Shown: positions 1 to 37,607, counted from the first letter of the stretch. The stretch: DNA of 37,607 nucleotides from Chthoniobacteraceae bacterium (GCA_031409335.1 JANNWY010000143.1:1-37607); one strand, 5' to 3'. The notes: generated by a model from the sequence alone, not told the origin. Numbers and translations are program-made.

Positions 1-2
1 AG

Positions 3-548
3 GCCGGCACCCTCACCAAAGCGCAACCCGACGCCCTGCAGGAATTGGAACGCCTCACCAATGGCGGACGCCGCAGCGCCCGGCTCACCTTCCCCGGCGA
101 CGACGTCAAACTCCACAGCGAATTCCAGGTCGGCATCGACACCCCCAAGACCCTCGCCTCCGAACTCGAGCGCGCCCGCATCATCCTCGCCTCCTGCCAG
201 CGCCACACCGCCGCCTTGAAAAAGCACGGCTGGACCGCCAAAGACACCACTGCGCTCGATACCGCCATCACCGCCCTCGAAAACACCAGCCTCGACCAGA
301 GCAACGTCCTCGACGACCGCGCCGGCCTCACCGAAGACCGCATCATCGCCGGCAACGCTCTCTACGCCAATTGCCTCGCCATCCAAAACGCCGCCCGGCT
401 CGAATACCCCTCCAACCGCCCCGGCAACGAAGCCGCCCGGCACCGCTTCCTCCTCGACGAATTCCCACCGCGCGACCGCTCCAACCCCTCCGGCGACAAT
501 CCTCCTCCGCCGCCCCCTCCCGTTCCCCCAATCGTGCCGAAGCCGTAA
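3..548 (+). CDS. Hypothetical protein, 5'-truncated by the window edge, with Pro-rich C-terminal tail
   Basis: Frame is open from base 3 (AGTLTKAQPDALQELERL...) to TAA at 546-548. Codon usage is strongly biased to C-ending codons. Ends in DNPPPPPPPVPPIVPKP. No family recognised. Confidence 0.75.
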   Translation, partial: AGTLTKAQPDALQELERLTNGGRRSARLTFPGDDVKLHSEFQVGIDTPKTLASELERARIILASCQRHTAALKKHGWTAKDTTALDTAITALENTSLDQSNVLDDRAGLTEDRIIAGNALYANCLAIQNAARLEYPSNRPGNEAARHRFLLDEFPPRDRSNPSGDNPPPPPPPVPPIVPKP

Positions 549-596
549 AAGCAGAAGACCATTGTCCGCATCCTTGGTTCCCGATAATCTCATTCC

Positions 597-848
597 ATGA
601 CGACTGTCTCCATACCGGTTGACGAAAATTGGCTCGCGGCTTCCGGAGTCACCGCGGAGGAAGCCGCGCGTGATTTCCGCTTTCTCCTCGCATCGCGGCT
701 TTTCGAATTGCGCAGGCTCACGTTGGTTCAAGCGTCTGCCATGGCAGGCATGGATGTCTGGCAATTCACCGAGCATCTTGGCACCGCCGGAGTCAGTATC
801 CTCAATCTGCATCCCGACGAGCTCGCCGCGGAGCTCGGTCATGGCTGA
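597..848 (+). CDS. UPF0175-family protein (putative antitoxin)
   Basis: 83 aa with the pattern LASRLFELRRLTLVQASAMAGMDVWQFTEHL, typical of UPF0175. Overlaps the start of the downstream PIN gene. Confidence 0.8.
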   Translation: MTTVSIPVDENWLAASGVTAEEAARDFRFLLASRLFELRRLTLVQASAMAGMDVWQFTEHLGTAGVSILNLHPDELAAELGHG

Positions 849-1341
849 GCCACTCATCATCTGCGACGCCAGTCCGCTGATCCTCCTTGCGAAAATCGAT
901 GCGCTTGATCTCCTTTTGCAGGCTGGAGATCGCCTCATGATCCCGCGCGCGGTATGGAATGAAGTGATCGTCCCATTGACGACGCGCCCGGAAGTGAAGA
1001 AAATTCGCGAGCGCTTTGCGTCGGTGGTCACCGAAGCCGACCCCATTTTGGCCGCCGCCTACAGGCTTCAAGTGGATTCTGGAGAAGCAGAGGCGCTGGC
1101 CCTCGCCGCCCGACATCCGCAAAGCATCCTGCTCATGGACGACGCCAAAGGCCGCCGACTGGCCCTCGTCTCCGGATTTAGAGTCATGGGAACACTGGGT
1201 CTATTCGTCCGTGCAAAGCGCAGCGGGCAGATTCTCGAGGTCAAGCCTTACTTGGATCGACTGCAACAAAACGGCCTGTTCGTCTCTCCCGCTCTGCTCG
1301 CACAAGTGTTGAAAGCAAGTGCGGAAGAGCAGCCGACATGA
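841..1341 (+). CDS. DUF3368-type PIN-domain protein (putative toxin)
   Basis: ATG at 841. Motifs ICDASPLILLAKI, DSGEAEALALA, LLMDDAKGR and GTLG match the PIN/DUF3368 family. Confidence 0.85.
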   Translation: MAEPLIICDASPLILLAKIDALDLLLQAGDRLMIPRAVWNEVIVPLTTRPEVKKIRERFASVVTEADPILAAAYRLQVDSGEAEALALAARHPQSILLMDDAKGRRLALVSGFRVMGTLGLFVRAKRSGQILEVKPYLDRLQQNGLFVSPALLAQVLKASAEEQPT

Positions 1342-1361
1342 GCTCCTCACCTAAAGGATAA

Positions 1362-1376
1362 GCGGAATGCGGAATG
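1362..1376 (+). repeat. Short purine-rich heptamer tandem GCGGAAT x2, overlapping the ATG of the four-helix-bundle gene
   Basis: gcggaat gcggaat g; it is the reverse complement of the ATTCCGC/TTTCCGC units downstream of the gene. Confidence 0.6.
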
Positions 1377-1721
1377 AAAAACGATCTTGAAGGCCGAACA
1401 TTGGAATTCTCCTGCCATCTCATTGATTTTGTCACGAGCCTGCCAAAAGGAGTAGTCGGAGACGTGGTTGGCAGACAATTGCTGCGATCAGGAACCTCCA
1501 TCGGAGCCAACTACCGGGAAGCAAATAGAGGGGAATCGAAAGCCGACTTCATTCATAAAATTGGTATCTGCGAGAAAGAGGCATCCGAGACAAACTACTG
1601 GCTAGAGATTTGTGCGAAGCGCCAGTTGGGTTCCCAAACTCCGCGAGAACAACTTCTCAAGGAATCCAGTGAGTTGTTGGCAATCTTCACAACCATCGGC
1701 AGAAACGCCAAACGAAAGTAA
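1374..1721 (+). CDS. Four-helix-bundle protein (23S rRNA IVS / bAvd-like family)
   Basis: 115 aa with the signature RQLLRSGTSIGANYREA..ESKADFIHKIGICEKEASETNYWLE. Confidence 0.92.
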   Translation: MKNDLEGRTLEFSCHLIDFVTSLPKGVVGDVVGRQLLRSGTSIGANYREANRGESKADFIHKIGICEKEASETNYWLEICAKRQLGSQTPREQLLKESSELLAIFTTIGRNAKRK

Positions 1722-1734
1722 GTCCGCACTCAGT

Positions 1735-1897
1735 TTCAGGCTTCCTCTTTCCGTTTTTCGCCTTCCGCCTTCCGCCTTCCGCCTTCCGCTTTTCGATTTC
1801 CGCATTCCGCTTTTCGCCCTTCGCTTTTCGCCTTCCTTCTCCGCTTTCCGCTTTCCGCTTTCCGCTTTTCGCCTTCCTTCGCCGCTTTCCGCTTTCC
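1735..1897 (+). repeat. Degenerate heptamer tandem array (TTCCGCT/TTCCGCC/TTTCGCC)
   Basis: About 20 imperfect 7-bp units read directly from the sequence, running up to the GTG start at 1898. Confidence 0.95.
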
Positions 1898-2167
1898 GTG
1901 CCCGAACTCTCACGCTTTTACGGGATCATCATTCGGATGTTCTCCGAGCCTTCCGGGCGGCATCACGTTCCGCATTTCCACGCCTACTACGGCGAGCACG
2001 TCGCCGTGTTTTCCATTTCACCGGTGGCCCTCATCATCGATTTCATTCCGCAGCGCCCACAGCGTCTCGTCGAGGCTTGGGCCGAGCTTCACGAGGAGGA
2101 GCTTCTTTCCGATTGGCTGCTTCTGGAGCAGGGCCGCAAGCCTTCCCCAATCACGCCTTTGCAGTAG
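1898..2167 (+). CDS. DUF4160-domain protein (putative TA component)
   Basis: MPELSRFYGIIIRMF..HHVPHFHAYYGE..VEAWAELHEEELLSDW matches the family pattern. GTG start. Confidence 0.88.
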   Translation: MPELSRFYGIIIRMFSEPSGRHHVPHFHAYYGEHVAVFSISPVALIIDFIPQRPQRLVEAWAELHEEELLSDWLLLEQGRKPSPITPLQ

Positions 2168-2176
2168 AGTAGCGCC

Positions 2177-2491
2177 ATGAACCATCCCATCTATCGCATC
2201 ACCTTCGCGGAGTGCGTCCCGCCTTACTCACTACGCCTCAGTTTCGACGACGGCCTCAACCGCACCATTGATTTCGAGCCGATTCTTGAGGGCGAGCTTT
2301 ACGGCCCGCTGCGCGACCCCGCAGCTTTTGCCCAGGTCACGCTCGACCCGGAGATTCATACGGTCGTGTGGCCGTGCGGAGCCGACTTCGACCCTGCCAC
2401 GCTCCACGATTGGCCCGAGCACGAGGCCGCATTTCATGCTGCCGCAGAGCGTTGGAGGCACTCCTTGGAAGCTGGAAAGTCCGCGCACTGA
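2177..2491 (+). CDS. DUF2442-domain protein (partner of DUF4160)
   Basis: [37 protein letters not shown] pattern; usual pairing downstream of DUF4160. Confidence 0.88.
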
Positions 2492-2500
2492 TAACGGACG

Positions 2501-2706
2501 ATTTCCGCATTCCTTCTCCGCTTTCCGATTTCCGCTTTTCGCCTTCCGCTTTTCGATTTCCGCATTCCTTCTCCGCTTTCCGATTTTCGCCTTCCTTCTC
2601 CGCTTTCCGCTTTTCGCCTTCCGCTTTCCGCCTTCCGCTTTCCGCTTTCCGCTTCTCCTCCGGCCTCCGATTTCAGCTTTCCGCTTTCCGCTTTCCGCTT
2701 TTCCTC
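2501..2706 (+). repeat. Second degenerate heptamer tandem array (TTTCCGC family)
   Basis: About 200 bp of imperfect 7-bp units ending immediately before the wzt ATG. Confidence 0.95.
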
Positions 2707-4044
2707 ATGTCCTCCGACATCGTCATCCGAGTCGAAAACCTCTCCAAGAAATACACCTTGGGACATCGCCCCAACGGACCCGACAGCGGCCTCCGCCACG
2801 CCCTGCAAAATGCCGCCACCGCCCCCTGGCGCATGTGGAAAAACAGAGCGCCAAAGTCAGAGATTTCCGCTTTCAACTTTCCGCTTTCCGCTTTGCCCCC
2901 AGGCCCTCGTCCCACCCCTTCTACTTCCAACTTTCAGCTTTCACCTTTCAGCTCTGCTCCTGACGACTTCTGGGCTCTAAAAGACGTTTCCTTCGAGGTC
3001 CGCCGCGGCGAAGTTCTCGGCATCATCGGTCGGAACGGGGCGGGCAAAAGCACGCTACTCAAAATCCTTTCCCGTATCACGGAGCCCACCAGCGGAAGGA
3101 TCGGTCTCAAAGGCCGCGTTGCCAGTCTCCTGGAAGTCGGCACCGGATTTCATCCCGAGCTCTCGGGGCGCGAAAACATCTTTCTCAATGGGGCCATTCT
3201 CGGAATGACCAGCGCCGAAGTTAAGCGAAAGTTTGATGAAATTGTCGCTTTCGCCGGAGTCGAGAAATTCCTCGATACACCCGTCAAACACTACTCCAGC
3301 GGAATGTATGTCCGTCTGGCATTTGCCGTAGCTGCCCATTTGGAACCAGAAATCCTTGTCATTGACGAGGTGCTGGCGGTTGGCGACGCCGAATTTCAGA
3401 AGAAATGTTTAGGTAAAATGCAAGATGTCGCTTCAGGAGGAAAAACGGTCCTTTTTGTCAGTCATAACCTTAGCGCGGTGCGTGGCATGTGCGACCACGC
3501 ATTGCTCTTGGACAACGGCTTCCTAGTTTTTCATGGTGATGTCGAGGCGGCAGTGCAGCGATACTCAACGCGATCAACTCAAATCACGGTTAGGGATTCG
3601 CGACGGGATTTCTCCGCAAAAAGCCGCAACATCATCTCCATAACTCCAGAGTTGGATTCGTTTGCCGCACGGCAACAACTACGACTGCAAGTTCGAGTGT
3701 CGAAGGCGAAAGACGCGTGCTTCTGTCATTTTTCCATTCACATATACAACGACAGTCGTGAGAATATCTTAACGGTTTCGACTGAGCACTTGGAGGGTGG
3801 AACTCTGGCGCCCGATATCACTTCATTCATCGTCAGAATCGACAGCCCGTGGTTGCTTCCCGGCACCTACGAGATTGACGCGTATCTTTATAGTGGCGAC
3901 ATTATTGACAAGTGGGAGCACGCCTGCCGGTTTGAAGTGACCGAATCGCTTTCACGATTGGGTTACAGCGCAGTGAGTTCACGGGGATGCAGGGTGGTGC
4001 TGGCTGATTTTCATCTTGATTCGGTGGAACATTCTCATGATTAA
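2707..4044 (+). CDS. wzt: Polysaccharide ABC exporter ATP-binding subunit with C-terminal Wzt_C-like domain
   Basis: [25 protein letters not shown], Walker [37 protein letters not shown]-terminal beta-rich extension containing LLPGTY. Confidence 0.93.
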
Positions 4045-4714
4045 GAGAATTGCTCGAAAGGTACTGACGCAATGGCTGTGGGGATACACTCCCGCCGAAC
4101 TCGGGATGGGGCAAATCACATGGTCTCAATTCGGAGAAGATTGTTTGGTCCGGAACATGTTTCCGAAGGATTATTCTGGTTGTTATGTCGATGTCGGCGC
4201 TTTTCACCCAATCTACCTATCGAACACCTACAAGCTCTACAAGAGCGGATGGCGGGGCTTAGCAATCGACGCGAATCCGCACATGGCACCTCTCTTCGAT
4301 CGCCTACGCCCAGGGGACACTTTTGTTCATTCAGCAGTCGGACTAATCCCGGGGCTTGTAACAATGAAGATGTTTGATGTTGGCGCATTTAATTGCCTTG
4401 AACAAAACTCGGAAAACGTTCCAAGTCAGTTCCGCGGCAATGTTCAAAGTTTGCGAGTTCCTAGCAAACCGCTTTCCGCGCTTCTTCTCGAGCATGGAAT
4501 CGAAAAGATAGATTTTCTAAACGTTGATTGCGAAGGTTCTGATCTGGAGATTCTTGAATCGAATGATTGGATGCGGTGGAAGCCCAGCGTAGTCTGCGTC
4601 GAAGACCATTCCAAAGAATGGAAGAATTCTCTTGTTACATCGTTCTTGAACGAAAGAGATTACGTGCTGATTACTCGAGCCTGTCTCTCATCTCTCTTTT
4701 CAATTCGGCGTTAA
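4037..4714 (+). CDS. FkbM-family SAM methyltransferase
   Basis: [28 protein letters not shown]. Start overlaps the wzt 3' end. Confidence 0.88.
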
Positions 4715-4798
4715 TCGTCTGGTGTCCGGCTAATACCGAAACAACAAAGTGCGAAGGTATTATCCACTCACCGCTTTGGGAGCGGAGATTGACTGCAA

Positions 4799-5995
4799 AT
4801 GAGATCCTCCGCAATCGGCTTTAGCAGGCTTGGCCTTTTCATCAACGCCGCTGCCAAGGAGGGGGCTATTTGCGCGTTTGACCTCGTCCGGCATGTTCGC
4901 GGCATGGGGCATTCCATGTCCCTTTATGCGCCTCGCATTCACAATTCCGCAGATTCCAGCTTGTGGAAGCCCTTTGTGGAAACCGATCTTAACGACGCCG
5001 GATGGTGGAGAATTCAACATCTCGATCTGGCCATCTTTTACGGTATGGGGACCTTCTCTTCTCTCGCGCTCCGTCAGGCTCGGCAATCGGGAGCAACCGT
5101 CATCATTGAATGCGACAGCGACGGAACCGTCTCACCGCTTCAATCGCCCCTTCGGCGTCTCAGGCTGGCACACATGGACAGCCGCCTGCCATTCTTGACC
5201 CGCCTTCGGTCCGGCAAAGCATGGCTGGCTAACTGGATTCTGCACGGCCGATCTCGCGAGCGCGTCATTCTGAGCGCGTTTAGCGAAGCGGATTACATCA
5301 AAGTCGAGTCGGAAGGCCCTGCCTCAATCTTAAAACGATTTCTCCTGAAGCGGGGCCGCGGTGATCTCGTCAAGAAGGTGATCGTAATTCCATTTGCGGT
5401 TCGGGAGTGTTTTTCGGCGTCAATCATTCCCAGTCAAAAGAAGCCAACCGTGCTTCTAGCGGGCCGTCTGGCGGCGCATCAAAAGGGGCCCGTCGAAACT
5501 CTCGACGTTCTGCGCCGGCTGTCAGAATTTGCGGCACCGGCACAGATCGAAATGCATATTCGGGGTGACGCACCCGAGTTCGACGCCCTGGCAGCCCGCT
5601 ATCCCACCGTCTCCGTTTATCACGACTCCCCCCAAGCTTTTCTTGCGGCACGAATGCGTGAGGCTCAAATCGCCTTTTCCCGGTCGCGCTGGGAAACAAC
5701 GCCTGTGTTTGGGCTGGAGGCGCTGTGTTCCGGTTGCACCCTCCTCGCACCTAATGACCTCCCAGGTTACACCTCACTCATTCAAGGCGATCGATTTGGG
5801 ACAAGTTATCCGAGAGGCTGTACAGAGTCTGCGATTGCAGCGGTTCGCACAGAACTCTCGAATTGGCGGGAGGGGAAACGGTGCCTGACGACGATAGCAA
5901 GCAATTGGAGAGAGCAGTGCAGTCTGGACTCGGTCGTTCGGAGGATTCTGCAACTTCAACCTCTTAGCGCCCGCCACGCGACTGCCACGCCTTGA
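4799..5995 (+). CDS. Glycosyltransferase, GT-B/GT4-like
   Basis: LAGRLAAHQKG and SRWETTPVFGLEALCSG (EX7E motif); cluster context. Confidence 0.75.
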   Translation: MRSSAIGFSRLGLFINAAAKEGAICAFDLVRHVRGMGHSMSLYAPRIHNSADSSLWKPFVETDLNDAGWWRIQHLDLAIFYGMGTFSSLALRQARQSGATVIIECDSDGTVSPLQSPLRRLRLAHMDSRLPFLTRLRSGKAWLANWILHGRSRERVILSAFSEADYIKVESEGPASILKRFLLKRGRGDLVKKVIVIPFAVRECFSASIIPSQKKPTVLLAGRLAAHQKGPVETLDVLRRLSEFAAPAQIEMHIRGDAPEFDALAARYPTVSVYHDSPQAFLAARMREAQIAFSRSRWETTPVFGLEALCSGCTLLAPNDLPGYTSLIQGDRFGTSYPRGCTESAIAAVRTELSNWREGKRCLTTIASNWREQCSLDSVVRRILQLQPLSARHATATP

Positions 5996-7066
5996 ATGGC
6001 TAGCGGTGCCACGCATCCCCCACTCGCTTCACAAATGCCGCCCAAGCCAGGAAAACGTCCCCTCGACTGGATCTACAACCGGGATCTTCTCGATTCCCTG
6101 CCGTCGTCATTTGCGCTGTATGCAATGCTGCGGCGGCTCGCTGTAAACATTCCCGGCAAAAGGATTCACGCACCGACCACATTTGCACTGCTTGCGCGTC
6201 TGGAAGCCCGCCTCGCAGCGTATTATTACCGGCAGAGCCCGGGGAGACGATTTCACAAGGTTGCCGCCGCATGGGGCCCGCATTGGATCGACCTAGGCGA
6301 TGAGCGGGTGTGTATGGTGCTGCGAGAGTTGTGTGACGTGGACCCCACCCTGGAGCTATTCCCCCTTCTGCTTTCCGATTGTGATGTCTTTTTGGATATT
6401 GGAAGTAATCACGGTACGTTTGCCATGTCGGCTTCTGCAGCCATGCGCCCGGATGCCAACATTCTCGCATTTGAGCCGCAATCCCACCTCGCTGAGTTGA
6501 TCGGGCGCACCTTTGAGGAGAACCATATGGGCCATACCAGGGTGTTGAATCTGGCGCTATCCGACAAAGCCGGTCGGGCCACGCTTGTGGAACACGGCGC
6601 AAACTCGGGCATAGCGCAGTTGGCAACCAATTCCATGGAAAGCAGTGAGGACGGAATGCCTCTTGTGGATTGCGCCCGCCTCGACGACATCATCGAGAGG
6701 TCAAATATTCACGGGCAGCGCTGGGCCATCAAGATCGACGTTGAGGGACACGAATTGAATGTATTTCGGGGAAGCCAGGCGGTCCTGAGGGATCGGCATC
6801 CTCTCATTATTTGCGAGATCAATCTCGCCGCCCTTAAGCGCTTTTCGTCAACTGCTGACGACCTTCTTTCATTCCTAAGAGGCTTTGGGTACGATACTTT
6901 TATCGACGTTGATGAATATCCATCCTTGCTTGCATCTCGAAAGCTGATCACGGCTGAACATGCCTACAACTTTGTTGCCATTTCTTCCTCGTTGCATGCC
7001 GATCAATTGGCGGCCATACATTCTTCCGCAACCGGCGGCGCAGGCAGTAGTGACTCTCAGCTATAA
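5996..7066 (+). CDS. FkbM-family SAM methyltransferase (true start may be 6035)
   Basis: FLDIGSNHG, AFEP, IKIDVEGHE motifs. Confidence 0.85.
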   Translation: MASGATHPPLASQMPPKPGKRPLDWIYNRDLLDSLPSSFALYAMLRRLAVNIPGKRIHAPTTFALLARLEARLAAYYYRQSPGRRFHKVAAAWGPHWIDLGDERVCMVLRELCDVDPTLELFPLLLSDCDVFLDIGSNHGTFAMSASAAMRPDANILAFEPQSHLAELIGRTFEENHMGHTRVLNLALSDKAGRATLVEHGANSGIAQLATNSMESSEDGMPLVDCARLDDIIERSNIHGQRWAIKIDVEGHELNVFRGSQAVLRDRHPLIICEINLAALKRFSSTADDLLSFLRGFGYDTFIDVDEYPSLLASRKLITAEHAYNFVAISSSLHADQLAAIHSSATGGAGSSDSQL

Positions 7067-7968
7067 GAATCGAACGTGTCATCACCTTCGCTAACGCGAA
7101 GGTCAGGTTGGAGTTTCTCGCAATGGAACGCTCGCTGCGCGCCACGGGGTGTGACCTGCCATTGCTCGTGATGCCCTTCGACGATGACCTTTTCGAACTT
7201 CCTTCCAACGCGGAGTGGTGGCGGGACGAATCTCTATTCAATGCCTTCGCAGAAAAACATGCCGTGGCGCATTGCCGGAAGTTGGCGGTACTTTCGCAGG
7301 CCAACTGCGCCTTTTTCGATTCGGACATCATCCACCTGCAAAATCCTGTCAAGTGGCTGGAGCCTTTCCCAGTGGACGTGTTTGTGGTTGCGGATACGGA
7401 ATGGGGAAAGGCACGGTGGACATTCACTGCGGAAACCAAGGCACTTTACGAGGCAAGAACAACGCTCTGGCTGCTTGATAATTTCAACTCTGGCTTCTTC
7501 GCATATTCCAACGCAATGGCAACGATGGATACATTCGAGAAGCACCTCTCAAACCCTGCATTCATAAAGCTTCTGCACGGCAATGAGCCGACGAGAGGAG
7601 AACAAGCTTCTGCGAACCTCCTCATTCACCTGTCCGGGATTGAGGTCCTCAATATCTGCCTGCCACCTTACCGAATGGAGTCCACCATGGCCTGCGATTA
7701 TCCGCATGATTGCGAGGCTTTGCTGCGCAAAACAAATAGTGCGCCCTTTATTCACTATGCCGGACCGGGGCGGAATCTCGACGCACCCATTTCCCGGCTC
7801 ATTTTCGAGCACCTTACGAAGGCGGAGGCGGCTGAAATGATGGAGGAATTCGTACGTCGCAAGGAGCGGGCGCGCCGGCACGCCCATTGGCCGATCTGGG
7901 TGCGCGTGGCCAAGCGGATCGTTCCCCGCCTCGACCAACGGTTCTGCATCCAGTGGAACGACTCGTAG
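7063..7968 (+). CDS. Putative GT-A fold glycosyltransferase (GT8-like); start uncertain (ATA 7063 or TTG 7108)
   Basis: FFDSDII (DxD), FNSGFF, EQ..AN and FIHYAG motifs resemble GT8. Confidence 0.65.
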   Translation: MRIERVITFANAKVRLEFLAMERSLRATGCDLPLLVMPFDDDLFELPSNAEWWRDESLFNAFAEKHAVAHCRKLAVLSQANCAFFDSDIIHLQNPVKWLEPFPVDVFVVADTEWGKARWTFTAETKALYEARTTLWLLDNFNSGFFAYSNAMATMDTFEKHLSNPAFIKLLHGNEPTRGEQASANLLIHLSGIEVLNICLPPYRMESTMACDYPHDCEALLRKTNSAPFIHYAGPGRNLDAPISRLIFEHLTKAEAAEMMEEFVRRKERARRHAHWPIWVRVAKRIVPRLDQRFCIQWNDS

Positions 7969-8018
7969 CGCGCTCTCTGAGTCCGGAGCCATTTTTAGTC
8001 GGGAAAAACCGACTCTCC

Positions 8019-9251
8019 TTGTCGGATCCATCAAAACTGCCACAAAAAGACCCCGCGACACCATCGGATGCCAGGGTAGTCATCGCTTCGCCATCCTCGT
8101 TCGAGTGTGTCGGCGGCCTCGCATCGTATGCCAGGTTTCTTGGCTGCCATTTGCGCGAAGCCGGTTGGTCCGGCACTTATGCTTCGGTTGCCGGATGCGG
8201 CTCGAACCTGGCAACATGGCCGGCTTCTCTCCGCTGGCCGATCGTCTCTGTCGGAAATGCAGCGCGGTGGAGCCGGTTGTGGCGACCGCTTTTCACCCGA
8301 ATGGCATCGCGCCCACCTTTTCATGGCTTGCTCGAACGGATGATCTCCTTCGCTCTCCCGGCGAAAGCGGTTTCGCAGGGGATCGGTCCGGCCGATGTCA
8401 TTCACTTCATCGGAACAGGTTGGGACTTCGCGGGGTTTGCGTTTCTCCGGGCGGCCCGCCGCATGGGGGTGCGATTCACAGTATTGCCAGCCGTCCACCC
8501 GCAGGCTTGGGGTGATGATGCCATTGATATCCGGCTTTACCGTCAGGCCGATTCGGTGATTTGCCTGTCGGCCCACGAAAAGCACCACCTTTCTGCCAGA
8601 GGCGTTTCAGAAACAAATCTGCTTCGATGCGGCCTGCCGCCGATGTGCCGGACGGATGGCGACAGGGAGCGATTTCGGACACGTCATGCGCTGGGCAGCA
8701 GTCCCGCCGTTCTTTTTCTAGGGCGCCGAGACGAGGGCAAGGGATACCCGGCCCTGCTGCGCGCCTGGCGGATTATTCTGGAGACTGTTCCCGATGCCGT
8801 GCTCCTGCTGGCAGGACCGAGTGGGAACGAATACCAAAGCCTGCTGGACGCCCTGACCGCCGGTTCAGTCCGGGACCTGCGAGTGCCCGATGAACCGGCC
8901 AAGGCCGACGCTCTCGCCGGATGCGACGTCTTTTGCCTTCCGTCCGCCCATGAGTCCTTCGGCATCGTCTATGTGGAGGCATGGTCCTATGGAAAGCCAG
9001 TGATTTGCGGGACGGCTCCTGCGTCGCGAGAACTGGTGCGGAATGGTGAGAATGGTTTGTGGTCGGATGGATCAGTCCAGTCGATTGCCGGGAAGATCGT
9101 CCGGTTGCTTGGCGACGGCGTACTGCGGAAGCGGTTTGGTCACGCCGGGCGTGCTCTCCAACAGGCGAATTTTACGTGGGACAAGGTCATCGAGGCGCAT
9201 TTGCAAGCCTTCGACTTCCTCAAAAGCAAGCCACAGATGCTCCATGCCTAA
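8019..9251 (+). CDS. Glycosyltransferase family 4 (start approximate)
   Basis: FLGRRDEGKG and LPSAHESFGIVYVEAWSYGKPVI. Confidence 0.88.
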   Translation: MSDPSKLPQKDPATPSDARVVIASPSSFECVGGLASYARFLGCHLREAGWSGTYASVAGCGSNLATWPASLRWPIVSVGNAARWSRLWRPLFTRMASRPPFHGLLERMISFALPAKAVSQGIGPADVIHFIGTGWDFAGFAFLRAARRMGVRFTVLPAVHPQAWGDDAIDIRLYRQADSVICLSAHEKHHLSARGVSETNLLRCGLPPMCRTDGDRERFRTRHALGSSPAVLFLGRRDEGKGYPALLRAWRIILETVPDAVLLLAGPSGNEYQSLLDALTAGSVRDLRVPDEPAKADALAGCDVFCLPSAHESFGIVYVEAWSYGKPVICGTAPASRELVRNGENGLWSDGSVQSIAGKIVRLLGDGVLRKRFGHAGRALQQANFTWDKVIEAHLQAFDFLKSKPQMLHA

Positions 9252-10149
9252 CCCATTGGTTAGCGTTATTGTGCCGACGTGTAATCGTCCGTCTGAGCTC
9301 CGCGTTTGCTTAAAGGCACTGGCTTCTCAGCTTCCTGCGGATGGCTCCGTCGAAATTCGAGTGTGCGACGATGGTGTCGGTCAAGAGACTGCAACACTGT
9401 TGGCACGGGAGTTCCCCTCAATCATCTGGCACGCCGGACCGCGCCGTGGGCCGGCAGCAAATCGGAATCTGGGCGCCAGCGTCGCAAGAGGGAACTGGTT
9501 GATTTTCGTTGATGATGACTGCATTCCCGGAACTGCATTCGTCTCGTCGTATCTGGACTACATCAAGAACGATCCGCAATTGGCAATCCGGCTGGCAGGA
9601 GCCACCCATCGTTCAGGCGAACCGTCGCTTCTGTGGGAGGCTCCCCATTACGTTAAGGATGTTGGACTGCCTCCGTCCTGCAATTTTGCGTTAAGGCGGG
9701 ACCTCTTCATGCAGTTTTGCGGCTTCGACGAGCGCTATCGCACGGCGTTCGAGGACATAGAGTTTTTTGCGCGATTGGAGGCCGGCGGTGTGCTTTCGCA
9801 TTTTTTGGATTCGGCTTCCGTGGAGCACCCGGCGCGCCGAATTCCATCTGCCATCAAGCTGGCGGAGCGGTGGGAGCCACGCGTGATCTACACTTTTGAT
9901 TTGGGAGCCTCACCAACACAAGTGTTTCTGGGACTTTCCGAACATATCTTCAAGATAATCGTATCCCGACTTTTGGAAGCGCGCTTTTATGCCGGAAACG
10001 TTAAAGCATCAGCCGTTTTCACTGCGGAATTCATTCACGCTGTCCGCCTGCTTCCGCATTGGATCAGAAAGCATGGCCGAAGCCCACGAAGTGCTTTTTG
10101 GAAGGCCCGCGCCGCCGAGGGTAACGTACCATTGCGTTTTGGCCTCTAG
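9244..10149 (+). CDS. Glycosyltransferase family 2
   Basis: VSVIVPTCNR, VCDDG, GPAANRNLGA, FVDDDC, GFDERY..EDIEF. Confidence 0.9.
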   Translation: MPNPLVSVIVPTCNRPSELRVCLKALASQLPADGSVEIRVCDDGVGQETATLLAREFPSIIWHAGPRRGPAANRNLGASVARGNWLIFVDDDCIPGTAFVSSYLDYIKNDPQLAIRLAGATHRSGEPSLLWEAPHYVKDVGLPPSCNFALRRDLFMQFCGFDERYRTAFEDIEFFARLEAGGVLSHFLDSASVEHPARRIPSAIKLAERWEPRVIYTFDLGASPTQVFLGLSEHIFKIIVSRLLEARFYAGNVKASAVFTAEFIHAVRLLPHWIRKHGRSPRSAFWKARAAEGNVPLRFGL

Positions 10150-10278
10150 GATGGAATAACGATTTTGGCGAAAGTGTTCCGGCAGCGAGGGAAGCCACCA
10201 ACACAGCGATATTTGTCCAACGCCTTTGGCTACGAAGCGTTCAAGTCTCGATACGCAAGCGATAAGACAACCCTACTG

Positions 10279-11058
10279 ATGCTCACTGCCAAACCCTGGC
10301 TTATGCGGCTATGTCCTCTGCGGTGGCGGGAAGGTGTCTATTACCGGCTCTTCCAGCGGCGGGCCGCCAAGTTCTTACCTTTGTATCAGTGTGCGTCGAT
10401 CGAATGTAGCCATGGTGCTTTCATGTGGAATCTTGTTCCTGGTGACATCATTTCCGGATCCGTGGCCTTCACTGGTGTCTATGAATGGCATCTGACGCAA
10501 AAGATCGTTCAACTCGTCCAGGGAGGAGCCGGGCGTTTTATCGACGTGGGGGCGAACATGGGATATTTTTCCATCCTTTGGGGATCGCTGACCCCGAAGG
10601 CGAAGGTCACGTCCTTTGAGCCGATTGAGCGCAACGTGAAACTACTGACCCGGAACCGCGACGGAAATAACCTGGGCGATCGTATCGAGATCATCGCGAA
10701 GGCGGCGTCGGATTCCAACGGTGGACTGACATTCGATCCGGGTCCGCCTGACCAGACAGGATGGGGTGGCATTTCGCCCACGGGCCCCCTTACCATCCCT
10801 TGCGTCCGGCTGGACGATGCAATTGGTGATGAGCGGGTCGATTTGATGAAAATCGATGTGGAGGGAGCCGAGGCATTCGTTCTGCGTGGGGCCGAACGCC
10901 TTATGCGTCAGGGCACGATTCGGCGGGTTGTATTCGAGTATAATTCGGAACGAGCCGCGGATCACCTCGGAGACAACGCGCGCAGCATCATGGAGAGCCA
11001 CGGATACAGGTGTCAGCGTTTTTGCCCGGGGATGTGGCTGGCGGAGCGTTTGGATTGA
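10279..11058 (+). CDS. FkbM-family SAM methyltransferase
   Basis: GVYE, FIDVGANMGYFS, SFEP, MKIDVEGAE. Start chosen at the first ATG. Confidence 0.88.
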   Translation: MLTAKPWLMRLCPLRWREGVYYRLFQRRAAKFLPLYQCASIECSHGAFMWNLVPGDIISGSVAFTGVYEWHLTQKIVQLVQGGAGRFIDVGANMGYFSILWGSLTPKAKVTSFEPIERNVKLLTRNRDGNNLGDRIEIIAKAASDSNGGLTFDPGPPDQTGWGGISPTGPLTIPCVRLDDAIGDERVDLMKIDVEGAEAFVLRGAERLMRQGTIRRVVFEYNSERAADHLGDNARSIMESHGYRCQRFCPGMWLAERLD

Positions 11059-11170
11059 ACAAAGACCGCCCGGTCTGACTCGACCGTCATTTCCGGGTGC
11101 CGTTTTAGGAATCGTCGTAGGAGAGCACTCATTGTCATTCGATTCACATGCGTGCCCCATTGTTACCACC

Positions 11171-12421
11171 ATGAAACTGGCGATCACGGGATTTGTCTCT
11201 GAACGAGCGGGCAGTATCGCGTCCGCACACGCACTATTGGTGCGGCAGCTTTTGGAGGAAGGGCATAAGATTGATTTTTTCTCCAAAATGACATTCGTCG
11301 ATCCGCGGCCTTCGATCGGAGAACACGATGGATTTCAGTTTATTGACGTTACGAACACTGGACCGGATCGGTTTCGGAGAAACGTACAGCATGTTCCGGG
11401 ATTGGGATTTGCCGCCATTCGCTTTGACGTATTTACGTATAACCGGTTGTTAGTCCGGGCGATCGCCCGCGCACATCTGAAACGCCGCTATGACATTTGC
11501 CTTTGGCTTGGTGAGTTTGCGCGGGGACGTGTTCCAGGACTCCTCAACGTGAGCTACTTGCAGGGTGCTCCGGGGTCCGATGCGAGATCCGTTCTCGACC
11601 GGGCCGCGGAAATTCAGAATCTTGCTGGATTGGTCGTGGCGCTGAGGTGGTATTTGCTCGCTCGCCTGAGGCTCTCCCGTTTTGGATTGCCGCCGTTTCA
11701 ACATAGTGATCATTGGATTGTTGGCAGTTCTGTGTCCCGTGAGACCATGTGCAACACCTATCGCATTCCAGAAGACCGGATTTCGATACTTGCCTACCCG
11801 ATTGATCTCCAGCTTTTCCAGCATATAGAGGTTAGCCCGCAGCGCGCAATAGATGCGCTCCGGGCACTTTGGTTGGGCCGGATCATTCCAAGGAAACGGC
11901 TCGATCTATTTCTCGATGGTGCTGCTTTGGCGATTGAGGGCGGTCTCGATTTGCATCTTACCATAGCGGGAGGAATTGGTTTCATGCCCGGCTACGAAAA
12001 GCTCATCAGCAACTTTCCTTATCCCGGTCGCTTGGTCTGGAAACAATCAGTCCCGAGGGAAGATGTGCCTCGACTCATTTCAGAGCATGATGTGCTCGTT
12101 CAGCCAAGCGATGAAGAGGATTTCGGTCACTCCGTGGCCGAAGCCCAAGCCTGCGGCCTCCCGGTAATCGTAGGCAATACGAATGGGAATCGAGACTATC
12201 TTTGTGCGCGCGATATCCATTTGGGCGACGACAAGCCATCGACGCTAGCAGAAGCGCTTCGCACCGTCGCGAAGCGGAAGGCAGAGGGTCGGCTGAGAGA
12301 TATTAACGAATCGCGAGAATTGGCTAAGAAATTATTCGATATCAAATCGGTTGGTATTCGGCTGACTGAGGTTCTTGAAGCGGCGGCCCTCAAGGTCGGG
12401 ATTTCGACGATTCAGCAGTGA
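11171..12421 (+). CDS. Glycosyltransferase family 4
   Basis: MKLAITG start, WLGRIIPRKR, PSDEEDFGHSVAEAQACGLPVI. Confidence 0.88.
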   Translation: MKLAITGFVSERAGSIASAHALLVRQLLEEGHKIDFFSKMTFVDPRPSIGEHDGFQFIDVTNTGPDRFRRNVQHVPGLGFAAIRFDVFTYNRLLVRAIARAHLKRRYDICLWLGEFARGRVPGLLNVSYLQGAPGSDARSVLDRAAEIQNLAGLVVALRWYLLARLRLSRFGLPPFQHSDHWIVGSSVSRETMCNTYRIPEDRISILAYPIDLQLFQHIEVSPQRAIDALRALWLGRIIPRKRLDLFLDGAALAIEGGLDLHLTIAGGIGFMPGYEKLISNFPYPGRLVWKQSVPREDVPRLISEHDVLVQPSDEEDFGHSVAEAQACGLPVIVGNTNGNRDYLCARDIHLGDDKPSTLAEALRTVAKRKAEGRLRDINESRELAKKLFDIKSVGIRLTEVLEAAALKVGISTIQQ

Positions 12422-12476
12422 GGTGGAGCCTGATCAGTTCCTGCTACCCGCCTGACTCGAAAAAAGCGTATGCGCC

Positions 12477-14030
12477 ATGCTGACTGACATTGCCGACATC
12501 CAGGGACGCTGCCTTCGCGGGGATATACTGATCATTGGCGCGGGCGCGATCGGCATTACTCTGGCGTTGGAGTTGGAGCGATCCGGCCTGACGGTGTACC
12601 TGCTTGAAAGTGGTGGGCGAAAATTTGAGCAGGAAACCCAAGCTCTCTACGACAGCGACGTAACAGGCATGCCGCATGGAGGCATCCATAACATGAGGTT
12701 TCGTCTGCTCGGCGGTTCGACAACGCGATGGGCAGGACAGGCATTGCCGCTGTTCGAAATGGACTTCGCTCATCGCGACTGGATTCCAAGCAGTGGCTGG
12801 CCGATTACGCGGGCAGATCTCGAGCCTTATTACGATCGGGCTCGACACTATCTGGGTATCCCGCCGTTTTCTGTCGAACCCGGCCAGGCAAATGGCTCGT
12901 TATGTCAGGGTCGTTATTCGCAGTTCAGCCCGGCTCCGGATTTTGCGTTGCGGTGGGGGTATGATCTCGCCCGTGCGTCGAATGTCACCGTGGTTCTCCA
13001 TGCGAATGTGCGGGAGATTCTGTTTTCCAAGGCGGAGGGTTGTGTCCACGGCGCCGTCGCGCGAAGCCTCGATGGGGTCGATACCGAGTTCCGCGCCTCG
13101 GCGGTGGTGATCGCCTGCGGTGGCATCGAATCCGCGCGCATTTTGCTGGCGAGCGATTCCGAGGTGGAAGGAGGATTGGGCAATCGACACGATTTGGTCG
13201 GCCGATGTTTCCAGGATCACCCTGCCTGTTTCGTCGGCGAGATTCATCCCCGCAAGAAGAGGGAACTCGCCCGGCGATGGGCTTCGACGAAGGTCGGCGG
13301 GGTGAAACATCAGTTTTATCTCACGGCGACCGCCGAGTATCAACGGGAGAAGGAGATGCCGCATTACTCAGCGTCGGTGGTCTATCCGCAGACGAACATT
13401 CCGGGGATGGAAGCGGCGAAACGATTGTTCAAGGCTTTGGTAAGGCGGGAGTATCAAGGAGGATTGACGAAGGACTTTCTCCAATGCATGCGCTCGCCGC
13501 TGGCACCCGCGAGGGCCGCTGTCCGGCACTTCTTCGCGAATCAATCGGCGTTGGACACCGACATCACGCCCGTCATGGGTATCGCGGGAGAACAGATTCC
13601 AAATCCAAAGAGTTGCGTGACGCTTTCAGGGCAGGTCGATCGGCTCGGGATGAAGAAGACGAGGCTGAACTGGGAACTTACGGCGTTCGATCTTTCAAGA
13701 CTCCAGACATGGGGACAGGACATGGCTGGGTATCTCGAGCGGCAGTACGATGTTTCGATCGACTTGGATGACTTTACGCGAGCGGCAAACTCCGGTGACT
13801 TGAAAGGCCGCGTATTCGATCAGGGGCATCACATAGGAACTCTCCGAATGGCGGAGACAGCGGAGTGCGGCGTTGTCAGTCCTTCCTGTGAGGTCTATGG
13901 GTGCATGAATCTCTTCGTCGCGAGCAGCGCCGTATTTCCCACCGGCGGCTTCTCGAATCCCACTTATACGGCGATGGCTCTGGCAATCCGATGTGGAGAC
14001 GAGATTGCGCGAAGATTATCCAGCCAATGA
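12477..14030 (+). CDS. GMC-family FAD-dependent oxidoreductase
   Basis: IIGAGAIG FAD motif, LGGSTTRWAG, VGRCFQDHP, HHIGTLRM, FPTGGFSNPTYT. Confidence 0.92.
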   Translation: MLTDIADIQGRCLRGDILIIGAGAIGITLALELERSGLTVYLLESGGRKFEQETQALYDSDVTGMPHGGIHNMRFRLLGGSTTRWAGQALPLFEMDFAHRDWIPSSGWPITRADLEPYYDRARHYLGIPPFSVEPGQANGSLCQGRYSQFSPAPDFALRWGYDLARASNVTVVLHANVREILFSKAEGCVHGAVARSLDGVDTEFRASAVVIACGGIESARILLASDSEVEGGLGNRHDLVGRCFQDHPACFVGEIHPRKKRELARRWASTKVGGVKHQFYLTATAEYQREKEMPHYSASVVYPQTNIPGMEAAKRLFKALVRREYQGGLTKDFLQCMRSPLAPARAAVRHFFANQSALDTDITPVMGIAGEQIPNPKSCVTLSGQVDRLGMKKTRLNWELTAFDLSRLQTWGQDMAGYLERQYDVSIDLDDFTRAANSGDLKGRVFDQGHHIGTLRMAETAECGVVSPSCEVYGCMNLFVASSAVFPTGGFSNPTYTAMALAIRCGDEIARRLSSQ

Positions 14031-15001
14031 ACGCCTCCGTATTACAGCCAGGGCTGGGCTTTGGGACGAGCAGTCTCGTTGGCGACTTGGGTTCCCGCGA
14101 CGGAATCGATTTTCTGGAAAAGGTTCTCGAATCCGGCGTCCGACACATCGACACGGCCCGGCTCTACGGTAGCGGAGACGCTGAAAAGATCGTGGGGGAA
14201 GCGCTGCTCCGATTTGGGTCGCCGGTGCGGGTCGTCACCAAGGCGGGATTGTCCCAACCCGGCGCAGTCTCCAGGATGAGTTATGCCAAACGACTGGCGC
14301 GACCTATTTTGAGAGCGCTCCCGCATCTCAGGAGATTCCTTCTGCGTTCGATGGCTGCGACATCTTCATTCGATCCCTCCACCCTCCGGCGCAGCATCGC
14401 CGAAAGCATGGAGGCTCTGAAGACGCCGAGCGTCGCGGCGCTCCTGCTGCATGATTGCCCCGCGGACGTGTGGCGGACGAGGGAGGTGCGAGGCGTACTT
14501 GAGGAGAGCCGCGGACGCGGAGAGGCGGTGGCAGTGGGTATTGCGACGAGTGTCGATGCAACACATGATGTGCTGTCCAATCCGGCGGGAAGTCCGCCGC
14601 AGGTCGTCCAGTTCGTGGACGACTTCACGGCGCGGACCGGTGGCCTGATGACGAAAGCGGAGCAAAAGGGGATGTTTCTGATTACCCATAGTGCAATCAG
14701 TGTCGCGCAGTCATGGGATGAGAAGGTGCGGAAATTGAGTGGATCGCAGCGCTCCCGATGGGACGACTTGATGGCGGTCACACCTTCGACCAGGAGAGAG
14801 TTGGCGGAGACCGCCATCCGGGTTGCCGCGGCCCGCAATCGCAAAGGTGTGGTCTTGTTTCGGAGCAAGCGTGCAGATCGCGTCAAGATTGCACGGGAAG
14901 CGAGCGAGAGTCCTGCGGATTCCGATTTGGTTTCCAGATGGGTGGAAGCGGCGGAGTTGCTTGCCGCGGCGGAGTTTCGAGGGAGCGCATTGCGAAGGTG
15001 A
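14027..15001 (+). CDS. Aldo/keto reductase
   Basis: LGFGT, IDTARLYGSGDAE, VTKAG, LLLHD. ATGA overlap with the GMC gene. Confidence 0.85.
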   Translation: MNASVLQPGLGFGTSSLVGDLGSRDGIDFLEKVLESGVRHIDTARLYGSGDAEKIVGEALLRFGSPVRVVTKAGLSQPGAVSRMSYAKRLARPILRALPHLRRFLLRSMAATSSFDPSTLRRSIAESMEALKTPSVAALLLHDCPADVWRTREVRGVLEESRGRGEAVAVGIATSVDATHDVLSNPAGSPPQVVQFVDDFTARTGGLMTKAEQKGMFLITHSAISVAQSWDEKVRKLSGSQRSRWDDLMAVTPSTRRELAETAIRVAAARNRKGVVLFRSKRADRVKIAREASESPADSDLVSRWVEAAELLAAAEFRGSALRR

Positions 15002-15010
15002 GCTTGGAAG

Positions 15011-16204
15011 ATGCGGATCGGACTAATCAGCTCAGCGTATCCTCCTAATTTCGATGGCATCGGTGACTACACTTGGTGGCTGGCGACTTCGCTGGTCGGG
15101 GAACTATCCGGTCAGGGAAAACGAACGAGAGATTGCGGCGCGTGTCCGGTTGTCGTCTTCACTCGGATCGGGATGGATCACAAGCCCGCGGACGGTGTCG
15201 AGGTGGCGCGATTTTTCGATCCGAGGTTTCCGGGCACTTTCGTCGGACTTTGGGAAACCATCGAACGCGACTATTCCAATCCAGACAGGAAAATCGACTG
15301 GCTCGTCTTGCAATACAATCCCTTCGGCTGGGGCCGGCGTGGGTATTGTCCTTGGGTGCCATCGACTTTGCACCGTCTCAGCCAAACGCCCGGCGCTCCG
15401 AGGCTCGCGGTGATGTTTCACGAAACGATGGCACCGCCCTGGCCGTGGAGATTCACCGTCATGCGCTGTTGGCAATGGCCGATCTTCCGCTCCGTGTGCC
15501 GCGCGGTGGATGTCGCATTCGTCTCCACCAACCGGTGGGCGCCGCAGGTCACGCGCATGGCGCCGCAGCTTCCCGTTCATCGGCTTCCGGTCGGATCGAA
15601 TATCCCCCTGTGCGAAATCTCCCGAACCGAGGCGCGGCGGAGAACAGGCATCGACGTGGACGCGCTGGTGCTCGGGGTGTTTGGCGCGGCACATGTGAGC
15701 CGCCGTCTCGACTGGGTCACCGCAGCCGTCGCAGAGGCGGTTCGGAGGCGGCCGGGAAAGCGCACGATCTTACTCTATGTCGGCGTGGACGGGAATGAAA
15801 TCCGCCGTCTATGTCCGGACGCCGATCTTATCGACGCCGGTCCATCGCCCGCCGGAGAAGTAAGCGTCCGTCTGCGAGCGATGGATGCGGTGCTTTCGCC
15901 ATTCGTCGATGGCATGTCCACCCGGCGGACCTCCGTGATTTCCGTGCTCCACCACGGCGTTCCCGTCGCCACGACGAGCACCGGCTGGACGGACGATCTG
16001 TTTCTCTCGGGGGTGCCAGACTTACTCCTGCTGTCGTCGGCCGCGTCGCCAGAAGCGTTTGCGGCGGAGACAGCGGCCTGGCTCGAAGGCATGCCGTCGG
16101 GCGGTCCACCTTATTCGGAACTAACCGATTTCCACGACCTGCACTTCAGTTGGCCGCGCATCGCCTCGACGATGCTCAAGCATCTGCATCATGTTAAAGA
16201 CTGA
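15011..16204 (+). CDS. Glycosyltransferase, GT4-like
   Basis: MRIGLISSAYPP..GIGDYT, VMFHE, PVGSNIP, PFVDG..RRTSV..LHHGVPVAT. Confidence 0.8.
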   Translation: MRIGLISSAYPPNFDGIGDYTWWLATSLVGELSGQGKRTRDCGACPVVVFTRIGMDHKPADGVEVARFFDPRFPGTFVGLWETIERDYSNPDRKIDWLVLQYNPFGWGRRGYCPWVPSTLHRLSQTPGAPRLAVMFHETMAPPWPWRFTVMRCWQWPIFRSVCRAVDVAFVSTNRWAPQVTRMAPQLPVHRLPVGSNIPLCEISRTEARRRTGIDVDALVLGVFGAAHVSRRLDWVTAAVAEAVRRRPGKRTILLYVGVDGNEIRRLCPDADLIDAGPSPAGEVSVRLRAMDAVLSPFVDGMSTRRTSVISVLHHGVPVATTSTGWTDDLFLSGVPDLLLLSSAASPEAFAAETAAWLEGMPSGGPPYSELTDFHDLHFSWPRIASTMLKHLHHVKD

Positions 16205-17357
16205 CCTGCTGATCGTTGGCGCTGGGTTCAGCGGTCTGGTGGTGGCGGAGCGGTTGGCGAGCCAGTATGGGTTGCACAGCCTGGTGGTCGAACGACGCCG
16301 TCACATCGGGGGGAATGCGTACGACGAGTACGACGATCATGGAGTGCTGGTTCATAGTTACGGGCCGCATTATTTTCGGACTAACTCAGATCGGATCGTC
16401 GAATACCTTTCCCAATTCACAGATTGGCGTCCGGTGGAATATCAAATCCGATCGTGGGTCGATGGCCGATATTGGAATTTCCCGATTAATCTGAACACCT
16501 TCGAGCAATTTCAGGGACGCGCCTCTTCAACGGAGGAATTCGAGTCATGGCTGGCGGTGAATCGCATCTTTGTCGAGAATCCAAAAAATTCCGAGGAAGT
16601 AATCGTTTCGCAGGTGGGTTGGGAGCTTTATCGCAAGTTTTTTGAAGGCTACAGTTTGAAGCAATGGAAACGCCACCCGCGGGAATTGGACGCGTCCGTC
16701 TGCGGACGGATACCGATTCGCACAAACCGGGACGACCGTTATTTCAACGACCGATTTCAGGCTCTGCCGAAGGCCGGTTACACTCGACTCTTTGATCGCA
16801 TGGTCGCCAGTTGCGGTGGCAGAGTGAGGCTTCTGCTCAATACCGAGTACCGTGAGATTCTTCCGCACGTGTCTTTTCGACACATGGTCTATACGGGTCC
16901 CATCGATGAGTACTTCGATCATTGCGATGGGCATCTTGCGTATCGATCTTTGCGGTTCGAGCGGGAGTCGTTTGCAGGCGATCAACTCTCCGCAAGACTG
17001 GCAATCTCCGGCCGCCGGGGATTCTGGCAGCCGGCGTTGCAGGTGAACTACCCGAACGAATTCGAGTTCACCCGGATCGTCGAGGTAAAGCACGCCACGG
17101 CGCAGCAATGTGAGAACACGACGATCGTGCGCGAGTATCCCGATGATTTCAGCCCCGGCAAGGAACCATACTACCCAGTACCTGCGCCGGACACGGCGGC
17201 ACTTTATCGGAAGTATCTCGATCGAGCCACGGCCCAGCCGGGAGTGAGCTTTATCGGGCGTCTTGCGACTTACCGCTATTACAATATGGACCAGGTGGTG
17301 GGCATGGCTTTGACGGAAGCGGAAAAGATTGGAGCGAGCTTCGCCCCCGGCCAGTGA
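16191..17357 (+). CDS. glf: UDP-galactopyranose mutase
   Basis: IVGAGFSG, HIGGNAYD, HSYGPHYFRT, YTGPIDEYF, EPYYPVP, GRLATYRYYNMDQVV. Confidence 0.96.
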   Translation: MLKTDLLIVGAGFSGLVVAERLASQYGLHSLVVERRRHIGGNAYDEYDDHGVLVHSYGPHYFRTNSDRIVEYLSQFTDWRPVEYQIRSWVDGRYWNFPINLNTFEQFQGRASSTEEFESWLAVNRIFVENPKNSEEVIVSQVGWELYRKFFEGYSLKQWKRHPRELDASVCGRIPIRTNRDDRYFNDRFQALPKAGYTRLFDRMVASCGGRVRLLLNTEYREILPHVSFRHMVYTGPIDEYFDHCDGHLAYRSLRFERESFAGDQLSARLAISGRRGFWQPALQVNYPNEFEFTRIVEVKHATAQQCENTTIVREYPDDFSPGKEPYYPVPAPDTAALYRKYLDRATAQPGVSFIGRLATYRYYNMDQVVGMALTEAEKIGASFAPGQ

Positions 17358-17358
17358 C

Positions 17359-18567
17359 ATGAATGCCAAACTGGACCGGCTTATTTTCTTTACCAGCCTG
17401 CCAAAGGTGGGTGGACACACCACGATCACCCTTGGCCTGTGCCAGCTTCTCAGACCGCACTTCCGGGAGCTGGAAGTATGGTGCAAGACGATGCCGGGGC
17501 ATGGATTTTCCGCGCCTGCGCTGGAGGAATTGCAGGCGATGGGCTGCCGCGTCGAGTGCCTCGCCGATGAGGAAGGGAAGTTACATCCGTGGAAGCTCAT
17601 CAAGCTGATCTTCCGCGCATTCGGCCAGCCTTCGACACATTTGTTCGTATTGACGATGGGGCACCTTTCACTGGTGCTGGCTTTGCTGCTGGCAAGGAGG
17701 CGGTCCTTGTATTACTACATCACCCACGACCTGAGCGGTGGAACCTTTCGGCGGCTCTCCCTATATCGCCGCGCATTTGAGAAGCTCGTCTTCATCAGTC
17801 CGGCGACTTACCACGGGTTCCTGCGGGGAGGCGGGAAGGGGAGGAAAGTCTTTTGGGCGGCGCAATGTTCCGAGATGTCCACGGACAACGCCCAAATCCT
17901 CTCGGCGGAACGCAACGCGGCGCTTGGGCAGAGCCGGTCAATCCGGTTCGGCTTAATCGGCCGGTTGACCGAGCAAAAGGGTGCCGACGAGATACTGCGC
18001 TTTATAGATACGACCACCTCGATGTGCGAATTTCACATCGCGGGTACCGGCCCGTTTGCCGAGGAGTTCCAGAAGCGGGATGACGCATACCGGGCTGGCG
18101 CGAGAGTAAGAGTGCGTTTCCACGGGGCTTATGATCCCACGGAGCGCGTGCGGTTTCTTCGCGATTTCTTTGCGGAAGTGGACTGGTTAATTGTGCCGAC
18201 TCTGGATGAATGGGAAACATTGTGCATGGCTTTGTTGGAGGGGCTGCAACACGGGGTTCCCTGCATTGCCACGCGAACTGGCGGGCTGACTTCCTTTGCC
18301 ATGCCGGAACTCGGTCCTGCACCCGCTTCAGTGTTCCGGCTGATCGAGCCGGCGGATATTTGCGCGGTTCTGGAGGGAGTTGCTACTTCGCCACGTCCGC
18401 CGATCGCCTTAACAGTCCGAGAATGCCTGGATTACTATTCCCGGCATTTCTCGAATGAAGCCGTGGGCAAACGATGGCTGGATCTCGTGAGTTGCCAAGG
18501 CGAAGGGAACTCGCGCGAGGTGGGAATCGCCGGACATGCCGAACTGCCCAGTCAGGTATCCGAATAG
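17359..18567 (+). CDS. Glycosyltransferase family 4
   Basis: IGRLTEQKG and EWETLCMALLEGLQHGVPCIATRTGG. Confidence 0.82.
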   Translation: MNAKLDRLIFFTSLPKVGGHTTITLGLCQLLRPHFRELEVWCKTMPGHGFSAPALEELQAMGCRVECLADEEGKLHPWKLIKLIFRAFGQPSTHLFVLTMGHLSLVLALLLARRRSLYYYITHDLSGGTFRRLSLYRRAFEKLVFISPATYHGFLRGGGKGRKVFWAAQCSEMSTDNAQILSAERNAALGQSRSIRFGLIGRLTEQKGADEILRFIDTTTSMCEFHIAGTGPFAEEFQKRDDAYRAGARVRVRFHGAYDPTERVRFLRDFFAEVDWLIVPTLDEWETLCMALLEGLQHGVPCIATRTGGLTSFAMPELGPAPASVFRLIEPADICAVLEGVATSPRPPIALTVRECLDYYSRHFSNEAVGKRWLDLVSCQGEGNSREVGIAGHAELPSQVSE

Positions 18568-18585
18568 GAATGCGTAATTGTTCCC

Positions 18586-19323
18586 ATGATGACTGACTAC
18601 ATGCTTCGACTTATTGGCTGGCCGCTAATTCTGCGATTTGGCGATCCACTGGTGATGGACCGATGGCGGTGGCTGGACCCCCGTCTCGCCTCCGGTCCCA
18701 TTCGCACATTCGATGCAGGGTGCGGAAACGGATGTTTCAGCTTCGCCGCGGCCGCACGCGGGAATGAGGTGGTAGCGGGATCGTATGACGCGGGACCGAT
18801 TGCCAAGGCGGCGGTTCGGGCCAGGCTCTTTGGATTAAACAACGTCGAGTTTATTGCAATCGACCTCCGCGAACTTGATCGACGCGCAGGGGAATTGGGT
18901 CTTTTCGAGCAAATCATCTGCACGGAGTGCATCGAGCACATCCAGGACGACGAGAAGTTGGTGCGCGACCTTGCCGCCTGCCTCAAGCCCGGCGGACGCC
19001 TGCTGCTCACGACTCCGGAAGCTTCGCATCGCCCACTGCGGCACGAAAAGCTGTCGGAGATTGAAGACGGGGGACATGTGCGCTGGGGCTATACTTCGGA
19101 ACGCTTGCGGGAGATATTCGCTGCTGCGGGGTTGCAAGTGCAGGAGGTGAGTTACACGAGCGGCTGGATCAGCCAGCAATTGACCAACCTTATGCGTGTG
19201 GAGCAGGAGCGAGTGGCGTGGGCTCTTACTTATCCCTTGCGGGCATTCCAGACCATTGATCGGGTGAGCAATACGATGATCCGATATCCCTGGTTTGGAG
19301 TCGGCATCGTTGGACAAAAATGA
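18586..19323 (+). CDS. Class I SAM-dependent methyltransferase
   Basis: FDAGCGNG, ECIEHI, LKPGGRLLLTTP, GHVRWGY. Confidence 0.88.
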   Translation: MMTDYMLRLIGWPLILRFGDPLVMDRWRWLDPRLASGPIRTFDAGCGNGCFSFAAAARGNEVVAGSYDAGPIAKAAVRARLFGLNNVEFIAIDLRELDRRAGELGLFEQIICTECIEHIQDDEKLVRDLAACLKPGGRLLLTTPEASHRPLRHEKLSEIEDGGHVRWGYTSERLREIFAAAGLQVQEVSYTSGWISQQLTNLMRVEQERVAWALTYPLRAFQTIDRVSNTMIRYPWFGVGIVGQK

Positions 19324-19396
19324 TCCGACTGGAGCGCCCGACATCTTTACACACTTTCCCACTGGAATATCCAATGGTTGCTGCTGAGTAGACTGC

Positions 19397-20791
19397 ATGG
19401 AGTGGAACATTGCCATCATCATTTGCGTCATCGGCCTTGCATTGGCTTTTACCAGATCGACATCGATCGTTGATTACGCGGTGTTCGTGTTTGTGCTGAA
19501 TCGCGGAGCGCGTCGGGTAATCGACTATTACATCAACGAGAGTTTTAATCCGCTGTCGCCCATCAGCCTGACACCCTTGATCGTGGCGTGTGCGATGGCG
19601 GTGCCATTGGTGCTCGGATTCAAAAAACTTCCAGGTTCGGCAAAAAGAGTGTTTCTTTGCCTGGCAGCCGCGATGGGATATGCGTTGGCTGTCGGCTTGT
19701 TTAATCAAGGGCTTGGGGCAATTTACGCCTTTGGAGAGGTTTTGGCACCGGTGGCGACGGCGGGCTACGCGGTCTCCCTCAATCCGCCGGCACCCGTTCG
19801 GGATCGCTGGATTCGCAGTTTCTCGTGGGCAGCCATTCTTGCGAGCGCTTACGGTTGGTATCAATACCTGACGATTCCGCCTTGGGACGCATTCTGGCTG
19901 GAGGAAGTCGGAATGGTCGGGTACATGGGGATTCCCGAGCCGACCAAGATGAGTGTTTTCTCCACGATGGGTGAGCGCGGCCCGCTGGCTGTTTATCTCG
20001 GATTTGCGCTCGTGCCGATGATAGTTTCTTCCAAGTGGCGGACGTTTTTGGGGTGGCCTGCGGTGGTTTTGGTATTTTCAACGATAATTCTCACTGTGTC
20101 CCGTGGCGGCATCTTGATTGCCCTCATTGCCACGCTGATCTTTCTGCTTGTGAACCGTGGCGCAAAAGCGGGTCAAATTGTGCTCGCATCGGTGGTGGTT
20201 GGTTTGGCGGCATGGTTCGGGATGGGGCGGATGCCTGGATCAGAACGGCTGATTGAGCGCTTTGAAACTCTCGGCAATATGGAGGAGGATGGCTCGTACC
20301 AAGGCCGGCTGGCAATCATGGCCAGTGGCACGAATGCCGTTCTGCAAAATCCGTTGGGTGGGGGATTGGGAGCCGCCGGTCTTGGGACGCGCGTAAATAC
20401 CGGCGGGTCGCGGACTACTACAACATTTGGTGACGCAGGATATTTCCAGATTTTTCTGGTCTATGGGATAATTGGTAGCGCGTTCCTGTTGGCATCGTTG
20501 ATTCTTGCTTGGAAACGGTTGGGCATCTATTATAGTGTCAAATGGTTGCGGAACGAACATGTCCTGCTGGTGCGGGCTTTGATGCTCGCAATGATCCCGG
20601 CGTGTGGTGCTGGCGATATGCTGACAGGATTCTCTGTTTTCTGGCTGGCATTGGGCTGCGGCCTGGCGATTCCGCGAGAGGAGGTCGCGAGAACCATCGC
20701 CATTCTCGAAACCGGGCGGATGGGTGCGAAGCGGATGGACGACGGACTGCCGGCAGAGACCTCCAGCGTGAGTGTTTCTGGAATGAAATAA
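19397..20791 (+). CDS. O-antigen ligase / Wzy-like multi-pass membrane protein
   Basis: Many hydrophobic segments, LTVSRGG motif, SYQGR..NPLGGGLG loop and DAGYFQIFLVYGIIG. Confidence 0.78.
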   Translation: MEWNIAIIICVIGLALAFTRSTSIVDYAVFVFVLNRGARRVIDYYINESFNPLSPISLTPLIVACAMAVPLVLGFKKLPGSAKRVFLCLAAAMGYALAVGLFNQGLGAIYAFGEVLAPVATAGYAVSLNPPAPVRDRWIRSFSWAAILASAYGWYQYLTIPPWDAFWLEEVGMVGYMGIPEPTKMSVFSTMGERGPLAVYLGFALVPMIVSSKWRTFLGWPAVVLVFSTIILTVSRGGILIALIATLIFLLVNRGAKAGQIVLASVVVGLAAWFGMGRMPGSERLIERFETLGNMEEDGSYQGRLAIMASGTNAVLQNPLGGGLGAAGLGTRVNTGGSRTTTTFGDAGYFQIFLVYGIIGSAFLLASLILAWKRLGIYYSVKWLRNEHVLLVRALMLAMIPACGAGDMLTGFSVFWLALGCGLAIPREEVARTIAILETGRMGAKRMDDGLPAETSSVSVSGMK

Positions 20792-20816
20792 TGGACGGAG
20801 GGCAACCTTCCGAGAG

Positions 20817-22025
20817 ATGAAGGTCGCGTTTTGCATGATCAACTGCAACCGGCGCGACGGCAGTGCGAGGGCGGTGAATGAAGTGGCCGAACGCCTTGCG
20901 GATCGGCATGAGGTGCATCTCTATGCTCGAAAAGCGGAGGACTTGGATTTTCAGAAAGTGCGCTGGCATCGAGTGCCCGGTCCGGGCTGGCCGGAGGTTG
21001 TGGATTTCTGGACCTATCATCATTCCGTAAATCGCTTTCTCAAGCGTACAACGCCTTCTTGCCCCTCAACTCTCAACACTCAACTCTCAACGTCTTGCTA
21101 TGACATCGTGCATTCCGTCGGATGCAATGTGCCGCGAGCCGATGTGATTACGATTCAAAATGTTCAGCCCGCGAAGCGGAGGATAATGGAACGATTCGGA
21201 GGGGATGAGCGGGTGTCGCTGGCCCGGCGATTCACCCGGATGCTCTATCTTCGGGTGACGTCCGCGGCGGAACATCGGCTTTACACTTACCGTGCGGATC
21301 GCCGGTCACCGACGTTCCTGCCCGTTTCGCGGGGGACGGAGGCCGAACTCCGGGCACATTACGAGATCGGATCGGCAGTCGTGAGGGTGGTCCCAAATGC
21401 GGCTGACACCGGGGTGTTTCACCCGATCCCGGAAGCGGAGCGCCGCGAATGGAGGCAGCGCAATGGAATCCGAACTGACGGAACGCTGCTGATCTTTTCG
21501 GGCGGTGAGTGGATGCGCAAGGGTTTGGATGATGCGATTCGCGGAGTGGCGCGACTCGACCGCACGGATGTCCAGTTGTTTGTCGCGGGCGACGATCCCG
21601 ACCGGAGCCGCTATCGTCAATTGGCCGCCGATCTCGGACTTTCGGGTCGAGTCATTTTTGGTGGATTTAGGAGCGACATCGCGACCGCACTCGCTGCTGC
21701 CGATGTGTTTCTTTTTCCGAGTTGGTACGAGGCATTCAGCCTTGCCACCATCGAAGCTGCGGCCTGTGGACTGCCTGTCGTCGCGACACTGATCAATGGC
21801 ACGGAAGATTTCATTCAACCGGGTGTCACCGGAGAATTCATCAAGCACGATCCGGAACAGATCGCATCCGTAATCCGATTGCTGATTTCCAACATCGATG
21901 CCTGTCGTCGAATGGGAGAAAACGCGCGTCGCTTGGTGGAAGAGCATTTTACGTGGGATCGCGTCGCTGCGATGACAGAAAATGCCTATAACTCATACCT
22001 TCAGAAAAGCATTGCCCGCGTATGA
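20817..22025 (+). CDS. Glycosyltransferase family 4
   Basis: VVPNAAD, RKG, FPSWYEAFSLATIEAAACGLPVV. Confidence 0.9.
   Translation: MKVAFCMINCNRRDGSARAVNEVAERLADRHEVHLYARKAEDLDFQKVRWHRVPGPGWPEVVDFWTYHHSVNRFLKRTTPSCPSTLNTQLSTSCYDIVHSVGCNVPRADVITIQNVQPAKRRIMERFGGDERVSLARRFTRMLYLRVTSAAEHRLYTYRADRRSPTFLPVSRGTEAELRAHYEIGSAVVRVVPNAADTGVFHPIPEAERREWRQRNGIRTDGTLLIFSGGEWMRKGLDDAIRGVARLDRTDVQLFVAGDDPDRSRYRQLAADLGLSGRVIFGGFRSDIATALAAADVFLFPSWYEAFSLATIEAAACGLPVVATLINGTEDFIQPGVTGEFIKHDPEQIASVIRLLISNIDACRRMGENARRLVEEHFTWDRVAAMTENAYNSYLQKSIARV
21064..21091 (+). repeat. Intragenic heptamer tandem NCTCAAC x4
   Basis: cctcaac tctcaac actcaac tctcaac read directly. Confidence 0.9.
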
Positions 22026-22080
22026 TTGTCACAGAAGCTCCGTTCTGACGGGCAAAACCTACCTACGTAGATAGAAAGCC

Positions 22081-22902
22081 ATGAATGTTGTTCGTTTCTT
22101 CGCAAGCCATTTGCCTTCAGGCCTGCTTCGCTGGTGTGGTCGCCAACAGTTTGAACGTCCGGCGCTCGCTCCGTTGATTCGATGGGGAGCACGTTGGATT
22201 CGATCTGGAGTTGCAACAATTCAATACGGGCCGGGAAAAGGATTAGTGATCGACGCAAGCTTGGGATTTCCAGGATATGCTTTGGGAACGACCGAGCCAG
22301 ATGAGCAGATCGCCCTTCAATCGCTCCTTCGTGTCGGCGACACTTTTTGGAACGTGGGTGCGAATATTGGATTCTACGCAATTCTGGGAGCGCGCTTCGT
22401 GGGGCCCGGCGGTCGCGTTGTAGCGTTCGAGCCTGCACCCCAGATAGCAGCGATGGTTGTCAAAAATGCCGTACTAAACCAATTCAAAAATATAGACGTA
22501 GTTCAAAAGGCCGTTTCCGATATAACGGGAAAACTCACGTTGTTTCTTGGCGAATCTTCGGCCATTAACACAATTCTTGCGGATCGATCCAAAGGTGGAG
22601 AGAGCGTCGAAGTCGATGCCACAACACTCAATATCTACCTGGAGGAATCGGGTTATCCGCCAAATCTCATCTCGATTGATGTCGAAGGCGCCGAAATCCG
22701 TGTTCTGACAGGTGCCATGGATGTTATTCAAAAGTTCAAGCCTCGCGTGATGCTTGAGCTTCATTGTATTCAACGGGAATTCTACGAGTTCTATGATCGG
22801 AACCTGTCGAACTTCGGATATGGTCTTTTCAATCTTGATTTCACGCCGTATGAGCGAAAATCCGATCCAATAATTGAGCACATCATTATTTCGCCTCGCT
22901 AA
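22081..22902 (+). CDS. FkbM-family SAM methyltransferase
   Basis: GTTEP, FWNVGANIGFY, VAFEP, IDVEGAE. Confidence 0.88.
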   Translation: MNVVRFFASHLPSGLLRWCGRQQFERPALAPLIRWGARWIRSGVATIQYGPGKGLVIDASLGFPGYALGTTEPDEQIALQSLLRVGDTFWNVGANIGFYAILGARFVGPGGRVVAFEPAPQIAAMVVKNAVLNQFKNIDVVQKAVSDITGKLTLFLGESSAINTILADRSKGGESVEVDATTLNIYLEESGYPPNLISIDVEGAEIRVLTGAMDVIQKFKPRVMLELHCIQREFYEFYDRNLSNFGYGLFNLDFTPYERKSDPIIEHIIISPR

Positions 22903-22905
22903 ACG

Positions 22906-24048
22906 ATGCGATTATTGATCGTCAGCCATTCCTGCGCGACGCCGCTGAATCAGCAAATCTACTGCGAAATTCAAAGGCAGACAGGTTGGAAAATTACTTT
23001 GATCATCCCGGACCAGTGGCGCGATGAATTTGGCAATGTTCTCAAAACCGACAGGTGGCCGGGATTCGACGTGGAATTGAAAAGCATTCCTGTGTGGAAC
23101 AATGGCAGCATCATCCTTCACATATATCGACACCGGTGGGGGCCATTTCTTGAATCCGGCAATTTCGACGCCATCTATATCAATCACGAACCCTATGCGA
23201 TCGCCACCGGGCAGATTGCTTGGGCTAACGCGCGTGGAACGAAGATTCCGATGGGCTTCTATTCGTGTCAAAACCTCGCAAAGCGGTATCCGATGCCATT
23301 CCGATGGCTGGAGCGAATGGTCTATCGCAACAGCAGCTTTGCCTTTCCGATCACAGAGGAGGTCGCCGGGGTTCTGCGGCGCAAGGGTTTCCGGGGAGTA
23401 TTGGCGGTTTGTCCGCTGCCGCTCGATCCTGCGATCTATCGGCCCCGTTCGAAAGCGGAGGGGCCACGGGCGTTGATGCGGGATCAGGCAGCGGTGATGC
23501 TGGGATTCGTTGGACGGGTGATTGAAGCGAAAGGGTTGCGGACGCTGGCCGTCGCGTTAGGACTTTTGCGGGATTTGAATTGGAAATGCGCAGTGATTGG
23601 AACTGGGCCATTCCTGGAGGAATTCAAAGCTTCGCTGAACCGGGGCGAAGTCTTGGAGCGACTGATTGACGTGGGATTCATCGCCCACGAGGAAACTCCG
23701 AAGTATCTCGCGGCATTGGATGTCCTGGTGCTGCCTTCCGAAACGCAGAAGCATTGGAAGGAGCAGTTTGGGCGGGTGATTCCAGAGGCAATGGCTTGCG
23801 GGGTGGCAGTCGTTGGCTCCGATTCCGGTGAGATTCCAAAACTGATCCGTGCGAGTGAAGGCGGCTTGGTTTTCCCGGAGCGAAATGCGGAAGCTCTGGC
23901 AAATGCCCTCCGAGAGTTGATCGTGAATCGCGAGGAACGCCAGGCGATGGCAACTCGCGGGCGGCGTTGGGTCACCGAGCACATCTCACTTGAAACAGTG
24001 GCTGGCCGCATGGTTTCGACCATTCGGCGGGCTGTTGGGAAAAACTGA
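22906..24048 (+). CDS. Glycosyltransferase family 4
   Basis: FVGRVIEAKG and LPSETQKHWKEQFGRVIPEAMACG. Confidence 0.9.
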   Translation: MRLLIVSHSCATPLNQQIYCEIQRQTGWKITLIIPDQWRDEFGNVLKTDRWPGFDVELKSIPVWNNGSIILHIYRHRWGPFLESGNFDAIYINHEPYAIATGQIAWANARGTKIPMGFYSCQNLAKRYPMPFRWLERMVYRNSSFAFPITEEVAGVLRRKGFRGVLAVCPLPLDPAIYRPRSKAEGPRALMRDQAAVMLGFVGRVIEAKGLRTLAVALGLLRDLNWKCAVIGTGPFLEEFKASLNRGEVLERLIDVGFIAHEETPKYLAALDVLVLPSETQKHWKEQFGRVIPEAMACGVAVVGSDSGEIPKLIRASEGGLVFPERNAEALANALRELIVNREERQAMATRGRRWVTEHISLETVAGRMVSTIRRAVGKN

Positions 24049-24059
24049 CGTTTCGAACA

Positions 24060-24521
24060 TTGCGTCCTCGTACTCCGGAACTACTTTGGTTTGTGTCGCG
24101 ATGGTTGTATTTGCGCGGTCATCTTACGCTGGCTCGAATCGTAAAGTTTTTGAATTATCTACTCCACAAGGCGTTGCTGCCCGCAGAAGCGAAGGTGGGC
24201 ACAGACATTACGCTCGAACACTATGCCTTGGGAGTGGTGATTCATCCACAGGTCGAGATTGGAAGCGGCTGCCGGATTTACCACCACGTCACGCTTGCCA
24301 CAGCGACGTGGATCGGATCGCCGCACAAGATCATCATCGGCGACCGGGTTACAATTGGCGCGCATAGCATCGTAGTGGGACGATCGAACGCGACCATGCG
24401 GATTGGAGACGGTGCCTTTGTCGGCGCAGGGTCTGTGGTCACCAAAGATATTCCCGCGGGTGAAGTGTGGGCGGGTAATCCGGCGCGAAAGCTTCCTGCG
24501 AAATCCGACAACAGTTTGTAG
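24060..24521 (+). CDS. Left-handed beta-helix acetyltransferase (serine acetyltransferase-like)
   Basis: Hexapeptide repeats and VGAGSVVTKDIP..AGNPAR. TTG start. Confidence 0.85.
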   Translation: MRPRTPELLWFVSRWLYLRGHLTLARIVKFLNYLLHKALLPAEAKVGTDITLEHYALGVVIHPQVEIGSGCRIYHHVTLATATWIGSPHKIIIGDRVTIGAHSIVVGRSNATMRIGDGAFVGAGSVVTKDIPAGEVWAGNPARKLPAKSDNSL

Positions 24522-24540
24522 CTTTCCCTCTGTTCCTTCC

Positions 24541-25584
24541 ATGCCTGGTCCCGGCGCATTCCGTCTTTTCCTCGCCCTTATCGTGGTGGTTCATCATTCG
24601 ACACCGCTGCGAATGGGCGCACTGGCGGTTTATATCTTCTTTATTCTCAGCGGCTATTGGATCGCGAAACTGTGGGCTGAAAGGTATGCGCGATCCCGCA
24701 ATCCTCTCCTGACTTTCTATGTCAGTCGTTGGTGGCGACTGGCACCGGTATTCCTGATTTGCACCGCGTTGGGAATAATTTGGACGATCAGCCGCGGGAA
24801 CGCACTACCTATACGAGGCGGCGCGTTCCTTTGGTTTCTGCGTCAGTTTCCAATCGCGGGTTCCGCTGTCGTCGGCTCCGTCCTGCCGCCGGCATGGTCG
24901 CTCGATGTGGAGATGCAATTCTACCTGTTGGCTCCCGCACTGATCTGGCTGCTTCACCGTGTGAGTCCTCCGACGGCCTGGATTGCTGGTGCAGTGCTGC
25001 TGGCGCTCCCGATCGCTCACTTTTGGCGCGGTGGCAGGGCGGATATCCCCGTGTTGATTCCGTTTCTCCCTTTCTTTGTTGGTGGCATTCTCATTCACAA
25101 AACAAAATGGCATCCCTCGCGTGCGGTGGGCTTCGCGTTCTTGTTCATCGCGTTCCTGATCGTGGCGATTGGCCTGGTGCTTCCGGAGCTGCGCGCGGGA
25201 ATTTGGATTGTGGGGCGGCATTCAGAAGCACCGATGAATGCCGTCATGCAACTCTGGGTGGCGATAGCCGCACTGAGTCTGCCGGTGGTCGCGAGGAGTG
25301 TGCGCGAGTCTTCCGCGCCCATGGATCGAATGATGGGTGATCTTGCCTATCCTCTTTATCTGTTCCATTGGATGCCGCGCGAATGCTACTACGCCCTCGG
25401 CGGTCCATCGCGCCCGGTCTGGCAAGCTGTGGCGCTCCTGCTCTTGAATTTTGCCTTTGCTGTCGCGGGCGCTTGGGTGATTTACAAGATGGTTGACCGA
25501 CCGCTCGACCGGCTTCGGAGCAGATGGGTAGCCAAACGTCACTGTGATGCAACCATGATCCCCGAGGCGGCGAGTGTCGTGTGA
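24541..25584 (+). CDS. Membrane acyltransferase (acyltransferase-3 / OafA family)
   Basis: RLFLALIVVVHH, FFILSGY, RWWRLAP, WSLDVEMQFY, GDLAYPLYLFH. Confidence 0.9.
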   Translation: MPGPGAFRLFLALIVVVHHSTPLRMGALAVYIFFILSGYWIAKLWAERYARSRNPLLTFYVSRWWRLAPVFLICTALGIIWTISRGNALPIRGGAFLWFLRQFPIAGSAVVGSVLPPAWSLDVEMQFYLLAPALIWLLHRVSPPTAWIAGAVLLALPIAHFWRGGRADIPVLIPFLPFFVGGILIHKTKWHPSRAVGFAFLFIAFLIVAIGLVLPELRAGIWIVGRHSEAPMNAVMQLWVAIAALSLPVVARSVRESSAPMDRMMGDLAYPLYLFHWMPRECYYALGGPSRPVWQAVALLLLNFAFAVAGAWVIYKMVDRPLDRLRSRWVAKRHCDATMIPEAASVV

Positions 25585-25591
25585 ACCCGCC

Positions 25592-26815
25592 ATGTCCGCT
25601 GACGCAAGGATGGCTGGGAATCTGGACTGGATTGAGCCGGATCGCAAAGCGATGCCACGGGCGTTCTTTACCGGCATGGATTGGTTCCCGGACTGTCGCG
25701 ATGGAGGGTTGGATCGATATTTTCATGGAGCGCTGACTGCGTTTGCTGAAGCGGGAATGAAGGGAGCGGCATTGGTATCAGCGGCTGAGGAGACTTCGCT
25801 GGGTGGGATCACTGTTCAAGGGATGGCTGGGCCAGGCGCCCTCCTGTGGCGTCGCTGGGATGGGGCTCGGGCGATCGCGCGTGAGGGATTCAAACAGGGC
25901 GTGGATGTGGTGAATGCGCACTTCGCGCTGTATGCCTTTCCCTGGCTCCGCGATCTGCCACCGCATATTCCGCTGGTGGTTAATTTCCATGGGCCCTGGG
26001 CGGGAGAGATGCGGGCCGAGGCACGGAGCTTGAGAAGGCGGATCGTGGCGAGTGGTGCGCATTGGATCGAGCGAACCGTTTATCGACGGGCGGATCGCTG
26101 TATCACCCTGTCCACGGCTTTTCGGGATTTGCTCCACACACGATATAGGGTGCCGCTGGAACGGATTCGGGTGGTGCCGGGGGCTTCGGATTTGACCCCT
26201 TATCTTCAGGCTCCGGATCGGAGTGCGGCGCGGGCGCAGCTCGGATGGTCGCAGGAGCGGCGGATTCTGCTTTCGGTGCGGCGGCTGGCGCGGCGGATGG
26301 GGTTGGATTTGCTGATTGAGGCGATGGCGGAAGTGCGGAAGGAATTTCCCGAGGTGTTGCTGCTGATCGGAGGCAAAGGGCCGGAATCGGAAAATTTGAA
26401 AGCGGAAATTGGAAAGCGAAAATTGGAAGGGAATGTGCGTTTGCTCGGGTTTATCCCGGAAGCGGATTTGCCGGCGGCTTATGCGGCGGCGGATTTTTCG
26501 GTGGTGCCGACGGTGGCGCTGGAAGGGTTTGGTTTGATCACGGTGGAGTCGCTCGCCTCGGGGACGCCGGTGCTGGGGACGCGCGTGGGGGCGACGCCGG
26601 AGATTTTGGAGCCGCTTTGTCCGGAGCTACTGTTTGCCGAGGCGACGGCGCAGGCGATGGCGGAGAAGATCAAGGCGGTCCTGCGCGGATCGGTTCGGGT
26701 TCCCGGTCGTGAGGAATGCCGGGCTTATTCGGAACGGTTCGGCTGGCCCAAGGTCGTGCCGCAATTGCTGGCGGTGTTTGAGGAAGCGATCGCCGAAAAG
26801 AAGGCGGTGCGGTGA
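25592..26815 (+). CDS. Glycosyltransferase family 4 (start may be 25652)
   Basis: NFHGPW, VRRLARRMG, ALEGFGLITVESLASGTPV. Confidence 0.9.
   Translation: MSADARMAGNLDWIEPDRKAMPRAFFTGMDWFPDCRDGGLDRYFHGALTAFAEAGMKGAALVSAAEETSLGGITVQGMAGPGALLWRRWDGARAIAREGFKQGVDVVNAHFALYAFPWLRDLPPHIPLVVNFHGPWAGEMRAEARSLRRRIVASGAHWIERTVYRRADRCITLSTAFRDLLHTRYRVPLERIRVVPGASDLTPYLQAPDRSAARAQLGWSQERRILLSVRRLARRMGLDLLIEAMAEVRKEFPEVLLLIGGKGPESENLKAEIGKRKLEGNVRLLGFIPEADLPAAYAAADFSVVPTVALEGFGLITVESLASGTPVLGTRVGATPEILEPLCPELLFAEATAQAMAEKIKAVLRGSVRVPGREECRAYSERFGWPKVVPQLLAVFEEAIAEKKAVR
26387..26428 (-). repeat. Intragenic degenerate heptamer run, reverse complement of the TTTCCGC family
   Basis: tcggaaa atttgaa agcggaa attggaa agcgaaa attggaa on the + strand. 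Confidence 0.65.
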
Positions 26816-26818
26816 ATC

Positions 26819-26932
26819 GGTGGATGGCGTCGCTCCGTCGCGCCATGGGTATCCAACTCCGAAGGCTGGCTCTTTCAGATTAGCGCGATACGCGCAGTGT
26901 TTTCCATGGCGCGGCGGAGCGCGCCATCCACC
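26819..26932. repeat. REPIN-like inverted doublet of GTGG-type REP
   Basis: Arm 26819-26848 ggtggatggcgtcgctccgtcgcgccatgg and arm 26904-26932 ccatggcgcggcggagcgcgccatccacc (1 mismatch, 1 gap). Each arm has an internal atggcg/cgccat hairpin. Confidence 0.85.
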
Positions 26933-26948
26933 ATATGAAGTCTCACTC

Positions 26949-28118
26949 TTGAAATTGCGGGTTTTGTTTCTCGATCACACGGGGGCGCTGGGTGGGGCGG
27001 AATTGTTCCTTTTGGAGCTGGCGCAGCATTGGGTCGGCGGGCGGAAGGTGCTGCTGTTTGCGGACGGTCCGTTGCGCGAACGGTTGGAGCGAGTGCAGGT
27101 GCCGGTGGAGGTGCTGACAGCAGATGATTCGGTAAATTCCGTGGCGCGCTCGGGCCGGGGTCTCGCGCAACTGCGGGCGATTCCGGGAGTGCGGCGGCTG
27201 GCGCGGCGGGTGGCGGAACAGGCGGCGGATTTCGAGGTGCTGTTTGCGAACAGTCAGAAGGCGCTCGTCGTCGGGGCGCTGGCGGCGTGGATGGCCGAGA
27301 AACGGCTTGTCTGGTATCTGCACGATATCGTGACGGCGGATCATTTCAGCGGATTGAACCGGCGGGTGTCGGTCTTTGTGGGGAATCGGTTTGCGGATCG
27401 GATCGTGGCAAACTCCCAGGCGAGTCTGGAGGCGTTTGCGGCCAGCGGCGGACGACGGGAGCGGACAGCGGTGGTTTACAATGGGATCGACGCCCCTGCG
27501 ATTTCGGCAGCAACGATGGAGGAAGGAGCGCGGCGGATTCGCGCCGGGTTGGGCGCGGGCGATACGAAAATCGTCGGCCTTTTCAGCCGAATCGCACCAT
27601 GGAAGGGCCAGCATGTGTTGCTGGAGGCGCTGGCCCACCTGCCGGAAATGAACGCGTGGTTGGTCGGTGCCCCTTTGTTTGGCGACGAGATCCGGTATCA
27701 GGAGGAACTGGTCGCAATGGCAAAATCGCGCGGGCTGACGGATCGGGTGCGGTTTCTGGGATTTCGGGACGATATACCCGAACTGTTAAACGCGGTGGAT
27801 TTTGTGGTGCATACGTCCATTTCTCCCGAGCCGTTTGGGCGGGTGATCGTGGAGGGAATGCTGGCGGGAAAACCGGTGATCGCGACGCGCGCGGGCGGTG
27901 CTTGCGAGATCATTCAGGACGGCGAAACGGGCTGTTTGGTCCTGCCGGGAGATAGCGCTGCGCTCGCCGCCACCCTGCGAAGATTGGTCGAGCACCCCGA
28001 AGAAGCGGCTCGTCTGGGGTTGGCCGGGAAACTTTCCGCGATCGAACGATTCTCCGTGGAAAGAATGGTGCGTGGAATCGAACAGGAAATATCCGCCGTT
28101 TTGGCCGCCGGTCGATAA
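26949..28118 (+). CDS. Glycosyltransferase family 4
   Basis: LKLRVLFLDH..GGAE, SRIAPWKG, PEPFGRVIVEGMLAGKPVI. TTG start inferred. Confidence 0.9.
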   Translation: MKLRVLFLDHTGALGGAELFLLELAQHWVGGRKVLLFADGPLRERLERVQVPVEVLTADDSVNSVARSGRGLAQLRAIPGVRRLARRVAEQAADFEVLFANSQKALVVGALAAWMAEKRLVWYLHDIVTADHFSGLNRRVSVFVGNRFADRIVANSQASLEAFAASGGRRERTAVVYNGIDAPAISAATMEEGARRIRAGLGAGDTKIVGLFSRIAPWKGQHVLLEALAHLPEMNAWLVGAPLFGDEIRYQEELVAMAKSRGLTDRVRFLGFRDDIPELLNAVDFVVHTSISPEPFGRVIVEGMLAGKPVIATRAGGACEIIQDGETGCLVLPGDSAALAATLRRLVEHPEEAARLGLAGKLSAIERFSVERMVRGIEQEISAVLAAGR

Positions 28119-28151
28119 GCGCGAAAGATCGGGCGCGATCAGTTTTCACTC

Positions 28152-28178
28152 CTCGTTCCCAAGTTGCACTCGGGAGCG
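28152..28178 (+). repeat. REP-like palindrome, copy 1
   Basis: ctcgttcccaagttgcactcgggagcg; same family as copies at 28732, 28766 and 29431. Confidence 0.85.
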
Positions 28179-28187
28179 AAACGGAAA

Positions 28188-28216
28188 TTGACGGTGCCCG
28201 GCAGCGGGAATACGGT
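28188..28216 (+). promoter_or_regulatory. Candidate sigma70 promoter for the TA operon, nearly leaderless
   Basis: TTGACG (28188-93), 17-bp spacer, TACGGT (28211-16); ATG follows 9 nt later. Confidence 0.45.
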
Positions 28217-28225
28217 GCGAGCGTA

Positions 28226-28411
28226 ATGGAAACCATCGCCGAACAACTTGAGAACAAGCTGCATGAGTGGAAGCCGGAAACCTCGCAAAAGGTTCGCGCG
28301 CTCGTGGCTGAAATCATCGAGATGGCGGACGAAGACGCTCTGGACATCGGCCGCTCCCGGAGCGTCGAGCAGGAAGTGATGGACATACTCGATGAGCCCT
28401 CGACCCGGTGA
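28226..28411 (+). CDS. Small acidic protein, putative antitoxin
   Basis: 61 aa, acidic, directly upstream of and overlapping a MazF-like gene. Confidence 0.7.
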   Translation: METIAEQLENKLHEWKPETSQKVRALVAEIIEMADEDALDIGRSRSVEQEVMDILDEPSTR

Positions 28412-28712
28412 AGTCTGGTTGGCAGACCTCGGAATGGCTGCCAAGACACGACCGGTTGTGGTGGTGTCGAGATACGATGAAGACCCGCCGCGCGTCCTGG
28501 TGCTCTATGTGCCGCTGACCTCGGAAGACCGGGGAAGCGAGTATGAAGTGGCGATGCCGAAACTGCCGTTCCTGCGTTTGGAAGGTGTGGCCAATGTGCA
28601 GGGTATCGGCTCGCTGCCGGTGAAAAGGCTCGAGCGTCGGCTTGGCGTATTGCCGGCGGAAGTGATCGAACGAATCAAGCAGGCGCTCCGCTTCGCATTG
28701 GATTTGGAGTAG
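28392..28712 (+). CDS. PemK/MazF-family toxin
   Basis: PRPGEVWLADLG..KTRPVVVVS, VPLTS, RRLGVL..IKQALRFALDL. Confidence 0.92.
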   Translation: MSPRPGEVWLADLGMAAKTRPVVVVSRYDEDPPRVLVLYVPLTSEDRGSEYEVAMPKLPFLRLEGVANVQGIGSLPVKRLERRLGVLPAEVIERIKQALRFALDLE

Positions 28713-28731
28713 CCTGCACTTTCCTCGTTTC

Positions 28732-28856
28732 CTCGTTCCCAAGTTGCACTTGGGAATGCACTTTCCTCGTTCCCAAGTTGCCCTTCGACACGCTCAGGGC
28801 CTTGAGCCTGCCGAGACGGCACTTGGGAGCGCACATGTCTCCGAAGCTCCGCTTCG
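28732..28856 (+). repeat. REP copies 2 and 3 (copy 3 interrupted) plus an accessory hairpin, upstream of RAYT
   Basis: ctcgttcccaagttgcacttgggaatgcac at 28732-28761; ctcgttcccaagttgc[39 nt]acttgggagcgcac at 28766-28834; cgaagctccgcttcg at 28842-28856. Confidence 0.85.
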
Positions 28857-28870
28857 CCCATCCTCACACG

Positions 28871-29404
28871 ATGCGATCCCGCTATCAGGCAAAGGAATCC
28901 GAGCGCGCCTACTTCGTCACCTCCACCATCGTTGCCTGGCTGCCAGTCTTCACCACGGCAGCCCGCTGCGACATCCTGGTCGAATCGCTCGAGTATTGCC
29001 GATCAAAGAAAGCATTGCGCATCGGCGCGTGGGTCATCCTCGACAACCACTTCCATGCCATCCTGGCCGCACCGGACCTGCCACGAGTGATGGCCGATTT
29101 CAAACGACACACCGCGAGCCGGATCATCGCGCAACTCGAATCCGAGCGTTGCGAGTGGCTGCTCAATCAACTGCGATACTTCCGCGCCGCGCATAAGTCC
29201 GAGAGCGAGCATCAGGTCTGGCAGGAGGGTTTTCATCCGCAGGCCATCGTGTCCGATGAGATGATGGAGCAGAAGCGCCAGTATTTGCACCAAAACCCCG
29301 TCAAGCGCGGTCTCGTAGCCAACCCGGAGCACTGGCGTTATTCATCGGCGTACGAGTGGATGGATGGCGGGACCCCGGTGCTGCGCTGTGATCCGTGGCG
29401 TTGA
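28871..29404 (+). mobile_element. REP-associated tyrosine transposase (RAYT, Y1 HUH / IS200-like)
   Basis: YFVT, WVILDNHFH (HUH), DFK, WQEGF, YLHQNPVKRGLV..WRYSSA. Flanked by inverted REP copies. Confidence 0.92.
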
Positions 29405-29408
29405 CGGA

Positions 29409-29477
29409 GGCAGTAAAACTGCCGGGACAAGTGCGTTCCCAAGTGCAACTTGCGAACGAGGTGAACGAGGTGAACGC
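29409..29477 (-). repeat. REP copy 4 (inverted) with accessory hairpin and short tandem tail
   Basis: ggcagtaaaactgcc hairpin, then gtgcgttcccaagtgcaacttgcgaacgag (29431-29460, reverse complement of copy 2 with 2 differences), then gtgaacgag gtgaacg. Confidence 0.85.
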
Positions 29478-29487
29478 TCGGGGATTC

Positions 29488-29646
29488 ATGTTTAGCCTAT
29501 TGCTATCGCTGTGGTCGCTGCTTTGGCGGCAGGATCGTTCCGTCGTCGGCGAGTCCCGATTTGATCGTGAGGCGCGTATCCTCGGTTCGGTTTTGGTGCT
29601 GATCGCGCTTGGTGTCGCCTTCGCAGGCTATTGGTTCATCCGTTGA
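29488..29646 (+). CDS. Possible small membrane protein (52 aa)
   Basis: MFSLLLSLWSLLWR..ILGSVLVLIALGVAFAGYWFIR; fills the gap before truA. Confidence 0.45.
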   Translation: MFSLLLSLWSLLWRQDRSVVGESRFDREARILGSVLVLIALGVAFAGYWFIR

Positions 29647-29650
29647 CGCC

Positions 29651-30421
29651 GTGCCGGAATTGCGGCTCAAACTCCTCATCGCCTACGACGGTCGCAAATT
29701 CCGCGGCTGGCAGAGCCAGGCGACTCGCGATGGGGTGCAGGATTTTCTGGAGAAAGCGCTGGCGCAAATCGTCGGCACACGGGTCGTCGTCCACGGCTCG
29801 GGGCGCACGGATGCGGGCGTCCATGCGCTCGGGCAAGTCGCGCATATCGACGTGCCGTGCGACCGCGTGCCGCTCGCGAAATGGGCGACCGCGATCAACG
29901 CATGTCTGCCGCACGAAATCCGCGTGCTCCGGGCGACCCGCGCGAAACCGGCATTCCACGCGCGCTTCGATGCCAGCGGGAAAATTTATACTTATCGCAT
30001 CTGGGCCGACCCGATCTTTCACCCGATGGAAATCGGGCGCGCGTGGTTCATGCCCATACCGCTCGATACCGCGCGGCTGAACGAGACGGCGCAATGGCTC
30101 ACCGGCACGCACGATTTCGCCAGCTTCGCGGCGAATCGCGGCCAGCCGGAACTCGGCACGGTGCGCACGATCAAAGCGATCCACATGGTGAAACGCGGGC
30201 CGCTCATCACGCTGCGATTCGAGGGCAGCGGATTCCTATACAAAATGGTCCGCCTGCTCACCGGCACGCTCGTCCGTGTCGCGCAGGGCCGCCTCGAACC
30301 GCAATTCATCCGCGAACTGCTTGGCGAACCTGGCAAACGAAAAACCAACTGCGCCGCCCCCGCGGACGGCCTGTATCTCACGCGCGTCCTTTACAAAAAG
30401 CGCAAAGAGCGTTCCCGCTAA
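29651..30421 (+). CDS. truA: tRNA pseudouridine(38-40) synthase
   Basis: IAYDG..GWQ, GSGRTDAGVHA, FHARF, GTHDF, FLYKMVR, APADGLYL. GTG start inferred. Confidence 0.96.
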   Translation: MPELRLKLLIAYDGRKFRGWQSQATRDGVQDFLEKALAQIVGTRVVVHGSGRTDAGVHALGQVAHIDVPCDRVPLAKWATAINACLPHEIRVLRATRAKPAFHARFDASGKIYTYRIWADPIFHPMEIGRAWFMPIPLDTARLNETAQWLTGTHDFASFAANRGQPELGTVRTIKAIHMVKRGPLITLRFEGSGFLYKMVRLLTGTLVRVAQGRLEPQFIRELLGEPGKRKTNCAAPADGLYLTRVLYKKRKERSR

Positions 30422-31284
30422 CGCTTGTCAGTAATCGTGACGGTTTCCCTTTGGATGAGCCCGATGTTCGCTCCGACCGCGTTGCTCAGTCGCAGGCGGA
30501 AAATGCGGCTGCCTTGCGTGCCGAGGCGGAATTTGATCGTGACCGGGAAGATTTTCACGACCTCGCCAGGCGCGAACACGAGCACGCCGGCCAACGGTTC
30601 GAAGTCGTTGGCTGTCGCAGTCGCCGGCGCGGATGAATACACCACGGACACTGCGGTCTCCGTGTTGACCTTCCGGCGGACGCGCACGAGCAGCGTGCCG
30701 ACGTCTTCGGACACGGTGACTGCCGCCGAGCGAAATTCGATGACCGGCTGAACGCTCACGGTCACTTTGGATCCGGGCTCCAGGACGACCGTCCCGACAT
30801 CCGCGATGCCGGGGATGCTGAATTCGACATTCACCACGTGAAAACGAATCTGCCCGATGCCCGACACCCGGCCGACGATGGTCATCTTCGCGGTCGCATT
30901 CACGCCGACCGCGATCGGGATGGCGCCGGAGAAAGTGCGGTTGACGATGCTGATCGGAAGCGTGCCGCCGGGGTTCAATTGGGTGCCATTCAAAACCGAT
31001 GAACTGCCGGGCTGCAGTTGCTCCAGCAGTTGGCTGAGTCGCGTCCCACTTGGGATAATGGCCGACAGCAATCCAGTCCCGCGAATGGTGCCCGAAATCG
31101 CGTAGTCATATAACGTCGCCGCCGGCAAATACGTCGTCCCGCTGGTGAGATGCACGTCGCGACCGCTTCCAAAAGTCGCGCCACTGAGATCGACGGTGGC
31201 AACGCCCACCGCTTGAGAATCGACGTCGAGCAAAACCAGCGCACTCAAAACACTTGCGAACAAACGAACAAAAGAAGGGATCAT
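30418..31284 (-). CDS. Secreted protein with C-terminal Calx-beta-like domain
   Basis: N-terminal hydrophobic signal; IEF..VTVSEDVG..V.V.Y..TATANDF..GVLVFAPGE..F.LRLSN pattern. Confidence 0.8.
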   Translation of the reverse strand: MIPSFVRLFASVLSALVLLDVDSQAVGVATVDLSGATFGSGRDVHLTSGTTYLPAATLYDYAISGTIRGTGLLSAIIPSGTRLSQLLEQLQPGSSSVLNGTQLNPGGTLPISIVNRTFSGAIPIAVGVNATAKMTIVGRVSGIGQIRFHVVNVEFSIPGIADVGTVVLEPGSKVTVSVQPVIEFRSAAVTVSEDVGTLLVRVRRKVNTETAVSVVYSSAPATATANDFEPLAGVLVFAPGEVVKIFPVTIKFRLGTQGSRIFRLRLSNAVGANIGLIQRETVTITDKR

Positions 31285-31324
31285 GGGAAAAAAGCGATGG
31301 AGTTTGGCGTGAGTTGTGGTGCGA

Positions 31325-31888
31325 TTATTGGGGAGTGGGAGCGGGTGTGTTTTCGGCGGTCGCGGTGCCGCTGCGCGGCCTCACGACGATCGCGTATTTG
31401 TCATACACAAATTCCACTTTAGCGACTTCACCGAGATAGCGGAGCACTTCGCTGTAGGGCACGTTCGCCAGCGCGAGCGTTACCGGCTGCAGCTTCTGCT
31501 CGTCGGAAAGCTGTTGCACGAAATTCACGTTCACCTTGCCCTCCGAATGTTTCGTCGCCGCCTGCCGGAGGAATTCCAGCGAACTGCCGAGCGTGGCTTC
31601 GCGGAACTCGACCTTCGGAACCATCACTTTTTCGAGCTGCTTTTGCATCGAGTTCACCTGCGGCTTTTTCGAATCTTCCACGGCGATTTTTCGCAGAAAT
31701 CCGATCGCGACAAGATTCTTCGGATCGACCTTCGTGACGGCCTGAAAGTTCTTTTTCGCCGTTTCAATGTCGCCTTTCATGTAGGCGGTCTGGGCGGCGG
31801 TGAGGAGTTCCTGCGTGGATTCGGCGAAGGCACCGACGGTGAGCATGATGAGCGAGGCGAAACCGACGAGGGGAATCAGGGATTTCAT
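31325..31888 (-). CDS. Secreted hypothetical protein (TPR-like helix pair plus STN/secretin-N-like segment)
   Basis: Signal peptide; AQTAYMKGDIETAKKNFQAVTKVDPKN; PKVEFREATL..VTLALANVPYSEVLRY. Confidence 0.75.
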   Translation of the reverse strand: MKSLIPLVGFASLIMLTVGAFAESTQELLTAAQTAYMKGDIETAKKNFQAVTKVDPKNLVAIGFLRKIAVEDSKKPQVNSMQKQLEKVMVPKVEFREATLGSSLEFLRQAATKHSEGKVNVNFVQQLSDEQKLQPVTLALANVPYSEVLRYLGEVAKVEFVYDKYAIVVRPRSGTATAENTPAPTPQ

Positions 31889-31987
31889 GGATTCAAGATG
31901 CACCATTTTCAGGCAATTGGAAGCCCGCAGAATGAATCGCGCGAAGACGCTTGCAGGACCGGACGCGTTCCCTGCAATGTCGGCAAC

Positions 31988-32941
31988 ATGATCGTCACCA
32001 CTGCTGAACTATACAGGGTCGCTTACGGGAAGTTCGCGATTGGAGCCTACAACATTAACAACGCCGAACAGACGATGGGCCTTTTCAAAGGTGCCATCGC
32101 GAGTCAGTCGCCTTTCATCATCCAGATTTCAAAAGGCGCGCGCGCTTACACCGAAAAACGGATGCTCGAAGCCATCATCCGTTCCGCGGGCGAGATTTTT
32201 CCGGACGCGATTTTCGCCGTGCATCTCGATCACGGCGACGAGGCGACTTGCTACGATTGCATCGACTCCGGCTTCTACAGTTCGGTGATGATCGACGCGT
32301 CGCACGAGTCGTTTGAGGAAAACATCGCGATCACCAAACGCGTCGTCGATCGCGCGCACGCCAAGGGCCTGAGCGTCGAAGCGGAGTTGGGAATGCTCGG
32401 CGGCGTCGAGGAAGACATCGTCGTCGATGAAGGCCACGCGTGTCTGACGAATCCGGACGAGGCCGTGGAATTCGTCTCGCGCACCGGCTGCGACGCGCTC
32501 GCCGCGGCGATCGGCACCAGCCACGGCGCTTACAAATTCAAAGGCCATCAGTCGCTGCACTTCGATGTGATCAAAGCGATCCAGGAAAAAATTCCCGGCA
32601 CCCCGATCGTCATGCACGGCAGCTCCAGCGTGCCGAAGGACGAAGTGGCGCGCATCAATGCCGCTGGCGGCAAGCTCGACCCGAGCGCGTGCGGCGTGGA
32701 TGAAAACGAATACCTGCCCGCCGCGAAAATGGGCGTGACGAAAGTGAACATCGACACCGATGGCCGCCTCGTCTGGACCCGCGTCCACCGCGAATTTTTC
32801 CGCGACAAACCGGGCGACTTCGACTTCCGCCCGCCGGGCAAAATCTTCATCGAGGAATACGCGAAATTCATCGCCAGCCGCAGCGAAAAGCTCGGCAGCG
32901 CGAACCAACTCGCCGCCGTGCGCGCGTCGCTCGGAAAATGA
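31988..32941 (+). CDS. fba: Fructose-bisphosphate aldolase class II
   Basis: GAYNINN, VHLDHG, SVMIDAS, VEAELG, AIGTSHGAYK, VMHGSS, KVNIDTD. Confidence 0.96.
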   Translation: MIVTTAELYRVAYGKFAIGAYNINNAEQTMGLFKGAIASQSPFIIQISKGARAYTEKRMLEAIIRSAGEIFPDAIFAVHLDHGDEATCYDCIDSGFYSSVMIDASHESFEENIAITKRVVDRAHAKGLSVEAELGMLGGVEEDIVVDEGHACLTNPDEAVEFVSRTGCDALAAAIGTSHGAYKFKGHQSLHFDVIKAIQEKIPGTPIVMHGSSSVPKDEVARINAAGGKLDPSACGVDENEYLPAAKMGVTKVNIDTDGRLVWTRVHREFFRDKPGDFDFRPPGKIFIEEYAKFIASRSEKLGSANQLAAVRASLGK

Positions 32942-33252
32942 AATCGCTCGTCCACGCGCTGCTTGCTCTTTCGATCAGCGCGTCCGCGTTTGCCGCCGAC
33001 GAAAAGCCCGCACTGCCGATCGAGAAAGCGCTTTCGATCACGCAGGATTATTTGAAAAAGAGCGGTCACGCGGGCGCGGTGGCGATTGCCGGGCTCTCAG
33101 TCGAGCGCGCGTCGATCACCAACAAGAAGACGCACTGGTATGCGAAGTGGGCGCCCGCCATCGCGCTCGATGGTGGCCGCAAAGAATTCGGAATCGAGAT
33201 CGCGATGGATGGCACGGTGGCGCGGATCGTGGACAAAAAAGCGCCGAAATAA
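32938..33252 (+). CDS. Secreted hypothetical protein
   Basis: Signal peptide MKSLVHALLALSISASAFA; ATGA-coupled to fba. Confidence 0.75.
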   Translation: MKSLVHALLALSISASAFAADEKPALPIEKALSITQDYLKKSGHAGAVAIAGLSVERASITNKKTHWYAKWAPAIALDGGRKEFGIEIAMDGTVARIVDKKAPK

Positions 33253-33253
33253 T

Positions 33254-33712
33254 GTGACCGGAATCGGGACCGCATTGCTTGCAGCATTCTTCGCGTGGCC
33301 GGGCGTCACCTGGCCCGCGATCAAGGCGCGCATCGCGAAGGAATTCCCGAATGTGAAGTCGATCAGCACGGCGGACCTGGCGACTGCGAAAGCGAAACCG
33401 GTGCTGCTCGATGTGCGGACGGCGGCGGAGTTTGCAGTGAGCCATTTGCCCGGAGCGCAGCGCGTGGACCCGGACGCGAAGACCATCGCGCTGCCAAGGG
33501 ATACACCGATCGTGACGTACTGCTCCGTCGGCTATCGCTCCGCGAAACTCGCGCAGCGTTTGCAGGAAGCGGGCTTCACGAACGTGCGGAATCTCGACGG
33601 CTCGATCTTCCAATGGGCCAACGAAGGCCGCGCGATCGAGCCCGGAACGAAGGTGCATCCATACGACAAAAAATGGGGCGTGCTGCTGGATGCCGCGCGA
33701 CGCGCGGAGTGA
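33254..33712 (+). CDS. Rhodanese-like domain protein
   Basis: LLDVR..EFAVSHLPGA, YCSVGYRS, NLDGSIFQW. GTG start. Confidence 0.9.
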   Translation: MTGIGTALLAAFFAWPGVTWPAIKARIAKEFPNVKSISTADLATAKAKPVLLDVRTAAEFAVSHLPGAQRVDPDAKTIALPRDTPIVTYCSVGYRSAKLAQRLQEAGFTNVRNLDGSIFQWANEGRAIEPGTKVHPYDKKWGVLLDAARRAE

Positions 33713-34557
33713 TCCGGGTCCACGCCCCCGCCAAAATCAACATCTCGTTGCGCGTCCTCCGCCGCCGCGACGATGGTTTCCATGACATCGAATCGCTCAT
33801 GGTTCCCATTTCGATCTTCGACAAACTCGAAATCGAAAAGCGTGATGCGGGCGGGATCGAATTCACGTGCAGCGAGCCGGATGTTCCCGCAGACGACACG
33901 AATCTCGTCGTCCGCGCCGCGCGCTCGTTTTGCGCTGCTTTTCAAATCGCGCCGAATCTCCGCGTTGCTCTAAAAAAAGAAATCCCTCACGGCGCGGGCC
34001 TCGGCGGCGGCAGTAGCGACGCCGCTTCCACGCTCCTCGCGCTCGACGAAATCTTCGCCACGAACGCCCCGCGCGAAAAACTCCACGCACTCGCGGCTGA
34101 CATCGGCTCCGACGTTCCCTTTTTCCTCGATCGCTCCGCCGCCTGCGTGCAGGGCCGCGGCGAAATCGTCACGCCAATCCCCTTCCCTCACACGATCCCG
34201 CTGCTTCTCATCAAGCCGCCGTTCGGCGTGCCGACTCCTTGGGCATACCGGCAGTGGCGCGATTCGTTGGAAGTTCCAAACGTTCGCTACGACGCACAGG
34301 AATTTCCGTGGGGCACCCTCGTCAACGATCTCGAAAGACCGGTGTTCGAAAAATTCATCCTGCTCGCGGACATAAAAACTTGGCTGCTCGCGAAACCCGA
34401 AGTCGCGGGCGCGCTGCTGTCCGGCTCGGGCGCCACTGTTTTCGCGGTGCTGCGTGAAAAAGCCGGCGCTGCATCCTTGCGGGAAAAGGTGATCGCGGAA
34501 TTCGGTGACAACGTCTGGTGCCGCGCCGCCGAGACGCTCGCGACCGCCGGCGCGTGA
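33709..34557 (+). CDS. ispE: 4-diphosphocytidyl-2C-methyl-D-erythritol kinase
   Basis: APAKIN, DGFHDI, KEIPHGAGLGGGSSDAA, GSDVPFF, NDLE, SGSG. GTGA overlap with the upstream stop. Confidence 0.96.
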   Translation: MIRVHAPAKINISLRVLRRRDDGFHDIESLMVPISIFDKLEIEKRDAGGIEFTCSEPDVPADDTNLVVRAARSFCAAFQIAPNLRVALKKEIPHGAGLGGGSSDAASTLLALDEIFATNAPREKLHALAADIGSDVPFFLDRSAACVQGRGEIVTPIPFPHTIPLLLIKPPFGVPTPWAYRQWRDSLEVPNVRYDAQEFPWGTLVNDLERPVFEKFILLADIKTWLLAKPEVAGALLSGSGATVFAVLREKAGAASLREKVIAEFGDNVWCRAAETLATAGA

Positions 34558-34615
34558 GCCGGGCGCGAGGTTGTGCTGGCGATGGTCGCGGGGCTGCGTT
34601 ACCCATCGCGCCTTC

Positions 34616-35557
34616 ATGCCAGAGCCCGCAGTCGCCCTCGATCAACTCGCCAAATCCTTCGGCCAATTCACCGCCGTCGATCGCATCTCGCTGACGATCC
34701 CGGCAGGCGAAATCTTCGGCTTTCTCGGCGCGAACGGCGCGGGAAAAACCACGACGATGCGAATGCTGTGCGGGCTGAACAAACCGTCGTCCGGCTCGGG
34801 AAAAATCATGGGGCGCGACATCTGGGCGGAGCGTTACGAGGTGCGTTCGCAGTTCGGCTACGTCGCGCAAAAATTCAGCCTCTATCCTGATCTCACGGTG
34901 GAGGAAAACCTGCGCTTCTTCGGCGGCGCTTACCGCGTGAACGGCAGGCAGCTCGACACGCGCATCGAAACGCTCGTGAAGCAGCTCGATCTCACCGCAA
35001 AACGCACCGCGCTCGCGGGCAGTCTTTCCGGCGGAATGCGGCAGATGCTCGCCGTCGCGTGCGCGCTCATCCACGAGCCCGCGCTGCTTTTTCTCGATGA
35101 ACCGACGTCCGGCCTCGACCCGGTGCATCGCCAGCAGATTTGGGATTTGCTCTACGATCTCAGCCACCGCGGCACCACGATTTTCGTCACCACGCATTAC
35201 ATGGATGAAGCCGAGCGCTGCACGGAAGTCGGCTTCCTGCATCAAGGCCGGTTGCTCGCGAAGGAATCGCCGCTGCGACTCAAGCAGCGCTTCAAAGGCC
35301 GCATCCTCGAAGTGCAAATCGAGCCAGTGATGGAAGCGCTCATCCAGCTTCGCAGCGCGCCCGGCGTGCTTGGCGTCGCGCTGCGCAGCGGGAAGGTGCG
35401 CGTCTATTCCGCAGTCGCGGAAAAGCTCGTGGCCGACTGGAAAACCGCGTGGCCGTTTCCCGCGCTCCGCTGGCTCGATCACGCGTGGGTCGCGCCGGAC
35501 ATGGAGGATGTGTTCAAGGCTTACTCGCAGGGTTACGAGGAGATTTTGGACAAATGA
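34616..35557 (+). CDS. ABC-2 type transporter ATP-binding protein
   Basis: GANGAGKTT, LSGG, FLDEPTSGLDP, TTHYMDEAE. Confidence 0.93.
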   Translation: MPEPAVALDQLAKSFGQFTAVDRISLTIPAGEIFGFLGANGAGKTTTMRMLCGLNKPSSGSGKIMGRDIWAERYEVRSQFGYVAQKFSLYPDLTVEENLRFFGGAYRVNGRQLDTRIETLVKQLDLTAKRTALAGSLSGGMRQMLAVACALIHEPALLFLDEPTSGLDPVHRQQIWDLLYDLSHRGTTIFVTTHYMDEAERCTEVGFLHQGRLLAKESPLRLKQRFKGRILEVQIEPVMEALIQLRSAPGVLGVALRSGKVRVYSAVAEKLVADWKTAWPFPALRWLDHAWVAPDMEDVFKAYSQGYEEILDK

Positions 35558-36744
35558 AAATCGCCGGAACCCTGCGAGCCATCGCCAGCGTCGCGAGAAA
35601 GGAGTTCATCCACATCCTCCGCGACTGGCGCATTCTCATCCTCATTTTCACGCTGCCGCCCGCATTCACGCTGCTACTCGGCCACGCGTTTGAAGTCACC
35701 GAACTGACCGACGCGCCCGCGTTTCTTTTCGACACGGATCGCAGCGAGCAGAGCGAAAACTTCGTCGAACAATTGCGTGCGAGCACGACATTCGCGTGGC
35801 GCGATTCGTCCGCGGTTTCACTCGATGGCATCGACTTGCTAAAAGCCGGCGTGCAAGCCGCAGTCGTGATTCCCGCCGGTTGGGGCCGCAGCTTGAACGA
35901 CGGCGATCCGCTTCCGCTCCGACTCATCCTCGATGGCATGGATACAAATTCCGCGCCGCAACTCGAAGGCGCGGTGCAGCAAGTCCTCGGGCAATTCCAA
36001 ATGGATTCGCGTCAGGAAATGATCGACCAACTTCCCGAATCCGTCTTCGAACTCGGCAAACAAATCCCCGTGGAAGTCCGCAAACAATTCACCTCGTCGA
36101 TGACGCCGTGGACCTACGAGAGCAAGATTCTCTACAACCCGAAACTCCGCTTCATCGACTTCGTCATCCCCGGAATCGTCGGCCTCATTCTCCAGCTCCT
36201 CACCGTCACGCTCATGGCCTGCACCATCGCCCGCGAGCGCGAAAGTGGCACGCTTTCACAACTCCTCGTCACACCGCTGCGCCGCGAGGAAATCGTGATC
36301 GGAAAGGTCGTCCCATACCTCGCCGTCTCGATCGTCCTCATCGGCACCACGCTCGCCACGGGCCGCTACCATTTTCAAGTCCTCTACCGCGCGCCGCTGC
36401 TCATCGCCGTGCTCTGCCTGCTCTTCCTGCTCTGCTCGCTCGGCACCGGCCTGCTCATCTCCACGTTCTGCCGCACGCAGGCGCAGGCGATCCAATTCGC
36501 CGTCTTCTATCTCCTGCCCGTCTTCCCGCTCTCCGGCGCATTCGCATCGCTCGAGCAACTCCCCGACAGCATCCGCTTCATTTCGCAGACTTTCCCGCTC
36601 ACGCATTTCTGCCACGCATTTCGCATGGTCAGCCTCGGGCAAGCCGGACTGCCAGCCATCGCGGGCGACCTGTGCTTCCTCGCGATCGGCGCAGTCGTCA
36701 CGTGCCTCGGCGCCGCGCTGCTGCTCCGGCGGATTCAGGATTGA
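35554..36744 (+). CDS. ABC-2 type transporter permease (YbhS/YbhR-like)
   Basis: KEFIHILRD, YNP, ARERESGTL.QLLVTP, multiple TM segments; ATGA-coupled. Confidence 0.92.
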   Translation: MKIAGTLRAIASVARKEFIHILRDWRILILIFTLPPAFTLLLGHAFEVTELTDAPAFLFDTDRSEQSENFVEQLRASTTFAWRDSSAVSLDGIDLLKAGVQAAVVIPAGWGRSLNDGDPLPLRLILDGMDTNSAPQLEGAVQQVLGQFQMDSRQEMIDQLPESVFELGKQIPVEVRKQFTSSMTPWTYESKILYNPKLRFIDFVIPGIVGLILQLLTVTLMACTIARERESGTLSQLLVTPLRREEIVIGKVVPYLAVSIVLIGTTLATGRYHFQVLYRAPLLIAVLCLLFLLCSLGTGLLISTFCRTQAQAIQFAVFYLLPVFPLSGAFASLEQLPDSIRFISQTFPLTHFCHAFRMVSLGQAGLPAIAGDLCFLAIGAVVTCLGAALLLRRIQD

Positions 36745-36931
36745 AATCTGGAAACTACGCGACACCCGCGCCGCCTCGACATTCAGGAGAACCCCTGGCT
36801 CCCTCTTCTCACGAACCCTGCGTGCCATCTGCTCTCGGGGCCAAGAGTCAATCGCCCTTTTGCACATATGCACGGACTGACCCTTTCTCGTTCAGCAGCG
36901 ACCCCTTTCAAATTGTTTTCAAACGGGGTAG

Positions 36932-37210
36932 TTACCGTCCGTCGGGTCCGTCATTCTCGGACTGCCCCTTTCCTCCGAGTGCTTCCAAAATGCGTGCATA
37001 GAAAATTGCCGCCACTCCCCATCCGAATAAAATCACCGCCAAAGTACAAAATAACGCGAGCTTCACATAGGGCGGGGCCAGCGAAGGTGCTAGTTCAAAT
37101 CGATGCATTACATAAAGTAAGCAAACGCCTCCAAGGCTCAACGCGCAGGCGATATTGCCCTGCAGTTTAGTTTTTTCAAGCTCACTAATGCCTGTTTTCA
37201 TATTAATCAT
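36932..37210 (-). CDS. Possible small AT-rich membrane protein
   Basis: 92-aa ORF with two hydrophobic segments in an AT-richer segment; no family recognised. Confidence 0.35.
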   Translation of the reverse strand: MINMKTGISELEKTKLQGNIACALSLGGVCLLYVMHRFELAPSLAPPYVKLALFCTLAVILFGWGVAAIFYARILEALGGKGQSENDGPDGR

Positions 37211-37321
37211 TATTCTTAACGTTTAGGTGTCCAGCGAAATGGATTCTCTCAAAACTTTCGGTCGTTTGGCAAAGACTTTGGAGGGGGTACTACAGGTGTA
37301 GAAAGTGAGTAGAAAGGGGTC

Positions 37322-37429
37322 GCTTCTTGAAACTCGCTCTAAGCATCGGAAGAAGGCATCATTGGGGTATGTTTGTTACCGCGGACAGTAGTAGCACTGC
37401 AAATAGAAAGAGAGCGAGTTTCAAGAAGC
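37322..37429. repeat. Inverted repeat element (MITE/REPIN-like)
   Basis: gcttcttgaaactcgctct (37322-37340) and agagcgagtttcaagaagc (37411-37429) are a perfect 19-bp inverted pair with a 70-bp spacer. Confidence 0.8.
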
Positions 37430-37607
37430 CACTCCTTTTCCAAAGTAAGAAGCGGCCCATTTTCCACGCTTAACAGTCTGTTGAAAAACCCTCAAGCGGC
37501 GGCGGACAGAGGGTAGCCTTGCTGGGATTGGAGATATTCGCGGCCAAAGCGCGCAGAGTGCGCGAATCGGCAGAGTAACCTCAGAAACGGTCGCCAGAAC
37601 CGATCAT

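What the first reader, a model, noticed from the sequence alone, without database searches (positions are those of the whole stretch)
1354..2955. Heptamer-array-punctuated cassette region around a four-helix-bundle gene at the head of a glycan locus
Seen: a four-helix-bundle gene has GCGGAAT x2 on its 5' side and about 160 bp of the complementary TTCCGC(T/C) heptamers on its 3' side, so it is bracketed by inverted heptamer tracts. A second ~200-bp array follows the DUF4160/DUF2442 pair and a third tract lies inside wzt. Known: this fold is shared by 23S rRNA intervening-sequence proteins and by DGR Avd, a nucleic-acid-binding accessory protein; stand-alone members have no defined function. Inference: the protein and heptamer tracts may form one system in which the repeats are binding, processing or recombination sites that let small cassettes enter, or be removed from, an otherwise intact polysaccharide operon. 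I recall short repeats beside such genes in other genomes but cannot verify that here. No mechanism is demonstrated.
Basis: partly seen in the sequence, partly recalled or inferred. Interest (0 to 1): 0.85.

Follow-up and report, generated by a model that had tools for sequence, protein, structure and literature searches.

The report
Heptamer-punctuated toxin-antitoxin cassette array
Between two sugar-export genes, runs of a 7-base repeat separate a row of small, mostly toxin-antitoxin-like gene blocks and bracket a four-helix-bundle gene; the runs likely serve as recombination homology through which blocks come and go, and the protein likely binds its own repeat, but neither step has been tested.

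Summary
A TIGR02436 gene (1374-1721) has GCGGAAT x2 upstream and 22.7 complementary heptamers downstream. Further tracts follow the DUF4160/DUF2442 pair and sit in frame in wzt. There are two layers. (1) The gene-plus-arms module is general: 160 of 291 homologous loci have matched inverted arms (controls 1 of 276), the unit tracks the protein across phyla, and the protein is under purifying selection. The scan noted this before (60 findings, at least 59 genomes); my 10 paper searches found no description. (2) What this locus adds: the wzm-wzt gap (empty in 23 of 33 related loci) holds seven small blocks here, and another genus has ten mostly toxin-antitoxin blocks in the same operon, between eleven heptamer spacers. 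Spacers share words found nowhere else in their genomes. Best reading: direct tracts give homology for gain and loss, and addictive cassettes persist. The protein is probably not the integrase: 221 arrays lie genome-wide against 8 such genes, and a third cassette pile-up (G086) lacks the gene. An amino-acid-to-base code is suggestive but failed to reach significance in independent pairs. No read data could be examined.

The parts
3..548 (+). 3' part of a PQLLE-like small gene that likely begins at the end of contig C289 (cassette block)
   Evidence: weak NF052641 hit below cut-off; 5-nt in-frame overlap with the C289 end
597..848 (+). UPF0175 gene, antitoxin-like partner of the pair
   Evidence: PF03683; PADLOC candidate PDC-S70
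841..1341 (+). DUF3368/PIN-like gene, toxin-like partner of the pair
   Evidence: PF11848 and a weak PIN family; PDC-S70
1362..1376 (+). 5' arm, GCGGAAT x2, overlapping the start codon; 13 nt are exactly complementary to 1798-1810
1374..1721 (+). four-helix-bundle gene (TIGR02436 / PF05635), 115 aa
1742..1898 (+). tract A: expanded 3' arm (22.7 heptamers) that ends at the DUF4160 start codon
   Evidence: shares a 25-mer and an 18-mer with tract B only
1898..2167 (+). DUF4160 gene, DhiT-toxin-like (below the NCBIfam cut-off)
2177..2491 (+). DUF2442 gene, partner of the pair
2502..2701 (+). tract B: direct copy-like heptamer tract (29.4 units) that ends 5 nt before the wzt start
   Evidence: 83% identity over 157 columns with tract A
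2707..4044 (+). wzt, polysaccharide ABC exporter ATPase
   Evidence: ABC_tran and Wzt_C
2864..2953 (+). in-frame heptamer tract in the variable N-terminal loop of wzt; relatives carry other heptamer units, or none, in the same loop

Best explanation
Small toxin-antitoxin-like gene blocks sit between same-direction heptamer tracts that share locus-specific words; the tracts likely act as homology through which blocks are gained and lost by host recombination, addictive blocks would be the ones that persist, and the four-helix-bundle gene is a separate travelling module whose protein likely binds its own 4-5 heptamers as a five-subunit ring. Shown: the anatomy, the shared spacer words, variable content among relatives, the gene-arm coupling and purifying selection. 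Inferred: recombination as the route, addiction as the filter, pentamer formation, binding, and that tract A is an expanded 3' arm of this gene. On this reading the protein is not the integrase.
For: (a) Tracts A and B share a 25-mer and an 18-mer found nowhere else in 7.9 Mb; a 36-nt piece of the other copy's 3' arm recurs at 89% beyond the next block. (b) G008 has ten blocks between eleven spacers upstream of wzm. Seven have Pfam-supported toxin-antitoxin-type genes and one has a weak Phd hit. One non-repeat 21-mer occurs 3 times in that genome, all in these spacers. (c) G086 has MNT/HEPN, MazE-like/PIN and further blocks before wzt, with a duplicated wzt 5' end and duplicated leaders. (d) 23 of 33 related wzm-wzt junctions are empty, including ones with 79-80% wzm identity. 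(e) No attC boxes; the integron integrase is on another contig; no RT was found in three genomes with 6-7 such genes each. (f) Module: 160 of 291 loci have matched inverted arms; true pairs match in 165 of 195 against 10.5% for random pairs; arms have 4-5 copies in 132 of 183 and 135 of 193; the closest structures have five chains; median dN/dS is 0.094.
Against: Only 3 genomes show cassette pile-ups, and G086's spacers are short pyrimidine leaders rather than clear heptamer arrays. No same-species strains were compared and no circle or excision product was seen. The unit-shuffle test for A/B similarity was marginal (P 0.02-0.06), and local gene conversion could give the shared words without any insertion. 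One junction (after the PQLLE-like gene) has no tract. Only 7 of 30 UPF0175 loci have any tract. Unit-protein tracking could be plain co-inheritance: independent-pair tests gave p of 0.25 or more. The copy-number mode is biased by my detection threshold. The C289-window join rests on a 5-nt overlap.
Confidence: 0.45

Rival explanations
1. The tracts are RNA leaders. [quoted passage not shown]
For: Tract A runs into the DUF4160 start and tract B ends 5 nt before wzt. All spacers are pyrimidine-rich on the sense strand. MacGregor 2015 (PMC4679880, passages read) reports heptamer sets mostly just upstream of start codons and proposes a post-transcriptional regulator.
Against: It does not explain the locus-unique words shared between spacers or the duplicated wzt 5' end. 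My genome-wide start-codon test was uninformative (49 and 54 of 221 against 21.7% at random). One tract lies inside wzt.
Confidence: 0.22
2. One reading: the four-helix-bundle protein recognises the tracts and drives or licenses cassette entry and removal, as an integron-like system with a new recombination helper.
For: 5 of the genome's 8 TTTCCGC-unit tracts lie in this locus beside the only copy with that unit. Two other spacer units in G008 resemble arms of its own paralogues (by eye). Gene count and array count correlate over 41 genomes (Spearman 0.47; kin are not independent).
Against: None of the 11 of 12 G008 copies examined has the TTCCGC unit that dominates its spacers (genome 83% complete). 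G086 has cassettes without the gene in the interval. 0 of 80 close relatives carry these cassettes nearby. No nuclease or recombinase fold was found.
Confidence: 0.15
3. The module is an mRNA-borne version of the ORF-bearing 23S rRNA intervening sequence: the arms pair, RNase III cuts the stem and the operon transcript is processed; solo tracts are remnants.
For: Same protein family. The Coxiella IVS has a terminal stem cut by RNase III and tandem heptamers before its ORF (PMC4990558, passages read). Inverted arms are the commonest layout.
Against: This copy can form only a 13-15 bp stem, and 1340-1900 folds no better than shuffles (z +1.0). 16 of 291 loci have direct arms and 77 have one detectable arm. 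It says nothing about the cassette array.
Confidence: 0.1
4. Neutral account: REP-like repeats and slippage fill a permissive intergenic spot that also collects selfish genes independently.
For: 24 of 74 long GAACATC-type arrays adjoin a REP-like word; the genome has REP-associated transposases; one G008 spacer word is a genome-wide repeat (32 copies).
Against: Locus-specific matching of the two arms, the 4-5 copy mode, unit-protein tracking across phyla and purifying selection.
Confidence: 0.08

Closest known systems
ORF-bearing 23S rRNA intervening sequences (Coxiella, Leptospira; S23p, PF05635; PMC4990558)
   Same: Same protein family; ORF enclosed by complementary ends; tandem heptamers directly before the start codon.
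   Different: Here the gene is in a protein-coding operon, the arms are lopsided, no strong stem is predicted, and the family is under purifying selection, whereas the Coxiella ORF is described as decaying.
Integron cassette arrays rich in toxin-antitoxin cassettes (recalled; PMC3856429 seen only as a search listing)
   Same: Same-direction small gene blocks separated by related spacers; toxin-antitoxin blocks predominate; content varies.
   Different: No attC boxes and no integrase at the locus; spacers are 100-500 nt degenerate heptamer tracts inside a glycan operon.
Dispersed bacterial heptamer repeats (TAACTGA in Beggiatoaceae, PMC4679880; GGGAATC and GGGGA(C/T)T in Xanthomonas and Nostoc, PMC4692102)
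   Same: Intergenic 7-mer arrays, often just upstream of start codons or as close inverted pairs.
   Different: Neither paper contains 'four helix' or 'intervening'; from the passages read, neither reports cassette arrays.
DGR accessory protein Avd (4DWL; PMC10053308 passages)
   Same: Same four-helix fold (TM 0.75, E 0.06).
   Different: 14% identity; no reverse transcriptase at the locus, and none found in some genomes rich in the gene.
RAYT/REP(IN) systems (recalled; NF047646 hit)
   Same: A small gene flanked by its own inverted repeats, with gene-less repeat pairs spread through the genome.
   Different: The protein has no HUH nuclease fold; the repeats are tandem heptamers, not palindromes; spacers of the empty pairs are not conserved.

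Membership tests
TIGR02436 / PF05635 four-helix-bundle family | HMM score above the curated cut-off | tested here: met
   78.6 bits vs 24; 62.8 vs 33.8
TIGR02436 / PF05635 four-helix-bundle family | four-helix fold like BT_0352 and Xcc0516 | tested here: met
   model pLDDT 96.7, four helices; TM 0.79-0.86 to 2RLD and 2GSC
TIGR02436 / PF05635 four-helix-bundle family | homopentamer | not testable with these tools
23S rRNA intervening sequence | located inside an rRNA gene | tested here: not met
   lies between protein genes; no Rfam match in 4 loci
23S rRNA intervening sequence | long terminal stem | tested here: inconclusive
   13-nt exact complement; overall z +1.0
23S rRNA intervening sequence | excision by RNase III | not testable with these tools
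   no read data could be examined
Integron / CALIN cassette array | attC sites between cassettes | tested here: not met
   no RYYYAAC...GTTRRRY pair 40-200 nt apart in window 1-2750 or the C289 end (simple box scan, motif recalled)
Integron / CALIN cassette array | IntI adjacent to the array | tested here: not met
   only above-cut-off IntI is on C166; none above cut-off in G008
Diversity-generating retroelement | reverse transcriptase beside the Avd-like gene | tested here: not met
   the two RVT_1 hits in G000 are on C32 and C149
RAYT/REPIN | flanked gene is a Y1/HUH transposase | tested here: not met
   no Y1_Tnp hit at the locus; all-helical fold
Type II toxin-antitoxin cassettes (the passenger blocks) | two-gene pair of known toxin and antitoxin families | tested here: inconclusive
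   DhiT-like hit below cut-off; PDC-S70 candidate; ParE, PIN, HEPN and MNT pairs in G008 and G086
Type II toxin-antitoxin cassettes (the passenger blocks) | toxicity and neutralisation | not testable with these tools
   needs expression tests

The most novel reading that the evidence does not exclude
Stand-alone four-helix-bundle proteins are a family of programmable pentameric rings that each read 4-5 copies of their own heptamer through one face of helix 3 (residues near 61-75). Their arms seed the unexplained excess of 7-mer repeats in bacteria, and stacked arms form an integrase-free, integron-like platform that collects toxin-antitoxin cassettes inside surface-polysaccharide operons.
Probability: 0.2. 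Interest if true: 0.9.

Novelty: new variant of a known kind. Interest (0 to 1): 0.63.

Why it matters
It would give a testable function to a widespread protein family of unknown function, and a testable source for the excess of heptamer repeats in bacterial genomes, which PMC4692102 describes as little studied. It would also show cassette arrays built without an integrase or attC sites, in operons that set the cell surface. If the residue-to-base rule holds, the ring would be a new sequence-specific nucleic-acid-binding scaffold.

Tried and rejected
Read-level evidence for excision or RNA processing: none could be examined, so both remain open. Hairpin model for this copy: not favoured. attC/IntI and RT/DGR: not at the locus. 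Amino-acid-to-base code: raw mutual information is inflated by kinship. Within-cluster permutation picked E67 and H61 with unit position 4 at looser clustering, but nothing at the tightest. E67 goes with C/G in 23 of 25 and in 12 of 14 held-out loci; L/Q67 goes with A in 21 of 38 and 13 of 20. Independent pairs were too few (2-7 on supported branches, p 0.25 or more). The held-out set shares clades with the discovery set, so the code is unproven. Start-codon orientation test: uninformative. Stop-anchored flank score: missed 3 of 8 own copies, two because the ORF reads through the arm. Glycan specificity: of 69 downstream neighbours scanned (69 of 140 neighbour ORFs), 20 were glycan-type by my reading, 17 other, 32 without a hit at 1e-15. 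Phage origin of this clade: no IMG/VR relative, though another clade gave 53 loci. General tract-flanking of UPF0175 pairs: rejected (7 of 30). Promoter and terminator scan: nothing useful. No complex prediction was run.

Full report
Observation. The window is G000:C143. A UPF0175/DUF3368 pair precedes the gene. The model has four helices (pLDDT 96.7) and matches BT_0352 (2RLD) and Xcc0516 (2GSC) best, Avd (4DWL) more weakly (TM 0.75, E 0.06). The only sequence hit in the PDB is 2RLD, five chains.

The locus is larger than the window. Contig C289 ends in a 5-nt, in-frame overlap with the window start, so the join is likely but not proven. Joined, the order is wzm, a second four-helix-bundle gene with its own unit, a HicB/HicA-like pair (label recalled; no family hit), UPF0175/DUF3368, a PQLLE-like gene, UPF0175/DUF3368, the window's four-helix-bundle gene, DUF4160/DUF2442, wzt. 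That is seven blocks, with pyrimidine-rich heptamer tracts at the junctions except after the PQLLE-like gene; the junction before the window gene holds only its 5' arm.

Layer 1, the gene-plus-arms module. The genome has 8 TIGR02436 matches. By eye 7 have inverted short-period arms, each with its own unit, and one (C289) has mixed orientation. An automated flank score put 5 of 8 in the top 0.5% of 1,296 small ORFs. I gathered homologues from relatives, GTDB, metagenomes and IMG/VR: 318 hits, 309 unique, 291 with full flanks. Of these, 160 have matched inverted arms, 77 one arm, 16 direct arms, 19 unmatched arms and 19 none; control windows gave 1 of 276. Arms match in 165 of 195 true pairs against 10.5% of random pairs. 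Period 7 dominates (180 of 225 and 182 of 242). These loci are kin, not independent. Among 129 loci with two period-7 arms and no stop, the unit tracks the protein: within one mismatch in all 15 pairs above 80% identity, 45% of pairs at 60-70%, and 1-2% below 40%. Arms have 4-5 copies in 132 of 183 and 135 of 193 cases (short arms are under-detected), so the window's 2-and-22 layout is an outlier. The protein is conserved: dN/dS 0.065 for the C289 copy against its G008 counterpart, median 0.094 over the 46 of 90 close pairs with unsaturated dS; 10 of 309 have in-frame stops. The module is not glycan-specific, although 9 of the 80 closest relatives have wzm nearby.

Columns on helix 3 (61, 67, 68, 71, 75) score highest. 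E67 goes with C/G at unit position 4 in 23 of 25 and 12 of 14 held-out loci. But independent pairs number 2-7 and give p of 0.25 or more, so co-inheritance is not excluded.

Arrays without the gene. G000 has 221 period-7 tracts after dropping 3 homopolymer runs; 96 share one unit, 69 of them 38-39 nt long, and 38 neighbouring tract pairs lie in opposite orientation with unrelated spacers. Only 8 carry the TTTCCGC unit, 5 of them in this locus. Over 41 genomes gene count and array count correlate (Spearman 0.47; 0.37 per Mb), but G003 (80% complete) and G039 (99%) have 55 and 21 pattern matches with no gene found.

Layer 2, the cassette array. Of 33 fetched loci showing both wzm and wzt (five more lacked one gene in the stretch; many are paralogous), 23 have no insert, 7 have other inserts with no tract or query hit, 1 has a duplicated wzt, 1 (G008) has only the 88%-identical counterpart of the C289 gene, and 1 (G086) has toxin-antitoxin-type blocks. 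G008, another genus, carries ten blocks between eleven 177-523 nt heptamer spacers between wzc and wzm. Seven have Pfam support (addiction/ParE, DUF433/DUF5615 twice, UPF0175/DUF3368, MNT/HEPN, DUF6036, PIN) and one a weak Phd hit. Spacers are related by descent or conversion. Window tracts A and B share a 25-mer and an 18-mer found nowhere else in the genome (unit-shuffle P 0.02-0.06). A 36-nt arm piece recurs beyond the HicAB-like block. A 21-mer occurs three times in G008, all in spacers, while a second word is a genome-wide repeat. In G086 the blocks lie between duplicated pyrimidine leaders and a duplicated wzt 5' end, with no four-helix-bundle gene in the interval. Against a general link: 7 of 30 UPF0175 loci have any tract, and none of 80 close relatives of the window protein has these cassettes within 4 kb. 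No attC boxes, local integrase, local RT or Rfam family was found.

Mechanism. I commit, at 0.45, to direct tracts acting as homology for gain and loss by host recombination, with addiction deciding which blocks remain (reasoning by analogy to integron arrays, recalled), and to the four-helix-bundle gene as a co-resident module whose likely pentamer binds its own repeat. All mechanistic steps are inferred. Rivals are RNA leaders (0.22), a protein-driven entry system (0.15), IVS-like RNase III processing (0.10; this copy folds no better than shuffles) and neutral filling (0.08). No read data could be examined, so excision and processing are open.

Literature. Ten searches of the open-access library found no paper linking this family to flanking heptamer arms outside rRNA, or describing heptamer-punctuated cassette arrays; subscription papers and supplements were not searched. 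Passages read: PMC4990558 (heptamers before the Coxiella IVS ORF; RNase III excision; Xcc0516 pentamer), PMC4679880, PMC4692102 and PMC10053308 (PF05635 resembles Avd). Other papers were seen as listings only. The scan's own notes hold 60 findings of the module in at least 59 genomes. Two look-ups for the cassette-array layer returned no finding with all words, but one search dropped the words toxin and antitoxin.

Verdict. The feature is real. The module is a recurring, apparently unpublished variant of the ORF-bearing intervening sequence; the integrase-free cassette array is what this window adds. Interest 0.63.

Noticed in passing
window 28778-29404: REP-associated tyrosine transposase (NF047646, 112.5 bits) with inverted REP-like flanks at the far end of the glycan locus.
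   Followed up: partly
G000 genome-wide, e.g. C12:55363-55471: Many gene-less inverted pairs of GAACATC arrays (about 5.4 units each) with unrelated spacers near 32 nt; 24 of 74 long arrays adjoin a REP-like word.
   Followed up: partly
G000 C155:8916-9257: One of four GxxExxY genes has inverted 9-mer-like repeat arms, the same layout with a different protein family; the other three do not (by eye).
   Followed up: no
L038, L401, L404 and window 2864-2953: The variable N-terminal loop of wzt carries in-frame heptamer tracts with different units in several genomes, and in L051 the tract appears to break the frame.
   Followed up: partly
L399:2793-4063: A NusG-family gene and a four-helix-bundle gene sit among stacked heptamer arms of two unit types directly upstream of wzm.
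   Followed up: no
window 21065-21091 and 26390-26428: Short period-7 tracts with other units inside the glycan locus.
   Followed up: no
G008 genome: 24 reverse-transcriptase matches, most with identical scores, suggesting a recent group II intron expansion.
   Followed up: no
C289:35037-35411 versus L039:7441-7806: The four-helix-bundle gene has lower dS (0.94) than the adjacent wzm (1.8) between the two genomes, a weak hint of later exchange.
   Followed up: no
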